Shown in pieces: positions 1-64,000 of a stretch of 64,000 nt of DNA. Source of the DNA: a virus (taxonomy: Duplodnaviria > Caudoviricetes); the IMG/VR virus record IMGVR_UViG_642791616_000001, positions 75,935 to 139,934 of that record; one strand, 5' to 3'. How positions within the stretch are numbered: position 1 is the first letter of the stretch; the number at the start of each line of letters is the position of its first letter. The position numbers were made by a program, and so were the translations under genes. The notes beneath the pieces were generated by a model. The model saw only the letters and a list, made by a program, of their open reading frames with translations. It searched no databases and had not been told where the DNA came from.

Positions 1-586
1 CGGTATGTATAGGATCGTGCATAAACGGATTGGCTTCGGCTTCTGACCCCTCGAGTTTCGGAAGGCCTCGTCCGGTAGAGGCGGCTGCTTGGTTGCGGAT
101 GTCTTCGCCTGTCCCTCACCGTCACCCTGCCGTCCGCCTTCGTACTATATTATATACACCGTCTGTGCCTGCCGTTACATAGCGGCTGCAAGACGGTACC
201 CTATTCGGCTTATCAATCGCTGCCTATCGTCTTGACTACGGTATCCCTGCCGTTAGTATGTTACGTTCATTTACGTCCTTCTATAACGTAAGACAGCATA
301 TACGTACGTTACGCAAGTATATCTACGCAATGGAGACGAATATTCATCGTTTATATGTCCGTCTTATTAACGTTGTCCTTTCCGTAGTTACTTAAGTGAT
401 AGCGACCTCGGCTCCGCCTCGTCCGCAATTAATAAACCGCCGTTATTCATTCATTATACATATTGCGTATATGTGAGACGGAGCGTAGCGGAGGATCACT
501 AGGTTTAAGATTTAGAAGATAAGAAGTAATTTCCGACCTCAAAACGCTGTATCCCACGTGGCTCTAAGCGCCAACCCCGTTTTCTC

Positions 587-636
587 TTGTACGAATAAAG
601 TCGTACTTTTGGCGTTTTTGTACGAATGAAGTCGTA
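587..636. repeat. Two 19-bp direct repeats TTGTACGAAT(A/G)AAGTCGTA, each an internal TACGA-N6-TCGTA palindrome
   Basis: Copies at 587-605 and 618-636, 31-bp period, in a non-coding region. Confidence 0.85.
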
Positions 637-781
637 TTGATTATCAGTTACCTCGACCTAATTGAGAATAGACGGAGGTATCTACGGCCTGACATCTCTG
701 CTATAGCGTATTAACATTCATGTTAACGTATATTCATACGGATAACTGCACGCAAAAAAGAGACGCTCGTCCTGAACGTCC

Positions 782-1009
782 CTACTTCTCGTCTTTGCCT
801 TCGTCCTCTATTTCGAATAGATCCTCGTACTTCCATCCGCCCGCTTTCATAAGCGCAACGACCTGCCAATCCTCGTGCCGACCATTCGAATCGAACCGCG
901 AGATAGAACCCTGCGGAACGCCCGACGCTTCTGAAAGTCTTGTTTGCGTCCAGCCATCCGCCTTCATTAATTCCTTCAGACGCGGCCTAACGTTTATGTG
1001 CTTGCCCAT
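782..1009 (-). CDS. Xre/Cro-like HTH transcriptional regulator (75 aa)
   Basis: MGKHINVRPRLKELMK...WTQTRLSEASGVPQGSISRF; GGAGG RBS before the ATG at 1009; the ORF track over-extends the start to 1306. Confidence 0.85.
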   Translation of the reverse strand: MGKHINVRPRLKELMKADGWTQTRLSEASGVPQGSISRFDSNGRHEDWQVVALMKAGGWKYEDLFEIEDEGKDEK

Positions 1010-1038
1010 CCGCACCACCTCCGTATTTATATAAGTAA

Positions 1039-1101
1039 TTATACGATATCGAATATTATTTCGCAATATCCGTTGACATACGTTATACGATATCGTATAA
1101 T
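1039..1101 (+). promoter_or_regulatory. Consensus sigmaA promoter overlapped by a palindromic operator
   Basis: TTGACA(1073-1078)-17bp-TATAAT(1096-1101); perfect palindrome TTATACGATATCGTATAA at 1083-1100 and a near copy at 1039-1056. Confidence 0.88.
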
Positions 1102-1127
1102 AAAGGTACAGAAAGGAGGTGCACGAA

Positions 1128-1274
1128 TTGATTGAACTAGCTACTAAAATATCCGTCTTGCTTGCGTCGTGGTTGGCGATCATCAAAACCGCAATGGAAA
1201 TCACGGCAATGAAGAAGCAACGGAAAGCAAAGAAAAAGCGACGGTCTCCCTCCAAGAAGAAACGTCGCAAGTAA
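1128..1274 (+). CDS. YonT-like small toxin peptide (48 aa)
   Basis: AGGAGGTG RBS, TTG start; MIELATKISVLLASWLAIIKTAMEITAMKKQRKAKKKRRSPSKKKRRK: hydrophobic helix plus very basic tail. Confidence 0.7.
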   Translation: MIELATKISVLLASWLAIIKTAMEITAMKKQRKAKKKRRSPSKKKRRK

Positions 1275-1300
1275 ACGGACGGGGCGCTAAGCCCCGGTTC
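1180..1300 (-). ncRNA. Candidate antisense (antitoxin) RNA over the toxin 3' end; ends approximate
   Basis: Minus-strand extended -10 TGgTATAAT at 1306-1314; GC hairpin at 1280-1296. Confidence 0.4.
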
Positions 1301-1317
1301 AATCAATTATACCACAC

Positions 1318-1476
1318 ATGCGCAAAATTAATACGCTTGATACGTTGCTCATTATCGTATTAGTCGCCTGGATAGCGTTCACGGATTACGCTAAATGGCA
1401 GCCGATAGACTGCGCAGCCGTCGCAACATTAATCATTTTCGGCTTTACGGTCGCTGTAAAATCGCTAATAAAATAA
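1318..1476 (+). CDS. Small two-TM membrane protein (52 aa)
   Basis: MRKINTLDTLLIIVLVAWIAFTDYAKWQPIDCAAVATLIIFGFTVAVKSLIK. Confidence 0.65.
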   Translation: MRKINTLDTLLIIVLVAWIAFTDYAKWQPIDCAAVATLIIFGFTVAVKSLIK

Positions 1477-1560
1477 GACGTCGGCCAGCCCAGCCTATTA
1501 CGACGCTACTAAGACGGAGCTGACGTACTAAAATCGTTAAAAATTCGAGGAGGTTTTTAC

Positions 1561-1896
1561 ATGAAAAAGACGAAATGGATGACGGCCATACTCGGCATAT
1601 CAATCGCAGGAAACGCGGCACTAGGAATTTACGCGGTTAAACTAAACGACGACGTTGACGTAGCTTATCGCGTTGCCGACGACATGGCGCTCGAAGCAGA
1701 AACGGCGCAAGAAACGGTTCAGCGAGAATATATTGTAGAAGGCGCAGACTACGCGGTATCGGCAGACGATGGCGGCTTCGCTTTCAACCCCGACAAAGTT
1801 AACGCTAATCCCGGCGATCGGATTAGCGTAGAGTATACAAAAAAGCAGTACGAAGATGGCTCCGGCTATAAGAAAGTCGAAGTGATTGACGATTAA
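1561..1896 (+). CDS. Exported or membrane-anchored hypothetical protein
   Basis: Strong GGAGG RBS; N-terminal signal/anchor sequence. Confidence 0.75.
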   Translation: MKKTKWMTAILGISIAGNAALGIYAVKLNDDVDVAYRVADDMALEAETAQETVQREYIVEGADYAVSADDGGFAFNPDKVNANPGDRISVEYTKKQYEDGSGYKKVEVIDD

Positions 1897-1917
1897 AATA
1901 CGAAGGAGGACGACGAT

Positions 1918-2049
1918 ATGAAATTCCGCAGATTCTTGTACGGGTGGGCTAGGTTTTTGGGAGACGTAAACGCGGTGAAGAAAAACGACGTAGGCGGACG
2001 CATCATGCGCCGCGGCATCGGAAGGACTTTCGGTAAGTTGTTTAAATAG
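1918..2049 (+). CDS. Small basic hypothetical protein (43 aa)
   Basis: AGGAGG RBS; MKFRRFLYGWARFLGDVNAVKKNDVGGRIMRRGIGRTFGKLFK. Confidence 0.65.
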   Translation: MKFRRFLYGWARFLGDVNAVKKNDVGGRIMRRGIGRTFGKLFK

Positions 2050-2083
2050 GCGTCGAGATACGTTATAATACGTAGGTTGTGAG

Positions 2084-2269
2084 GTGAAAGACGTGACTAG
2101 ACCGCAGCCAGGCGATTATGACGTATCTGTCGTTTATGACATACGCGATATGCCCGACGTTAAGAGCGGACGGTGCGATAATTGCGATACGTCGAAGTTT
2201 AACAGTTCGATCAAAGGCGGAGTATTTCTCCGTAAATGTTCGAGATGTGGCATGACGAAACGAATATAG
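2084..2269 (+). CDS. Small zinc-ribbon protein
   Basis: CDNC...CSRC motifs. Confidence 0.6.
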   Translation: MKDVTRPQPGDYDVSVVYDIRDMPDVKSGRCDNCDTSKFNSSIKGGVFLRKCSRCGMTKRI

Positions 2270-2272
2270 CGC

Positions 2273-2305
2273 AAAAATAAAGACGCCCTCTAAGGCGTCC
2301 TTTTC
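2273..2305. terminator. Likely bidirectional intrinsic terminator between convergent genes
   Basis: A-run, GACGCC/GGCGTC stem, T-run. Confidence 0.65.
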
Positions 2306-2311
2306 GTTTAT

Positions 2312-3121
2312 TTAGCGTACCTTCTCAACGTTAAATAGCGCAATCAACGTTTTATCCGGCGCTTTAGATTGACGATAGAAAACGTTTGGATTAAACGTGT
2401 AGCGCTCCGGCTCACTGCCGACTTTAACGCGTGCTATAACGTACTCGCTTCCGAATTTCATCGCTTTAAGACGGCGGCCAAGCGTGTCTGGCACGACACC
2501 TATCGCGGCAGCTAGACCGGCTCGGCTGAACCAACGGATGGCTCTCGGATTAGATTCGTTAGGATTCTCGCATAGAGCGTTAGTATCGAAATGAATATAC
2601 GGAAGCATACGATATATCAGACCGATGTCGGTCGCTTTGACTTCGCTGTAAACCCGTTTAATTTTGGCGCTATAGATTTTAACAACGTGCGGACTTCGGA
2701 AGTTACCTTTAAAATGATAACGTTCATTTACGGAATAACCCACGCCATCTTTTCGTATAATATCGTTTTCGATAGCCGCCGAAATGAAATCGTAGAAAGT
2801 CTGTCGCTTTTTCGTAAGCTGAAGAACGTCCATCATGTCCGAAGTATCCATCGGTGTCTTATCACGACTAGACTTGATTAAAAGACCGCCGTAATCAACG
2901 TAGCATTGCAAAAGCATTAAATATCCGCATTGAGCCGTTGTGAGGACGTCATATACTTCGTTTATATTCGGCATTTCCGCATTAGTAAATTCGCGTCTAT
3001 CCTCCGTTTTATTTAATTGCTGACGGAAAGCAGCGTCTTGATTCCGGTGCCTTAACGAGTAGATACCGGATAGGTCTTCGCCTGTGTTAACGTCAATGAT
3101 GCGCGGTTTATTTTGATTCAT
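2312..3121 (-). CDS. RepL-like winged-helix protein, possible replication or maintenance factor
   Basis: Two similar HTH halves ending YSVNERYHFKG and YTFNPNVFYR, resembling Firmicute plasmid RepL-type proteins. Confidence 0.5.
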   Translation of the reverse strand: MNQNKPRIIDVNTGEDLSGIYSLRHRNQDAAFRQQLNKTEDRREFTNAEMPNINEVYDVLTTAQCGYLMLLQCYVDYGGLLIKSSRDKTPMDTSDMMDVLQLTKKRQTFYDFISAAIENDIIRKDGVGYSVNERYHFKGNFRSPHVVKIYSAKIKRVYSEVKATDIGLIYRMLPYIHFDTNALCENPNESNPRAIRWFSRAGLAAAIGVVPDTLGRRLKAMKFGSEYVIARVKVGSEPERYTFNPNVFYRQSKAPDKTLIALFNVEKVR

Positions 3122-3162
3122 ATATACGCCCCTTTTCGTATTTATCGCAAAACAAAAGACGC

Positions 3163-3651
3163 CTATTGAGCGTCTGATCTTACCGTTTTGATGCCGGTTG
3201 TTATATTTACGGTGAATTGTCCGCTAGACTTTCCATTGACGAAAGCGTTGTAGCGTTTGCGAGCCGTCTTATTACGTGCTTTTGCGTGCCGGTCCGTGAA
3301 TAAGTTCTCGTAAGGAGACCGTGTGCTTCGTTTAGGTACGCCGCGATTAGTGCCTGTGATATCGTACTCCTCGGCCATCTTGTCCGATGCTTCGCCCGTC
3401 TTGCGTGTCTTTTCCATGCGTTCGGACATGATCGGGTATTCTTCGGCCGACATTTTATTGCGGCGCGTGTCCGAAAGTTCTTCGTACAAGATTAAGTCGG
3501 ACAACCGTTCCAGTACGTTTTCGGGCGGTGTTCCGTCATATGCCGAGAGTAAAGCGTCTATTTCTGTGATTCGTTCTTCGCGCTCTAAGGCGCCGGCTTT
3601 TGTGCGTTCGTATAGAGCCGTAATGGCTTCGTGCAAATCATCCTTCGTCAA
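3163..3651 (-). CDS. Phage hypothetical protein
   Basis: 162-aa ORF with GGAGG RBS, in operon context. Confidence 0.75.
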   Translation of the reverse strand: MTKDDLHEAITALYERTKAGALEREERITEIDALLSAYDGTPPENVLERLSDLILYEELSDTRRNKMSAEEYPIMSERMEKTRKTGEASDKMAEEYDITGTNRGVPKRSTRSPYENLFTDRHAKARNKTARKRYNAFVNGKSSGQFTVNITTGIKTVRSDAQ

Positions 3652-3791
3652 TTAGGCGCCCTCCTCCGTATATGCATTCAGTAGTATCGATAATACTCGC
3701 GGTGAAATTCTCGGGTGGTTCATGGTATCGTAGCACCAGCGTACATAATCGCGTAATTGCTCGATTTCTTTCTTCGTTAATTTGCCCGCCA

Positions 3792-4175
3792 TCATACCGC
3801 CCCTTTCGTCGCTCCGTACCCTTCGCCGTGTGACGCCCAGTAGTAATAAATGTCGACGATCTTATTTACCGCCATATTAATCGCAAAGTCTACAGCTTGT
3901 CGCGTAATGCCTAGCGCCGTGCCCGCCTGTGTTTGCGTTAAGTCATCGAAATAGACCAAGCGCAGGGCTTCGTATTGCTTTCCGGTCAAAGCCGCCAATT
4001 CAATAGCGCGGCTCAGGTCGATCAGAATATCACACGCAGCCATATCGCCCAAGAAACGCCGTTGTCTTAACGTTGTATACTCGGCTAGAAGTGCCTTGAC
4101 GCCGTCGGGCCCGTCGAGCTTATACTGCGCTTCATACCGTAAGTGCTGGTCGGGCTTGTTCGTAGATGCGCCCAT
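3792..4175 (-). CDS. Sigma-70 region-4 HTH protein (probable late transcription regulator)
   Basis: LTGKQYEALRLVYFDDLTQTQAGTALGITRQAV. Confidence 0.8.
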   Translation of the reverse strand: MGASTNKPDQHLRYEAQYKLDGPDGVKALLAEYTTLRQRRFLGDMAACDILIDLSRAIELAALTGKQYEALRLVYFDDLTQTQAGTALGITRQAVDFAINMAVNKIVDIYYYWASHGEGYGATKGAV

Positions 4176-4924
4176 TACGACACCTCCCCATCAATTCCGC
4201 ACAGTAAATGAAGGAATTTAGTTTCAGCGCTAACTGCGCCGAACTCCGTTGGGTTTATTACATGGGCGGGGATCTCTGTCGATTCGATGAGATCGTCATA
4301 GGGGATTAAGTCATCATCCCAAGTCACGTCTAACTCTTCCGCAGTGAAGTCGGTATATGGAAGTACGTTCAGTGCTGAGAAATGCATAAAGTCGTCATGG
4401 TCGTTTTGAATAAAAAACGCACCTTTACTTTTCCTAGTCAGGACGTCGCAATGCACGACAACGGCATTCATTCCTCGGAATAATAGATTAAACAACAGGA
4501 AAGGTATTGCGCGATCGCTCATCTCTTCGCAGTGATAGAAATACCACGAAGGCTTGTAATCAAACGGTGAGTGATTAATGCGATCAGATTGCCATTTTGC
4601 GATTGTAAGTCCGCCTGTACCCGCACACCCATCGTAGCTAGTAGTCGACTCAAGTCCGCCGTCAGTAACTCTCGCTAACAGGTCCGCCACACTACGCGGA
4701 GTAAAATCTTGTTTCTTGGTTTTTCTGTCCGCATGCTCATCCTGAAAGTATTCGTGAAACACATCCTTCTCAGTGAAATTAAGTTCCGGGTCCGCTACGA
4801 ATTGTCGGAACACCTCCTCACGACGCTCTCGATCAAACAAAATCTCCATAAGCCTTGACGGAGCTTTATACGAGTCATCTATACCAAATATACGATTAAT
4901 TTTCTCCGTTACTGATTCGCCCAA
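4175..4924 (-). CDS. N6-adenine methyltransferase-like protein (type I HsdM-like SAM-binding part)
   Basis: QDFTPRSVA and YDGCAGTGGLT motifs; no clear NPPY/F motif IV. Confidence 0.7.
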   Translation of the reverse strand: MGESVTEKINRIFGIDDSYKAPSRLMEILFDRERREEVFRQFVADPELNFTEKDVFHEYFQDEHADRKTKKQDFTPRSVADLLARVTDGGLESTTSYDGCAGTGGLTIAKWQSDRINHSPFDYKPSWYFYHCEEMSDRAIPFLLFNLLFRGMNAVVVHCDVLTRKSKGAFFIQNDHDDFMHFSALNVLPYTDFTAEELDVTWDDDLIPYDDLIESTEIPAHVINPTEFGAVSAETKFLHLLCGIDGEVS

Positions 4925-4942
4925 TCATACCGCCTCCTTCGT

Positions 4943-4971
4943 TTGCTTTCCGTCCGTGAATCGACTATAAT
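4943..4971 (+). promoter_or_regulatory. sigmaA-type promoter for the counter-oriented gene at 5002
   Basis: TTGCTT-17bp-TATAAT. Confidence 0.65.
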
Positions 4972-5001
4972 CGTCTTATATAATAAGAGAGGTGTATCCG
5001 T

Positions 5002-5376
5002 ATGGCATTAGAGTGGATTTCCGCGGTCAGTAATACCGCGTACATAACGTTGGATAGTCAGAAAAGAATATATGTTAACGCTGCGGCTAGGGCTTTACTT
5101 GGTATACCGCCAAACACGCCGTTTCAACTTACGATCGGCTACGACAAAGATGAATCGTGCCTAGTCGTTGCAAAGCCGGAAATGGTTAAAGCGGACGTCC
5201 AGCCGTTCAATTTCAATAAAGATGCGTATAGTAAGCGTGCTCGACACGTTTTAGAAGGTGCTGGCCTCGAAGAACGTGAATTACCGTTGCGCCTCTTTTT
5301 GATTGGCGATGGCGAGACGTCTAAGCAGCCGCATCTAGCCTACCCGAAAGGTACCTACGCGTTCTCTTTGAGCTGA
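5002..5376 (+). CDS. Hypothetical protein, AbrB/MraZ-like N-terminus
   Basis: GAGAGG RBS; ITLDSQKRIYVNAAARALLGI. Confidence 0.65.
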   Translation: MALEWISAVSNTAYITLDSQKRIYVNAAARALLGIPPNTPFQLTIGYDKDESCLVVAKPEMVKADVQPFNFNKDAYSKRARHVLEGAGLEERELPLRLFLIGDGETSKQPHLAYPKGTYAFSLS

Positions 5377-5915
5377 TCGGCCATAATTTCGTCCAATCGC
5401 GCATATAAATCGTCAAGCATGCCGTCATTTACGATCTCATAATCGACTTCGAACCGGTCGAGCGCGGTTTCTGTCGGGTGGTCTAAGTCAGCCGACTTAA
5501 ATTTGTCGCCGCGCCGTTTGGCACGCTCGATACGTAGTTCATCCGGTGCAGTAATACGGAGTACCTTAAAACCTCCCGCCTTGGCTCGTTTATACTCCGC
5601 AGGCTTCCGAATGTCCGTGATCAATATGCGGCTATCTCGGCAGCATCGCAGTTTCTCGTGGTCTTTGATACGGCGGAACAGATAATCGACCCATACGTCT
5701 TTTGCGCCAGGTACGTCTAATTCGGTGATTCCGTTAATGAAATCACGCATAGGCTGGCGCTGTTTGGCGTCGCCGCGTAGTTCCGGAAATAACTCGTAAA
5801 ATAGCGCCTTACCTTTTGCGGAAAATGTGAACGGAAAGAATTCGTACATGGCTACGAGATAATCGACGGCTACGTCTTTACCGGCGCCTAGCTTACCCGT
5901 GATTGCGAGTTTCAT
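5355..5915 (-). CDS. Deoxynucleoside monophosphate kinase
   Basis: GKLGAGKD P-loop, ITDIR, HPTE...IVNDG motifs. Confidence 0.85.
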   Translation of the reverse strand: MKLAITGKLGAGKDVAVDYLVAMYEFFPFTFSAKGKALFYELFPELRGDAKQRQPMRDFINGITELDVPGAKDVWVDYLFRRIKDHEKLRCCRDSRILITDIRKPAEYKRAKAGGFKVLRITAPDELRIERAKRRGDKFKSADLDHPTETALDRFEVDYEIVNDGMLDDLYARLDEIMADQLKENA

Positions 5916-6769
5916 AGGCCGGCCCTCGATAGACTTACGATTATCTGCGCGAACTCATCCGCAGTAAACGACAAGGCTCTCGGATCATCAGCCGTTACCT
6001 TTGCGAGCTGTTCGCCGAGACGGACTTTATCTTCGTGGAGGGCGTTGATTTCCGCTTGCATACGTCCGATCTCCGATTCGTAATTAGATACAACCGATTT
6101 CAGTTCGCATAGTCCGTTGCGAATCTCCGGAATATACCCCGGCCCCATTTCGTTCCATCCGAGAGCTTTTTCGAATTGTTCGTTTTTCCGCTTTAATTCC
6201 GCCACCTCTGCGCCTAGATTGGCAAGTACGGTGATGACGTCGGATTCTTGCGCCTCGGCAGCGTCTTGAACCGGAGTGAGGACGAGAAGCCGGTCGCTTT
6301 CTCCGTCGAAATAATCCTCTCCGCCGCGTTCGTCTTCCAAATAACAAGAACCATTGTCATATCTGACGTCAATATCTTTCACCACGCTGATATGACCGAT
6401 CGGCATGTCGTAACTTTTAGTTACGATAATTTTTTCGCCTGCTTCCGCCTTACGATCTTCTAAACGGTAGCGCTCACCGTCAATGTGGATGATGTCGGTC
6501 GGCTCGAGTACGTGGTATTCCGTATGAAATATAGTGCCCTTATGGCTGAAGTCAGAAATGGCCTCAGCACTTCGTACGCAATCATCCGATTCCGAAAGAG
6601 CATCTACTGTAAAAATATCGCCTTCATTATACGGATCTTGACTACCGCTCTTCTCTACAATTACGATCTTCTCGCCAACCTCCGCGTTCCTATCCACCGC
6701 AACATATTCACGCTCAACACCGAGCTTTTCGTCCTTTAATACGTGTATGGTACGCTTTTCTTCCGTCAT
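5912..6769 (-). CDS. Phage protein with two R-x-A-x-(V/A)-GE beta-domains and a C-terminal coiled coil
   Basis: VDRNAEVGEKIVIV and EDRKAEAGEKIIVT repeats. Confidence 0.75.
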   Translation of the reverse strand: MTEEKRTIHVLKDEKLGVEREYVAVDRNAEVGEKIVIVEKSGSQDPYNEGDIFTVDALSESDDCVRSAEAISDFSHKGTIFHTEYHVLEPTDIIHIDGERYRLEDRKAEAGEKIIVTKSYDMPIGHISVVKDIDVRYDNGSCYLEDERGGEDYFDGESDRLLVLTPVQDAAEAQESDVITVLANLGAEVAELKRKNEQFEKALGWNEMGPGYIPEIRNGLCELKSVVSNYESEIGRMQAEINALHEDKVRLGEQLAKVTADDPRALSFTADEFAQIIVSLSRAGL

Positions 6770-6934
6770 CATTCCGCCTCCTCGTATTGCGCTACATTTA
6801 GGTAACTTTCGATATCTTCGCATTCTATCCGTATACCGTTATCGAAAACTATTAAATGATCGCTTGCTTCAACAACTTTCGCGCCAACGATCGCAGTTAA
6901 TCCGTCATAAACCACCTGAGCAACCTCCGCTATT

Positions 6935-7447
6935 TTATTTCGTTATGATTTCCGCCTCTAGCCGCTGTCGTCCGAATGCTTTCGCCTCGCCCACGCCCGC
7001 AACGTATAGATCGATATGACCTTCCGTAATTGCGCCGCCGCGATCTTCACATACCCTGACGCCGATGCCTTCGATATTCAGCCGCGTCCCGAACGCCAAT
7101 GAAGGCGGACAGGCGATCGTATGACCCGTTTTGGTACGCGCGCCGCTTGCTGTTACTCCGTAGTCGGAATGGCCGGCTGACTTGCCCGTAGACTCGGCGC
7201 CGTTTGTATACGCAGTCACTTCGTATGTTTGCGCTAGTTTTGGCGGCGCCTTCTTGCGATTGACTACGTTTGGCGACGGTTTCTTAGCCGCCGCCTTCTT
7301 CAGCGCCTTTAATTCGCCCTCTAACGTCTTGATGCGCTGATTGGCTCGTTGTAAGGCCGCTTGATCATCCGTTAATATAGGCGCAGGCTTTTCCGTCGCT
7401 GGTTGCTGCGTACAAAGTAACCCGCACGCAAGCGTCATGGTCGACAT
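6935..7447 (-). CDS. 3D-domain exported cell-wall protein (start uncertain)
   Basis: YEVTAYT...GVTASG...CEDRGGAITEGHIDLY. Confidence 0.85.
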   Translation of the reverse strand: MSTMTLACGLLCTQQPATEKPAPILTDDQAALQRANQRIKTLEGELKALKKAAAKKPSPNVVNRKKAPPKLAQTYEVTAYTNGAESTGKSAGHSDYGVTASGARTKTGHTIACPPSLAFGTRLNIEGIGVRVCEDRGGAITEGHIDLYVAGVGEAKAFGRQRLEAEIITK

Positions 7448-8235
7448 TATACCGATGCAGACACCCCCTCGAAGAATTGCGCAGTCCACGGTTCGACTTC
7501 GACTACTTCTCGGCGAAGCGCTTCGGCTAGGTCGGCGATTTCCGCCTGTGCGCCGTTGCCCTTCCGTCTCTTAGCGTAGAAGTCTAGTAAAGCGCGTAGG
7601 TTAACGGTCAATACGAGATTAGTAGCGGCGGCTTGCGGTAGGACGGCGCGTGCATCTTCTGCCGGTACGCCTGCTTTACGCAAAAGATCGTAGCTCTCCT
7701 GAGCGTATTTCATTGCGTCATCAAAAACATCTTCCGCAGTTAAGTCGTAATCAGCACACTCTACTGCGGTCTTATCGCCCATAACCTTTTCCGGAACGAC
7801 GTAATCGAAACCACCTGACCTATCACCGCTACCCATCCGCACATAACGTTGTGATTGGACGCTGAAGCTAAAGCCGACGCGGTGTCGTGTTAATTGCGCT
7901 AATAGGGCGCGGCTTACGCCTTCGATCGCAAAGGTGAACGTAATTCCTTCTAAAGTAGACGTATGTTTCGACGCAACAATCTGCCGAATAAGTCTATCCG
8001 CGTCAGAACCGGAAGTTCCATCCGATGCAGCCGACCCAAAATATTTAGCGCCTTCTTTAATCGCGATTTCAGACGGTTTGTTTGCGCTATAGCAAGTACG
8101 GATGGCTGTTAAAGCGAGGATCTTTCCGTCCGTCATATCCGTTAGTTGGTCGGAGGCCTTTTGTAATTTCGCTTTAAATTTATCGCTTAATTGCGTATGA
8201 AACATTAATTCAACTGACATTTTTGTTTCTGCCAA
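7447..8235 (-). CDS. thyX: Flavin-dependent thymidylate synthase
   Basis: HTSTLE and [15 protein letters not shown] motifs; TTG start after AGGAGG. Confidence 0.93.
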
Positions 8236-8710
8236 GACCCATCCTCCTCGTATCCCTATTTTTAAGTTGTTCCGCCATAGTTGCCCATTTGCAATTTTCT
8301 GGACAGTAGTTGCCGTCGTTATCGATCCGTTCAATTGTTAGGTTATCTTGATAACCGTTTACACTAGCCCATTTATAAAAAGTTTCGAAACCAGTTAGCC
8401 AGTCACTACAAATACTAATCCCCCTACCTCCGTATCTATGAAATCTTGGGTTGTTACTATTTAAGCACCTATCTTTCATATCCCCGTAAATCTGATAAAT
8501 TCTAGTACTATGCATACCGTGTTTCGTGCTCGCAAGCCTCTTTAATTCACTACTCACACACCCGCAACTTTTAGTTCTTCCATTCTTAATATTTTGCGCA
8601 AGAATCCATTTTTCAGTTCCGCAGATGCATTTGGTTAAATAATACCTTCGACTAGAACTCGGTCGTTTGACTATCTTATTGCCTATGACCGTCAGATAGT
8701 TGTAAATCAT
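8210..8710 (-). CDS. Free-standing HNH homing-type endonuclease
   Basis: CICG...[37 protein letters not shown]. Confidence 0.88.
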
Positions 8711-9246
8711 TAACTAACCCCGCTGCTCCCGAAGCCTCCCGAGCCTCGCTCCGTATCTTCCAGCGCATCCACAACCGTAAAGGTCGCTTGCTCTACCGGT
8801 TTGATGACTGCTTGAGCTATGCGATCTCCTTTGCGGATACTGTACGTTCCTGAATAGACTGTACTCGGAAGATGAATACGTTCCCCATCGGCGGTGTCGA
8901 TGTGCCAAGCACGCTTGTGAAATACGCTATGAGGTCCGGCCTCCAAATGCTTAGCGCCGAGTATTGTCGCATTATCCACGATCACGCCGACCTCGCCCGC
9001 ATATCCGCTATCTACCGTCCCTAGCTGAACGCGAAGGTGCGTCTTTAACGTAATGCCCGAACGCGGTCGAATTTGCATTTCGTAGCCCGGCGGAATCTCG
9101 AACGCCAAGCCCGTCGGCACTAACACCGTCTCGCCCGGCTCGACAATGACGTCAGCCGCCGCATATAGATCGAAGCAGGCGTCCGTCGAGTGTGCGTATG
9201 TTGGCGTAGTTGCGTCGGCTGATAGCCGTTTAATATTTACGTTCAT
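8710..9246 (-). CDS. dut: dUTPase (trimeric)
   Basis: [34 protein letters not shown] motifs. Confidence 0.95.
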
Positions 9247-9697
9247 TGCGATTCCTCCTTCAGTGCGGCGAAAACGACCGCCAACATAGCTGCTTCAATA
9301 GTTAGAAACACCGTAAATGACTCGATTATTGACGGCTTAAAACAATCTAACCACGTTATAAATCCGACTAGTGCTACGACTGCGCACACGTACCTCATCT
9401 ACTCGTCCTCCAATAATTCGAAATCGACCGATTCCGAGTAATAGCCGTTAACTGATTCGAACCAACGGATAGTAACGTCGCCTTGGATGGTCGCAAACTT
9501 GTAAAAAGTCGACGTGTACGAACAGCAGTGATATTCTTCCGAACGTTCATCTACTCGCCCTCCTTTTTAACCGCGCCCGTAAGTAAGGCCGCCGCAATAG
9601 TAACGAAGTAAATTACGGTCTCTACGTTGGATGGCCTAGAACATTCCAACCACGTCGCGGTACCGATTATCACTATTCCCGCTAGAATATAACGCAT

Positions 9698-9868
9698 TTA
9701 TTCGCCCTCCTTCGCCTTCTTACCGTCCTCAAACGGTAGCGTAACAACGTATAACAAGAACGGCGCTCCCGCCGCCACGAACCACCAAAAGCCCGCTGCA
9801 TGTGCGTACCAAAATGCCGGCACGATGGACGCCGCAATTAAAGCGCCTCGATTAATCGTCTGTCGCAT
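9698..9868 (-). CDS. Small membrane protein, first gene after the repeated promoter motif
   Basis: AAGGAG RBS; MRQTINRGALIAASIVPAFWYAHAAGFWWFVAAGAPFLLYVVTLPF... Confidence 0.65.
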   Translation of the reverse strand: MRQTINRGALIAASIVPAFWYAHAAGFWWFVAAGAPFLLYVVTLPFEDGKKAKEGE

Positions 9869-9876
9869 ACGATCAG

Positions 9877-9934
9877 CTCCTTATTTTCGCTTTCACTTAT
9901 ACAGTCGCATGTGGGCGGTGGAAATCGGGACATT
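9877..9934 (-). promoter_or_regulatory. Phage-specific promoter-like motif, copy 1
   Basis: Minus strand AATGTCCCGATT-N-CCACATGCGACTGTA-TAAG-TGAAAGCGAAAATAAGGAG; near-identical to 37544-37601. Confidence 0.75.
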
Positions 9935-9964
9935 AATCGGCAGGAAAATGAAAATATCCGGTTA

Positions 9965-10717
9965 TCAGGCGCTTTTACTCCGTCCCCAATTTGATTCGCG
10001 GATGAGTTCGAAAGTCCAACCGTTGTAATCGGCTCGTTCACCGCGAAGACATTTCTTAATGGTGGGTCGGTGCAGGCCGTGTTTGGCTGCGAAGGGTCGT
10101 AGGCCGGAAACCGTAAATGATTCACCGGAAGGCGATGTCGCTTTGAATAGCAATCTCGCTTTCGTTAGGTCTCTATTTCGATTATTTACAGCCTGGGAAA
10201 CGAAAGTGCACGTATTTAATGAATAGACCATTTCAGATTTAGGAATACCTTTCTGCTTTAAGTCCTTATCTAAAAATATCTTTCTATCAGCAAATAAATC
10301 AGGCTCAAATCCGTCTATGAACGTGAAATCTTTGACGAAATTGGCAAAACAATGCCACTTCTCGCAGACAGTAACGCCTTTAGCACCGTAATCTTGAAAT
10401 TGGGGAGAGTTTTCATCGTAACAGCGTTCCAACATTCCATTCCAAACGTTATACTCTCTTTTGTGATCCACCATTCTTGCGTCTCCGAGATACCCCACGC
10501 CGAAAACAGTCCTTTCAGTTCGATCTCTAACAGTACCTCTAGTAATTTGAACCTTCTCGACAGCATATTGATAGCCTGATTTAGTGAATCTGACTACATA
10601 TTTACAGGCCCTCCCTTTCTGTCCGCTAATTTTATCTATTACAGTAAATTCGTGTCCGGAATTATTAGAATACGTTGCGCCAATTATGGAACTAGGCGTC
10701 AAAGTGAAAATCCTCAT
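9965..10717 (-). CDS. Free-standing HNH-like homing endonuclease with C-terminal HTH
   Basis: WNGMLERCY...[12 protein letters not shown]...LDKD...YSLNTCTFV; overlaps the nrdF 3' end. Confidence 0.8.
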
Positions 10718-11681
10718 CTCTAAGCGCCTCGACCGTCGCCTTTTTGTAGCCGTTCCCTTGCATGCTAAAGAAGTCATGTGCCTTCGTCTTCGTACTCAGT
10801 CCGTTAATCACGATCGGGTTGACCAGCTCATCCGGAAAGTGCGCATCGAATCCGAGGTTCATGAGCGCCTTATTCGCGTTGTACCTAACGAAAGCCTTAA
10901 CGTCATGCGCCAAGCCGACCGCACCGTACACATCGTCCGTATATGCGACTTCATTCTCGTACAGCTCCGTTAATAACCCGAGCGACCATTCGTGTAAATC
11001 CGCCCTCACGTCGTCCGTCTGACGGTTGTATATTTCCTGCGCAAGCAAACCGACGTAGACGCCATGGATCGCTTCGTCACGGATAATAAGGTTAATAATC
11101 TCGCCGCTCTGCATCATGCGCCCTTGACCGTAGAAATACAACGGGTAATAAAAGCCGCTGTAGAATAGGAAACTTTCGAGATATACCGAAGCGACCATCG
11201 CTTTATACAACGAAATGTCGTCGCCTGCCTTGATATCGCGATAAAGGTCGGTGATCAGCTTCGCTTTGCGTTGCAAGTACCGGTTCTCTTTAACCCATTC
11301 GAAGACGGCCGTAATAGTTTCCGAAGGCGCAAGCGTTAGAAAGATATTCGAGTAAGACTTCGCATGTACTGCGTTCTCCATCATCGCCATGAAGTTGAGG
11401 ACGGCCTTGCGTTGGTGACCGTCTACGTGCGCCATGATGGCGGGCATGCCGGTGTTTCCTTGCTCCGTATCTAATAACGTCAGGCCGGCGAGCACTTTCA
11501 TATACGTGTCGCGTTCGGCAGGCGTCAGGTCTTTCCACGCGAGTAGGTCGCCGTTAAGCGAAATCTCCTCCGGTAGCCAAAACTGCTTGACGTTCTGATC
11601 GTAGAACATGGCCGTAAAATTATCGTCTGATTGCGACCAGTTGGCCGCTGTGTATATTTCATTTTCGATAGGTTCCGTCAT
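10692..11681 (-). CDS. nrdF: Class Ib ribonucleotide reductase beta subunit
   Basis: [34 protein letters not shown]. Confidence 0.96.
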
Positions 11682-11729
11682 TATTAATCCTCCTAACGAT
11701 AGTTTTTTAAAAAGTTTGATTCAGACACT

Positions 11730-11960
11730 TTAAAGCACATCTACATGTTGAAAGAAGGCTTTCTTAACCGTTGTATCCGCCACTCCACACTGCTCTGCTA
11801 CACTGGTAAATGTGTTCTTACCTTTGATAGATTCCTTGCCTATGCGCTTGAATAATCGCCCTGTAATCTTGTCGTTTCTTGCGATAGAGATAAAGTAGTC
11901 AGAGAATGTAGAATCGCAGTGAGGGCATTTGTAACGATTTTGAATGACTTCGAGAAAGTC
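11730..11960 (-). pseudogene. ISL3-family transposase remnant (zinc finger + HTH)
   Basis: Startless frame LEVIQNRYKCPHCDSTFS...KITGRLFKRI...TFTSVAEQCGVADTTVKKAF. Confidence 0.6.
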
Positions 11961-12758
11961 TTATTGGTAGGAAGCTAAATCATCACCTAATTGGACTTGT
12001 TCAAGACGTTTATTAGCAAGTTGGTAAAACGTTGGGTCAGTCTCAAAACCTATCCATTTTCTTTGGCTGATTATAGATGCGACAGCTGTTGTGCCAGAAC
12101 CCATGCAGTTATCGAGAACTATATCTGATTGGTCTGTGTAAGTTCGTATCAAATATTCGCACATCTCCACAGGTTTTTGTGTTGGGTGGATATTATCTTT
12201 ATCTTTTAAAAATGTTTGGATACTTACTGGATGTCTGCCCTCATTTACTTTTTCAAAATTGTCTCGCAACGAGCCTCCGTTGAAGATTTCTCCCTTGTGG
12301 CTGCTTCTCTTAACCTTATATTCCTTCCCTTCTGTTTTTTGCGGAAAATAAGTTGCCGTACCCTTTTTGTTTGGACTTGCAGGAAGTTTACTGAAAACGA
12401 GAATATTTTCATGAACCTTAAGTGGTTGGTGGTTAGAGTTTAGGAAATTCGCTCCCTTTGTTTTATCCCAAATCCATTCGTACCTGAACATAGAAGGATT
12501 ACTGTTAACTAAATAACTTGTAAACGGTTGACTACCGAACAGAACGACATTGCCAGTTTCTTTGATGATTCGTTTGTACTGCTCCCATAACTTTTCAATT
12601 GGGATGATTTTATCCCACCTTTTAACGTCAGTTGTTCCGTAAGGTAAGTCACATAAAATTAAGTCTACGGATTCATCAGGAATTAATTTCATCCCTTCGA
12701 GACAGTCCATTTGATATATTCTATTAAGTTCTAAGCTCCCGAGTAACTCTTTCTCCAT
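11961..12758 (-). CDS. Beta-class N4/N6 DNA methyltransferase (orphan)
   Basis: DLILCDLPYG motif IV, HPTQKP, VLDNCMGSGTT motif I. Confidence 0.92.
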   Translation of the reverse strand: MEKELLGSLELNRIYQMDCLEGMKLIPDESVDLILCDLPYGTTDVKRWDKIIPIEKLWEQYKRIIKETGNVVLFGSQPFTSYLVNSNPSMFRYEWIWDKTKGANFLNSNHQPLKVHENILVFSKLPASPNKKGTATYFPQKTEGKEYKVKRSSHKGEIFNGGSLRDNFEKVNEGRHPVSIQTFLKDKDNIHPTQKPVEMCEYLIRTYTDQSDIVLDNCMGSGTTAVASIISQRKWIGFETDPTFYQLANKRLEQVQLGDDLASYQ

Positions 12759-12942
12759 ATAACGCCTCCGAATATTTATATTTTTTTGTATAAACATTCA
12801 TCTACCTAACATGAATATTCATACAGTCCCACACAGGATCCTTTGCCGAAGATTCCCTATGAAAGTTGACGTAACTGCTAATCTACCTTGTTAATTATTT
12901 ACAGGGTTTCCCCTGAGAAGTTTGTATGCCCAAATATTATTG

Positions 12943-14256
12943 TCAGACTGCGCAACTTAGACAGCCTTCCTGCCCAGTATCTTTAGTGCGCGCATAATAA
13001 AGCGTCTTGATGCCTTTGTGGTGCGCGTACAGGTCAATTCGATTCAAATCGCGCGTCGTCATCGTATCTTTTAAGAACAGCGTAAATGAGATGCCTTGGT
13101 CGACGTGCTGCTGAATCGTAGCGATCATATCGACGACCTTAAACATATCCATGTCGTACGCTTCTTTATAGAAGAACCAGTTTTGCGGCGATAACCCCGG
13201 CATTGGATAGTACGTCTTCGAGTTTCCGTAAGTCCGTTCCTCAATGCGCTCCATAATCGGCATGACCGAAGCTGTCGCCGACTGTACATACGAAATAGAT
13301 CCGTTAGGCGCAATCGCAAGTCTATAGGCGTGGTATAGTCCGTGAAGATTTACGTTATCGCTCAGGACTTGCCATTCGAGAGGCGTCGGAATCACGATGT
13401 CTTTAAACAACGCCCGCACTTTATCCGTTTTTGGTCGGTAATCACCTTCGAGGTACTTATCGAAATACTCTCCGCTCGCATACGTAGATCCCTCGTAGCC
13501 TTCAAACGTAGTTCCCGTTTCCTGCGCCAATTCATTCGAGCGCACTAACGTCCAGTAATTGACCGTAGCGAAGAATACGTTAGCAAAGTCACGAGCTTCT
13601 TCCGATTCATATGCGATTCCATTCTGCGCTAAATAGCCGTGCAGATTCATCGCGCCAAGTCCGATAGAACGCATCTCACGGTTAGCCTTTGCGACGGCCG
13701 GCGCGTTCTTGATATTCGTAGATTCCGAAACTACGGTCAGCGCATCGACGGCTAGTTTGACGGCGTTTTCGATCGATCCACCCGCCATTACATTCGCGAT
13801 ATTAAGAGAGCCGAGGTTGCACGAAATATCTAAGCCGATATCGTCCGGTTCGCCATAGTCGGTGTATTCCGAGACGGTCGAAGCCTGAAGCACCTCCGAA
13901 CAGAGATTCGAGAACTTAACGCGGCTGATATGGTTCAGCGCATGCTCTCGGTTAACGTTGTCTTGAAACATCATGTACGGATACCCCGACTCTGAACGCA
14001 GAACGGCCATCTTTTCGAGTAGCTGGCGCGGGTTAATACGTTCCTTCCGCACCGCCGGATTATTCACGAGTTCATCGTACATTGCGCCGATATCCATTTC
14101 GTCTAAATGCGTGCCGTACGCCTTATAGACCGTATGCGGATAGAAAACGTAAGCCGGTCGGTCTTCTCGCGCTAGTTCGATGAATTTGTCGGGCACAACG
14201 ACGCCGATTGACAGCGTTTTGACTCGGACGTCTTCATCTGCCGAGATTTTTTTGGT
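12943..14256 (-). CDS. nrdE: Class Ib RNR alpha subunit, exon 2
   Basis: Begins TKKISADEDVRVKTLSIG; FSNLCSE, TLYYAR, C-terminal CLSC. Confidence 0.94.
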   Translation of the reverse strand, partial: TKKISADEDVRVKTLSIGVVVPDKFIELAREDRPAYVFYPHTVYKAYGTHLDEMDIGAMYDELVNNPAVRKERINPRQLLEKMAVLRSESGYPYMMFQDNVNREHALNHISRVKFSNLCSEVLQASTVSEYTDYGEPDDIGLDISCNLGSLNIANVMAGGSIENAVKLAVDALTVVSESTNIKNAPAVAKANREMRSIGLGAMNLHGYLAQNGIAYESEEARDFANVFFATVNYWTLVRSNELAQETGTTFEGYEGSTYASGEYFDKYLEGDYRPKTDKVRALFKDIVIPTPLEWQVLSDNVNLHGLYHAYRLAIAPNGSISYVQSATASVMPIMERIEERTYGNSKTYYPMPGLSPQNWFFYKEAYDMDMFKVVDMIATIQQHVDQGISFTLFLKDTMTTRDLNRIDLYAHHKGIKTLYYARTKDTGQEGCLSCAV

Positions 14257-15205
14257 CAGTTACCCTCGTATTTCTACGAGGACTGGACTATATCATCGTC
14301 TACGTGAGACGCCTTGCGCTTCAACCGGTGCTAATCTCCGGCTTACTATTAGTCTCTACACCTTCCGAGCACCGATAATAATTTTTGAACTTTGGGTTGT
14401 TCACACGACTTGTGATAGTCGTCCGGCTAATCCCTAACTGACGACTCGCCTCTGCCATTGAACGATAAAATACGCCATTTACACATATCCTTGCGTTATT
14501 CCCATTGTTCAAACGAAGTTTTAAGCATTCACTCTCTGATTTTACTCGTCCTTTATGTGCCTCAGACATTTTACGTCGCGTCTCTGTCGTATGTTTTCTG
14601 CCATCGAATCGTTTAGTTATTAAACTACGCATCATCTGCATGTGCTCCATATTGTTGTACCATGGATTATTTTCACCTGAATTTATTACAGATAATTTCC
14701 GCTTAACATCTTCACTATGTGTCCGCCCAAACATTGGGTTTTTATGTCCCGTGTACGACATTCCGAATGCGTTGTGATACAAGTTATACCTTAGATGTTT
14801 GTCGCATCTATCTATCCAATACTGCTCAGCTTCGAAAAGAGCGTGCCTTTCAATTTCACCGAAACTCTGCAATACTTTAAATTCAAAAGCTTTTTCGCCC
14901 ATCAAATTAAAATCCTCTTGTAAAGGCTGATTGTGGTGTATGCCCTTTCTTAGTAAGTTGATGTGAGCATTTTTTCTTTTTTGAAAATCTGAACTACTTC
15001 CGATATAACACTTACCGTTTTTCATGTTTTTAATTTCGTAAACAGCGTTCACTTTTTCACCTCCTTTGGTGCTCGGCTTGGCACGGGATTGCCACCACCC
15101 TTACGTGCTGAGGTTTCCCCGTTAGCCCTCGTATGAGGACACCGCTTTTGCATGCGTTCACAAGGTTTTCACTACCCAATCGCTTGGATAGGCGACTACC
15201 ATTTA
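14257..15205 (-). ncRNA. Group I self-splicing intron in nrdE (949 nt)
   Basis: 5' exon ends in U (GAT), intron ends in G; R/S elements GTAGAGACTA and GATATAGTCC (P7); P9 hairpin CCTCGTA-GAAA-TACGAGG; removal gives an in-frame 699-aa NrdE (...DFLD|TKKIS...). Confidence 0.92.
14321..15052 (-). CDS. Intron-encoded GIY-YIG homing endonuclease with NUMOD3-type repeats
   Basis: AVYEI...CYIGSS; NPMFGRTHSEDVKRKLS, HTTETRRKMSEAHKG; C-terminal HTH. Confidence 0.92.
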   Translation of the reverse strand: MNAVYEIKNMKNGKCYIGSSSDFQKRKNAHINLLRKGIHHNQPLQEDFNLMGEKAFEFKVLQSFGEIERHALFEAEQYWIDRCDKHLRYNLYHNAFGMSYTGHKNPMFGRTHSEDVKRKLSVINSGENNPWYNNMEHMQMMRSLITKRFDGRKHTTETRRKMSEAHKGRVKSESECLKLRLNNGNNARICVNGVFYRSMAEASRQLGISRTTITSRVNNPKFKNYYRCSEGVETNSKPEISTG

Positions 15206-15991
15206 ATCGAGAAAATCATTAATATCCGCGTGGAATACGTTTAGATAAGCTGCGCCCGCGCCCTGTCTTTGGCCCATCTGATCCGCATATCGGAACGCAT
15301 TATCGAGTAGCTTCATAACGCCGACTACGCCTTTAGTCGCTCCGGCAACGTCCTTAATCGACTCACCTTTTGCGCGAATCTTTGAAAGATTAAGCGACAC
15401 GCCCCCACCTGACTTCGATAGCTGCATCGAAATGTCGATTGCGCGTGAGATATCGTTCAGCGAGTCGTTAACTTCGAGCAGGAAACACGACACCATCTCG
15501 CCTCTACGCTTGCGCCCGGCATTTAAAAACGTAGGAGTCGCCGGTTGGTATTCCTGGCGGATCATTAGTTTCGCAAACTCGATCGCCTTGGCCCCGTCAC
15601 CTTTTCCGAAGTACAGCGCACAGCAAGCGATACGGTCTTCGTAGCGTTCGAGAATCTTTTTGCGATCGTTCGTCTTCAGCGCGTAGTCGTTGTAGAATTT
15701 GAATGCGCTCATGAACGAAGGGAATCGGAACTTTGCGGCGTAGGCCGTTTTATAGACTGCCTTGATTTCCTCGAATGTATAAGCGTCAAGGAACTCCGTC
15801 TCGTAGTAATCGTTATCGCGCAGATAGTCGAGCTTTTCTTTTAAATCGTGGAAAAATACGGTGTTTTGATTTACGTAGTCTATAAAATAAGCACGGACGG
15901 CCTCTTCGTCTTTCTCGAATTGAAACCGCCCGTCTTTTTGAATCATAATTTCGTTATTTAACTCGATATAACTTGCGCTGCTATTTGTCAT
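15206..15991 (-). CDS. nrdE: Class Ib RNR alpha subunit, exon 1
   Basis: YIELNNEIMIQKDG, YQPATPTFLNAGRKRRGEMVSCFLL, GQRQGAGA. Confidence 0.94.
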
Positions 15992-16754
15992 GTGGCGCCT
16001 CCTTTATTGATGATCCCCGTACACTAGAATCTAAACGCTGATTAGCTCTCTTCGCATATTCTGTCTCAATCTCAAAACCTATAAAATTACGATTTAATTG
16101 AGTCGCCGCTACCGCCGTTGTCCCTGAACCTATACAACTATCAAGAATAATGTCGCCTTCATTTGTGAACGTTTTAATTAGCCACTCGAATAGTTTCACT
16201 GGTTTTTGGGTTGGATGACCTCCCTTTTCACGGATTTGGGGAATCTCAATTATCGACGTTGGGTATCTCCTGCCGTCGCTCTTCGTTTCATTCTCATTTT
16301 GGCTCCCATAGTTACTTGTTGAATGTTTCCGTCTCACTTCGTAAGAGTCTCCGAATGTAAATTGAGGATTGTATGTCGGAGGTTTCTTATAAAAAATTAA
16401 AATGTCCTCGTGTTTTCTTAGGGGCATCCTTTTCGCATTGAGGAATCCGGTTATTTGCTTTTTATCCCAAGTAATGTCGTACCTGAATAATTTCGGATTA
16501 CTCGATACTAATAAACTAGTGAAAGGCTGTGCCGCTGTAAGCACTATCGCGCCGTTATCTTTTACGACTCTTTCGTACTGTTCCCAAAGAGAGTCTAAAG
16601 GAATAACAATATCCCACTTATTTCGAGTTGTGCCGTAAGGTAAATCGCAAAGTATCATATCGATCGACTTATCCGGCAGCATACGCATCCCTTCGATACA
16701 ATCGCGCTGATATATCCGATTCAATTCGAGTTCCCCGATCATCTCTTTACCCAA
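15981..16754 (-). CDS. Beta-class N4/N6 DNA methyltransferase (orphan, paralogue of 11961-12758)
   Basis: DMILCDLPYG, HPTQKP, ILDSCIGSGTT. Confidence 0.92.
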   Translation of the reverse strand: MGKEMIGELELNRIYQRDCIEGMRMLPDKSIDMILCDLPYGTTRNKWDIVIPLDSLWEQYERVVKDNGAIVLTAAQPFTSLLVSSNPKLFRYDITWDKKQITGFLNAKRMPLRKHEDILIFYKKPPTYNPQFTFGDSYEVRRKHSTSNYGSQNENETKSDGRRYPTSIIEIPQIREKGGHPTQKPVKLFEWLIKTFTNEGDIILDSCIGSGTTAVAATQLNRNFIGFEIETEYAKRANQRLDSSVRGSSIKEAPHDK

Positions 16755-17106
16755 GCGCCTTCACCCTTTCCGTAAATTGTTTTACGTCCTCTTCCGTCCC
16801 TGCTAATTCGAATTTACCGATCACCGGCACATCATAAAGCGTCGCAATAACGTCGGCAGCCGCTCCAAAGCCGTCTCCCCAATTTCGATTTCCCGACGCC
16901 GCTATGCCGACCATCCAATCGCCATTATCCTTAAGCCATTCGCTTACCGTTGCGGGCGGCTGACCGAAGTCGTAAGTCGGCGTTACCAGCACGAACGGTT
17001 CCTCAACGACCTCGCCGGTCTTGATTTCGCGTGCCTGACCGCCTAGTCCGGTCTTAGCGATGAACCGCCGCACGTTGCCCGTCAGCGAGTAGAAATATAC
17101 GTTCAC
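16747..17106 (-). CDS. nrdI: RNR flavodoxin
   Basis: YSLTGNVRRF, TPTYDFG, SGNRNWG, KFELAGT; likely GTG start at 17106. Confidence 0.92.
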   Translation of the reverse strand: MNVYFYSLTGNVRRFIAKTGLGGQAREIKTGEVVEEPFVLVTPTYDFGQPPATVSEWLKDNGDWMVGIAASGNRNWGDGFGAAADVIATLYDVPVIGKFELAGTEEDVKQFTERVKALG

Positions 17107-17267
17107 GGCTGAACTCCGGTCGCGTACGCTAATAAAACCGCAGTAGGAATGATCAGCAAGACGAGGCCGGCTATTTTCGTCGTGATTTCTTCGTATGATT
17201 TCGCCTTCATCCCGCCCACAAAAATGATGAGGATCGCGAGGCTGAATAACGCAATGTACGTACTCAT
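17103..17267 (-). CDS. Small two-TM membrane protein (54 aa)
   Basis: MSTYIALFSLAILIIFVGG...; stop overlaps the nrdI start (GTGA). Confidence 0.6.
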   Translation of the reverse strand: MSTYIALFSLAILIIFVGGMKAKSYEEITTKIAGLVLLIIPTAVLLAYATGVQP

Positions 17268-17597
17268 TCGTCTCCACCTTCCGATTCATCTAACGAAGAA
17301 AGTTCGGCTTCAAGTTTTCCCACCTTTTCATATGCGTGACTAACCTCTCTTTCTAAGTCTTCAATTTCGCTTTTTCCGACTTCGATCATTTCGTAAATTC
17401 CGAATAGTTCCGTCTCTATTTCTTCTCTCGTTCTCATCCGCGGTCACCCTTTCCGAAATCGTCCATGCTTCGTCCTAACTTATTTAACTGCCGTTCAACC
17501 TCTGCGATACCTTCTTCGCCAAAGTACGCCGGATCTGCGCCGAGAACTTTGGACGCTTCTTCCATCGCCTTGGCGTAAATAGTGTCGTCGTTGTCCG

Positions 17598-17807
17598 TCA
17601 TCCACGCCCACCTCTCCGCTCAATTTCCGCTTCTAATTCCGCAATTCTAGCAGCCGTCCGGTCACGCTCGATTTCCGTCTCGACGCGTTTCAGTTCTAGT
17701 CGCATGAGTGCGTATTCGTGATCGCCTAAATCCGATTCGAGTCGCCGTTTCATGTCGAGTAAATTAGCGATTGGCGCAACGAAAATATCACCGTATTCCA
17801 TCGTCAT
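17598..17807 (-). CDS. Small coiled-coil hypothetical protein
   Basis: Coupled ORF in operon. Confidence 0.6.
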   Translation of the reverse strand: MTMEYGDIFVAPIANLLDMKRRLESDLGDHEYALMRLELKRVETEIERDRTAARIAELEAEIERRGGRG

Positions 17808-18157
17808 TTACCTCCAATCGTGTCGAGGATTTCTATGATTGCGTAGTATTCCGGATTCAAAACCGCTTTTATTCCGTTTACACCCAAAATGCAAGCGAGT
17901 ATTAACAGAAACACCGAGATGAAAACGCACCAACCAAAGGCGATAGCTAAACCGTCAGGTATTACACCTTTGCGTCTTTTGGCTTCTCGCATGCACAATA
18001 TCGGAATTACTATCGCAATTAATAAAAGAACTAATGAAGCGCCGATACTTACACCTCCGCCGACCACCGCCTGCTTAACGAGCACTCCGTAAACGTGTTC
18101 CGCCGCCACTCCGAGCTTTGCGGCTAATTTGTCGATGTAAGCCATCGCTTTATCCAT
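17804..18157 (-). CDS. Phage membrane protein
   Basis: IDKLAAKLGVAAEHVYGVLVKQ...two TM segments...NPEYYAI. Confidence 0.75.
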   Translation of the reverse strand: MDKAMAYIDKLAAKLGVAAEHVYGVLVKQAVVGGGVSIGASLVLLLIAIVIPILCMREAKRRKGVIPDGLAIAFGWCVFISVFLLILACILGVNGIKAVLNPEYYAIIEILDTIGGK

Positions 18158-18422
18158 TTGCGCCCGCCTCCTTCGTTGCGTTCTCTAGTGCACGTCTCAC
18201 AGCCAATCCGTTAAGTACATGCGTAAAGTCAATCGCATTCTTCTGTTCTCCCGTATAGTGATTGAACATGACTCCGAGAGCCGCGGTTGCAGCCGTAAAG
18301 AATTCAGTTAAATCCACCTTTTCTAATTCCGCAATAAAATGCTCTGACTCCTCGTTAAAAACTTCCCCTAACGCGCCTACAATTTTAATTACGTGTTGTT
18401 CGTGGTTATCCATCCGAATCAC
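18150..18422 (-). CDS. Phage hypothetical protein
   Basis: Coupled ORF. Confidence 0.65.
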   Translation of the reverse strand: MIRMDNHEQHVIKIVGALGEVFNEESEHFIAELEKVDLTEFFTAATAALGVMFNHYTGEQKNAIDFTHVLNGLAVRRALENATKEAGANG

Positions 18423-18937
18423 TCCATATCGATTTTATAGTCGGTCGTAATCGTGTTTTCCGGTAAGTAAAATTCGTACGTATTTAAACCCGTGCTCTTA
18501 CCGTAGAAGAATCGTGCAATAGCCGATTTATACTGGACGTCATAAGTGAGAACGTAAGGCTTTTCGTAAGTACCTTCTCGAATCTTGGACGATAATATCT
18601 CCGCTTTATTGATCGTTGTAAAACCGTCCTTCTCGACCGCGTAATAAAAATACGGTTCAGCGGAGGCTGTTCCCGACCCTAAAACGAATCTTCCCGAGGA
18701 TTCGGATGTGTCTTTTAGCGAGGAGACTTCGCTTTTGACGGGATCTGCCGAATGAGTAGGCAAGAAAAACCCCGGAATAAGCACGATGCATACTGCGAGT
18801 AAACCTGCTAACATTCCGAAGAAACCCGCGGCTAAGTAGTCTAGAAAATCCACGTAAGCATACCCGAGCGAGCCAAGTAGACAAACAGCAAATCCTATAG
18901 AAACTACAACAAAAGTAATAATTAAACCTGCGCCCAT
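18419..18937 (-). CDS. Phage membrane protein
   Basis: Two N-terminal TM helices plus a soluble domain. Confidence 0.7.
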   Translation of the reverse strand: MGAGLIITFVVVSIGFAVCLLGSLGYAYVDFLDYLAAGFFGMLAGLLAVCIVLIPGFFLPTHSADPVKSEVSSLKDTSESSGRFVLGSGTASAEPYFYYAVEKDGFTTINKAEILSSKIREGTYEKPYVLTYDVQYKSAIARFFYGKSTGLNTYEFYLPENTITTDYKIDME

Positions 18938-19498
18938 CTATTTCGCCCCTTTCGGTTTCTCAAGTACGCCTTCATCGATCAGCCACGCAAGCCCAATCGC
19001 AGCCGCATCCGATTCATCAAAGTTGGCGAAGGTTCCGTCGTAGCCTGTTATCCGTCTTACGCCCGCCTCTACTTCGTCCTTTTCTGCGTTGCCCGATCCG
19101 GCGACCAATGACTTAACGCGCGTCGCGGATATGCCGAGATCTTCCGTCTTTTTGCCCGGCTTCTTGTATTTATCGAACGTCAGCCCGAATCGTGACGTCG
19201 CTCTTTCACACGCGTTCCAAGCGCTGAGTACCGGATAGTTAGACCGTGACGTCTTGCCCGCAAAGTCTTCGCGAACCACGTAATCAAAGCCGGCGGTTCC
19301 GACATGCTTATCGAGAAACAGCATCGCCCATCCTTCGATAACCTCCGCTCGGTGCGCATGTGATCGGCTCGTATTCGGCTTGACGTGGCTTAGCGCCTTG
19401 ATGATCGGCTTACCTTTGCGGACTTCTATGATCGCGACGCCCGGACAGGTCATCGACGTGTCAAACGCAAGGCATCGGATAGGCTTGGCGGCGGTCAT
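18938..19498 (-). CDS. RuvC-like Holliday junction resolvase
   Basis: LAFDTS, VRED, GNAEKDEV, DESDAAAIG. Confidence 0.85.
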   Translation of the reverse strand: MTAAKPIRCLAFDTSMTCPGVAIIEVRKGKPIIKALSHVKPNTSRSHAHRAEVIEGWAMLFLDKHVGTAGFDYVVREDFAGKTSRSNYPVLSAWNACERATSRFGLTFDKYKKPGKKTEDLGISATRVKSLVAGSGNAEKDEVEAGVRRITGYDGTFANFDESDAAAIGLAWLIDEGVLEKPKGAK

Positions 19499-19695
19499 CC
19501 GAACCACCGGAAGAATTCGATTTTCTCCGTCTTTAACGCTTCTGCTGCAAGTTTATCCGGGCTATCCGCGCCTTTTGCGATTGCCGTTAATACCTCGGAA
19601 TACAATTCGGACTCCTTACAGTGTGCCGCCTCATCGTCGAAGGCTATTTGTCGGATAACTTCAACGCGTTCTCTAACTTCATCGACCGTCATCAA
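19495..19695 (-). CDS. Phage hypothetical protein
   Basis: Coupled ORF, DDEAAHCKE. Confidence 0.65.
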   Translation of the reverse strand: MMTVDEVRERVEVIRQIAFDDEAAHCKESELYSEVLTAIAKGADSPDKLAAEALKTEKIEFFRWFG

Positions 19696-20741
19696 ACCGC
19701 CTCCCCTTCTCGGACTCTCTCAATAAATGCGAGCGCCTCTGCATACTGCTGCTTCGTACTTGCGTAGGCTCCCGATTTACGCATCTGCGCCACCTTACCG
19801 CGAATCACCGTCATTTCATCGTCTGTCAGCGACTTAGCAATCGCAGTCTTGAAGTTGTTGAACGTCCATGCTCCGAGGTCTAGTTCGGGCGGCGTACCCG
19901 CATCGACCGCATTTCGGATATCTACGAATCTATCAAGAATCGCGTCAATATCATGCGGCTTGATTTCGAGACCAAACGCTCGGATGTCCGGTGTCTTTTC
20001 AAATTCGCCTTCCGGATATACCCACGACTTTTTAGACGCATTGACGTAAAGAATGACGTAATAATCAACGCCGTACATCGGTCCATAAGTCACGCATTGT
20101 GCGACGTGCTTCGGGTCCGGTTCTCGCATCGAATGCAGCGACGTCCTAGCCGCGGATGTCTGCTTCGACTTGATTTCGAGTCCAACGCGTAGGATTTCGC
20201 CGTCTGCCGTCACATAACGCATGATGCCGTCGCAAGTTCCGTATAAGTAGAACGTCTGACCGCCGCGCTCGATCTTATGATTTCGTTTGGCAAAGTCCTC
20301 GAATACCGGCGTGCCATCTTCGTTGCGTTCGAAGTCAAACGGACATACACGACCCGTCTTTTTACCGAAGTGCTTCGCCATGAACAATATATCGCGCTGG
20401 ATCATGTCGCCGATCGCCGTTCCTAAGCGCGTCCATCGTCCTTGATATGGCGGCTTTGATTCGACGTCTTTCGGGTCATTCAACGCCTTGTGGTACAATT
20501 CACGCGGACATGCGTTTGCTGCCGATGGTGAGAAATACGGGCGCTTCGGGAATACGTTTGGCGCTTCCGAATACCACCGGTGAATATCCGCATCTAGTTG
20601 GTTATCCCACGTCTCGGGCAACGAGTGCCATTCGTTAAGATATGATACGAGTTCATCTGCGATTGACTGCGCAAATGAAGGTTCCGAAGATCCGCCGTTA
20701 CTAAGTAGTTGAGCCGCTAATTTTCGTTTGTCTGCCGTCAA
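19692..20741 (-). CDS. PD-(D/E)XK (Cas4/RecB-like) nuclease
   Basis: FSPSAANACPRELY, GTCDG...LEIKSK, QCVTY. Confidence 0.8.
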   Translation of the reverse strand: MTADKRKLAAQLLSNGGSSEPSFAQSIADELVSYLNEWHSLPETWDNQLDADIHRWYSEAPNVFPKRPYFSPSAANACPRELYHKALNDPKDVESKPPYQGRWTRLGTAIGDMIQRDILFMAKHFGKKTGRVCPFDFERNEDGTPVFEDFAKRNHKIERGGQTFYLYGTCDGIMRYVTADGEILRVGLEIKSKQTSAARTSLHSMREPDPKHVAQCVTYGPMYGVDYYVILYVNASKKSWVYPEGEFEKTPDIRAFGLEIKPHDIDAILDRFVDIRNAVDAGTPPELDLGAWTFNNFKTAIAKSLTDDEMTVIRGKVAQMRKSGAYASTKQQYAEALAFIERVREGEAV

Positions 20742-21464
20742 TTAATCACGTCCTTTCATATTGCGTTCGAGGATGGAACCGATCTTTAACGACATAGCTT
20801 CGTTATCCCTTAGCGCTTGGTAAATACGCAGCAGATCCGCTTTAGACAGCGCAACCATCTGAACCTCCCAAACGATTGCGTGCTTGGGAACGAATTTCAT
20901 CGGTCTGTCCGGCGCCTCCATAACTACGTTCGCAAAGTCGTTATATTCATCGACTACTCGTGGTAAGTATCTACGGAATACTTCGATCGTTGCCTCTACG
21001 TCATTTAACGCGCGGTGATGACCGTCTAGCGAAATTCCAATTCGTTTGGTCACGTCCTTTAATGACGCTGATAACTCCGGTTCTACGAATCGTGCCATAG
21101 CTCTCGTACAATAGAAGCGTTCCGGCTCGATGTCACCACGACTAATGAACGAAAGATCAAACGGTGCATTCTGCGCAACGACGATAGCGTCTCCGATGAA
21201 GTTTTGTAATTCGTCCAGCGCGTCCCATTCTTCCGGGGCGTCTTCGAGGTCTTCTTCCGTGATTCCGGTTAAATTCGTAATGAATTCGGGTAGATCGCGA
21301 CCTTCTTCTAATGCGACCATCGTATGAAAACGGCTTACCTCTTCGAATTCACGCACCCGACCGCCAAGTCGAATTTTAATTGCGCCAATTTCGATAATCT
21401 GATCCTTCTTATGATCGAGTCCCGTCGTTTCTAAATCGAGTACAACGTATGTTTGTGGAATCAT
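20742..21464 (-). CDS. DEDDh 3'-5' exonuclease (Pol III epsilon-like)
   Basis: VLDLETTGL, AQNAPFD, HHRALNDV. Confidence 0.9.
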   Translation of the reverse strand: MIPQTYVVLDLETTGLDHKKDQIIEIGAIKIRLGGRVREFEEVSRFHTMVALEEGRDLPEFITNLTGITEEDLEDAPEEWDALDELQNFIGDAIVVAQNAPFDLSFISRGDIEPERFYCTRAMARFVEPELSASLKDVTKRIGISLDGHHRALNDVEATIEVFRRYLPRVVDEYNDFANVVMEAPDRPMKFVPKHAIVWEVQMVALSKADLLRIYQALRDNEAMSLKIGSILERNMKGRD

Positions 21465-23698
21465 TAAACCGCCCCTTTTCCTTGCCAGCCTTCGCCGACA
21501 ATCCGTTTTTGTTTTTCGTAATCATCCTCGTTAGGGTAGTCATCACGGCTCACTTCACCGCTGAAGAATTCGCTTATCTTCAAACCCTCGCCCCATCTTC
21601 GGCTTATCTCGATGTCCGTCTTATTCGGTATGTTTCCGAACACGTACGTATTGACCATGACGTCCTCGAAGTCTTTTACGTCTTGCTGCGTAAGTGTATC
21701 CGGCACTAATAAAAGCGCCTCGTCATGAACCACGCACCATAAGCGCCATTCTCCACGTCCTTCAGCCGTCTTTCTATCGCATAACTCTTGCAGCGCAATC
21801 ATGGTCGCCTTTGTTTGAATCGCGGCCGAGCCTTGAACGCGGGCATTCGTTGACTGCGTAAAGACCGCTGAGTAGTGCCCTTTTGCGCTCCGATCTTTTG
21901 CGTCAGGAAGGCGCCGTTTTCGCTGTAAATGGTCCATCCAAACGAAGCCGTGTTTCTTGACGAACTTCTGATTCGATTCGACCCATTCTTTAACGACCGG
22001 AAATCTCTCGAAGAAACTGTCGAGGAACTTTTGTGCCTCGTGCTTTTCAACGCCGATCGCATCTTTTAGCATGTTCGCGCCGCCCCCGTAAGCAACCGCA
22101 AGCATAATAACCTTCGCCTGTTTACGGTAGACAGACCCATCTCCGCATTCTTCGATCGGCTTACCGAACACTTCTGCCGCGATAGATGCGTATAAATCGT
22201 CGCCGCGGAAATAGTTATCGACTAGCTTCGGGTCTTGCGTAAAGTACGCCAGGCATCGGTATTCTTGTTGGCTCCAGTCACCGCCTAGTATTGCGTAGCC
22301 TTCGGGCGCAACGAATAATTTACGAGCCTTCTTCGGCTGGTTCTGTAGGTTGACGCCCGTTCCGCCGGAACTGAACCGGCCCGTCTTCGCTCCATTCGGA
22401 TTGAAGTTCGTGTATAACTTGCCGGTCTTTTGATCGATTAGCTCCGGCAATGCGTTGATATACGTTGAATAAAGCTTAAAGCTGTCTTTATATTCGAGTA
22501 GCTTCTTAACTACCGGATACTTTTTCGCAAGTGGTTTAAGTACCTTCTTCGCATCGGTTGACGCTAGTGATTCGCCCGTTACCCGTTCAAGGGCCGGCTT
22601 TAACTGCGCCGGAGAGTTTATGTTGACGTCGCCTAGTTCTTCGATTAGCTCATCGTATAAACGGTCTAAGCCGCTTTTTAATTCGCGTCCATATTCCTCG
22701 GCGTAATCTAAATCAATATCGAAGCCGGTAGTCTCCATCTGCTGAACTACGCTGATCAACGGAACCTCTACCGTCTCGTAATAACGCAGTACTTCCGGCA
22801 TTTTTGCGAGATGCTCCCGCTGGAAGTTTCGTAGCTTAAGCGTCACGTCACCGTCTTTAGCTGCATAGGCAAGCGCGATTTCTAAATCGTCTACTTCGTC
22901 AAAGCCGATCTTTCCGAACAGGTCACCGTAGGTACTCGACTCGATGCGCAAGTATTTTGTGACAAGGTTCTTAAGAGCAAATGACGGCTCGTTTTCGTTT
23001 AGAAGTCGCATAGCTTCCTGTGTATCCCACGTAAGTCCGCGCAGCTTAATTCCTTCGCGATCAAGCATATGAATATCGAACTTAGCGTTATGGGCGAGTT
23101 TGCCGACGGTCGGGTCTTCGTAGAAAGGTCGTAGAGTTTCGTTTACTAAATCTCGGCTTAATTGCGGTAGGATAGTTTTATGTCGCGTTGGAATATAAGC
23201 GTGTACGTCCGCTTTGATCGCCGTGATCACATGGCCGACGATATAATCGTTCCACACGTCAACGCCGGTCGTTTCTACGTCAAATACGATTTCTTCTTCG
23301 TTTTCAAGTAGCGCCACAAACTCGGCCAGCCGCTTTTCATCCGTGATCAGCCAGTAATTCTCCGGCGTTTCCTCGACCATTTTACGTAACTTATCTTCGC
23401 GGTTCTGCGCTTGCACCGTTTTCCAAAGACGCAGCGCTTCCGCCTTGCTGAATTTCTTCGGCTTGCCGGCTTTATTAACGCAGTCAGAAGGATCGCGCGC
23501 CAAGCGTCCGTCCTCCATAGCCGCCTTGACTTCGTCTAATTTCTGCCGGTCTGAATCGCTAAGTTTACTCGCGTAGATGCGACGCCATGCATCCTCGATT
23601 GGCTCGACGGCGTTGGCCGCTTGCTTACGTTTGGCAACGTCGGCCGCCGGCGCCGCCTTATGTCCATTTACGTTTAGTTTTAACGGCTTGATTTCCAC
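21464..23698 (-). CDS. polA: Family A DNA polymerase with 3'-5' exonuclease
   Basis: FDVETTG, HNAKFD, TGRFSS, NLQNQP, DWSQQEYR, RKQAKVIMLAVAYG, VVHDE; GTG start after AGGAGG. Confidence 0.95.
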   Translation of the reverse strand: MEIKPLKLNVNGHKAAPAADVAKRKQAANAVEPIEDAWRRIYASKLSDSDRQKLDEVKAAMEDGRLARDPSDCVNKAGKPKKFSKAEALRLWKTVQAQNREDKLRKMVEETPENYWLITDEKRLAEFVALLENEEEIVFDVETTGVDVWNDYIVGHVITAIKADVHAYIPTRHKTILPQLSRDLVNETLRPFYEDPTVGKLAHNAKFDIHMLDREGIKLRGLTWDTQEAMRLLNENEPSFALKNLVTKYLRIESSTYGDLFGKIGFDEVDDLEIALAYAAKDGDVTLKLRNFQREHLAKMPEVLRYYETVEVPLISVVQQMETTGFDIDLDYAEEYGRELKSGLDRLYDELIEELGDVNINSPAQLKPALERVTGESLASTDAKKVLKPLAKKYPVVKKLLEYKDSFKLYSTYINALPELIDQKTGKLYTNFNPNGAKTGRFSSGGTGVNLQNQPKKARKLFVAPEGYAILGGDWSQQEYRCLAYFTQDPKLVDNYFRGDDLYASIAAEVFGKPIEECGDGSVYRKQAKVIMLAVAYGGGANMLKDAIGVEKHEAQKFLDSFFERFPVVKEWVESNQKFVKKHGFVWMDHLQRKRRLPDAKDRSAKGHYSAVFTQSTNARVQGSAAIQTKATMIALQELCDRKTAEGRGEWRLWCVVHDEALLLVPDTLTQQDVKDFEDVMVNTYVFGNIPNKTDIEISRRWGEGLKISEFFSGEVSRDDYPNEDDYEKQKRIVGEGWQGKGAV

Positions 23699-23718
23699 GT
23701 CGCGTCCTCCTTTCTTCG

Positions 23719-23889
23719 TTAAAAGTCGATTTCGTCCGTCCACTTCCGCCTGTGTGCCGCCTCATTGTCCGCGTAAAACTCCGACCAGCAGTCGCCGTCG
23801 CAACAATACACATCGTATAGTGAGTCGTAAACGGCGGACTGGCCTTCGTTAATGGGCGCTTGGCAGGCGGCGCATTTAGCTGCGGTCAA
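23719..23889 (-). CDS. Small Cys-rich protein (56 aa)
   Basis: TTG start; KCAACQAPINEG...YCCDGDCW. Confidence 0.55.
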   Translation of the reverse strand: MTAAKCAACQAPINEGQSAVYDSLYDVYCCDGDCWSEFYADNEAAHRRKWTDEIDF

Positions 23890-24619
23890 AACGTGCCTCG
23901 ACCGGAGTGACTAGCGTGATTCGATCTTTCTCTAAATAAAACACGTTATTAAACCCGCCCTTATCAACTGCCGCCACACGTACTAATCCGCCTTTGTCCT
24001 CGCCAACTTTCCCGAACCCCTTATTCGCAAACCATTCCGGATCATCATACGCAACAATATCGTCTTTCCGATACTCGTCAACTTTGCGTCCGATCTTCGC
24101 CCATTTCGCTTCGACAGAGTGTTTTGCTTCCGCTTCTTTGACGGCTGCGACTTCGTCTTCGGTTGCGAGGACTAATTCGGATTCACGCATCCAAACGGTT
24201 TCTCCAACAAACTCTCCGTTCTGAACCTTGCACTGAAACGGACGGTACTTTTTGTCATCGATCAAAACCTTAACGAAGTCTCCCTGAGCAACTTTCCATT
24301 CTTTAGCACAATCGATCACCTTCGCATAATCTCCGACTTTTAGGCGGGCATGCTTCTTGTGAAATGGAATGTAATCTTCTCGGGAAAGGGCGTTTAGATC
24401 GCCTTCATCGTCATAAAAATAAGCGTCTCCATCGCGATCAACCTCGTTGATTATATAAAACGCTCCGGCTGTTATATCGTGACACCCTTCCTTGGACATT
24501 AATAAACCGCCAACCTCCGCGTCTCTCTCAACGCGTTCATACTCCGCACCTTCATACGACACTTTCGTAATCTCTCCGCCCACCATATCGAGCGTCTTTA
24601 CGCCTTTTAATGCCGCCAT
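23876..24619 (-). CDS. Phage protein of the R-x-A-x-VG domain family
   Basis: YERVERDAEVGG; several SH3/KOW-like segments. Confidence 0.75.
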   Translation of the reverse strand: MAALKGVKTLDMVGGEITKVSYEGAEYERVERDAEVGGLLMSKEGCHDITAGAFYIINEVDRDGDAYFYDDEGDLNALSREDYIPFHKKHARLKVGDYAKVIDCAKEWKVAQGDFVKVLIDDKKYRPFQCKVQNGEFVGETVWMRESELVLATEDEVAAVKEAEAKHSVEAKWAKIGRKVDEYRKDDIVAYDDPEWFANKGFGKVGEDKGGLVRVAAVDKGGFNNVFYLEKDRITLVTPVEARFDRS

Positions 24620-24659
24620 CTATTCGTCCTCCTTTTATTGACCGTCCGACCCGATAAGG

Positions 24660-25094
24660 TCAAACCGCCTCCGCTTCGTTTTCAATCGCCGCCAAGAAAT
24701 CGCGATCTAAATTAAGTTTAAGTTCGACCCATTCCCGCTTACCTTCGTTTCGCTTCGGCATCCAATAGTCCGTAATGCCGCGGCACTCGAACATGTACGC
24801 TTTGGTTACGTCGGCTTCGATTAGCACGCCGATAAAATAGTCCGTGTCGGCTTTCGTGTACGGTTTGCCGGTGTTCTTGCGCCCACTAACTGTTAAAGTA
24901 TCACGCTTCTTCCTGCGATCACGAATCGTCTTTACTTGAAACCGCTTGATCTCGCCGCTAAACGGATCGGCTGCGAGAATATCATAAGGCTCTTCGGTTT
25001 CCGGCTTGCTGACGCCTGACCAGCCGGCCGCCATTAAGGCAGCTCGGGCGATCATTTCGGCGAACTTGCCGATCGTTTCTTCTTTGTGCGCCAT
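24660..25094 (-). CDS. PD-(D/E)XK endonuclease-like protein
   Basis: GKFAE...PYDILA...RFQVKT...YTKADTDYFIGV. Confidence 0.75.
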   Translation of the reverse strand: MAHKEETIGKFAEMIARAALMAAGWSGVSKPETEEPYDILAADPFSGEIKRFQVKTIRDRRKKRDTLTVSGRKNTGKPYTKADTDYFIGVLIEADVTKAYMFECRGITDYWMPKRNEGKREWVELKLNLDRDFLAAIENEAEAV

Positions 25095-25349
25095 CTATTC
25101 GTCCTCCTTCGTGATATGCCCGGCTAAAATATCGCTAATAGATTCCGCAACTTCAACGTCGTTTGTCATTAACTGACGCGCATTATTCGCTATTTTCTCA
25201 CCGTAAACTGCCTCGATGAGTCTCCACACGGTCGAAGTTGCTGCTTCGTAAATTGACGCCTTAATAACAATCAATTCCGCCAACGAAACTTCTACGGTGA
25301 CCTTCTTCGATAAATCTAACGTCTGCGATTCCGTTTTAATTTCTCGCAT
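25095..25349 (-). CDS. Phage hypothetical protein
   Basis: GGAGG RBS, operon context. Confidence 0.65.
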   Translation of the reverse strand: MREIKTESQTLDLSKKVTVEVSLAELIVIKASIYEAATSTVWRLIEAVYGEKIANNARQLMTNDVEVAESISDILAGHITKEDE

Positions 25350-25362
25350 CTATGCGTCCTCC

Positions 25363-26142
25363 TTAGAATCCGAGGTTTTCTTCGGCTGGTAGTTCGTCGT
25401 CTGCTGCCGTCTGAGATCCGCCGCCAAGCGATTCGCCAATTAACGCTAGGTCAAAGCCTGCCGCGACTAGATTTTCGAGCATTTCCTTTTCGTCAGCTTC
25501 GTAAATTAAGCCGTCAAATAAAGACATGTCGAACTCTTTGCCGTCTTGCGCTGCGAAATGCTTGCGTTCCACTTCCGTCAAATCCTCTTCCATATCGATA
25601 AGAGGCGTTAGCGAAACGACTGTACTCGTTCCTGAGCCGGACTTCTCTAACTCAAACGCGATACGACCGAGCTTCTTCTCTTGTTTCTTAATGACCGCAT
25701 GAACAGTCGTAGCCTGCGGCTTAGAAAGATCGACGATGATTGGCTCGCCAGTTTCGAGGTTGATAAATCCTAGCGCATAACGTTCTTTTACGCGATATTT
25801 AGCCGCTTCTTGCTTAGCCGCTTCTTCCGCTTTAGCATCTCCGCGATCATCAGCCGCTTTCTTTTGGTCTTGATAATACTTCCATGCGCGATCCCATGAC
25901 GTTAGGTTCGACTCAGGAAAGCCGTTCTTATTTAGCGTGCTTGGATTAGCCGCCGAGAACGAATTTACCTTCTTATAGATTCCGTATGAGAAGAAGCGAA
26001 TCAGATCGAACGCACTCATTACGCGTACCTTATAAACCGTGCCCGTCTTAAAGCTCGCAAACTCAGCGCTATTACCGCCATTACCTTCATTTGTTGCGTT
26101 CAATGCGTTTAGAGCGTCAGCTCCGCTAGTGTACTTTGTCAT
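25363..26142 (-). CDS. Probable single-stranded DNA-binding protein
   Basis: OB-like core (FELEKSGSGTSTVVSL), acidic tail ending in F (ADDELPAEENLGF); replication-module context. Confidence 0.65.
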   Translation of the reverse strand: MTKYTSGADALNALNATNEGNGGNSAEFASFKTGTVYKVRVMSAFDLIRFFSYGIYKKVNSFSAANPSTLNKNGFPESNLTSWDRAWKYYQDQKKAADDRGDAKAEEAAKQEAAKYRVKERYALGFINLETGEPIIVDLSKPQATTVHAVIKKQEKKLGRIAFELEKSGSGTSTVVSLTPLIDMEEDLTEVERKHFAAQDGKEFDMSLFDGLIYEADEKEMLENLVAAGFDLALIGESLGGGSQTAADDELPAEENLGF

Positions 26143-26391
26143 CCGATTACCTCCGTTAATTTGTTTTAGGGTTTGACCCTCGCAAAACACCGGTATCTGC
26201 GCCCGAGACGCCGCCAGCGCACGGCATAGCGACGCGACAGTTTTACTTAACGAACGCCCCGGTATTCTCCGAGCGTCGGCGGTCATCCGCCGCCTTTATT
26301 CCGTCTCTCTTCGCTCACTAGCGACCAATACATGCCGCCGATAATGAAGGTCGAGATTGTGCCGACGAATGCGAAATACATTAAGAAGTCG

Positions 26392-26916
26392 TCAAACATA
26401 CGCGGCAACTCCTCTCGCATAGCGCGTTACTTGGCGCTTGATTTCGAGAGATTCGGTAGGCAGTTCATCGACGCGCATTTGAACGGCATTGATTCGGGCT
26501 TGTAGCGCCATTCTTTTAGCTTTCGATCGAGTACGTTGGAGTTCTTCGGCTAACCAGCGTAGCTCTTCGTCTAATTCAGCCGAAAATGATTCGTATTGAC
26601 TAATCGTTTCAGTTGCGTTTTTCTTTATGACTTCATAAGCGTCGATAAGTAAGCGCTTGGCGATCGACCCGGCGTTGTCTTTTTCCTTATAAACGGTAAT
26701 AACGACGTTTGTGTCTACCGCAAAATGAATAACTACGCCTTTACTCGCGTACATGCGAGCCTCTTTGCCGGATTCATCTACAGTGATTCCGAGATACTGA
26801 GCGTGTTCCATTTTCTGCGCGATCCAATTACGTGCGGCATAATGATTATCGATGCCAAATCGGGTTTTAAATCGCTGCTTCGCGTGGTGGGTTATGGTTA
26901 TTTCGGAAGGTTTCAT
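26392..26916 (-). CDS. Protein with a DUF4258/RelE-like (BECR) N-terminus and coiled coil
   Basis: ITHHAKQRFKTRF...VVITVY. Confidence 0.55.
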   Translation of the reverse strand: MKPSEITITHHAKQRFKTRFGIDNHYAARNWIAQKMEHAQYLGITVDESGKEARMYASKGVVIHFAVDTNVVITVYKEKDNAGSIAKRLLIDAYEVIKKNATETISQYESFSAELDEELRWLAEELQRTRSKAKRMALQARINAVQMRVDELPTESLEIKRQVTRYARGVAAYV

Positions 26917-27056
26917 CCGACGCGCACCGCCTTGATCGAAGTCGGTCGGTAATAGTCCGCCGGATCATCCTCGCGATATAACGCGCCTTCGTATTGTAAT
27001 TCCGTTAATTTTTGGATGTTTACTACGGGTGGGAAATCGTTTGTAGGTTGTTTCAT
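26913..27056 (-). CDS. Small hypothetical protein (47 aa)
   Basis: AGGAGG RBS; MKQPTNDFPPVVNIQKLTELQYEGALYREDDPADYYRPTSIKAVRVG; ATGA overlap with the next gene. Confidence 0.6.
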   Translation of the reverse strand: MKQPTNDFPPVVNIQKLTELQYEGALYREDDPADYYRPTSIKAVRVG

Positions 27057-27190
27057 AGTACGTTAGCCTCCTTAATTTTTAGGTAAAACGTACTAGACGG
27101 AGGGTTGTTCGCATGGTGTTCGCTTGAAATTCGATTCTCAATCGATTATCATTAAAATACGTAGCGAAGCCCTCGTGCCTAGATACGTGA

Positions 27191-27721
27191 TTATGCTGTT
27201 AGTTCGCGCTGGCAGTGTAAACGGAAACGTCGGATGAACTTGCGATGTGCTTCGAAATTTCCTCCTAAACGTTGCGTCAACAACGTGGAGATTTCGGTCA
27301 TATTCGTACATCCTTCGCTCCAACATCTAAGTATTAATTCTTTGCGAAGATCGCCTTGCGTCAACAGGGCGGTCTTTTCTTTTAGTAAAACTTCGCCTTC
27401 GACGTCCGTCAAAACGTCTTGAGGCTCCCACGAGACATTACCATCATCTCGCATTCCTTCTATAGATAAAGCCGCTTCTTTTCGTGAAGCCTTCAGATAC
27501 TTATTTCGTTCCCTTACGATAATGCGCTGGATCAACGCTTTCTTATCACGACCATTCCCTTCATAGCGCTCCAACCAGTAGCCTATCGAGTTTAAGCACC
27601 GCTGCTCGAACGATGTTTGGTCGGGAACTAAGTGTGCGATTCGTTGCGATTCTCTTTGTACATACGGAATCGCTCCGTAATCTGCGGCCATCTGAAGTCT
27701 ATTAAATTTTTCTTTATTCAA
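27191..27721 (-). CDS. ECF-sized sigma-70-like factor (176 aa)
   Basis: GGAGG RBS + TTG; region-2-like PYVQRESQRI..DQTSFEQ..LERY..LIQRIIVRERNKYLK and region-4-like RKELILRCWSEGCTNMTEISTLL. Confidence 0.65.
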   Translation of the reverse strand: MNKEKFNRLQMAADYGAIPYVQRESQRIAHLVPDQTSFEQRCLNSIGYWLERYEGNGRDKKALIQRIIVRERNKYLKASRKEAALSIEGMRDDGNVSWEPQDVLTDVEGEVLLKEKTALLTQGDLRKELILRCWSEGCTNMTEISTLLTQRLGGNFEAHRKFIRRFRLHCQRELTA

Positions 27722-27743
27722 GTTTTTCTCCTCCCGTCCCTTA

Positions 27744-27784
27744 CACTTATACAGTCGCATATGGTCTGTTAGAATCGGGACATT
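27744..27784 (-). promoter_or_regulatory. Phage-specific promoter-like motif, copy 2 (upstream of the sigma-like gene)
   Basis: Minus strand AATGTCCCGATT-N-CCATATGCGACTGTATAAGTG. Confidence 0.75.
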
Positions 27785-27908
27785 TGATATAAAGTTTTTT
27801 ATATTTTTTCTTCCATGTCCATATATTAGCATCTAGGGAGGAGAAGTTTGTGGTTTTTGGATAATCTTAGTTTTTTAGACTTTTCCGAAAAATATCATAA
27901 AAAAAGAC

Positions 27909-27937
27909 AAAAGAAAAAGGCCAGTTGGCCCGTTCTT
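27909..27937 (-). terminator. Terminator after aimP
   Basis: GGCC-AACT-GGCC stem followed by a U-tract on the minus strand. Confidence 0.55.
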
Positions 27938-28072
27938 TTATCCACCTACTTTTATTGCGCTTGTCTGTATTGGTGTATTTTCATCCGCTAAATCTTTTGT
28001 GGATCCTTCGGTATTAAGAAGCGAAAGAACTAATGCCCCTAAAACAAAACCCGTTAATAAAATCTTTTTCAT
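27938..28072 (-). CDS. aimP: Arbitrium pro-peptide AimP-like (44 aa)
   Basis: GGAG RBS; MKKILLTGFVLGALVLSLLNTEGSTKDLADENTPIQTSAIKVGG: signal peptide plus C-terminal short peptide, directly after an HTH-TPR receptor. Confidence 0.85.
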   Translation of the reverse strand: MKKILLTGFVLGALVLSLLNTEGSTKDLADENTPIQTSAIKVGG

Positions 28073-29180
28073 AAACAACAGCTCCCTTAGTTTTTAATTT
28101 AATCGACTTCAAAGCATTAACCTGATCGGGGTCTACTCCAACAATACGTAGGGTTTCCGCTGCGAGTGATGCGAAGAAGAAGTTCATCTCTTTGTGGAAA
28201 TGGCTAAATGCTCTATATATATCGCCCAATTCCCTCCCCTTAACGTAGTTAAAGTATACTATAAAATCCTCATCACCTCCTAGAAGTAATCTGTCTGTAA
28301 ATTTAGTTATATCCGGTAAATTTCCGCCGCTAAGGAAATCAAAAAGTGTCTTCACGAAATTTAAGTTATTCGTCGCTTCGGAAATTAAAACATCTTCTTT
28401 TGTCATTTTTGCGTAATCGACACTCTTTATTAAAAAATCAATACACGAACCCTTATCTTCATATAAGTTACACATACCTAAATAATAATAACCGTCGGAT
28501 ATATGCTTGTAGTTGAGTTCGGTTTCAACAAGCACATTTGCGTGTTCGCGACATAACTCTAAATCATTTAAATGTAAATATGCCGGAGCTAACAATTCCG
28601 ATAAACGATAAGAAAATGATTCTCTGAAAAATGCTCTTCTTTTTCCGATATTTTTTATAGAGTCATTTATCTCATTAGCTACCCTTGCCATTCCCAAAAA
28701 GTCTCCTTCATAGTATAAAGAAACGCAGATGTATATATCTCTTAACACTGCGAGATCTTTAGAACTCGATACTTTTTGTTTTTTTACATTTTGGCACAAT
28801 TCATTAAATTTAATTCTATCAGTCATGAAGTTCAACAAGAGGCTGTACATCTCGACGAATTGCTTAATTCCCGGCTCTTCTTTACTTTTTTCAAGAAGCA
28901 TCCCAAGTAACTCTGAATCTCTTTTTAATGCAGCGTACTCAAAAGCTTGTTTAATCCACTCAGGAGATTCGATTTTCATACACCATTCACGCATTGTTTC
29001 GTGGTATTGTTCTTTGTAGAAGAACTTTGAAAGTGTTACTAAGTGCTTGAAGCCAATGGACCCGCTGTCGGAAAACTCGTATAATACATCTTGGTTAATT
29101 CCGGTTTTTGTGGAAATACATGCTATACTTAAGTCGTGTTTTTCTCTGAGGTTGATAAAATCATCTTTAATTGACCGCAT
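28014..29180 (-). CDS. aimR: Arbitrium receptor AimR-like (HTH + TPR, 388 aa)
   Basis: N-terminal HTH, then MREWC..IKQAFEYA, LHLNDLELCREHA and TPR helices paralleling SPbeta/phi3T AimR; followed by a secreted-peptide gene. Confidence 0.85.
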   Translation of the reverse strand: MRSIKDDFINLREKHDLSIACISTKTGINQDVLYEFSDSGSIGFKHLVTLSKFFYKEQYHETMREWCMKIESPEWIKQAFEYAALKRDSELLGMLLEKSKEEPGIKQFVEMYSLLLNFMTDRIKFNELCQNVKKQKVSSSKDLAVLRDIYICVSLYYEGDFLGMARVANEINDSIKNIGKRRAFFRESFSYRLSELLAPAYLHLNDLELCREHANVLVETELNYKHISDGYYYLGMCNLYEDKGSCIDFLIKSVDYAKMTKEDVLISEATNNLNFVKTLFDFLSGGNLPDITKFTDRLLLGGDEDFIVYFNYVKGRELGDIYRAFSHFHKEMNFFFASLAAETLRIVGVDPDQVNALKSIKLKTKGAVVYEKDFINGFCFRGISSFAS

Positions 29181-29281
29181 AATACACACCCCTTATAGAC
29201 TTACGCCTTCTCTCTGTTTATACTATAACATAAATGCACACTTTTGTGTGCGGTAATTTAAGGAAAAAAGGAGATTTTTTT

Positions 29282-29488
29282 ATGATTAGCTACGAACCGC
29301 TTAGGACTTACTTGGATGAAAGAGGGTTAACAACCGGAATTTTAAGAGATAAAGTAATACATCGGAACCTTGTAACGAAGATTAACGAGGACAAGCCCGT
29401 TAGCTTATCGACTATCGAAGCTATTTGCCTCGAATTGGATGTGCCTATCGAAAAGGTTGTCCGTATTCTTCCAAATCCGCCCGAATGA
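29282..29488 (+). CDS. Cro/C1-type HTH regulator
   Basis: MISYEPLR...VSLSTIEAICLELDVPIEKVV; divergent from aimR. Confidence 0.85.
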   Translation: MISYEPLRTYLDERGLTTGILRDKVIHRNLVTKINEDKPVSLSTIEAICLELDVPIEKVVRILPNPPE

Positions 29489-29554
29489 CGATGGAATCGG
29501 CGCGGTTATGTGGTATAATTTCCTTCGTAAAGCGCGTCATTTTGCTTTGCGGAG

Positions 29555-29797
29555 GTGTTTATCTCGCAGTATTCGGTCGTAGATTGCCGGATAAAGGAAC
29601 TGTGTTATAAACGTGGTTATACGCTTATCCAACTCGCAGAAATGGTCGGAATATCTAATACGCAGCTTTCCGATTATATTTCGCTCAGAAACGTCCCTAA
29701 CGTTGAAATGGCATATTCTATTGCGCGTTGCCTCGACTGCCCGGTCGAAGCATTATATAATTGGCGTCCTTTATCCGGTAGCAACACGGAGGGTTAA
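29555..29797 (+). CDS. Xre-family HTH regulator
   Basis: YTLIQLAEMVGISNTQLSDY...PNVEMAYSIARCL. Confidence 0.82.
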   Translation: MFISQYSVVDCRIKELCYKRGYTLIQLAEMVGISNTQLSDYISLRNVPNVEMAYSIARCLDCPVEALYNWRPLSGSNTEG

Positions 29798-30795
29798 GAC
29801 AACCTCCGCCGACCGAAAGTTCGGATATTCCCGAACCTCACGTTAATACTTACCGCCTCCGCACGACTAACAACTCGCTTAAGAGCGCCCTCACCTTTCG
29901 CCATCAATAATTCATTCGCATCTTTGTACCCTTCCGTTATATAACCGTGCGCAAGCCTGACTTTGCCGCGCATCTTTAGCTCGACCTCCTTCCGAAGTTT
30001 TTTACCGGCTTCGTCATTGTCCGTTATTACTATTAAATATTCGATTGACGACTGCGCAATTATGTCCGCCTTCTCTGCGGAAAATTTACTGCCGCCTGTC
30101 GCAATGCCGCAATAGCCTGCCGTACGCCACGAAAGCGCATCGATTTCAGCTTCGGCAAGCACCGCTGTTTTAGCGCGATCAGCATATACGGTTTCGATTC
30201 CGTAAATAAGTTCACGAATCGGCAAGCCGCCTTTTGCGTACCAAAACGCTTTATTGCGGGTCGATCGGTACTTCACGTTTGCCAGACGCTTGTTAGGCAA
30301 CCGCCACGGAATCACGGCCGTTTTTCCGATCAAGCCTACGCCTGCTTCGCGCTGGACGTCTTCGCTTATTCCGCGGTTAGTTAAGTAAGCATTCGGGCCG
30401 ATTTTAACGTCGGTCAGTAAACTTTCGGCTAATGGCCGTCTAGGCTCAACGATTTTTAAACGCGGAATGCGGAGTTTTAGGCGTTCTTCGCCTTCGCTAG
30501 TACCATAAGTCTCGGTTAGATATAAAGCCGTCTCTTCCTCGGTTTCTTCACGCAAGAATGCGAGCAGTTTAATGAATCCGCCACGTTCGCCCGTGCCGCT
30601 GTCTCCGAAATATCCGGCCTTGGCTGTCGAGGTGTCTTCGTAATAAACATAAAAACTAGGAGTACGGTCATCGCGAAAAGGGCTTGCCGCCGTTAATCGG
30701 TCAGCGTGCCACGTAGGACGATCCCATTCAAAAAGTTCTAATTCTTCGCGTATGTCGACGTCCGTCGGGACGCCATTAATCGTAATGATCGACAT
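29794..30795 (-). CDS. DNA primase (TOPRIM)
   Basis: SPFRDDRTPSF, AEAEIDALS, TDNDEAG, KDANELL. Confidence 0.9.
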   Translation of the reverse strand: MSIITINGVPTDVDIREELELFEWDRPTWHADRLTAASPFRDDRTPSFYVYYEDTSTAKAGYFGDSGTGERGGFIKLLAFLREETEEETALYLTETYGTSEGEERLKLRIPRLKIVEPRRPLAESLLTDVKIGPNAYLTNRGISEDVQREAGVGLIGKTAVIPWRLPNKRLANVKYRSTRNKAFWYAKGGLPIRELIYGIETVYADRAKTAVLAEAEIDALSWRTAGYCGIATGGSKFSAEKADIIAQSSIEYLIVITDNDEAGKKLRKEVELKMRGKVRLAHGYITEGYKDANELLMAKGEGALKRVVSRAEAVSINVRFGNIRTFGRRRLS

Positions 30796-30917
30796 GTATA
30801 TACGACTCCTTTCGTTATATTACACTAAACCAATCGACATTGTAGTCGTAATTTGTCGAAAAAATTCAGAATTATTTAGTGTAATTGTTGGTACGTATTA
30901 CATTTAAAACCATATCG

Positions 30918-32309
30918 CTAGAAACCGTAGGCTTTTAACTCAATCTCTCCGGCTGCCACCTGCTTGATTAGCCCGACTTGCGGAAGATAGACGATCTCGA
31001 CGACTTCATCCTCTCCTCCGTCACGTCCTTTATTTACGCCGATCAAACCGCGTCCTTCCTTTGCATTCGTATCAACCGGTATCAGCACCGCCGCATCTTC
31101 CAGTAAAGCCGACGTTTTCTTTACGTCCTTACGCTTCGGCAACTTAATTTCGCGATTACCAGCTTCGTCTTCGGTTGCGTCATCTTCTCCGGCTTGTGTG
31201 ATAGCGAAAATGACAACGTCCATTGTCCCGGCTAAACGGCGCATCTTCTTCGATGTATCGGCGGCTGCCCCGCCCGTCGTCTTATTCGAGTTGGACTCGT
31301 AATCTAAGTAATAAAACGGGTCGACCATCACGACGTCCGCTTTCGTTTGCTCAATGTCCGCTTTAAGGTCTTTTAGCGAACGAGAATCGAAGTCTTTGTC
31401 GTCAACTGCACGCACTGTAATAGAACCGTCGATAATCGTATTTAACGTCTCGATAAAGTCCATAAAGGCCGCCTCGAATTCCTCCGATAACTTGCCCTGG
31501 CGAACTGACCTCGAATCAAATCCGGCCTCCATTTGCTGACCGTCAATTTCGGTTAAAGCGACGCCCTGATCCCCGGAAAGTGAAACGTAGATGCGAACGA
31601 GAACTTCGAACCAGCCCATCTCCATCGACCATATGAGCGTATTTGCGCCTTGAATTGCGCAGTGAATGACTTCTTCCAGCGTAATCGCCGACTTGCCGCG
31701 TCCCGATTTTCCGTAGACAACGTACATGTTCGAACTGACATAGCCGCCGATTGCCGTATTAAGCGCCGGAAACTTGCTGTTCCAAATACGAAATGACTCG
31801 CCGGACTTCCGTTTTTCATATTCGGCACGAAATTTATCGACGTCTGTCACGACGTTTGTTCCTACTGTTTTACGAACGCTTGTTCTCATTATACTCTGTT
31901 CCGCGACGGTTTTCAACCAATCAAATAACTCCTGCGGATTTCCACTTTCCTGCGCGCGGTTGAACCGTTGAACAAAGTCTGAGTCCGCCGTCTTGACACC
32001 GTTCGCTCCGTATTTATCATTAAATTTCGAAGCGAAATCGTTCATCACCGCAGCTTCCTTCGCCTTCTTCGCTAAGTATTCAAAGGTCGCGTCAATACTA
32101 AATTCCGGCTGGAATGTCGGCACTTCGGTCGCTACCATTTCGGCGGTCGGCGCTTGGTTTCCGTGCTTTTCCGCATATGCGCTGATGTATTCGAAGGCTG
32201 CCCGTTCGCCATCCGTTTGAAAATCTTTGCGCGTTAAGCCGTAGCGCAATAAGGCCGACGGGTCGTTCGCTTCGATTACTTTCGATAAAAGACTAGTTCC
32301 GAAACTCAT
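30918..32309 (-). CDS. DnaB-like replicative helicase
   Basis: GKSGRGKS Walker A, SMEM, VMVDPFY, AITQA, KGRDG. Confidence 0.92.
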   Translation of the reverse strand: MSFGTSLLSKVIEANDPSALLRYGLTRKDFQTDGERAAFEYISAYAEKHGNQAPTAEMVATEVPTFQPEFSIDATFEYLAKKAKEAAVMNDFASKFNDKYGANGVKTADSDFVQRFNRAQESGNPQELFDWLKTVAEQSIMRTSVRKTVGTNVVTDVDKFRAEYEKRKSGESFRIWNSKFPALNTAIGGYVSSNMYVVYGKSGRGKSAITLEEVIHCAIQGANTLIWSMEMGWFEVLVRIYVSLSGDQGVALTEIDGQQMEAGFDSRSVRQGKLSEEFEAAFMDFIETLNTIIDGSITVRAVDDKDFDSRSLKDLKADIEQTKADVVMVDPFYYLDYESNSNKTTGGAAADTSKKMRRLAGTMDVVIFAITQAGEDDATEDEAGNREIKLPKRKDVKKTSALLEDAAVLIPVDTNAKEGRGLIGVNKGRDGGEDEVVEIVYLPQVGLIKQVAAGEIELKAYGF

Positions 32310-32938
32310 CGGCGTTCAGCTCCCTCGACTGTCAATCGCGCCATAGTTTCGTCCATTTTCGCCTTAAACGTCAATTCACCCGTCTTTTCATATTGCGCTT
32401 TATACCAGTTGTAGATGTCGAGCAAATTATCGGTTTGTTCCGTTGCATCTTTACGTTCCTGTTTACGCTTTTGTACTCGGCTCATTATCGGCTGCTCTTT
32501 TGCCGCCATTTCCTCCGCCTCCGTTTCGTAGTTTATTAGATAAACAGTACTTCTAGCCGGCGGATAGTCTTCGAGGTTGAAGTCCACCAAGAAATCCTCC
32601 GCAACAAGCGCGTTAGCTAACAACGTCATGTCCGCCTCGAACGCTTCTAGCCACTCGCCGTTAATCGCGTCGTACAGGTCGTATTCTATGAAGTTAAAGA
32701 CGGCCTCTTTCGACGTTTCCTCGATGTACCGCGCGCAGTCAATGTAAAAGACGCGTCCTTCGTAGCCGCCGACCGAAACTAGATCGCCAGTTTTATAGGC
32801 CGGCGTGTGGTCCGCAAATTCTAGCGCATCGAGTTTATCGAAGATGGCGAGTTTTGCTGCGCCTTCTCCGTTAGCCAACGAATCCGCAACGAGCAGGTCG
32901 CGTAGGTACTGAATTTCCGTCAATGATAAGCCGCTCAT
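32306..32938 (-). CDS. YodN-like hypothetical protein
   Basis: YKTGDLV beta-domain and DNLLDIYNWY motif. Confidence 0.5.
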   Translation of the reverse strand: MSGLSLTEIQYLRDLLVADSLANGEGAAKLAIFDKLDALEFADHTPAYKTGDLVSVGGYEGRVFYIDCARYIEETSKEAVFNFIEYDLYDAINGEWLEAFEADMTLLANALVAEDFLVDFNLEDYPPARSTVYLINYETEAEEMAAKEQPIMSRVQKRKQERKDATEQTDNLLDIYNWYKAQYEKTGELTFKAKMDETMARLTVEGAERR

Positions 32939-33700
32939 TTACAGCCGCCTCCTTTTTGATCCGCCCGCAAAGACGATTTCTCTGCACTGGTCGGCGATCC
33001 GGTCCGCCAGTCGAGCTTCTCCGAACACTTCCGGCAGGTCTGCCATTTTAATGTTCGACGTATAAACGGTCGGCATTCGGTTAGTCACGCGATAGTTGAT
33101 TATCGTATGCAAATCGCCGCGAAATCCTTCCGTTACGTCTCTCATGCCTATTTCGTCCAGCACTGCGAAAGGTGCCCGTTTTGCCGCTTCTAGCGCCTCG
33201 TAATATCTTTTAGCCGCCGGCTCTGCGATTGAGTCCGGAACTCGCGGTCTATTAAACTCGTTGTATTCGTTCTGCCACGCGTTGACGTCGAGGAAATACG
33301 CCGGTCGCTGGTCGGGCTGAACGCCCCGTTTTAAGGCGCCAATGTAATGGACCGTTAAATATTCGTTTAACAGAGCTGCCGCCGTCGTCGTTTTACCGGT
33401 GCCTGATTTCGCGCTGTATAAATATAGCGATTTAATACGTTCAGCATCAGCATCGAATTGGCGGTCGAACGTCTGCGCATATACATCGGCCGCCTTGTAA
33501 GCTCCGGATTGGTCGGCACGTGCCGGCGAATTCTTAAGCGTCACTAGCCGATAGTCTTCCGCCAATCCAGCCGCGCCCGACCGTCCGCCTCCGCCATCTA
33601 AACCGTGCAAGCCGAGGTATAATTCGCAGTGTTTCGTACAATTAACGCCGCCAGCTTGGGCGCATTTGCTTGCGAGTAGGCATCGTGATTCATTCGTCAT
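32939..33700 (-). CDS. DnaC/IstB-like helicase loader ATPase
   Basis: N-terminal Cys cluster, SGTGKTT, VLDEIG, VYTSN, RLADRI. Confidence 0.9.
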   Translation of the reverse strand: MTNESRCLLASKCAQAGGVNCTKHCELYLGLHGLDGGGGRSGAAGLAEDYRLVTLKNSPARADQSGAYKAADVYAQTFDRQFDADAERIKSLYLYSAKSGTGKTTTAAALLNEYLTVHYIGALKRGVQPDQRPAYFLDVNAWQNEYNEFNRPRVPDSIAEPAAKRYYEALEAAKRAPFAVLDEIGMRDVTEGFRGDLHTIINYRVTNRMPTVYTSNIKMADLPEVFGEARLADRIADQCREIVFAGGSKRRRL

Positions 33701-33887
33701 TCATAGCCGCCTCCTTTCGGTCAATTCGTTTCCGTAAAGTTCGTTCGTGTTTTGAGCGCATCTTTTTATCTTCGCCCTTAACGCGTTGTTCATTGAAGTT
33801 CGCTTTCCAACCGCCACCGGTATAATACCAATCGACGCCGCCATAGCTCTTTCTTCCACCTGTTTTAAGCCATCGATGAAGCGTCAA
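33690..33887 (-). CDS. Small basic hypothetical protein
   Basis: GGAGG RBS, coupled. Confidence 0.55.
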   Translation of the reverse strand: MTLHRWLKTGGRKSYGGVDWYYTGGGWKANFNEQRVKGEDKKMRSKHERTLRKRIDRKEAAMNDE

Positions 33888-33984
33888 TCGAGCGCCTCCT
33901 TTGCGTTAAATTTCCGATAACAACCTTCGCAAAGTTAGCCCACTTACCCGCGTCAATCATCCGTTTACCTCCGTCCTTGAATCG

Positions 33985-34197
33985 TCAGTTTTTAGGAAAG
34001 AATAGATGCGGAACGATGTACGGTTCTTTTCCGTCGCCGCTATCCGACACCGACATGATCATGTTTTTTATTCGATGATGCTTCGGAATCTCATGAAATA
34101 GCGCATCATAGCCGTTTAACTCTTCCGAAATCTCTATCGTTTCGTCGAGGTAGTACTTACCTCTCGTTCTGAAGTACGTTACATTCACCGTTTTCAT
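33985..34197 (-). CDS. Phage hypothetical protein
   Basis: Coupled ORF, TYFRTRGKYY. Confidence 0.65.
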   Translation of the reverse strand: MKTVNVTYFRTRGKYYLDETIEISEELNGYDALFHEIPKHHRIKNMIMSVSDSGDGKEPYIVPHLFFPKN

Positions 34198-35018
34198 TCG
34201 TCCTCACCCGCTCTCGAATCGTCAATGATTACAAGTTCGGCATTACTTATGAAATCAAATCCGTCGTCATAGTAATACGCTCCATCTTTAATGTTTTTTA
34301 TTGTTTCTTCGTAGAACTCAACTCCGTTTGCTTGCCTTCCCCTAACAAAGTCACCCACACGTACTTCAGTCGGTTGTGGCGTATATAGATATTCCGCAGG
34401 CACTTCGAGACCTAGCGCACGTCTCAGCGCGATAGCCTTACCGATGTGTGCGTTGAAGCAATCGACAGGAGCGCATTTAGCGATTCCATAAAACGCTTTG
34501 CGACTATTCGGTACTTTAGCCGTAACTTCAACGGATCTGTTTTCCGCGTTAACACTGATCTCGATATTAAACGCCTTTGATAATCGATTACGCATTTTCA
34601 GCGTTTCGACGTCCTCCTTCGCCTTCTCGATGATCTCATCCCGTTTCTGTTGGTCGGACTTCTCATGCGTACCATGCGCCGCCTCAATTTCCGCATCGAA
34701 ACGCCCTTGGTCGTAGCCTAGCTTATATGAACGTGTTCTGAGCGCCTTCATTGTGTCCTCGACTAGCGCGATTAATTCGTCATAGTCCATTTCGTCAAGG
34801 TTCGGGATTGGCGGGTGTTCTCCGATGATGACTTCGTACTCTTCGTGGTATATGATGCGCCCAATGTCATCATGTACCGCGTCGTCGCCACGTAATGAGC
34901 CCACACGGAGCACTGCTCCATTTTCATAGCGGGTCTCCATCACATTTACGTCCGTAATCAAAATATGCTCGCCTACGTTTGCTTTACGTTTCTCCGTCTT
35001 ATAATTAGGTTGCGTCAT
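34194..35018 (-). CDS. Phage protein of the R-x-A-x-VG domain family
   Basis: EKRKANVGEHILITD...HEEYEVI; GIAKCAPVDCFNAHIGKAIALRRA. Confidence 0.78.
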   Translation of the reverse strand: MTQPNYKTEKRKANVGEHILITDVNVMETRYENGAVLRVGSLRGDDAVHDDIGRIIYHEEYEVIIGEHPPIPNLDEMDYDELIALVEDTMKALRTRSYKLGYDQGRFDAEIEAAHGTHEKSDQQKRDEIIEKAKEDVETLKMRNRLSKAFNIEISVNAENRSVEVTAKVPNSRKAFYGIAKCAPVDCFNAHIGKAIALRRALGLEVPAEYLYTPQPTEVRVGDFVRGRQANGVEFYEETIKNIKDGAYYYDDGFDFISNAELVIIDDSRAGEDE

Positions 35019-35019
35019 A

Positions 35020-35382
35020 TCAAAACATCTCCCCGTAGTTTATTTGCGACTGTTCCGCCGCCCTTTTATCGTCTTCTTCCGTCTGTTGAGCCGTCTTCTG
35101 CTTCGCAAGCAACGGCGGCAGGTGCCGGTCTCGCATATACGAAAACATAAAGCCGAAGTTGCAGCCGGGCCATTGAGCCGTCGGCTTCTTAGCCGCAAAG
35201 CAAGCGTCAATGAAGTCACGTACGATAACCGCCCCATATTCGTCGATCATCGTCTTTAGGTTCCGCGCTTCCATGCCGCGGTTGTTTGCGACGTATTTGA
35301 TGCCGTAGACTTCGGGGTGGCGGTCGTGCAGATAAACGATGAAGTCGCGTGCCGTCCATTTTCCGATAGGCTTTTCGTTCAT
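35020..35382 (-). CDS. Phage protein resembling a replisome-organiser C-terminal domain
   Basis: Helical domain KWTARDF...IDEYGAVIVRDFIDACF. Confidence 0.5.
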   Translation of the reverse strand: MNEKPIGKWTARDFIVYLHDRHPEVYGIKYVANNRGMEARNLKTMIDEYGAVIVRDFIDACFAAKKPTAQWPGCNFGFMFSYMRDRHLPPLLAKQKTAQQTEEDDKRAAEQSQINYGEMF

Positions 35383-35394
35383 GAATATCGCCTC

Positions 35395-35592
35395 CTAATC
35401 TTCGATTGATTCCGTCTCTACGGTTATTCCGTTTATACGCTTCTCTGAATAATCGTGATCATTACCAGCTATATCAACGCTCCCATTATACGTATAGACG
35501 CTGTACGCAATTGATTTAACGCGCTGACCAAATTTCGATAAATCATTGTCAATAAGGCGCTTTATATCCGTAAGTACGTACGTCATTTTCAT
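35395..35592 (-). CDS. Phage hypothetical protein
   Basis: Coupled ORF. Confidence 0.55.
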   Translation of the reverse strand: MKMTYVLTDIKRLIDNDLSKFGQRVKSIAYSVYTYNGSVDIAGNDHDYSEKRINGITVETESIED

Positions 35593-35933
35593 TACGCATT
35601 CACCCCTTCGATTTTGATGCCAAGATGGTCGAGCGTTTGTTTGATTCCGTTTGAAACGCCCGCCGTGTAATAATCGTCATCACTAAACGGCTTCGACCTT
35701 TCGTGTTTGGCGTAATTAGCTTCGTAGTAATCTCGTACCTTTTGTTCCGGCGACTTTGTGACTTCATATCCGTTGATTAACGCAGCCGCTAATGAAACGC
35801 GACTTAAATCGTTCAGTACTGCGCAATGCCTGACATATACGCCAAAGTGACTCAAAATATATTCGTCATCCCTACCGAGTCCTCTTAAATATGATATAGC
35901 CTTCGCCTGCTCTTTCGTGATTTCCGGCTTCAT
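35592..35933 (-). CDS. Phage hypothetical protein
   Basis: AAALINGYEV motif common in Bacillus phage early proteins. Confidence 0.7.
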   Translation of the reverse strand: MKPEITKEQAKAISYLRGLGRDDEYILSHFGVYVRHCAVLNDLSRVSLAAALINGYEVTKSPEQKVRDYYEANYAKHERSKPFSDDDYYTAGVSNGIKQTLDHLGIKIEGVNA

Positions 35934-36157
35934 TTTAACGCCTCCTTCATTCGGTTTAATACGAATCTAACGTAATCCTTAACGTGCTCCGGCGAACCGA
36001 TCGCGAGTAAATGTTCGGTCGCATTCCGGTCATCAAATTCCTCCGGCATCATATCTCGTATACGAGCGAGGTGATCTACGTATTTTTCATTCTCCGCAAT
36101 CAGCGCCGCCATTGCCTGACGTAATTCTGCGATTTCTTGATCCTTCGTTTTAGCCAC
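35930..36157 (-). CDS. Phage hypothetical protein
   Basis: GGAGG RBS, coupled. Confidence 0.65.
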   Translation of the reverse strand: MAKTKDQEIAELRQAMAALIAENEKYVDHLARIRDMMPEEFDDRNATEHLLAIGSPEHVKDYVRFVLNRMKEALK

Positions 36158-36180
36158 GATTTAACCGCCTCCTAGCCGTT

Positions 36181-36516
36181 TTATTTGACCGTAGTAGTAG
36201 CGCCCTCGATCGTCAGTGCCTCCGCTAATTCCGTGCGAAATTCCCGTACCATTTGCGCGATCTCGGCGAGTGAAGTCGCATCCGACGTTTTGATCTGTCG
36301 GTTCATTACGTCTAGAACGGCGCGATCAACCGTAGGGTGATACGAAACTTCTCGCCAGCGTTCGACGGGCGTCGGGTCGGCGTCAGGGTTCTCGGCCAGT
36401 TTCTTCGCCCAGCCCGGCGCTTTGGTCGGGTCGGTGAAATAGCGCTCGTTGACGATGATATTGTGGGCGTCTGATGTAAGGCGGTAATCGGGTGATAACG
36501 GAATATTAATCGACAT
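36181..36516 (-). CDS. Phage hypothetical protein
   Basis: YRLTSDAHNIIVNE...WREVSYHPT. Confidence 0.7.
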   Translation of the reverse strand: MSINIPLSPDYRLTSDAHNIIVNERYFTDPTKAPGWAKKLAENPDADPTPVERWREVSYHPTVDRAVLDVMNRQIKTSDATSLAEIAQMVREFRTELAEALTIEGATTTVK

Positions 36517-36730
36517 GATTATCGAACTCCTTTTCGTTAGATTCGACTAATTGCATTACGTCCGAAAAATACGGCTCATCACGATTAATAACTACGTAAT
36601 CATTTACTGGACGTTTTCCTTGAATCGTCCTATTAAGCATAATTTCGACTTGCATGTCGTATAAATGACGCTTTTGTTCGTCTGTTGCGTACCGATCTAT
36701 TTCGGATTTCTTTAAGACTACGTATGACAT
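36506..36730 (-). CDS. Phage hypothetical protein
   Basis: AAGGAG RBS before MSYVVLKK; YVVINRDEPY. Confidence 0.65.
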   Translation of the reverse strand: MSYVVLKKSEIDRYATDEQKRHLYDMQVEIMLNRTIQGKRPVNDYVVINRDEPYFSDVMQLVESNEKEFDNHVD

Positions 36731-36939
36731 ACGATCACTCCTTTCGTTTATTAGTCGCAATACTTTGTCGCTTAAATCAGCTACCTTTAATTTTACGCCG
36801 TCTTTAAATTGCGCCTGAGTGCTCGGGTGTAGTTCGGTAAGTGCTTCGTATATAGTAACGAGTTCATGTTTCGTAAACATAACGCACCTCTTTCCGTTTA
36901 TTATTAAGACCGTAGCAATTCGTTCGCTTACGCTCACTC

Positions 36940-37118
36940 TTTGCAAATATCCTTTATCGCGATAGATATATCCTTTAAGTAATTATTTGCGCGAAAGGTT
37001 TTGATTGAGCGCTATTATTTATCTAGTTATTAATGGCTCTAGTTAAAAGATGGTTCTAGTTAGTGTAAAGCCGAGCCGTGTACGGGTCAGCCGTATATGG
37101 GTAGACGATACACGGCGT
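36940..37118. repeat. Probable phage replication origin (iterons + AT-rich tract)
   Basis: TCTAGTTA x3 (37022, 37038, 37055), AGCCGT(G/A)TA(C/T)GGGT x2 (37074, 37089), ATATCCTTTA x2, directly downstream of an HTH initiator-like gene. Confidence 0.6.
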
Positions 37119-37535
37119 TTATAACTCCTCCGTATCTCCGTCAAATATTGCGAGCTGACTAATCGGAAGTATTGTATAGCGGGCATTCTCCCACCGCTGA
37201 GTCTTTCCTTCGCGTCCTTGTTTCTTAACGACGAGAGGACGTCCTTGCCAACGATAATCACATAACGCCTGTATCCGCTTATTTGCCGCAACTCGGCTTA
37301 AATTTAATACGGCCCCTATCTGTTCCTGCGTCGGGTAGCATTCGCCATTTGCGTCCATAAACGATGATAGTACGCAGAGAGTCTGCCAACGTTCGGGTCC
37401 GATATCCGCGATCAAGCCTTTCTTGACGGCATCGACGTACATCTTAACGAAGATACGCGTCTCGGACTTTCCGGACGTTAAGTTATATTCCGATTGTGTT
37501 TCTACGGAGACGAGCCGTTGGTGATCGTTTGTCAC
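37119..37535 (-). CDS. HTH replication-initiator-like protein (N-terminal domain only)
   Basis: LCVLSSFMDANGECYPTQEQIGAVLNLSRVAANKRIQAL. Confidence 0.75.
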   Translation of the reverse strand: MTNDHQRLVSVETQSEYNLTSGKSETRIFVKMYVDAVKKGLIADIGPERWQTLCVLSSFMDANGECYPTQEQIGAVLNLSRVAANKRIQALCDYRWQGRPLVVKKQGREGKTQRWENARYTILPISQLAIFDGDTEEL

Positions 37536-37543
37536 GCCAACAC

Positions 37544-37601
37544 CTCCTTATTTTCGCTTTCATAAGTACAGTCGCATGTGGTCGGTCAAAATCGGGACAT
37601 T
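37544..37601 (-). promoter_or_regulatory. Phage-specific promoter-like motif, copy 3 (head of the replication operon)
   Basis: Minus strand AATGTCCCGATT-N-CCACATGCGACTGTA-CTTA-TGAAAGCGAAAATAAGGAG. Confidence 0.75.
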
Positions 37602-37636
37602 CGCTTCAAACTTTTTTGAATTGGCCCATAAAACGC

Positions 37637-37666
37637 AAAAAACCCCCGCCTATTAAGACGAGGGTT
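37637..37666 (-). terminator. Intrinsic terminator insulating the early operon
   Basis: AACCCTCGTCT/AGGCGGGGGTT stem + T6 on the minus strand. Confidence 0.65.
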
Positions 37667-37730
37667 CAGAGTAGCGCCGTATTTAGTTGCGGTGTAGCGT
37701 TCCTATGCGGTATAATGCGCTTAGAGACGA

Positions 37731-37785
37731 TTGACTTATCGGTGACTTAACGTTGATATAGTTGACTTTACGGGTGACTTATCGG
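37731..37785. repeat. Putative integrase arm-binding repeats
   Basis: TGACTT x4; TGACTTATCGG at 37732 and 37775; next to the att core. Confidence 0.6.
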
Positions 37786-37816
37786 AGAAAAACAACGTAG
37801 AAATAACGACGTGGAA

Positions 37817-37859
37817 GCTGGCAGCGTAGAGGTCAGCGGTTCGATCCCGCTATGCTCCA
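37817..37859 (+). tRNA. 3' half of tRNA-Ala(GGC), prophage attR remnant
   Basis: GCTGGCAGCGTAGAGGTCAGCGGTTCGATCCCGCTATGCTCCA: anticodon loop, T-arm, CCA; D-arm and 5' acceptor strand absent. Confidence 0.88.
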
Positions 37860-37864
37860 TAACG

Positions 37865-37900
37865 AAAAACCATTCTTGAGAAATCAAGGATGGTTTTTTT
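37865..37900 (+). terminator. Host tRNA terminator (likely bidirectional)
   Basis: AAAAACCATTCTTGA-GAAA-TCAAGGATGGTTTTTTT. Confidence 0.85.
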
Positions 37901-37913
37901 ATGTATTTATTTC

Positions 37914-38102
37914 TTACAGCTCTGTTTGTTCTTTGTTTTTTCTTAAGCCTAATATCTTTAAGATGCGGTACGCGATCACAGAGACATAAGCCGTGATGAG
38001 AATGATTGTGTAAGACACAGGATAATCACTCGTCATTCCGTGATAAAAGAAATAGATGAGCAGCACTGACAGCATGATGACTTGGAACAGTTCCTTTTTC
38101 AT
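37914..38102 (-). CDS. Small two-TM membrane protein
   Basis: GGGAG RBS; upstream TGaTATAAT. Confidence 0.7.
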   Translation of the reverse strand: MKKELFQVIMLSVLLIYFFYHGMTSDYPVSYTIILITAYVSVIAYRILKILGLRKNKEQTEL

Positions 38103-38165
38103 TTTACTCTCCCCTCATGATAGTGATTCGGTCGATTATATCACAAATGATGTCATTTTTTGTTA

Positions 38166-38203
38166 GCTATCAGCAAGGGGAAATCCATTCACCTGCTGAT
38201 AGC
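38166..38203 (-). terminator. Hairpin ending the PBSX-like late operon
   Basis: GCTATCAGCA...TGCTGATAGC inverted repeat. Confidence 0.55.
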
Positions 38204-38216
38204 ACTTTATGAATGA

Positions 38217-39020
38217 TCACTTTTTCAGCAATCGTTCGATTTTGTTCTTCGTCTTCGGACCGTATATCCCATCTGCCGCTAGACCATTCATAAGCTGGAA
38301 CCGCTTGACCGCATTCGCTGTTTTTGATCCATAATAGCCATCAATCCCGTTGTTTTTTGCCCCTTTATCTGGGTAGAAATAGAGGGAGGATAAGGCTTTT
38401 TGCACAGCTATGACTTGTGGTCCTTTTGTTAAGGGCTTGGTTATTTTTAAGATGCCCGATGGCAGATTTGACGATTTCTGTTTGGTAACTGGTGCTTTGT
38501 GACTCAAGCTCTCTGTTCGAACTGGCTTTCTTGTGCTTTTGCTGCCGGTACGAGCTGTGGCTATTCCAGCTTTAAATTGATCCCACCGTCCGAGCAATTT
38601 CCTTGGACATTCTTTCCCGCTCCAATGTTTATGAGGGACTACATTTGATAAAGGAATTCCCAAATCGCCCATTAGCTTTCGAATGAGCCATTGGGCATTT
38701 TCGACTGCTTGTTCAAAGTTGCCGTCTGTATTTTCGCAAATTTCAATTCCGATTGATTTCATATTGCCATTGCCTCTGCCATCTCCTGTATGCCAGCCGT
38801 TCTCGTTTAACGGTAAATGCTGATAAATCACCTGATCGTCGACAGTGTAATGCCAGCTGACTCCGGTACTTGAACGTGCAACAAACGCAGCGTGACTCCC
38901 AGCATTTGCACCTTTTGCCGTGTTAGAGGTATTATGCACCGTAATATAGAGCGGCTTCATCGTATTTCCTGGTCTGTTGCGGTTGTGTTTTGGAATGTAG
39001 GCTTGAATGATATTGACCAT
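38217..39020 (-). CDS. N-acetylmuramoyl-L-alanine amidase endolysin (XlyA/CwlA family)
   Basis: YITVHNT, SWHYTVDD, SIGIEICEN, PHKHWSGKECP; C-terminal PG-binding domain. Confidence 0.93.
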   Translation of the reverse strand: MVNIIQAYIPKHNRNRPGNTMKPLYITVHNTSNTAKGANAGSHAAFVARSSTGVSWHYTVDDQVIYQHLPLNENGWHTGDGRGNGNMKSIGIEICENTDGNFEQAVENAQWLIRKLMGDLGIPLSNVVPHKHWSGKECPRKLLGRWDQFKAGIATARTGSKSTRKPVRTESLSHKAPVTKQKSSNLPSGILKITKPLTKGPQVIAVQKALSSLYFYPDKGAKNNGIDGYYGSKTANAVKRFQLMNGLAADGIYGPKTKNKIERLLKK

Positions 39021-39039
39021 ATTGTTTCTCCTTCAACGA

Positions 39040-39303
39040 TTATTTTGTTAGCCCTCTTTGTTTCAGGGTATCTTTTTGTAATTGACCTTTGTAGGTCACA
39101 TAATTGTTTTTAAACCAAGCGATAATGGCTGTCACCATCGTAAAAATGGTGGAACCTGCTACATATAGTGCCTCACCAGCGGTTTGTACTTGCTCCTCAC
39201 TAATCGGTAGCACCGTCTGTCCAAACATGACAAGTGTTTGATTGATGAGCGCAATAAAAAGAAGCACTGTGCGAATCACAGTGCCTTTGTCGAATGTTTT
39301 CAT
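39040..39303 (-). CDS. xhlB: SPP1-type holin
   Basis: [18 protein letters not shown]...AWFKNNYVT. Confidence 0.9.
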
Positions 39304-39314
39304 GATTTCTCCTC

Positions 39315-39527
39315 CTATTTTAAATTCCGTTCAATTTTGTCGAGTTTGTCGATCACAACATCATACTTCTCACTAAACTTTGCTAACACATCATTTTGCG
39401 CCTCGATTTGTTCATTGAGCTTGTTTTCTCTTTCCTTTGTTGTGTTTAATACATAAAACAGCACCCAACAGAACAACACCGCAAACGGCCCTTGTGTCAT
39501 TAAGTTTTGAACAACATCTACTTCCAT
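39315..39527 (-). CDS. BhlA/UviB-family holin-like protein
   Basis: [27 protein letters not shown]. Confidence 0.88.
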
Positions 39528-39563
39528 TGAAATCACCTTCTTTCCGGCAAAAAAATAAAGCCA

Positions 39564-39707
39564 TTAGGCTTCGTATATTTCTCCAGTTATATTTTGATAG
39601 TCTTCTGTCGAGATCCAGCCAATGCTTACATAAAATGCAATGTCCTCTGGGCCGTAACACTGCCAGTCCCAGAATTGTTTGATATCTACAACAGTTGGAA
39701 ACATCAT
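39564..39707 (-). CDS. XkdX-family small protein (47 aa)
   Basis: MMFPTVVDIKQFWDWQCY...ISTEDYQNITGEIYEA. Confidence 0.75.
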   Translation of the reverse strand: MMFPTVVDIKQFWDWQCYGPEDIAFYVSIGWISTEDYQNITGEIYEA

Positions 39708-40169
39708 TCTGAAGTCCCCCCTTTTTGCATAGCCAATAGCTGCGTTAATTGTTTTGATAACAAAGCATTTTGTTTCTTCAAAAGCTCTATATCACTTGGC
39801 GGGAGAGGGGCTGGTTTTAGGCTATCTATATACTCCTGTGTCGCTGATTCATACCCGTGTTGTTTTTCCACATCAAATGCAGCTTTATAAAAAGCAGGCA
39901 CCTAACGATTTTATCCCGTTATAAATACTGCCGCCAGATGGGATATTGATCAACTGGGATCCGTTATCATTCGTCATTTTATATAGCTGAGATTGATTCC
40001 ATTTCTGCTTTTCTGTTTTAGATGAATGAGATGTTACATCATTTTCGTGTTGATTGATATGATTTAATAGTTCAGCATCATTTTCAATAATAACCTTTAC
40101 CATGTCATTAAACAGATCTGCATGAGCTGTATCACTTGTTTTGAAAGTACGCGGTGTCTTTATCTCCAT
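39704..40169 (-). pseudogene. Deleted tail-fibre/chaperone cassette: fibre N-terminus joined out of frame to a chaperone C-terminus
   Basis: 39885-40169 parallels the first ~90 aa of the 40199-41329 fibre then stops; 39704-39901 looks like a chaperone C-terminus. Confidence 0.65.
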
Positions 40170-40198
40170 GTGATTCTCCTTTCACATTGTTTATGGAA

Positions 40199-41329
40199 TT
40201 ATCTTGTACTGAACTTAAAACCAAATGTAATAAACTCAGTTGGATTAGCATTATTTGAAGATGATTGCACACATACATTCCCATTCTTATCTACTAAGGT
40301 TCGATGGAATTGAGGTACTCCAGGTGTCCCTATACTCGAAGCGATACCTACAAAATGGATTGCCTGCTGCGGCCGATATCCTTCAGGCAAAATAAACACT
40401 GGGTTATTTCCTAAAATCCCACCTTTTATAGCACCTACTATCTCAACTTCCCCCAAGAGATTCTTTCGATATTTCACTGGCAAATTAATAGGGTCATATT
40501 CCTTCCAATTGCCATTAATCTCTTTAGGTGTTTCCCATGAACCTTCTAATAGATCTGATAGCGTGATTTGCTTCTCCCACGGTGTCCATGATTGTGCATT
40601 GTGTCTAAGAACTCTAAAGTATGTGTTTTTTCCATAAACAGATTCGTATGCTATTTGCACCAATGTAGTGCCATAACTCATCACCAACAAAAACACTCGA
40701 TCATAGGAAGGCGATGGACCGTTTACTCCAGTATTATATATAAGGTACATTCCTGTCTCGGTAAGAGTATTGTAGTCTGTCTCGCTAGCAAACCCATGAT
40801 AAAATGGCTTTCCATTATCTTGAGTGATTTTTACTAATTGACCATTATCCCATCTATTTCTATCTCTTACCGTAGGCAGCTTTGTCCAAGTAATCGACAT
40901 ATGTCCGGCTTCGTAATAGAAAAAATAAGCATTACCTGAACTATCCATCGCAAAACCAGAGCCAATATTTTCTTGACCTACTGTCTGCAGCCCTCTGATT
41001 GAGACATTTGATGAAACTGGAGAATCCTCCACACCAGCAGCTGCATAAAAAGTACATGTTCCTTTATCTTTTATCGCATCAAATATTCTGCCGTCAGAAG
41101 ATACATTAATCAGCTGTCTTCCACTATCTGCTGTGATCTTATAGTTCTGTGAATTATTCCATTTCTTCTTTTCTGTTTCAGATGCGTGTACTTTTGCATC
41201 ATTTGTATGTTTTAAGAACTGTTCTATTAATCCATGATCATTTTCAAGAAGTACTTTGACCACGTCATTAAACAAATCAGCATGTGCTTTATCATTTACT
41301 TCAAAAGGTTTTGGTTCTTTTATTTCCAT
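40199..41329 (-). CDS. Tail fibre / receptor-binding protein
   Basis: Conserved N-terminal anchor, pyocin-knob-like DYNTLTETGMY...WTPW, C-terminal LPEGYRP. Confidence 0.8.
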   Translation of the reverse strand: MEIKEPKPFEVNDKAHADLFNDVVKVLLENDHGLIEQFLKHTNDAKVHASETEKKKWNNSQNYKITADSGRQLINVSSDGRIFDAIKDKGTCTFYAAAGVEDSPVSSNVSIRGLQTVGQENIGSGFAMDSSGNAYFFYYEAGHMSITWTKLPTVRDRNRWDNGQLVKITQDNGKPFYHGFASETDYNTLTETGMYLIYNTGVNGPSPSYDRVFLLVMSYGTTLVQIAYESVYGKNTYFRVLRHNAQSWTPWEKQITLSDLLEGSWETPKEINGNWKEYDPINLPVKYRKNLLGEVEIVGAIKGGILGNNPVFILPEGYRPQQAIHFVGIASSIGTPGVPQFHRTLVDKNGNVCVQSSSNNANPTEFITFGFKFSTR

Positions 41330-41336
41330 TCAGTTT

Positions 41337-41510
41337 TCACTCCCTTGCTTTGATGCTTGGTTCCATTTCTTGTAGCTGCTCTAGAGTGAGCATCCTTTGT
41401 TCATATCCTGTTTTTAAATCTTCCATTGAACAATCGCCTAGTTCCACCGCTTGTTTGACCAATTCAGGGGTCACCCATTTAAAATACAACGCCATCACCC
41501 AATAATTCAT
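41337..41510 (-). CDS. xkdX: XkdX (57 aa)
   Basis: MNYWVMALYFKWVTPELVKQA...DCSMEDL. Confidence 0.8.
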   Translation of the reverse strand: MNYWVMALYFKWVTPELVKQAVELGDCSMEDLKTGYEQRMLTLEQLQEMEPSIKARE

Positions 41511-41836
41511 GATTCACGCTCTCCTTTATATAAAAGGATCTCATTTTTTAGCGCTTTTATTTCGTTTGTTAAATGATCACATTGATGTTCAAGCTGTTTT
41601 CTCATGAGCTTTTCTTTGGCTACTTCTTGTGCTAGATAATCTAGCGGAAGAGGTGGTTGATATCTTGGATTGATTTGAGATTCGTCCCACCATTCTTTCA
41701 ATTCTTTTGCCGTTGGCTTTGGCACATCTAGATGCCACTCGTTAATGTAAGAACCGTCTCCGTCATTTCTAAGTTCAAAGTCCTTTTGCGGATCCGCATC
41801 GGGGTATTTATACTTAATGGCTTCATATAAAATCAT
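41507..41836 (-). CDS. xkdW: XkdW tail-fibre chaperone-like protein
   Basis: MILYEAIKYKYPDADPQKDFELRNDGDGSYI. Confidence 0.88.
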   Translation of the reverse strand: MILYEAIKYKYPDADPQKDFELRNDGDGSYINEWHLDVPKPTAKELKEWWDESQINPRYQPPLPLDYLAQEVAKEKLMRKQLEHQCDHLTNEIKALKNEILLYKGERES

Positions 41837-41845
41837 AGAATCCTC

Positions 41846-42724
41846 CTATCCTCTCAGGAAATTTCTGCCGCCTACTTCTGTAATATCAAAATAGTTGTAC
41901 CAGCCTGAATTTTCAGATACATAACGACTAACATCTCCGTCATATCCTGCATACATGTAAATTTCTAAATAATCCCCTTTATTAGCCGGTACATTCGCAG
42001 CACCATAAAGTCCCATACTAAAGCTCAACGTATCAGATGGGCTGGTCGGGCTCTGTCTTTGATGTGCAATATTTTTATACCTTTTTCCATTTAAATAGAT
42101 CGATAATTCAAAGTTTGCGTATCGTTGAAAGGTTTCAATATAAACACCTGCATTCACTGAATACATTCCGTTTTCAGGGCAGATGAAGCGATTATTTTTG
42201 ATATCAAAATTGTTATGACTGTCTTTTATCTTTCGATTAAAAAGGATTTTTTGATACTCACCTTTGGTTAATAACTGTTTTCCAGTTGTACCTATATTGG
42301 CATGACAGAATCCAGAGAGCTTATGCCAGTCGGTCCAACCAGATCCAGTCCACCAATGACGGCACCACGTACCTGTGCTATCAAAATAACTGCCCGCTTC
42401 GTTTCCAGTCCCATAGTAATATTGAACAAATCGAAAGTTACTATATTTTTCATTTTTCACAAAGCCAAATCTCGTAGGATATCCGGTATCATTCGCTTGT
42501 CCAATATCCATGAACGTAATGCCATTAGGATATTCCTCACCGCTGACTGATGCATCTTGAATGGCTTGATCGCCTGTTAGTTTAAATAAGCTTTCATTTG
42601 TGATTCCTTCTATTTGTAGCCTGAGCGCATTGTCATTCTCTACTAGAGTGTCGACCATCCGGTTAAATAAGTTGGCATGTGCTTTGTCAGAGGTTTCAAA
42701 CGGTAAAGGTGATTTGATGTCCAT
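41846..42724 (-). CDS. Tail fibre protein (XkdV-like C-terminus, C1q-like tip)
   Basis: GYPTRFGFVKNEKYSNFRF...KILFNRKIKDSHNNFD; position before xkdW. Confidence 0.75.
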   Translation of the reverse strand: MDIKSPLPFETSDKAHANLFNRMVDTLVENDNALRLQIEGITNESLFKLTGDQAIQDASVSGEEYPNGITFMDIGQANDTGYPTRFGFVKNEKYSNFRFVQYYYGTGNEAGSYFDSTGTWCRHWWTGSGWTDWHKLSGFCHANIGTTGKQLLTKGEYQKILFNRKIKDSHNNFDIKNNRFICPENGMYSVNAGVYIETFQRYANFELSIYLNGKRYKNIAHQRQSPTSPSDTLSFSMGLYGAANVPANKGDYLEIYMYAGYDGDVSRYVSENSGWYNYFDITEVGGRNFLRG

Positions 42725-42738
42725 TTCATTCCCCTCCA

Positions 42739-43122
42739 TTAATAAATATCATCAATCTCAAAAACAAATTCGATGTCGCCGTCTTTTTGTTTGTCTGTCA
42801 TGGTGCGGATGGCGGTGAATTTGCCGGCTTCGTCGACAAGTGCTAGTTCGTTGATGACTTCTCCTGCAAGTTCTCCTTCGGCGATCGTGCAGGTGTAGCG
42901 GATTTTTGCTGGTTCCATGAAGGTAAACGAATCAATCTCTTTTTGGACGAGTTCTTTTTTGAGTTTTTGTTCAGTGCCGTCTAGTGAGATCGGTTTCCCA
43001 TCCTTCGTCCCACCATTTCCAAATGCCATTTTGACGACTTTTGTGAGTTTTGTTCCTTCGGCTCTTGCCTTTGCCATTTGTTGACGTGCATATAATGTTG
43101 TTACGGTTAATTGATCAGCCAT
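42739..43122 (-). CDS. Tail-collar / fibre attachment protein
   Basis: KMAFGNGG...INELALVDEAG. Confidence 0.75.
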   Translation of the reverse strand: MADQLTVTTLYARQQMAKARAEGTKLTKVVKMAFGNGGTKDGKPISLDGTEQKLKKELVQKEIDSFTFMEPAKIRYTCTIAEGELAGEVINELALVDEAGKFTAIRTMTDKQKDGDIEFVFEIDDIY

Positions 43123-43133
43123 TGTGATCCTCC

Positions 43134-44057
43134 TTATAGCTCTATTTTTTGAGAAGTAGCTGCTAGCATTTTTGATCCGTCCAGCGGAACAGATCCATCG
43201 AGAATCCAGTAATGATCCTTAATCAGTAAGCTGCCGCCTTGTTCAGTTTGGACATGTACTGGCAATCGGAACGTCATTTTCTTCTTGGTTTGATGCTGGA
43301 GCTGATTTTTTGTGCGTAAAGTCAATGCCGCTCCTTGCTTCGTTTCATGTACCGCTCCAGTCATGACATAATTCATTCGGTATGTGTTCTCTGACTTATG
43401 CTGAAGCGGCATTCTCATCTTCAACGAATGCCGAAAACGAGCAGGTACATCGGTTGTCCCTCGTGTTCCGCTCAGATAAAACGACCCATTTAATACAAAT
43501 TCACCATTGAGTAAAATCGGGATATGATCGAAAAAACCCACTCTGCTTCGCAGTGTGAGCCTCCCGTGATGATCATTTATTTCATGTACATCGGTATGAT
43601 GAAATGCAGTGAACGTATAAGCCAAATGAGCTGGCTTTAACGTTTCAAGTATTTCTACAATATATCTAGTGTTTTGCAGATCATCTAGATTCACACGTAA
43701 GGCGAAATGGTAGCGATTGGTGGTCAGACGGATGATGGCACTTGGATTTTTGAGAAAGCGATTCACCGATTTCTCTAAAGAAAGATACGTGATCGGTGGA
43801 ATGTTTGACATCATATTGAGTAAGCGTGCTCTGCGAAGTTCAATGGAATCATCTGATTCTCGCTGCACCTTCAGCATTCTTTCCCATCTATTCAATCCCC
43901 ATGTCGCTGTCAAAGGGAAGAACTGATCCATTAAATCGAAAATGGATTCATCCAATTGCTCAAACTCTGGCGCTTCTGTTTTGAGCAGGTGATCGACTTC
44001 ATAAATCTCTGTAAAATATGGCGGCAAGTAGTTTTTCATTTCATCCTGTTTGCTCAA
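43134..44057 (-). CDS. xkdU: Baseplate protein XkdU-like (YmfQ/DUF2313), C-terminally extended
   Basis: QFFPLTATWGLNRWE, LKPAHLAY. Confidence 0.82.
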   Translation of the reverse strand: MSKQDEMKNYLPPYFTEIYEVDHLLKTEAPEFEQLDESIFDLMDQFFPLTATWGLNRWERMLKVQRESDDSIELRRARLLNMMSNIPPITYLSLEKSVNRFLKNPSAIIRLTTNRYHFALRVNLDDLQNTRYIVEILETLKPAHLAYTFTAFHHTDVHEINDHHGRLTLRSRVGFFDHIPILLNGEFVLNGSFYLSGTRGTTDVPARFRHSLKMRMPLQHKSENTYRMNYVMTGAVHETKQGAALTLRTKNQLQHQTKKKMTFRLPVHVQTEQGGSLLIKDHYWILDGSVPLDGSKMLAATSQKIEL

Positions 44058-45090
44058 TAACCTTCACCTGCCTCAGACGCGGTATCTCAATGTCCTGTAA
44101 CACTAAGTTTTTTGACTCCCCATTCAATAACACGTTTGCATAATCTGATACACTTTCTGAATGGTACAGAATGTCATTTAATGCGGACATTCGAATGGTA
44201 CTCTTTTCAAATGCAATTGATTTCAACAGCGCTTTGACCTTTTCTTCTATTTCTTTCTGCGCTCCTTCAAGGGTCCAGTCCATTTGAAGTTCGACGGCTA
44301 CTTCTATGTCAATGTCCAGCCATTTGGCGCTTTCGACGGTCGCTTTTGAACCAATAGGCGCTTGTCCTTCTCCTTCGCCTGGTACTGGGTCGATATATTC
44401 CTGTACTCTTTTAACAAGCAGATCTGATGCAACATCTAGATTGCCGTCTGTGATGACAATCTTGACTGTTCCTTCTCCATTCCAAAGCGGGAATACCTTC
44501 GCTCTGCCAACCCCTGTCACTTCCTCAGCCCATTTTTTATAATGCGCCTTGTTGGCACTGACAGCCTCTCGCCTAGCACGTATTAAGTAGCGATCATATA
44601 ACGAAGCGTCATCTTCTTCCTCTTGTCCGGGTATTACCAAATCTTTCATGATAATTGATTCAAGCCCCGGGATTGTATCAAGTGAAAGCAGCGCCTGATC
44701 TGTTAATTGACCATTGCCGACTTTGCCAGGTGTCTCGCATTCTAGCGTCCCATCGTTCGAATATTGGAAATAGACGTCTTCAATAAAAAACCGTGAGCCA
44801 GCTGGGATGTTGATATCCTCCGGCTTAATAGCTGCGGACCAAACCGCTTTAGTCGCTGGTTTTCTTTCAATTCCTACTTCAGCGGCCCGCCGATCTAGAA
44901 ACTCTCCTTGTGCTGTATCTGCAAAGACCAGCTCGAATACTTGATCAAGCCAAATATAGGACTGGGCCAGTTCAGCAGCAGCAGGTGCCAAGGCATTCCA
45001 AATGACGCTGTTTTCTCTTTTATCTATGTCATCTGGCAGTCTGTCTAGCATTCTTTCCATTAATGCTTCGTACGTTTGTTCCTCAAACAT
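44041..45090 (-). CDS. xkdT: Baseplate J-like protein
   Basis: [31 protein letters not shown]. Confidence 0.92.
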
Positions 45091-45505
45091 CGCTCTCCAT
45101 CACCTCCTCTATTTCTAATGTGCCTTCATCTGTGACTATAGCTAGCTTGACATGAAACGAGTCATTTTCCTTTGTGACCTCTATCTCTTCAATATGATCA
45201 ATCCGTTCGTCCACAATCAATGCTTCCTCTAGCAGCCTCGGAATCTCCATTTCTTTGTATTCATCCGTGGCTTCTGTATCCGTCAAAAGCTCCTGAATTT
45301 CAGTGCCAATGTCGTGGCTGTAAATAGGATGTGCATACCGCTCTGTCCTAAGTGTCATATAAACGAATTGACGAATTGCTTCAATGCCTGAAATGGTTTC
45401 ACCTGTCAATCTGCCAGTTTCAACATCTATTCGATACGTCGTCGAGGTTTCCACCTCTTCGCCTTCTTCTGTTTCCTCAATTTCTTCCTCTGGTGAAAGT
45501 GCCAC
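45083..45505 (-). CDS. xkdS: Baseplate wedge protein (DUF2634)
   Basis: [22 protein letters not shown]. Confidence 0.88.
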
Positions 45506-45519
45506 GTTCATCACCTCCC

Positions 45520-45786
45520 TTACAATTTGTCGATGATGTAGAAGGATTGCCCTCCTGCCATTGCCAGCACCATAATGCTGTCTCCCCTTTTCAGTTCATC
45601 ATCCTCACCCTTATTTAGGCGCTTTGGCCAAATCAGTAATTCTTCCGGGATGATTAGCTTATGGTTTTCATTTAACTGGATGCTTACAGGAGAAACTGCC
45701 GTAACTTCTCCAATCACCAGATCAATTGGAGAGGCGGCGTCTACAGCATTCACTGCTAATCGTTTAATCGCTTCACTTAACCTCAC
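45520..45786 (-). CDS. xkdR: Baseplate spike-like protein (DUF2577)
   Basis: [15 protein letters not shown]...[11 protein letters not shown]. Confidence 0.88.
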
Positions 45787-46793
45787 GCTTGATCACCCTT
45801 TGGAATGGAATTTTTCTCAACGACATCAATTGTCATGGTGTGTTTCACCCCACTGAATTCATGTTTGTCCTGATCGATCCAGTACGTATTTTTTACGTTG
45901 ATTTCAGGGATTTTCAAATAGATTGGAAGACCGCTTTGCAGTTCAGGAATGCCTAGCGCTTGGATGCTTTTGACTTCTTGTTTCACGCCTTTTTTCTCTG
46001 CCAGCCGTACTTTGGCTCTTTTTTGCAGCTGCGGCTGGTTGATTTGCCCTGTAACCGTCTCAACATGCTGTAAAATACCGTATTTACTCTGACCTGCTTT
46101 ATCCTGTTCGACCACTACAATCTCTGATTTGCTACCTTTTTTCTTATTTTTCCCCTGTTCATCCACAGACGTGCGCAGCTTGACACGAGTGGCTGTTTCT
46201 TCAATCGAGGTGCTGTACTGATAGCCAATGAGATTGACACCTGATTCAATGACCCATACGTCCTCTGGATCTGGCCAAGCTCTCAGCCCCATCTTTCCTT
46301 TAGCAGAATAGATTTGATAGTTTCTGCCGGTTTGCCGCTTTGTCTCTTTTAATGCTTTCAGAATCATGTCATATAGGCTCGTATCGTTTTTAAACACTAG
46401 TGATTTTATGACATGACCTGTATTGGCGATGGAGGTCATGGGAATTTGAAAGTCAGCTCCAATCCGTCTCAAGATTTGATCTGCTCTTTGTTTTGAAAAA
46501 ACATAGACATCTTGGTTTTTCACCAAATATTGAAGCATGTCGTATGCGGTAAAGGTCAGTTTCCCTTCAACAGGCGTCCTAGAAAACACAATGCCTCTGA
46601 ACAGCTCTTTTCCTTTCCATTTAAAAAGAACCGTGTCCCCTTCTGAGACACGGTAATATGTTTGACTCCCTTGCTTTGTGATAATATTTGCTTGAATAGA
46701 GCGAGGAGCTTGATACCTTTGCCCCTGAAGTGTCACACTCTCTGTGACAAGCTCATACATGGTGCCGCTTCTGATGGCAAAAAGCTCGATCAA
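45783..46793 (-). CDS. xkdQ: Baseplate hub protein
   Basis: TAYDMLQYLVKNQDVYVF; TTG start. Confidence 0.9.
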   Translation of the reverse strand: MIELFAIRSGTMYELVTESVTLQGQRYQAPRSIQANIITKQGSQTYYRVSEGDTVLFKWKGKELFRGIVFSRTPVEGKLTFTAYDMLQYLVKNQDVYVFSKQRADQILRRIGADFQIPMTSIANTGHVIKSLVFKNDTSLYDMILKALKETKRQTGRNYQIYSAKGKMGLRAWPDPEDVWVIESGVNLIGYQYSTSIEETATRVKLRTSVDEQGKNKKKGSKSEIVVVEQDKAGQSKYGILQHVETVTGQINQPQLQKRAKVRLAEKKGVKQEVKSIQALGIPELQSGLPIYLKIPEINVKNTYWIDQDKHEFSGVKHTMTIDVVEKNSIPKGDQA

Positions 46794-46804
46794 TGCCAGC
46801 CCCC

Positions 46805-47476
46805 CTATTGTGGTATTTTTAACCTTTGTCCAGGGAAAATCCAATGCCCCGGCTGCTTAATATTTCGTTTGCTACGTTTAATCATCGCTAATTTATTGGC
46901 ATTCCAAATACGCCGCCATTTTGTACTGTCGCCATAAAACCTGCCTGAAATGGCCCATAGCGTATCCCCTTTTTTGACGGTGTACATTTTTGGCGGTGTT
47001 TTTGAAGGCCTTTTCTTTTTCGTTTGTTTTGCTTTTTTCTTTCGTTTAATTTTCCTAGGCGATGCGGTTTTGTATTCCTTTAACTCGATCGTAAATTCAC
47101 GATCGCCAATATCATATGATCCTTCTTTATGGGTGAAGCTTTCAATGCTGCACGTCATGTTGATTTTTGTCCCCGTTACAATCAGCCGCACAGACTTCTT
47201 TGAACGCATCATTCGTTCTATTTTCGCTATCGCATTCTCCGGTGATGGAATGCTTTTATATTCAGCAATTGGCGAATATTTCTTAGGAAATAAAGAAGTG
47301 AATGATACTTGCTTAGCCGATGGGACATCAATAAAGGTCAGTTCTCCAAAAGAGGCAACCTTTACCGTTTCATTTTGTACGTTATTTGTGATTTCAAGTT
47401 CGGATGGAAGGACAGGGAATCGCAACTTGTCCTTTCCTTGGGAAATCCACAATTGATACACTGATTTACCCATCAA
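46805..47476 (-). CDS. xkdP: LysM-domain tail-tube initiator
   Basis: [13 protein letters not shown] LysM. Confidence 0.9.
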
Positions 47477-50400
47477 TCACGACCCCCTTCGTTCCTGTAT
47501 GAAGCTCTACTTCCAGTTCATCTACGAGCATTTGTCTAATTTTTTCGACTAGCGATTGCTGATCTTGTCCATTATGGAAATGCTGATCCCCATTGAATTG
47601 AATGGTGATTTGCTTATTACTTGACGATGCTGTACGACTAGAAGACTGAGCTGAGGTGACTTGCTGCATTTGTGATTCTGGTAAAGGAGCAGACGCATTT
47701 GCTGGATCATATACTTGCATTCCAAGTGCCTTGGCTGCCTGCGTTAATAAATACCTTCCGCGTATGCCTCTTTCTTCAGGAATGATCCATTCGCGTTTGT
47801 TTCCTTCACCGACTCTAGCAACCTGCTCCTGAGTAATCAGTCCACCATTTGCGTAGCCTTTATAAGGCCCGCCTCTTCTCATACTTCGTAATCCCGGTGT
47901 ATTGAAGACTGTTCCATATCTGCCCTTAATGTAGTTAATGGCTGCTACGGCATTATGAATTGGGTTCCAAATGTCATTCATGCCTTTGCCTTTATTGGAG
48001 TTAAACGTCGTTCCAATGGTTTGCATTAAGCCTTTAGAAGGCGTTCCCTTCTTGGCGTTAGAATCCCATAAGTTGATTGCTCTCGGATTTCCATTCGATT
48101 CATGCTGCGCAATGGTCATAAGTCCTGGAAGCCAGTTCATCGATGTGCCAGTTGCCATGAGAGCTGCCATGAGCCATTGCTGAACACTAAGACCTGAAGC
48201 CCCCATACCGCTGAAGGCACCGATTAATGAACCAGCCTGATTTTCAGCAAACTTTTTCACATCAACTGAGTCGAGTCCTTTGACGACACCGATCGATGCG
48301 AATTTCCCAAGACTCATCATGACGCGTGAAGGGGAATGAATATCTAATTCCTCTCTAAACGCCTGCTCTACTTTCTTCGCCATTTCTTTGGCGGCTTGTG
48401 TGACTTCACTTGCTTTTGAACGCATGCCACTGTTAAAGGCATCCATCATTCCTGAGCCCCAGCCTGGTGATTCTTGTTTTGCTTGTAGAAATGGTTGTTT
48501 GATGTGCTGATCTACGTATTGGCTAGTACCAACTGAAGTGGCATTTTGACCTGTGGCAAAACCACTAACCGTTCCAGAACCCCAAGTTGGCGATGCTGTC
48601 ATCACTTGTTGATATGGTGCTTTTACACGACTTTGCAAAAAGCTATCTGTTCCTGTTGGTGTCATCTGCTGACCATTCGCAAAAGCAGCAACTGTTTGCT
48701 GACCATACTTATTTGAGTCTGAGGTCAATTGACCAAAAGGCTGCTGAATATTCTTTTGCTTCCATTGATCAAGTGTAATCATTTTTTGATTTAATCCTTG
48801 TTCAAAATCCTTATTAAATTGCTCGCCTATGCTGGAGGCTTGAATGTTCCCAGTCATCGAGACCGATCCGTCTATTGAACCGACAGAAGATGATGAAGCT
48901 ACTGCTGTAGGAGCTGGAGAGCTTGATACTTGATTTCCAGCTGCTCCGCTTGGCATAACAGACATCCCAAGATGAGAAGCAGCCTGAGCAAGCAGCATCT
49001 TCCCGCGCCCTCGGTTATTTTGAGTTGGAATGACAAATTCGTTACCTGCTTCACCGACCCATGATAAGGTTGGCTGGGTGATATAGCCGCCTGTGGCTTT
49101 TTTATCAGGGTCTCCAAAGACATGTTTCAATACAAAATCAACCCCACCGCCAGCCTTATTAAACAAATCTTTGACCCACCCAAACGCTTTAGAAAACCCA
49201 TCACCAATAGCTTCTGCTACTTTTACAATCGGCTTTTGAATGTTGTCCTCAAACCATTTGGATAATCCATCCCATATATCTGTCACCACTTTATACGCTT
49301 CTTCGAACTTTTTCCCGAAACTGTCTTTAATGGTTCCTACGGTATCTACAAGTGGATTCCACACATTTTCCATAAACCATGACGATACAGCTCCAAAGAT
49401 TGATTGTATCTTTTTCCATGCATTTGATAATGCTGTCCAAATCCCTGTAGCGACTGTAACAACTGTACTGCTCAGTGGTGTCCAAACGTTTTCAATAAAC
49501 CAACCCGCTACTGCACTGAACGTTTCTTGTATCCATGTCCATGCATTGACTAAACTTGACCAGATGGTCGTTGCTACCGTAACGACTGTGTCGCTGAGCG
49601 GTGTCCAAACGTTTTCGATAAACCAGCCCGCTACTGCACTGAACGTTTCTTGTATCCATGTCCATGCATTGACTAGACTTGACCAGATGGTTGTTGCTAC
49701 CGTAACGACTGTATCACTTAGTGGCGTCCATACGTTTTCGATAAACCAGCCTGCAACTGCACTAAATGTTTCTTGAATCCATGTCCAGGCATTGACTAGA
49801 TTTGTCCAAATGGTCGTTGCTACTGTAGCGACTGTATCACTTAGTGGCGTCCATACATTTTCTGTGAACCAAGCCGCGACTGTTGACCAAACTTCGACAA
49901 TTTGATTTTTGATTTCGATGGCTTTTTGGCCAATCTTTTCAAATCCGCCGCCATCAAACCATTTTCCAATTGTTTCACCGATAGATTCTCCGCCCATACT
50001 TCCAGCAATGCCGCCTACTAGACCGCCGATGGCTGTACCTACCCCTGGGACTAAGCTTCCAATAGCTGCACCTGCTGCAGCACCTGCCATTCCGCCGGCG
50101 ATGCCGCCTCCAGTCGTACCAATCTTTTCACCAGCATTCTCTTTGTTCATACCAATTAGATTTGTTGCACTAAGTACACTTCCTAGAATAGGTACTTTCT
50201 TTAATAATTTTCCGCTCCCTTTACCTATACTTTTCATTGCATTCCCTAATCCACTTAACCCCTTGCTACCTTTCACTAAACCCGTAAGTCCGCCAGCTGA
50301 AGCTGCGATACCCGCACCTTTCTTTAGTCCAGTAGGGATTTTTCCAAATAATTTACCTGCATTTGTTTTCAGTTTCCCTAATCTACTTGGAGGTCTTCTA

Positions 50401-51581
50401 TTCATTTCGGCCCTTGATGTAGCATTTGGATTTCTTGTCTGTCTTGGTGAGCGACCATTTCGATTTTTAGTTTTAGTAGATCCTCCCCTGCTTAAACCTC
50501 TTGCACAGCAGGGGCAACAACTATTGCGAAACAAGCCTTTTCCACCTCGCGACTGAGGTTTCGTTTTGGGAGCTGGATTTGATGGTGTTGATGTTGGTGT
50601 TGATGTTGGTGCTGTTGTTGGCGCTGTTGTTGGTGCCTGAGTGGTACTTTCACTTGATTGATCACTTGCACCTAAGAGTCGATCTAATCCAGCCTTCACC
50701 AATTGATCTAGTTTTTCTTCAGGATTAAATTTAATTTTCTCTTTAATTCTTCCGATCACATCTTGCTTGTACTCTTCTATTTTATTTTCAACCCAAGGAA
50801 GTGCCTTTTCATCCCAAAACTTTCTAGGACTCAATTTTTCCTTCACTTTATCTGCAACGTCACCTGCATATTTTTGAATTTCACTTAATCCCTTATTGGC
50901 AAGGTTCTGGAGCCAGCTCTGTTTAGGATCTTCTGTTTTCACTGACGGACTAACAGCCTCAGGTTCTTTTTTTATGTTTTGTTCTTTCACAACCGACTCT
51001 GCTTGATCTCGTTTTTTCAACTTACTCTTTGCATTGTCTTGAACAGACACTCTGATTTCGTGTTTAGACATCGTCAAGCTTTTGAGCGTCTTTTTGATTC
51101 GTTGAATTGCAGCGGTGGCTTGGTCAACCATGTTTAATCTCATATAGTACGTTCTGTTCATGAGCTGAAAGATAGATTTTTTGATTGATGACATTTTACC
51201 TGACAATTGATCGTTTAGTTTAAACGTCAGCATAATGGGGCTTGTTCCCGCTTGCTTTAAACGATTTATGCTGGATTTAATGACATCTAATCCCTTCGCT
51301 TGAATGGATATGACCAAGTGATTCGGGAACATATTTAACTGATTGTTTAATGCTTTAAGATCACGATAGATTCCTTGATCCAGTCTCATGGAAATCACTG
51401 ACATTTTCCGAAGCGATAAACTAAAGTTTCTTAATTTCTTGTCATCTATATCCAGGTTTATTTTCACCGGTTTTCTAAATGGTTTGAGCTGCTTCTCAAA
51501 TGTTTGAAATCGTTTTTGTATGCGCAGCAGCTTCTTCGATACTTTGTCTTCTAATTCAAATCGCGCAGTGAGTTTCGCCAA
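47466..51581 (-). CDS. xkdO: Tape measure protein with C-terminal lytic transglycosylase domain
   Basis: [12 protein letters not shown], Gly/Ala-rich segment, Trp repeats, [14 protein letters not shown]...GLMQ. Confidence 0.93.
49380..49880 (-). repeat. About four 120-nt (40-aa) tandem repeats in the tape measure gene
   Basis: [41 protein letters not shown] repeated. Confidence 0.9.
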
Positions 51582-51770
51582 TTATTTCCCTCCTTTCTTT
51601 GCTTCTTTTTCTAGCATGTCGAGTTTGTAGCTGATGAGTCCAAATAGGAGTGCTTTGAATGGTCTTGGTGATTCGTATAAATCAAGGAGTTCAGATGGGG
51701 AGTAGTGAAGCTCGTGCATGGCGTAATATAAAAACACAGCTTCTTTATCCCCATCTTTTATTAGTTTTTT
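51582..51770 (-). CDS. -1 frame extension of the tail assembly chaperone (gpGT-like)
   Basis: A-AAA-AAC slippery site at 51764-51770; -1 frame KLIKDGDKEAVFLYYAMHELHYSPSELL...KGGK ends next to the xkdO start. Confidence 0.75.
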   Translation of the reverse strand, partial: KKLIKDGDKEAVFLYYAMHELHYSPSELLDLYESPRPFKALLFGLISYKLDMLEKEAKKGGK

Positions 51771-52201
51771 GCTGCGTCTTCTAAATCTTCAATTTCGTCT
51801 TCGAATCCGTTGATTTCAATGGCTTTGTTTAACCAGTTCGCATATTCTCCGCCTACTGACAGGACACGTTTTGCTACTTCAACTGGATCTTGTGTACTGT
51901 AGGCTTCTCTTAATTCTTTTGAGCGGAAATCTGGATAAACCGTCGATTCAATGGCAATTCGTGCGTAGAAGCGCTGACTGTCTAAGTCCTTAACGCGGCC
52001 TCTGCCTTTGACATTTTTGAAGGTTGTGTTTTCTTTTTCCAGTTCATCGATACGTTCAGTTGTAATGGCTTTAAAGACAAAAGGAATGACATTCCCTTTT
52101 TTATCAACAAAACGTTTAGAAATTGGTACTTTGACCTCTTCTGCTTCTACTGTTTGTCCTGGCATAAAAAATGAAAGATCAAATGTTTGTTTTTCGCTCA
52201 T
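51761..52201 (-). CDS. xkdN: Tail assembly chaperone
   Basis: FDLSFFMPGQ, VYPDFRSKEL. Confidence 0.9.
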   Translation of the reverse strand: MSEKQTFDLSFFMPGQTVEAEEVKVPISKRFVDKKGNVIPFVFKAITTERIDELEKENTTFKNVKGRGRVKDLDSQRFYARIAIESTVYPDFRSKELREAYSTQDPVEVAKRVLSVGGEYANWLNKAIEINGFEDEIEDLEDAAKN

Positions 52202-52359
52202 GTTTAAAAACTCCCTTTGTTATGTTTTTTTGAATGCAAAAAAGCACATCCATTTTTTGAATGTGCTTTCCAATCTTTTCATGTATAATTTAAATGGTAC
52301 AATTGAACGGCTTGCTCAAGGGTGTCTGGCTCATCCCCGATAGGAAGGGGGTGATGCCA

Positions 52360-52443
52360 ATGTCAACATTTGAAGCGATTTCCCTAATGCTTTTATTCGG
52401 GATGTTTATCTTTACTTTGTTGACGTATATAGACAAAAAATAG
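52360..52443 (+). CDS. BsrE/BsrH-family type I toxin (27 aa)
   Basis: MSTFEAISLMLLFGMFIFTLLTYIDKK; RBS upstream; TATAAT at 52284. Confidence 0.85.
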   Translation: MSTFEAISLMLLFGMFIFTLLTYIDKK

Positions 52444-52657
52444 ACTCCCCTTGAGCTTTGGACGGTTGAAGGGAAAGTCTATCCTTAAAAACTATCTAAT
52501 TGATAAGCCAGCCCCTTGAGGGCCAAATTGTACATTGCCGGGATGTTGACGCATCCTGGCTTCTTTTTATTTTATGCAAAGTACTTTGCATGTAAACATA
52601 TTTCTAAAAAACTTTTTGGGGTTACACAGTAACTCTTTTGTAGCTACTCTGTAACTA
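52435..52657 (-). ncRNA. Convergent antitoxin sRNA (ends approximate)
   Basis: TGgTATAAT at 52664-52672 on the minus strand; terminator-like ATAGACT...AGTCTAT + U-tract at 52435-52482. Confidence 0.6.
52537..52570 (+). terminator. Toxin mRNA terminator
   Basis: GCCGGGATG-TTGACG-CATCCTGGC-TTCTTTTT. Confidence 0.8.
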
Positions 52658-52731
52658 TGAAAAATTATACCATATCGTTGAATAAAATAAAAATAACATA
52701 TATTTTAGTGATTCGAAATGCCTTTTCTCAA

Positions 52732-53175
52732 TTAAAAAGAATTCTTCAGCTTTTCAGGAAGATCAAAGTCCTCGAACGTAAACGGAACTTCTTCTTCAAG
52801 TGCTTCTGAATCGACATCCAGTCCAGCAATTTTAGCCGAATCAAAGTTGACATCGAATAACGTCACACGCTCTGTGCCTCTGCCTGATGATTTATCATCA
52901 ATCACCGCTTGAAGAGTGAAATAAGGATCTTCCCCTTTTTTCACATAGTTGAGCATGAGTTGTACGAAACGTGAAGTGACTTTATAGAATGTTGCCGTTC
53001 CTGTTCCATTTGCCCCAGTTGTTTTATGACCCGTCATTCTTCGGCCCATCACGTTGACTTCTGATTTGTTTTTCTCCACGTTTGCTTCAAACGTTTTGAT
53101 AAAGGCAAGCTCCTCACCTTCTAAGAAAAGACGACCCTCTTTACCTGAAATTGTATTTTGCGCTTTAAAAGCCAT
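52732..53175 (-). CDS. xkdM: Tail tube protein
   Basis: MAFKAQNTISGKEGRLF. Confidence 0.95.
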   Translation of the reverse strand: MAFKAQNTISGKEGRLFLEGEELAFIKTFEANVEKNKSEVNVMGRRMTGHKTTGANGTGTATFYKVTSRFVQLMLNYVKKGEDPYFTLQAVIDDKSSGRGTERVTLFDVNFDSAKIAGLDVDSEALEEEVPFTFEDFDLPEKLKNSF

Positions 53176-53176
53176 C

Positions 53177-54523
53177 TTACTTCACCTCCACATTGAAATA
53201 GAATTTTTCTGCTGCATCTACTGGTTGAACAGCTAGATCGATAATAAATCCATCACGATCTTCATTAAGACCGATCACGATATCTGTTTCTGAGTTAAAG
53301 CCTGTAATGCCGCTGCCATCTTGAAGCTGTGTGAGATACTGTGTAATCAGTGTTTTCACAAGCTGCACTCCATCATCAGATGCTGGGATGTCATTGCCAT
53401 TGGCTTTGCGTAATTTAATCAGATTTTTTAATTCAAACGTTAAATCATTGTTGATGGCATCAAGCACACGAATGATTTTGTTTTTCGCCATTTGCTGATT
53501 CTTTTCAACTGTGAAGCTTGTTAAAGAGTTAATATCTTTTTCAACACTCACCGTGCGGTCTCTCGCATCAAAAGTAAAGAGGAACTCCCCTTGTGATAAT
53601 CGGTATTCTACTTGATCATTATCAAGGCGTTCTAATGTATCCACTGCTCCTTCGTATTCAACAAAGGTGAGTGACTGATTGAAGTTTGCACCTGCACTTG
53701 CCCCTGCAACCCAAGCTGTTGTTTGAGCAGGTGTTAGTTCTGTTCCATCTTCCAGCACAACACCGCTTGTCACATTAATGATGCCTTCTTGGTCAGCTGC
53801 ATAGTTCGCCACAACGCCTTGCACCTTACGCCCTTGCTTATCACGTAGACGCTCGATAAATGAAGCGAAGGTTGCTTTTAATTGCTCACTATTATCGACT
53901 GGGAGCGCAATGACATCAAAGTATTCTGTTTCTGCTGCTTCTAGGAAAGCTGTATAATCTGCGACACTTGCCACACCGTTTTTCCCGCCGCTTAGTGCCA
54001 CACCAGCCGTGATAACTGCTTCACCTTCACCAGAAAATTGAACATATTTGTTTTCTACAAGATCTTTGACATCCGTGACAACCTGCTTATCGACAATATC
54101 TGTTCCAAGATAAGTGATGACGTCACGTTTTGTGCTGTCGAGTACATTTTCTGCCACTTGGATAGTGATCTCATTTCCTTTTTGACCGCCATAATTGGCT
54201 GTGACCACAAATTTTTCTGCGATTTCCGCTTTGGCTTGTACCCCTTCGTTTAGGCGATAAAGCAAGACAGTTTGTGCTTTTTTCTTTGCTTCACGGAAAA
54301 GAAGAAGAGACTTGTCATCAATGTTGAGTCCAACCTTTTTATTTAAGTCTTCCATATTGGAAACGGAAATAAAGGTTTTTGGTTCTCCCCAGCTCATCAC
54401 AAGAGGAAGTGCCACCGTACCTCGATCGCCTAAAGTAATTCGCTGCTCTGCTGTTGTTTTAAAATTAAAGTAAATGCCAGGACGCTTTTTCTCTGTACCT
54501 GGTGTAAATGTGCCTCCGTTCAT
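53177..54523 (-). CDS. xkdK: Tail sheath protein
   Basis: MNGGTFTPGTEKKRPGIYFNF, KNKIIRVLD. Confidence 0.95.
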   Translation of the reverse strand: MNGGTFTPGTEKKRPGIYFNFKTTAEQRITLGDRGTVALPLVMSWGEPKTFISVSNMEDLNKKVGLNIDDKSLLLFREAKKKAQTVLLYRLNEGVQAKAEIAEKFVVTANYGGQKGNEITIQVAENVLDSTKRDVITYLGTDIVDKQVVTDVKDLVENKYVQFSGEGEAVITAGVALSGGKNGVASVADYTAFLEAAETEYFDVIALPVDNSEQLKATFASFIERLRDKQGRKVQGVVANYAADQEGIINVTSGVVLEDGTELTPAQTTAWVAGASAGANFNQSLTFVEYEGAVDTLERLDNDQVEYRLSQGEFLFTFDARDRTVSVEKDINSLTSFTVEKNQQMAKNKIIRVLDAINNDLTFELKNLIKLRKANGNDIPASDDGVQLVKTLITQYLTQLQDGSGITGFNSETDIVIGLNEDRDGFIIDLAVQPVDAAEKFYFNVEVK

Positions 54524-54526
54524 CCT

Positions 54527-54739
54527 TTAAACCTCCTTGGACAAAAAAGCATCAATGTGCTTTTTCGCTTCTGTTTTTGTAATTGGTTGATGTTTGATAT
54601 AAAAAAGAGCACCTTCAAGGATTTCTGGTTTAACCCCAAAAAGATCCTTACTGTGCTCCTTTAAGGCTTCAAATGAAAAGCCAAATTCTTTTTCTTCGCC
54701 AGCTGTTTGAGCAGGCTCTGCTTTTTTAGTCTTGCTCAC
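54527..54739 (-). CDS. Small PBSX/skin hypothetical protein
   Basis: LFGVKPEILEGAL. Confidence 0.75.
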   Translation of the reverse strand: MSKTKKAEPAQTAGEEKEFGFSFEALKEHSKDLFGVKPEILEGALFYIKHQPITKTEAKKHIDAFLSKEV

Positions 54740-55181
54740 GTTTGATCACTCCATCTGAAAAGTTGATATCTTCAAGGCTTGCTTGTTTGTCTCGGTTGTA
54801 CCAATAACTGCTATCCCACGTCAGGACAATCGCTGCTACGCCTTGATCTATCATTCTTGTTTCCACTCTTTTTATGCGGACATAATCATCAAGCACCTCT
54901 CCATCTTCACTCATCATCTGAATCATTTGACGATCAGCAAGCAATGCATCAACAATTATTTCTGCCGCAACATGTGCTTTTTCTGAATCCATATGAAACA
55001 CTTTCACTTGCAGCGAATAAGATTTCATAAATGTAGATACCGTATCTGGACCGCTGATGACTGTTACGGGCGGCACATAAACGGATGGCACTTGAAAACG
55101 CTCTGGCAAAAGTCGATCATACATTGTCACAGGAAAGTGTGTGTAAATATAATGCATGATTGCCCCGACTTCTTGATTCAT
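54726..55181 (-). CDS. xkdJ: Tail terminator-like protein
   Basis: MNQEVGAIM...PERFQVPSVYVP; synteny. Confidence 0.82.
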   Translation of the reverse strand: MNQEVGAIMHYIYTHFPVTMYDRLLPERFQVPSVYVPPVTVISGPDTVSTFMKSYSLQVKVFHMDSEKAHVAAEIIVDALLADRQMIQMMSEDGEVLDDYVRIKRVETRMIDQGVAAIVLTWDSSYWYNRDKQASLEDINFSDGVIKREQD

Positions 55182-55185
55182 TTCA

Positions 55186-55683
55186 TCACCTCCCAAAATG
55201 TCGATCGAACCAGCTTTGAAGCTTTCGATCCAGCGACTGTTCAAACATTTGCTCATAGAGCATGACAGCATGATCCCAGTAGCCATTTCCATCTACCCAT
55301 TGAGAGGCAAGCATCATTCCTGTCTTTGCATTCGGATCATATTCAAAGCGGCTGCCAGCCCACCTGCCAGGCACCCATCTTCGCTCTCCACTTGAAGAAG
55401 TAGCATGTCCGTCATTGACATAGGAGGCATATTCAAGCTTCGTTCCCACTTCAAGTGTGAGACCACCTTTTGACATGAGAAAATGATTCTCCTTGTATCC
55501 TTGCGTAAAGGAGCTTAGCAGCCGACCTGTATCGACAGCATTCTCCTTGATTAACTCATCCTGAATGATGTCCAAAAGCTCTAGGCCCATGTCCTCTAGC
55601 CAATCTTGATATTCTGCTTTTAAGCCGCCGGCACACGCTGTTTCCAGCTGTGAAAGCAGCCGGTCAAGTCCATCAATTTTCAT
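55186..55683 (-). CDS. xkdI: HK97 gp10-like neck protein
   Basis: VDTGRLLSSF, LEVGTKLEYASYVNDGH. Confidence 0.88.
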   Translation of the reverse strand: MKIDGLDRLLSQLETACAGGLKAEYQDWLEDMGLELLDIIQDELIKENAVDTGRLLSSFTQGYKENHFLMSKGGLTLEVGTKLEYASYVNDGHATSSSGERRWVPGRWAGSRFEYDPNAKTGMMLASQWVDGNGYWDHAVMLYEQMFEQSLDRKLQSWFDRHFGR

Positions 55684-56036
55684 AGATTTTCCTTCCTGAC
55701 TGCCATCACTTCAATGTGATGATTTTTCACTTTTTTGGGCTGCTGTAACTTAAGTGAGACGCCGTTCCACACCATTTTGTCATGCAGGCGAATATCACTT
55801 GCTAAAGGGAAATGGACAAGATAGGACTGATAAATCACTGTATTCGGCTCTTCTTGCACAAGCGACTGATTCTTTTCTATGACATAACAAGCCAGATCTG
55901 TCAGGCTAGGCGCATCAGGATAGGAAAGAGTCATTTGTAAGTCATCAGCTGGAATCCCGAATTTTCCTCGGGAAGCCTCCTGATGTTCAAGGTGAAAAAG
56001 ATCACAGCGATCTGTTAAGAGAGATTGATAACTCAT
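55680..56036 (-). CDS. xkdH: Head closure protein
   Basis: MSYQSLLTDRCDLFHL. Confidence 0.88.
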   Translation of the reverse strand: MSYQSLLTDRCDLFHLEHQEASRGKFGIPADDLQMTLSYPDAPSLTDLACYVIEKNQSLVQEEPNTVIYQSYLVHFPLASDIRLHDKMVWNGVSLKLQQPKKVKNHHIEVMAVRKENL

Positions 56037-56416
56037 AATGATCTCACCTTTAATTTGGTACTGCCCCCAGTAAATGATGGTTCAATGTAATCGACAAGCA
56101 GGGCATATACATAAGGTTTGCCTTTCACTTGATCAGCTGCCTTCGCATATGAATAATCACCCATTTTTTCTGACGTAAAGCCTTTCATCATAGATTCATC
56201 ATCATTCAGCATGGCAAAATATTGGGCCATTTTTAATAATGCGATTCTTGCTTTTTCAGGGAGGGGCTGATATTTTCCGCTTGAGAAATCATGACCTACG
56301 ATTTGAAATACCGCAGCTTCTGCTTCGATAATATCTGCTGTCAGTCTTTCTACAGATCGATTTTTCACACGCTCAAATACAGAATAGGCTTGCAGTTCTT
56401 CAGGAGAAATAATCAT
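56033..56416 (-). CDS. Head-tail adaptor (YqbG/DUF3199-like)
   Basis: SEKMGDYSY motif. Confidence 0.85.
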   Translation of the reverse strand: MIISPEELQAYSVFERVKNRSVERLTADIIEAEAAVFQIVGHDFSSGKYQPLPEKARIALLKMAQYFAMLNDDESMMKGFTSEKMGDYSYAKAADQVKGKPYVYALLVDYIEPSFTGGSTKLKVRSL

Positions 56417-56429
56417 GGCCTGATGTCAC

Positions 56430-57354
56430 CTACTCTTTCACTTTCATCACTTTTGCTACAGCATCCTCTTCCTCAAATTTGCTGTCTAGCTTCGCTGTTA
56501 GGACAATAATAAATTTACGTCTGCGAATATCTTTTTCTACTTCAATTCGAATATGACGAGAAAAACCTACGATAATATTTTTAGGGTGTGTCAGCAAAAT
56601 ATCTGATACGTCTGTTCCCGCTTCGTCATATGGCTGCATATTGGCAAGACCTTTGACCGGCACACCGAATGCAGAAGAAAGTCCGCCTTGAATCACCGCA
56701 TCTCCGAGAGTTGTCTGACGGTTTGCTACTTGATCCTTCCACTCCACCTCTAAACTTGGAGATGTGTAGAAACGGAAATCCTGAGGTACACGTAAATATT
56801 TTGACGGCATCGCTTTATAGGCTTGTTTCAACATTTGGCGGCTAATTTCCGCTCCATTGGCATCCACAATATGAGATACTGCTTGTTTTCTGACGCCATC
56901 CATTTGGGCTAAAAACGGATCTGCTGAAGTCGTATCCCCATTGACGATGAGCTCTTCAATATCAACGGCCGCTCGTTCAGCAAGCATTTGCATAATGGTC
57001 TGCTGAATTCCGTCTTTTTCAATATTGTTTTCAATGCTGTCGTAGGTCATATGAATTTCTGCAATGACCTCTTTTGCATTTAGCTGGACAGTGCTTGTCG
57101 CTGGGACAACACGGTCTTTCGCATCAAGCGCTTTGCCTTCCTCTGCCGGGCGCAAAATACGCTGGCCCAAAGCCGATTTTTTCGATTTTTTGTGAATCAC
57201 TTTCCATCGGAATGATGCGTGCATCATTTAAAACGGTTGGTGTGTTTTGCATCATTCTAATGAATGTGTTGGATTGGGTTGCGTTCATGAGACCGCCGGT
57301 TTTTAAGCTGGCAAGTGTCATTTCAGCCTTACGAATCAACTCTTGATTTCTCAC
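56430..57354 (-). pseudogene. xkdG: Major capsid protein gene with a +1 frameshift
   Basis: ...KIEKIGFG continues as [10 protein letters not shown] in another frame; TTTGGGCCAG at about 57162-57171; removing one base gives 307 aa. Confidence 0.85.
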
Positions 57355-57376
57355 ACTGTTTCCTCCTTATTTCGGC

Positions 57377-58465
57377 TTATAGTAAGCCATCCCATATGGG
57401 TTTTGTCGTGTCGTTTTGTGTATCGTGGATTGTTTGTTTTGATATGCCCCTTGCCTTTTCAAGCATGTGAATCCGCTCTGAAATAGGCAAAAGCTGCTGC
57501 TGAAGCACTTCCTGCATTGCTGCTTTTTCTCTGCTAGCTGATTTCTCTAAGGAAGAGAGCTGATGACGAATCGGTGCAACGACTTGCTCGAGCACTTTTT
57601 GGACAGGTTCTTCCCCTGTTTGTTCTGTTTCCTGCTTTTCAGCCTGCTGCAAGACGTTTTCGATGGCCTTTTTTGCTTTTTCGAGCTCTCGCACTTGATC
57701 CGTCGTCAAAGCGGCCTCTTCTTTTTGTACGTCTGCTTGCCTTTCACCAATCGTTTGAAGTACATCCTCTGTCTTCAGGATGTCCTGCATGATTGGAATG
57801 AGCTGTTCTAAGGCCGCTCTTACATCCGCCTCATCACCATCACTTGACTGTAAGGTTTCCAGCAGATGGTCTAAAATGTTCCAAAATGGTTGTGACATGT
57901 TTTCACCTTCCTCTTTTAAAAAGAAATTTTTCAGCAAAGAAAAAAGCCCTCTCTCATTTGTGTCTTGAGATAGAAACTGATCTTGTTCTTCTATGGCGAC
58001 GATGTCCGCCGTTCCGGCCATTGAGTAGCCTGTAATGTGGCCTTTTTGAATTTGATCCCAAATCTCTTGGGAAGCCTTTGTCACAAGCACCCAAGATCCT
58101 TTGCGAATCAGCTCCCCGCCCACTTCAACATCAGCCGGAGCAATATATGATTCAACCACTTCGCCAACACCATCTTGAAAATCATGCTGCTTGTCAATAT
58201 GACGGGCATCCTTCATAAAGCCGTGTGCCGCTCTTTCAATTTCCTTCGCTGTCATAAAGTCTTGATGTGCATCAGGCGTATTCGGCTCATACACGACACC
58301 GTACACGAGGCGATGAGCATCTTCTGCCTTTGTCAGGACACTGACCTCTTTTTGAAAGTCAGGCTGCTTTTTCTTTGCTTTCATCAAAAAGAATTTCCTC
58401 TTGTTCGCTGCTTTGTCCACGTAGGAAACATGCGTAATTTTAGCGTTTTTTAGTTCTCTTGGCAT
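57377..58465 (-). CDS. xkdF: Prohead protease/scaffold
   Basis: MPRELKNAKITHVSYVDKAANKRKF, ITGYSMAG. Confidence 0.9.
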   Translation of the reverse strand: MPRELKNAKITHVSYVDKAANKRKFFLMKAKKKQPDFQKEVSVLTKAEDAHRLVYGVVYEPNTPDAHQDFMTAKEIERAAHGFMKDARHIDKQHDFQDGVGEVVESYIAPADVEVGGELIRKGSWVLVTKASQEIWDQIQKGHITGYSMAGTADIVAIEEQDQFLSQDTNERGLFSLLKNFFLKEEGENMSQPFWNILDHLLETLQSSDGDEADVRAALEQLIPIMQDILKTEDVLQTIGERQADVQKEEAALTTDQVRELEKAKKAIENVLQQAEKQETEQTGEEPVQKVLEQVVAPIRHQLSSLEKSASREKAAMQEVLQQQLLPISERIHMLEKARGISKQTIHDTQNDTTKPIWDGLL

Positions 58466-58503
58466 ATGTTCACCCCCTTTCAAAAAAGCGCACCCGCTTC
58501 TGT

Positions 58504-59961
58504 TTATTTCGTCAGCTGGTCCGGCTCTGGTTGAGGCTTTTCTTCAGCTGATTTCATGCGGCTTTCTAAAGGGCGGTGATACAGTTCCTCAGGCCATTCC
58601 TCTAGCGTTTTTCCGAGGATTCTTCCTGCTAGATCGCGCAAATCGTTTGGTGACACTGCTCCCGCCTGAATAAATGGTGTCAGTACTTTGGCAATCTCTA
58701 ATGGGTCTCTAAAATCAGGACCATTTAATAGAAAACGGACATGCCACATATCAAGATCCGGTAGGAAAAGCGTATTGAGTTTTCCTGTGATGAGATGTCG
58801 TTCCGGCTGAAATACTTGCTCTTCTGTTGTTTTACGCGCGGTATCTGCTGTCGCTTTGTTATAGTCTTGAGACTCACCTGTGTAAATTGGCGGAAGGCGA
58901 AACGCCGAGCGGATTTTGTTTCTTGTTTTTTCATCGTATTCTAAAAAGAGCGCATCTTCTTGCAGGATCTCGGCTAGAGATTTGAAGTTTACTTTGACAT
59001 TTGAGACATCTTCTTCTCCGGTTAACCCTTTTTCTGTCGGCAGACCTTCAACTTCAAGCAATAGAAATTTATGTGCATGATCAGATCCTTCAATATCGTC
59101 CATATAATCTTGAAGCTGCTGATAAGAGGATTCTGACAGCATCCCATTTTCGACAATGATGGCACCTGGTACATGCCGTCCTTGTTTAAAATAAAGATAG
59201 TTCAGTTCCTCTGCCTTGCGTGCTCCGTACATATTGACGATGTTGCCAATCCAGCGGGGAATCCCATACGTTCCGCTGCCAATTTTAAAATGAATTACTT
59301 CTGTTGCGCGAAGCGGCTCTGGTGTGGTGTCATCGTACTTGCCTGTTTCACAGTGCAAAATGCGCGGATCACCATACTCCTTGAAGAAAACTTTCTTTTC
59401 GTTGATCACCTGCACATATTTGCGGAATCGTTTCTTTCGATTCATTGTTCTTAATTCGCCATTTTCTGTGTAACTGAATTCAACGTCGACTGGCTCACTA
59501 AGCTTGCAAATGCGGATATGGAGCGCATCTAAATACTCGATTCCGGCCGGCTTTCCTTGTCCATCTCTCAGCACCTCTAAAAAGCCATTGCCCGTTTTCT
59601 CTCGGTCTTCGAGGACATAGCCAAGAATCACATCAGCGGACTCATCATAGTTCATGTACTTCGTAAACTCTTCAAGTCTTGTCCATTCCTTTTCTGCGGC
59701 TTTCTTTTTTGCCGGTTTTACACCTTCTGCATTAAAGTCAAAGGCATATTCCACCCCAAACCCAAAACCCAAAATATTCGTTTTGTACGCATCAATACAT
59801 TGCTGAAGAATGGTTGAATATTCTGCCATGCTTTTTAATTCATTGATGTTGTAAGGCGGGGGCACAATGTCATCTTTTTCATAGGAAAATTCATCTGCAT
59901 ACATTTGTTTTGTATGATCAGACATGTTTGCCTTCATAATCGTTGCTTTCAATTGTTTCAT
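58504..59961 (-). CDS. xkdE: Portal protein
   Basis: [22 protein letters not shown]. Confidence 0.93.
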
Positions 59962-61271
59962 TGTATGGACCTCCTCTCTCTGTTTGGACGGACACGCTCC
60001 GAGGCGGTCTGTTTCAAATCCGTCACTTCATAATCATCCAGCGCATACCAGATCGCTGATAATGTATGCGGATCGATTTGAAATGCATCTTCCTCTAAAC
60101 GTCCATCCTTATCTGCCTTATAGGTCAGTGATTGAAGTTCATAGATTGTGTATGGACAAGCATCAGAGCAAATGATTTTCTTAAACCGTTTGATCTTTTT
60201 CGTATATTGCAAACGCGAGCCTTGGAACTTATGTGCTGCCACCATTTGAAATCCGCGCTGCCGAAAATAGTGAATGGTTTTAGGCTCGGCTGCATCGGCT
60301 TTGATGAGTTCCTTTGATTCAATGAACTCTTTTAGGTCAACAGCTGTTTCATCATCTGTTTTCCCGCGGTCGTAATATTCCCAGTAAATATATAAGTACT
60401 TTTTTTCATGGTCGACGGCTAATCGAATGAGCGCATTGTATGATTTAACAAATCCAAAATCCATGCCTGCTCGTTTTAGCGGCCGGTCAATCTGCTGAAT
60501 GGCTTCTAATACATCAGAATGACTTCTCACCTCAAATTGAGGAAAAACCTTTGTGCCGTTGATGCCGAAATAGCCCTTCCTCGCAATTCGATAGAGGTCT
60601 GGGTCGTATTCTTTCAGCTCATCCAGCTGCTCCACATAGCTTTTAGGGAGAAATAGGTTATCTTCCGCTGTGGAGTGATGATAGTACGTATCCTTGATCA
60701 CAACGGTGCGTTTTTTGTATAAGGTTTCGTCATCTAGGACAAATCGCTTCAGCTGTTCATCTCGAAAGAAATGTCTGTACGTCCAATTATCTTGACCAAC
60801 AGGATTGGTCGATAACATCATATAAAGCGGTAAGGACGGGTGCCTCAGCCTTCCAAGCAGCTCTTTAAAGCCTTCATAAGAAACCTCTGAACACTCCTCA
60901 ATCCAAATCATCGAGATGTTGTTAATCGATTTCAATTTCTCAGGCTTGTCCAGCCCTTTGAATAAGATGCTGCTGCCATTTCGAAACGTCAAGGCAAGCG
61001 GCGAACTGCGGCACTTCACCACATGATCGATGCCAAGATCGCTGACGATCTCTTGTAAGAGAGAAAAGGTTGATTCGCGGTGCGTATCATATACTTCTCG
61101 AATGACAAGTGCTGTCCGTTTTTCTTCCAGCAGCTTTAAAATGAGTTTTAACGCAATGTGATAGCTTTTCGAGGAGCCGTAGCCGCCTACTAAAAATTGA
61201 AACTTTTGATTCCAATCGAATAGAAAGTGTTCAAAGTGAGGATTGACTTCTTTTTCAATCAATGGCGTCAT
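59958..61271 (-). CDS. xtmB: Terminase large subunit
   Basis: [29 protein letters not shown]. Confidence 0.95.
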
Positions 61272-61912
61272 GAGTTATCCTCTTTTCGCTTGATCATGAT
61301 GTGAAGATCTTCCTCTTTTTCTTCGCGCACTGCTTTTTTTGTTTTTTCGATGGTCAGTTCAATTTGCTTTAGCCTTAATCTTCGTTCATCCTTCGCATGT
61401 GCAAGCTCTTCAAACTGTTTAATGAGACGCCTGAGCTCTCCCATTGCACGGGATTGGGCATTTAAAAAGGTGGCATGCCGATCCCATGAAAATTGAAACG
61501 AATATTCTTCTGTGCTGATTTCTTGTTCTGGCTGAATGCCTTCTACTGTTTCTTCTAATGAAGAAGGCATGTATGCTGCCTTTTTCAGCTCTTTGATCAT
61601 GTCATCTTGATCTGACACATACATGATTCGCTGCGCCCGAATAATGGCAGCATATTGAATTTGAATTTGATCCCAGATTAAATCAAGCGATGTACGCCCG
61701 CCCATTTTCTCCATGATTTCAATTGTTTCATCTGAAAGAAACTGATTGAAGATCGAGTGTGCCTGCTTTGACGAACCTTTTTGCCTTTGCCATCCGTATC
61801 GTCTTTTCCAAGATTTCACGGTATGGATCGAGACATTGTAATGATCAGCAATTTGCTGGTACGTCATCCCTTTCATATAATCTTGCTTGGCTTCTATCCG
61901 TTTATCTTTCAT
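61268..61912 (-). CDS. xtmA: Terminase small subunit
   Basis: N-terminal [14 protein letters not shown]; [15 protein letters not shown]. Confidence 0.9.
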
Positions 61913-62065
61913 TTACATTCACCTGCCGCCTCCTTTTAATTCGAACGATTTCCTGTGAAGGAATCATTTGTGTAGGGCTAGCAAACATCCGTTTGGTCTT
62001 TCTAACTATAGGTGGCAACTGTAAGACAAGTGTTGCTCCATTTATTTTGTAAAAGAAAAGAACGC

Positions 62066-62584
62066 CTATTCAGCTGCTTCGAATAGGCGTTCTTGTACTT
62101 TTTTGGCCATCTTTGTCCGAGCTCTCTCCATATGTTTTTGCACAGTTCCTTTCTTCACATCCAGCATGATCGCAATCTCGCTAAACGATAATCCTTGCGT
62201 TGTGTGCATGAAAAATACGTCCTTTTCTCGGTCCGTTAAAACGGACAAGGCTTCATCAATTCGTTTCTTGTCCCGCTCACTGAATTCTTTTTCATTTTCT
62301 TGGATGATTGTATATTCATGTGATAAAGCCTCTAACACTTCTGGATTTGCTAGAATGGTGCGCTGATAGACTGAACGTCTGTCTAATCCTCTGCGTGCGC
62401 CTGGCTCTCTTCCAATTTGAAGCCACTCTACTACGTATTCGAGATCGCTCACCATACTGGCGATCATTTTTTTATCATGCTTGTCTTGAACGGACAGCTG
62501 ATGTTCGTCTTTTTCTTTAAATGGTTCATATTGTTTTCTAGCATCCTTTAATGCTCGTTTGTATTCAATGAGTAAATCTTGCAT
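62066..62584 (-). CDS. xpf: PBSX late sigma-like factor
   Basis: MQDLLIEYKRAL, GREPGARRG, region-4 HTH. Confidence 0.92.
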   Translation of the reverse strand: MQDLLIEYKRALKDARKQYEPFKEKDEHQLSVQDKHDKKMIASMVSDLEYVVEWLQIGREPGARRGLDRRSVYQRTILANPEVLEALSHEYTIIQENEKEFSERDKKRIDEALSVLTDREKDVFFMHTTQGLSFSEIAIMLDVKKGTVQKHMERARTKMAKKVQERLFEAAE

Positions 62585-62609
62585 ATTGGCTCTCTCCCTT
62601 TTTTAAGAA

Positions 62610-62683
62610 AATAAAAAACGGACACCAATCAGTCCCCTTTTCATAGGGTCTTGATCAGTGTCCGCAGGCTTTCCGTCTTGGAC
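62610..62683 (-). terminator. Terminator/attenuator in the xpf leader
   Basis: CGGACACTGATCA...TGATTGGTGTCCG + T6 on the minus strand, overlapped by an alternative GTCC...GGAC hairpin. Confidence 0.7.
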
Positions 62684-62712
62684 GAATGATGTTGTGTGAT
62701 CTGTTCAGTGAT

Positions 62713-62919
62713 CTAGCTGATTTTAAAACCAATCTCTTGATCTACTCTTGCAAAATGACCTTTTGCCGTTTGGATAATGGTTTTTCCATGTTCAGGTACA
62801 TCTATCTGATAAGCTGTTCCTACATTCCCATCTAATACGATGACTTGAATTTTTCCTGTTTCCATCTCACCGACAAATGTCTGGTTTTCTTGAATGAATA
62901 ATTGTTTTGGCTCGTTCAT
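62713..62919 (-). CDS. xtrA: XtrA/YqaO family protein
   Basis: GKIQVIVLDG...PEHGKTIIQTAKG. Confidence 0.85.
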   Translation of the reverse strand: MNEPKQLFIQENQTFVGEMETGKIQVIVLDGNVGTAYQIDVPEHGKTIIQTAKGHFARVDQEIGFKIS

Positions 62920-63335
62920 ATGCTTGTCTCCTTAATTGGTGAGGACTTCGTGCCATCACCTATCGTATTTAAAATGATTTCAATTCTTGGACGCATACTA
63001 TAAAACTGGGAAACTCTTAAATCAACGATCTGTAGAGAGGCCCTATCCGCAATAGAATGAAGTGCTTCTTGAATATGGTGCAGCCGCGGCTGAAAGATGC
63101 TGACGTTCACTGGGCGTATCAAACCTTTCTCTGCGTATGTACGCTTGATTTGACAATCAGCTATGTCAAGCGGCATGTCGTCAAATAAACGAATCTCGAG
63201 TGATAGTGCGTCTTTTATTTTATGTGGGCATTGCGCTTTGGCAGCTGCTCGTATTCTTTTTATCAATGTATCTTTTGTGAACAATAACTCTGTCTCAATG
63301 ATGAAATGGATGACCATGTTATGATCTCCCGTCAT
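62916..63335 (-). CDS. Degenerate RusA/YqaN-like protein
   Basis: QIVDLRVSQFYSMRPRIEI C-terminus; KPDxDN and DD motifs absent. Confidence 0.6.
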   Translation of the reverse strand: MTGDHNMVIHFIIETELLFTKDTLIKRIRAAAKAQCPHKIKDALSLEIRLFDDMPLDIADCQIKRTYAEKGLIRPVNVSIFQPRLHHIQEALHSIADRASLQIVDLRVSQFYSMRPRIEIILNTIGDGTKSSPIKETSI

Positions 63336-63367
63336 CCTTTTCCCACTGACGAATGTCTTGTTCGTTT

Positions 63368-63706
63368 TTACTCGCTTTGAGCAAGCATTTGAGGATTTCC
63401 ATGATTTTCTTCCATCGTTTCATGTCGTCTTGCTTCCTCCTTTTTTGCTTCAGCGAGCTTTTCCGCCAAGAGGGTCATGTATGTTTGCTTGTCTTCTGAT
63501 GTGGAAAAAACAAACACCGGTTTCTGGTGATGAAAGGTCATCCAGCCACCAGCTTGGACTAAACAGAGCTGCGCTTCCTTTCTGGCATCAAACGTCATCT
63601 GATGTTTCATCTTCTTCAAATCCCTCCAGACTCTCTTCAATCTCGACTTGATACCCATAACGTATCCTGTCATATGACCAGTAGGTTTTTGGATATCCAA
63701 AGTCAT
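63368..63706 (-). CDS. Hypothetical protein (start uncertain)
   Basis: ORF in the early operon. Confidence 0.5.
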   Translation of the reverse strand: MTLDIQKPTGHMTGYVMGIKSRLKRVWRDLKKMKHQMTFDARKEAQLCLVQAGGWMTFHHQKPVFVFSTSEDKQTYMTLLAEKLAEAKKEEARRHETMEENHGNPQMLAQSE

Positions 63707-63736
63707 TCATCTGCGCTACCATTGGATGTTCAATAT

Positions 63737-64000
63737 TCATTTTGTTTGTCTCTCCTTTTCAAAGAAGTGCTCTTCCTTTAAAGAATTACTCATTTCGTGT
63801 AACTTTTGATCAAAAAAAAGCTCTTGAACACCCCTATTTAGCAAATCTGCAATATGCTTTGCTATTTCTAAGCTGGGCTTCGTTCTGCCCATTTCTATAT
63901 TTGCATAGCCGCTCGTATACTTATGCCCTAATTTTTTCGCCATATAGGTTTGTGTTTTTCCTTGTAAAATGCGTTCTTCTCGTAAATTTTCAAGTTTCAT
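63737..64000 (-). CDS. Xre/Cro-type HTH regulator
   Basis: KTQTYMAKKLGHKYTSGYANIEMGRTKPSLE. Confidence 0.85.
   Translation of the reverse strand: MKLENLREERILQGKTQTYMAKKLGHKYTSGYANIEMGRTKPSLEIAKHIADLLNRGVQELFFDQKLHEMSNSLKEEHFFEKERQTK

Follow-up and report, generated by a model that had tools for sequence, protein, structure and literature searches.

To our knowledge, the output of an AimR decision has been described only for SPbeta-like phages, in which AimX acts on MazEF-type partners, and for the AimX-AimC-AimL module of a 2025 preprint. ImmR and ImmA control early promoters in ICEBs1 and phi105-type elements. Among sigma factors, the ECF (group 4) proteins SigW, SigX and SigM of B. subtilis have autoregulated promoters. 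In the SPO1 cascade of virulent phages, gp28 is followed by gp33/34, and the phage sigma factor redirects the host RNA polymerase to the middle genes.

AimR of phi3T and SPbeta has been demonstrated to be an antiterminator of the aimP transcript and not a classical activator (PMC10769878); the AimR box lies immediately 3' of the terminator with a distance requirement, and no promoter is present downstream of it. The published AimR operator consists of 6-bp repeats with a 25-bp spacer, and SPbeta AimR has additional binding sites in the genome (PMC6458997). According to Kabel et al. (bioRxiv 10.1101/2025.11.23.689978), the HTH gene aimC lies 3' of aimP and is oriented oppositely to it, and the output of the module is a 29-aa antirepressor (about 75% of systems).

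In the prophage analysed here, the arbitrium genes are followed by the gene of a 176-aa sigma-like protein. We rate at slightly better than even the chance that this protein, as a divergent ECF-like (sigma2+sigma4) sigma factor, is the master lytic switch, permitted by AimR, self-amplifying and reading the operons headed by a shared motif.

The window and the arbitrium genes

The window, i.e. the whole stretch of DNA analysed, corresponds to the final 64 kb of a provirus record of 139,934 nt. The phage carrying the module is a temperate Bacillus prophage, a 65-kb siphophage unrelated to SPbeta. It ends near position 37,650, and the window past about 37.7 kb belongs to another, PBSX-like element. 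The sole RNA match in Rfam at gathering thresholds was BsrG at 52298-52559.

All minus-strand features listed in the preliminary description were recovered at its coordinates: aimR and aimP, the terminator, the extended -10, the motif and the 176-aa gene. The product of aimR (28014..29180, minus strand; 388 aa) matched the Pfam AimR family PF22871 with an E-value of 9.4e-24 and 84.5 bits (cut-off 26.7) and phrog_1728 with 1.8e-63; the nearest solved structures in the PDB search were the 'Arbitrium receptor' entries 7q0n and 6s7i (E 2.3e-11). The 3' end of aimR is overlapped by aimP (27938..28072, minus strand), which encodes a 44-aa pro-peptide with a hydrophobic N-terminus and the C-terminus ...AIKVGG, the predicted signal peptide. 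Equivalent ORFs, ending with xIKVGG, DIRPGG, ELRPGG or VPKPGG, were present in 13/13 related intergenic regions, which span five different AimR/AimP types. The aimR-aimP pair is a genuine arbitrium module. Inspected by eye for an aimX-like small gene, the region between aimP and the sigma gene contained only ORFs of 4-7 codons without an RBS.

A putative aimR promoter, read from the sequence as an extended -10 with a 16-nt palindrome ahead of it, is located at 29222..29251 (minus strand); the palindrome was scored as a hairpin at 29251-29236. Two small HTH genes are oriented divergently from aimR on the plus strand. The 80-aa XRE-family protein encoded at 29555..29797 (Pfam HTH_3, E 6.2e-11; PHROG repressor/regulator families) is a candidate prophage repressor, and the second gene at 29234..29488 (Pfam HTH_26, E 1.1e-4) corresponds to gp49 of KLEB27-1, a 'transcriptional regulator'. 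The RNA data were limited to contigs assembled from relatives; nothing from run X9 or from the raw reads of run X14 aligned. In run X4, contigs on the XRE gene had depths of 5,400-7,700 and the neighbouring primase gene about 33, a weak indication coming from contigs alone. The small shares of the remaining RNA runs were uninformative on habitat.

The spacer between aimP and the sigma gene

The intrinsic terminator after aimP (27908..27931, minus strand) consists of a hairpin at 27931-27918, with a weak stem of 5 pairs, and a T run. By eye, a hairpin with a T run occupies the same position in 13/13 aligned related spacers, its sequence varying with the AimR type. Further downstream, the extended -10 TGcTAATAT (27823..27831, minus strand) conforms to TGnTAnnAT, which is conserved in 13/13 aligned relatives; having no -35, it was absent from the promoter consensus scan. 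The sequence 5' of the extended -10 varies with the AimR type in the aligned relatives.

Three relatives have perfect long-spacer inverted repeats in the stretch from the terminator to the extended -10, with 9-nt arms and a 22-nt spacer in L031 and L026 and with 6-nt arms and a 26-nt spacer in L018. For both types of repeat, the right arm ends 25 nt 5' of the extended -10 hexamer according to our own count in the alignment. In their architecture, these repeats match the published AimR operator. The inverted-repeat search of the window's own spacer resulted in no perfect AimR-type repeat, only in A/T-tract pairs. By analogy with the relatives, an imperfect inverted repeat with a 24-nt AT-rich spacer was picked by eye at 27854..27892 (minus strand) as a low-confidence candidate AimR box.

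The preliminary description had AimR activating the effector promoter. The conserved extended -10 agrees with such a promoter, whereas the mode of AimR demonstrated for phi3T/SPbeta is antitermination (PMC10769878), and the window's own spacer has no perfect repeat. The order terminator, candidate box, extended -10 fits activation and antitermination alike. With the same wiring, AimR could act in the phi3T/SPbeta style: a transcript from the aimP (or aimR) promoter would end at the terminator after aimP unless AimR, bound immediately 3' of it, allowed read-through into the sigma gene. The promoter at the extended -10 would then be an independent one, not responding to AimR or controlled by a repressor. 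This possibility is a serious one, though it stays well on the lower side of even: the mode has been demonstrated in phi3T/SPbeta (PMC10769878), the terminator after aimP is present in 13/13 aligned relatives, and the candidate boxes begin about 15-20 nt past it. Against it, TGnTAnnAT is conserved 25 nt past the right arm of the box (L031, L018), unlike in phi3T, where a promoter is lacking, and the geometry from the box to the extended -10 is that of an activator overlapping the -35. In addition, the X4 contig over the sigma gene stops at 27807, just downstream of the extended -10, and does not extend towards aimP, which is a weak argument.

The sigma-like protein

The 176-aa protein (27191..27721, minus strand; phrog_24888) has a TTG start behind GGGAGGAG, and its gene heads a 17-kb operon. 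The homologue in KLEB27-1 is 94% identical and annotated as 'RNA polymerase sigma factor', and that of Sporosarcina phage Lietuvens is only 34% identical. The family comprises 173 clusters at 50% identity.

In the Pfam and NCBIfam searches, the window protein had no sigma match and no Pfam match at all. None of the 77 family members scanned against Pfam reached the threshold; Sigma70_r2 was touched below it by 4 of them (best 0.0014) and HTH_16 by 5. With 27 members, NCBIfam gave a few weak sigma models (best 0.0022) mixed with unrelated ones such as NuoC. The profile of 77 sequences retrieved sigma-H (3mzy) first from the PDB (E 0.0046), followed by SigF (0.054) and SigW (0.17), and the narrower profile of 27 sequences found no sigma factor, its top match being polynucleotide kinase-phosphatase (E 0.001). 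The hhalign comparison with 6 host ECF sigmas was colinear over 160 columns with E 3e-4 and a probability of only 39.7%.

Sigma-factor entries made up all 20 top rows of the Foldseek PDB search with the first AlphaFold model (pLDDT 74.8; E 0.058-1.4) and 18/20 with the second (pLDDT 90.2; E 0.18-2.1). In the AlphaFold-Foldseek check, sigma entries thus dominated the top rows, but every E-value was 0.058 or higher. In VIA-align, residues 8-79 were superimposed on sigma70 region 2 (1sig) with Z 7.5 and an rmsd of 2.2 A over 70 aligned residues, and on pro-sigmaK, Taq sigmaA domain 2 and the SigE N-domain with Z 6.9-7.0, and residues 101-176 on the sigma-H C-domain (3mzy) with Z 6.1; all these Z values are at most 7.5, a level that helical models often reach according to the tool. 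For the C-domain, the score of PqqD-like winged helices equalled that of sigma4.

The tests are concordant, each of them below its threshold, and together they point to a two-domain sigma2+sigma4 protein, as judged from sequence profiles and predicted models. The earlier assignment of region-2-like and region-4-like segments is retained with this qualification: models, profiles and hhalign agree with it, but each test was sub-threshold and Pfam gave no match.

The motif at three operon heads

A motif of about 45 nt occurs three times in the window, always on the minus strand. Copy 1 (37541..37601) heads the HTH_36 gene and the replication operon; it sits at the prophage junction since the phage ends near 37,650. 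Copy 2 (27740..27784, in the repeat unit 27724-27784) is directly 5' of the RBS of the sigma gene, and copy 3 (9874..9934) heads the dUTPase/ThyX nucleotide-metabolism operon, whose gene content was read from homology to KLEB27-1 gp75-gp89. At the end of this third operon, a 127-aa sigma-region-4 protein is encoded (3792..4175, minus strand; Pfam Sigma70_r4, E 2.1e-6; phrog_3512 'sigma factor', E 1.2e-22), likely a late-gene activator by its sequence matches.

Each copy contains a 12-mer and an 11-mer that are exactly conserved and 12 nt apart, with three exact matches for each. Our own calculation gives about 0.008 expected occurrences of an exact 12-mer in 128 kb, which puts the three copies far beyond chance. 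The claim that the same motif precedes the replication and dUTPase/ThyX operons was borne out by the three copies in the window and by their counterparts in related phages, where the motif heads the same operons: three copies per genome stand at equivalent operon heads in G000, G002, G005, KLEB27-1 and Lietuvens, and at least two were counted in each of G003 and G004. The motif was found 5' of the sigma gene in 31/32 loci and also in Lietuvens. It is asymmetric, always oriented with transcription and a short distance from the RBS. The -35-like TGTCnC is universal, and the CGnn block 18-20 nt downstream, CGAC in the window, is specific to the lineage. The usual spacing of ECF promoters is 16-17, so the geometry is atypical for them, a point against the motif as the promoter read by the sigma-like protein. 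In copy 2, GTCCC/GGGAC pairing was considered as an RNA structure and rejected, as copies 1 and 3 had no partner.

A TATAAG block lies about 24-25 nt 3' of TGTCnC and is replaced with TACTTA in 1/3 of the window copies and 2/3 of the KLEB27-1 copies. In Lietuvens, the RBS begins only 1 nt after the corresponding TATAAT-like block; the block is therefore not the -10 of an mRNA bearing a Shine-Dalgarno sequence, and a -10 further upstream is favoured. As far as sequence geometry can tell, this argues against reading the block as a sigmaA -10. Copy 2 is proposed from its sequence to be a sigma-dependent, autoregulatory promoter. As a sigmaA-type promoter is invariably present 5' of the motif, a tandem arrangement of a priming promoter and the gene's own promoter, allowing positive feedback, is plausible.

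The single exception was L016, in which no motif precedes the sigma gene and the order is AimR, aimP, extended -10, sigma. The search for copies in G001, the half-complete record of L016, was negative; there, tblastn with five window proteins from around copy 3 yielded nothing and the repeat search no shared promoter-like repeat. The absence of the motif from L016 indicates that the upstream promoter region by itself can serve the sigma gene.

A different reading of the motif is that the 176-aa protein is a sigma-shaped DNA-binding activator on TGTCnC, recruiting the sigmaA holoenzyme to a weak TATAAG-like -10, comparable to the RinA/ArpU-type proteins that activate late genes in Gram-positive phages. 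In its favour are the weakness of the fold evidence, the generic nature of the winged helix/HTH in the C-domain, the HTH_16 contacts mentioned above and the distance from TGTCnC to TATAAG, which is that of a class II activator position. We nevertheless regard it as unlikely, because the N-domain matches sigma region 2, which is responsible for core binding and -10 melting, the ECF sigma match is full-length and colinear, and the TATAAG block is a poor -10, abutting the RBS in Lietuvens and giving way to TACTTA elsewhere.

It is improbable to a similar degree that the motif is read by another protein, for example one of the XRE repressors or the HTH_36 product encoded next to copy 1, and that the sigma protein has other targets and owes its place to mere gene order. 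An HTH protein is the first gene behind copy 1 both in the window and in Lietuvens (ORF38), the SPbeta master repressor has repeated operators at several early promoters, and the sigma gene of L016 lacks the motif. Opposed to this are the asymmetry of the motif, its orientation with transcription and its closeness to the RBS; moreover, repressor modules vary by lineage (XRE pair, ImmR/ImmA), whereas the motif core and the sigma gene stay together.

Synteny across related loci

AimR was directly 5' of the sigma gene in 20/32 related loci, and the Pfam AimR model was passed by 5/5 tested. The whole order aimR-aimP-terminator-promoter-motif-sigma recurs in the same number of loci, so the synteny search proposed in the preliminary description did find the arrangement outside the window. 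A scan of genome contigs gave only 4 loci. In the 20 AimR loci, the arbitrium genes occupy precisely the place that separates the XRE genes from the sigma gene, with a constant spacing of 226-318 nt. The remaining 12/32 loci have a divergent ImmR-like HTH gene and an ImmA peptidase gene (M78) in the arbitrium's slot, and a palindrome-flanked consensus sigmaA promoter about 230 nt 5' of sigma. In Lietuvens, which has no arbitrium, the sigma gene is preceded by a sigmaA promoter and by HTH genes in divergent orientation. Three different decision modules thus feed one gene.

That AimR has its target elsewhere and the sigma gene is governed solely by XRE repressors and an antisense RNA is a very unlikely alternative, which could appeal to the window spacer having no perfect AimR-type repeat, to the regulation of sigma without arbitrium in 12/32 loci and Lietuvens and to the extra genomic sites of SPbeta AimR (PMC6458997), but is countered by the exact and constant placement of the module in 20/20 AimR loci, by the stretch 5' of the extended -10 varying with AimR type and by the perfect long-spacer repeats there in three relatives.

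Antisense RNA over the sigma gene

An antisense RNA gene was located at 27124..27392 on the plus strand, where it overlaps the sigma gene at its 3' end. It has a sigmaA-type promoter at 27124-27152, a predicted start at about 27159 and a terminator at 27346-27377, within the sigma coding region. The promoter and hairpins were kept in 13/13 aligned lineages. The fold z-score was -5.74, and compensatory changes were found in 13/63 consensus pairs, with many G-U pairs. Run X4 contained a 42-nt RNA contig at 27166-27207 with a depth of about 23,000. Rfam at gathering thresholds detected no known RNA family within the module.

Proposed mechanism

The wiring appears well supported by sequence features, conservation and synteny, from which we infer every functional step. 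Initially, the host RNA polymerase with sigmaA would transcribe the sigma gene from the region immediately 3' of aimP. Peptide-free AimR would permit this transcription, either as an activator of the extended -10 promoter or through antitermination of the aimP transcript, and AimR bound to AIKVGG would not. The sigma factor would then read the motif, with TGTCnC as the -35-like element and the CGnn block 18-20 nt 3' of it. The 176-aa gene thus probably drives itself and the DNA-replication operons: acting at copy 2, its product would transcribe its own gene in positive feedback, and at copies 1 and 3, the replication and nucleotide-metabolism operons. The second, sigma-region-4 protein from the end of the third operon would turn on the late genes. 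In the lysogen, the switch may be kept off by the divergent XRE repressors and by the cis-antisense RNA, which covers the sigma mRNA in its 3' half.

The original formula of positive feedback rather than anti-repression is half retained: the tandem promoters make feedback plausible, but the formula is too simple because it missed the two divergent XRE genes and the conserved antisense RNA. A broader scheme, to which we assign a little less than an even chance, is that the peptide quorum signal directly gates an autoregulated ECF-like sigma factor that is the sole licence for replication. The socket ahead of the gene would accept interchangeable sensors (arbitrium, ImmR/ImmA, plain XRE), the cis-antisense RNA would act as a lock, and lysogeny would largely be the absence of sigma, not operator-by-operator repression.

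Comparison with known systems

The arbitrium-to-sigma wiring was not found among the listed titles and abstracts on arbitrium and sigma or on phage sigma and lysogeny; Stokar-Avihail et al. 2019 may bear on its novelty, and the AimR context database of Kabel et al. may include it. In the available text of Kabel et al. (bioRxiv 10.1101/2025.11.23.689978) the word 'sigma' is absent, and in the available part of PMC13220667 it occurs only as a reagent supplier. The wiring would be an unpublished route from a phage-to-phage signal to the lytic decision. If true, sigma as the arbitrium output would be a third and simpler mechanism, in which one bistable positive-feedback element converts peptide concentration into an all-or-none transcription programme. 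As the same sigma factor and promoter set stands behind three sensor modules, the family is a natural experiment. It also adds a large group, with the cluster number given above, to the phage sigma repertoire, and a peptide-gated orthogonal sigma/promoter pair could be a synthetic-biology part for Bacillus.

The locus shares with SPbeta/phi3T arbitrium the AimR Pfam family, an AimP pro-peptide with C-terminal xxxxGG, a terminator after aimP, an output gene in the same orientation and, in the window's relatives, a long-spacer inverted repeat past the terminator. The output of SPbeta/phi3T is the small AimX peptide acting on MazEF/YosL-type partners, whereas here it is the 176-aa sigma-like protein, and a conserved extended -10 promoter follows the candidate box.

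As in the AimX-AimC-AimL module, arbitrium is situated within the main lysis/lysogeny control region, with small HTH genes adjoining and replication genes near. In contrast, the HTH genes here are 5' of aimR, and no RBS-bearing small ORF was seen by eye between aimP and sigma. The window locus would fall into the 'generic' or 'other' class of Kabel et al. (bioRxiv 10.1101/2025.11.23.689978).

The likeness to ImmR/ImmA systems lies in the 12/32 related loci with an HTH repressor, an M78 peptidase and an operator-flanked consensus sigmaA promoter before sigma; the window has two short XRE genes and aimR-aimP instead. The predicted sigma2 and sigma4 domains, the length of about 180 aa and the putative own promoter directly 5' are common to the ECF sigmas, and the -10-like CGnn block is CGAC in the window motif, as in SigX. 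The differences are the missing adjoining anti-sigma gene, the -35-like TGTCnC, the longer spacing and the absence of a Pfam or NCBIfam match at threshold. With SPO1-type cascades the locus would have in common a phage sigma that redirects the host RNA polymerase, and it shares with them a second sigma-like protein encoded later, whereas the first sigma factor would here be, judging from the genes, the regulated output of the lysis/lysogeny decision of a temperate phage.

Genetic neighborhood of the sigma-like gene

The preliminary description had placed an aimR-like gene, an aimP-like gene, a terminator, an extended -10 element, a conserved motif and a gene for a 176-aa protein in this order on the minus strand, and every element was found as described. 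The aimR gene (28014-29180, minus) matched PF22871 (E 9.4e-24), phrog_1728 and the solved arbitrium receptors (E 2.3e-11), which bore out its assignment. The aimP gene (27938-28072, minus) encodes a 44-aa signal-peptide-like product with the C-terminus AIKVGG. As judged from receptor and peptide, the module qualifies as a true arbitrium system. Downstream of aimP, a terminator-like short hairpin with a T run (27931-27908, minus) was followed by the extended -10 (27831-27823, minus), motif copy 2 (27784-27740, minus; a repeat of copy 1 at 37541-37601 and copy 3 at 9874-9934) and the 176-aa ORF (27721-27191, minus), which has a TTG start and a strong RBS in front.

The region 27191-29180 belongs to a prophage close to Bacillus phage vB_BauS_KLEB27-1 (OM654379.1). 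By BLAST, KLEB27-1 62,301-24,785 was colinear with window 1-37,534, and the structural genes of the KLEB27-1-like phage and an integrase are located in the record upstream of the window; therefore, the phage ends near window 37,650, directly upstream of motif copy 1. Past approximately 37,650 and up to 64,000, the window is occupied by a different, PBSX-like element with an endolysin (38217-39020), tail and head genes, and, at 52298-52559, the sRNA/type I toxin locus BsrG (RF01412, 157 bits).

The order of aimR, aimP and the sigma-like gene was followed through 32 full-length loci, of which 28 were on IMG/VR contigs, 3 on genome contigs and 1 in a phage record, without removal of duplicates. 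The AimR gene ended 226-318 nt upstream of the sigma gene in 20 of the 32 loci, which corroborated the order, and all five AimR proteins tested from these loci passed Pfam AimR. The identity to the window AimR ranged from 25% to 90%, whereas that of the sigma protein was 54-97%; such divergence over a steady sigma is as expected, arbitrium specificities being turned over rapidly. The remaining 12 loci had a divergently oriented HTH repressor gene together with a gene for an M78 (ImmA/IrrE-type) peptidase in this slot. About 230 nt before the sigma gene, the loci lacking AimR had a sigmaA promoter of consensus type (-35 TTGACA, spacer 17 nt) that is directed towards this gene and has palindromes on either side. 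In the ImmR/ImmA lineages (L027 at 9740-9940, likewise L023 and L025), two consensus promoters about 160 nt apart face each other, the rightward one being of the sigmaA type and accompanied by palindromic operators; with a conserved hairpin and T run in between, they make a face-to-face promoter switch before the sigma gene. In Sporosarcina phage Lietuvens, whose sigma is 34% identical and which lacks arbitrium, the sigma gene is preceded by two small genes in divergent orientation, of which one is an HTH gene, and by a good sigmaA promoter. The convergence of three different decision modules on one gene is the strongest argument that expression of the sigma gene would itself be the lysis/lysogeny decision.

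Identity of the 176-aa protein

No Pfam or NCBIfam family was matched by the 176-aa protein, and its PHROG, phrog_24888, is of unknown function. KLEB27-1 gp51, which is 94% identical, was labelled 'RNA polymerase sigma factor' by its depositors. The search returned 48 close homologues in Bacillus prophages, and the profile search extended the family to 173 clusters at 50% identity. Far outside Bacillota, a Leptonemataceae MAG contig (L007, 54-194) also had a partial match to the family, 47 residues long and 43% identical.

The AlphaFold models built with 27 sequences and with 77 diverse sequences reached pLDDT values of 74.8 and 90.2, respectively. In both, residues 1-90 and residues 104-176 each formed a helical domain, and the linker between them was of low confidence. 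In Foldseek searches against PDB nothing was obtained at E <= 0.001; sigma-factor entries made up all 20 top rows with the first model (E 0.058-1.4) and 18 of 20 with the second. In the VIA-align comparison with 48,161 chains, the N-domain was aligned with sigma region 2 (1sig, Z 7.5, rmsd 2.2 Å, 70 residues) and, at Z 6.9-7.0, with pro-sigmaK, Taq sigmaA domain 2 and the SigE N-domain. The C-domain scored Z 5.7-6.3 with sigma-H and other sigma4 domains versus 7.0-7.4 with PqqD-type winged helices. For both domains, the Z values are of a size that VIA-align itself warns is common for helical models.

No sigma was recovered from PDB with the 27-sequence profile. Its C-terminal positions 102-170 matched a region of Clostridium polynucleotide kinase-phosphatase (3ty9/3ty8/4drf, E ~0.001), probably through a shared helical HTH-like segment. 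With the 77-sequence profile, the top rank went to sigma-H 3mzy (E 0.0046); SigF (0.054) and SigW (0.17) came next, interspersed with designed helical repeats. Sigma70_r2 was touched by 4 and HTH_16 by 5 of the 77 family members in Pfam. The hhalign comparison of the 77-sequence alignment with six ECF-sized sigmas of one Bacillus genome resulted in one colinear 160-column match (E 3e-4, probability 39.7%). The region-2-like and region-4-like segments proposed earlier were pointed to by Foldseek, VIA-align, profile and hhalign results alike, although no test was decisive by itself. It is highly probable that the protein combines sigma2 and sigma4 domains.

A second protein with sigma region 4 (127 aa, 3792-4175, minus; Pfam Sigma70_r4 E 2e-6, phrog_3512 'sigma factor') is encoded at the end of the third motif-headed operon and is probably a late-gene activator. 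Lietuvens also has a late 'sigma factor' (ORF89).

The motif as a probable promoter

In each of the three window copies, a constant 12 nt separates an exact 12-mer from an exact 11-mer. Three copies per genome, all oriented along the direction of transcription, were likewise found in KLEB27-1 (24656, 34825, 50053), Lietuvens (29448, 38520, 46277) and the genome records G002 (1049, 12534, 26457) and G005 (1136, 10743, 25964); G003 and G004 have at least two copies each. The sites are equivalent across genomes: an operon with an HTH gene first and replication genes, the sigma gene, and a nucleotide-metabolism operon. The recurrence of these three operon heads in related genomes upheld the claim that the motif heads the replication and dUTPase/ThyX-type operons.

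All copies have in common TGTCnC and, close to the RBS, an A/T-rich block. The stretch of 10-12 nt that separates these two blocks is identical within a genome and different between lineages, and it always holds CG, 18-20 nt after TGTCnC. Where the A/T-rich block otherwise has the hexamer ATAAGT (27744-27751 and 9894-9901), copy 1 has the reverse complement, ACTTAT (37560-37566), as do two of the three KLEB27-1 copies. In Lietuvens, AGGAGG follows the TATAAT-like block after only 1 nt. Since a transcript starting 7 nt behind this block would have no Shine-Dalgarno sequence, the -10 would have to be further upstream, in the lineage-specific CG block, as in ECF-type promoters. It is moderately likely that the motif is the promoter of the sigma-like protein. 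The motif copy preceding the sigma gene always had a sigmaA-type promoter further upstream, so the arrangement reads as a putative priming promoter plus an autoregulatory promoter.

Proposed action of AimR in the aimP-sigma spacer

In all 13 distinct AimR-bearing spacers aligned, aimP (C-termini xIKVGG, DIRPGG, ELRPGG or VPKPGG), the hairpin with T run, a stretch varying with AimR type and the extended -10 TGnTAnnAT were present. The motif and then the RBS followed in 12 of them. In the exception, L016 (4710-4937; record G001), AimR, aimP (…VPKPGG), the terminator and the extended -10 lead directly to the RBS and sigma gene; no motif was found in G001, which is 49% complete.

The variable stretch of L031/L026 contains a perfect 9-nt inverted repeat with an AT-rich 22-nt spacer, and that of L018 a 6-nt repeat with a 26-nt spacer; by our own count on the spacer alignment, 25 nt lie between the end of the right arm and the -10 hexamer in both. 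According to PMC6458997, the AimR operator is situated downstream of aimP and has 6-bp repeats and a spacer of 25 bp, an architecture that these long-spacer repeats share. The window-type spacer has just an imperfect candidate AimR box (27854-27892).

In the preliminary description, AimR had been assumed to activate a promoter. The layout fits this, the right arm of the candidate boxes being placed as for a class II activator that overlaps the -35 lacking from the conserved extended -10, and it also fits antitermination. In phi3T and SPbeta, as shown by Zamora-Caballero et al. (PMC10769878), AimR antiterminates a transcript begun at the aimP promoter, and the AimR box is situated directly behind the terminator with no promoter found downstream. 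The candidate boxes begin about 15-20 nt behind the terminator, a distance that would also fit the need of antitermination. AimR is likely to gate the sigma-like gene.

Possible additional control of the sigma gene

Two small XRE/HTH genes (29234-29488 and 29555-29797, plus) diverge from aimR, and a 16-nt palindrome overlaps the putative aimR promoter. The promoter/terminator consensus scan located a cis-antisense RNA gene (27124-27392, plus) over the 3' half of the sigma gene, with a sigmaA-type promoter (27124-27152, plus) and a 13-pair terminator (27346-27377, plus) inside the sigma coding region. Its promoter, 5' hairpin and terminator were kept in all 13 lineages aligned, including those with a sigma of just 54% identity. 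The 234-nt RNA had a fold z of -5.74, compensatory changes in 13 of the 63 consensus pairs, and many G-U pairs that would be mismatched on the sense strand; no Rfam family matched it.

Four RNA runs were compared; raw-read run X14 and run X9 had nothing matching the window. Run X4 consists of contigs assembled from a relative, by which strand, ends and level are not provable; in the antisense RNA region, at 27166-27207, a 42-nt contig had a depth of about 23,000. The depth was 5,400-7,700 over 29619-29812, compared with about 39 over the sigma gene and 10-33 on the flanks; on the XRE HTH gene 29555-29797 it ranged over 5,400-11,000 versus about 33 on the adjoining primase gene. The end of the contig covering the sigma gene, 27807, is located shortly behind the extended -10. 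These contigs hint that a lysogen would contain abundant antisense RNA and XRE transcripts, in contrast to the sigma mRNA. The XRE HTH gene 29555-29797 may be the maintenance repressor of the prophage.

Comparison with known arbitrium types

The initial observation was confirmed, and its interpretation as a self-amplifying lysis switch was partly supported: the full model, arbitrium gating an autoregulated phage sigma as a lytic switch, has slightly better than an even chance. The word 'sigma' is absent from the text of Kabel et al. (bioRxiv 10.1101/2025.11.23.689978), and the literature searches, judged by title and abstract, found no paper linking arbitrium to a sigma factor. According to the same preprint, the 'extended' AimX-AimC-AimL type accounts for about 75% of 9,300 AimR loci. 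In contrast to SPbeta-type arbitrium, which has aimX, the window module lacks this gene, and it differs from both the SPbeta type and the 'extended' type.
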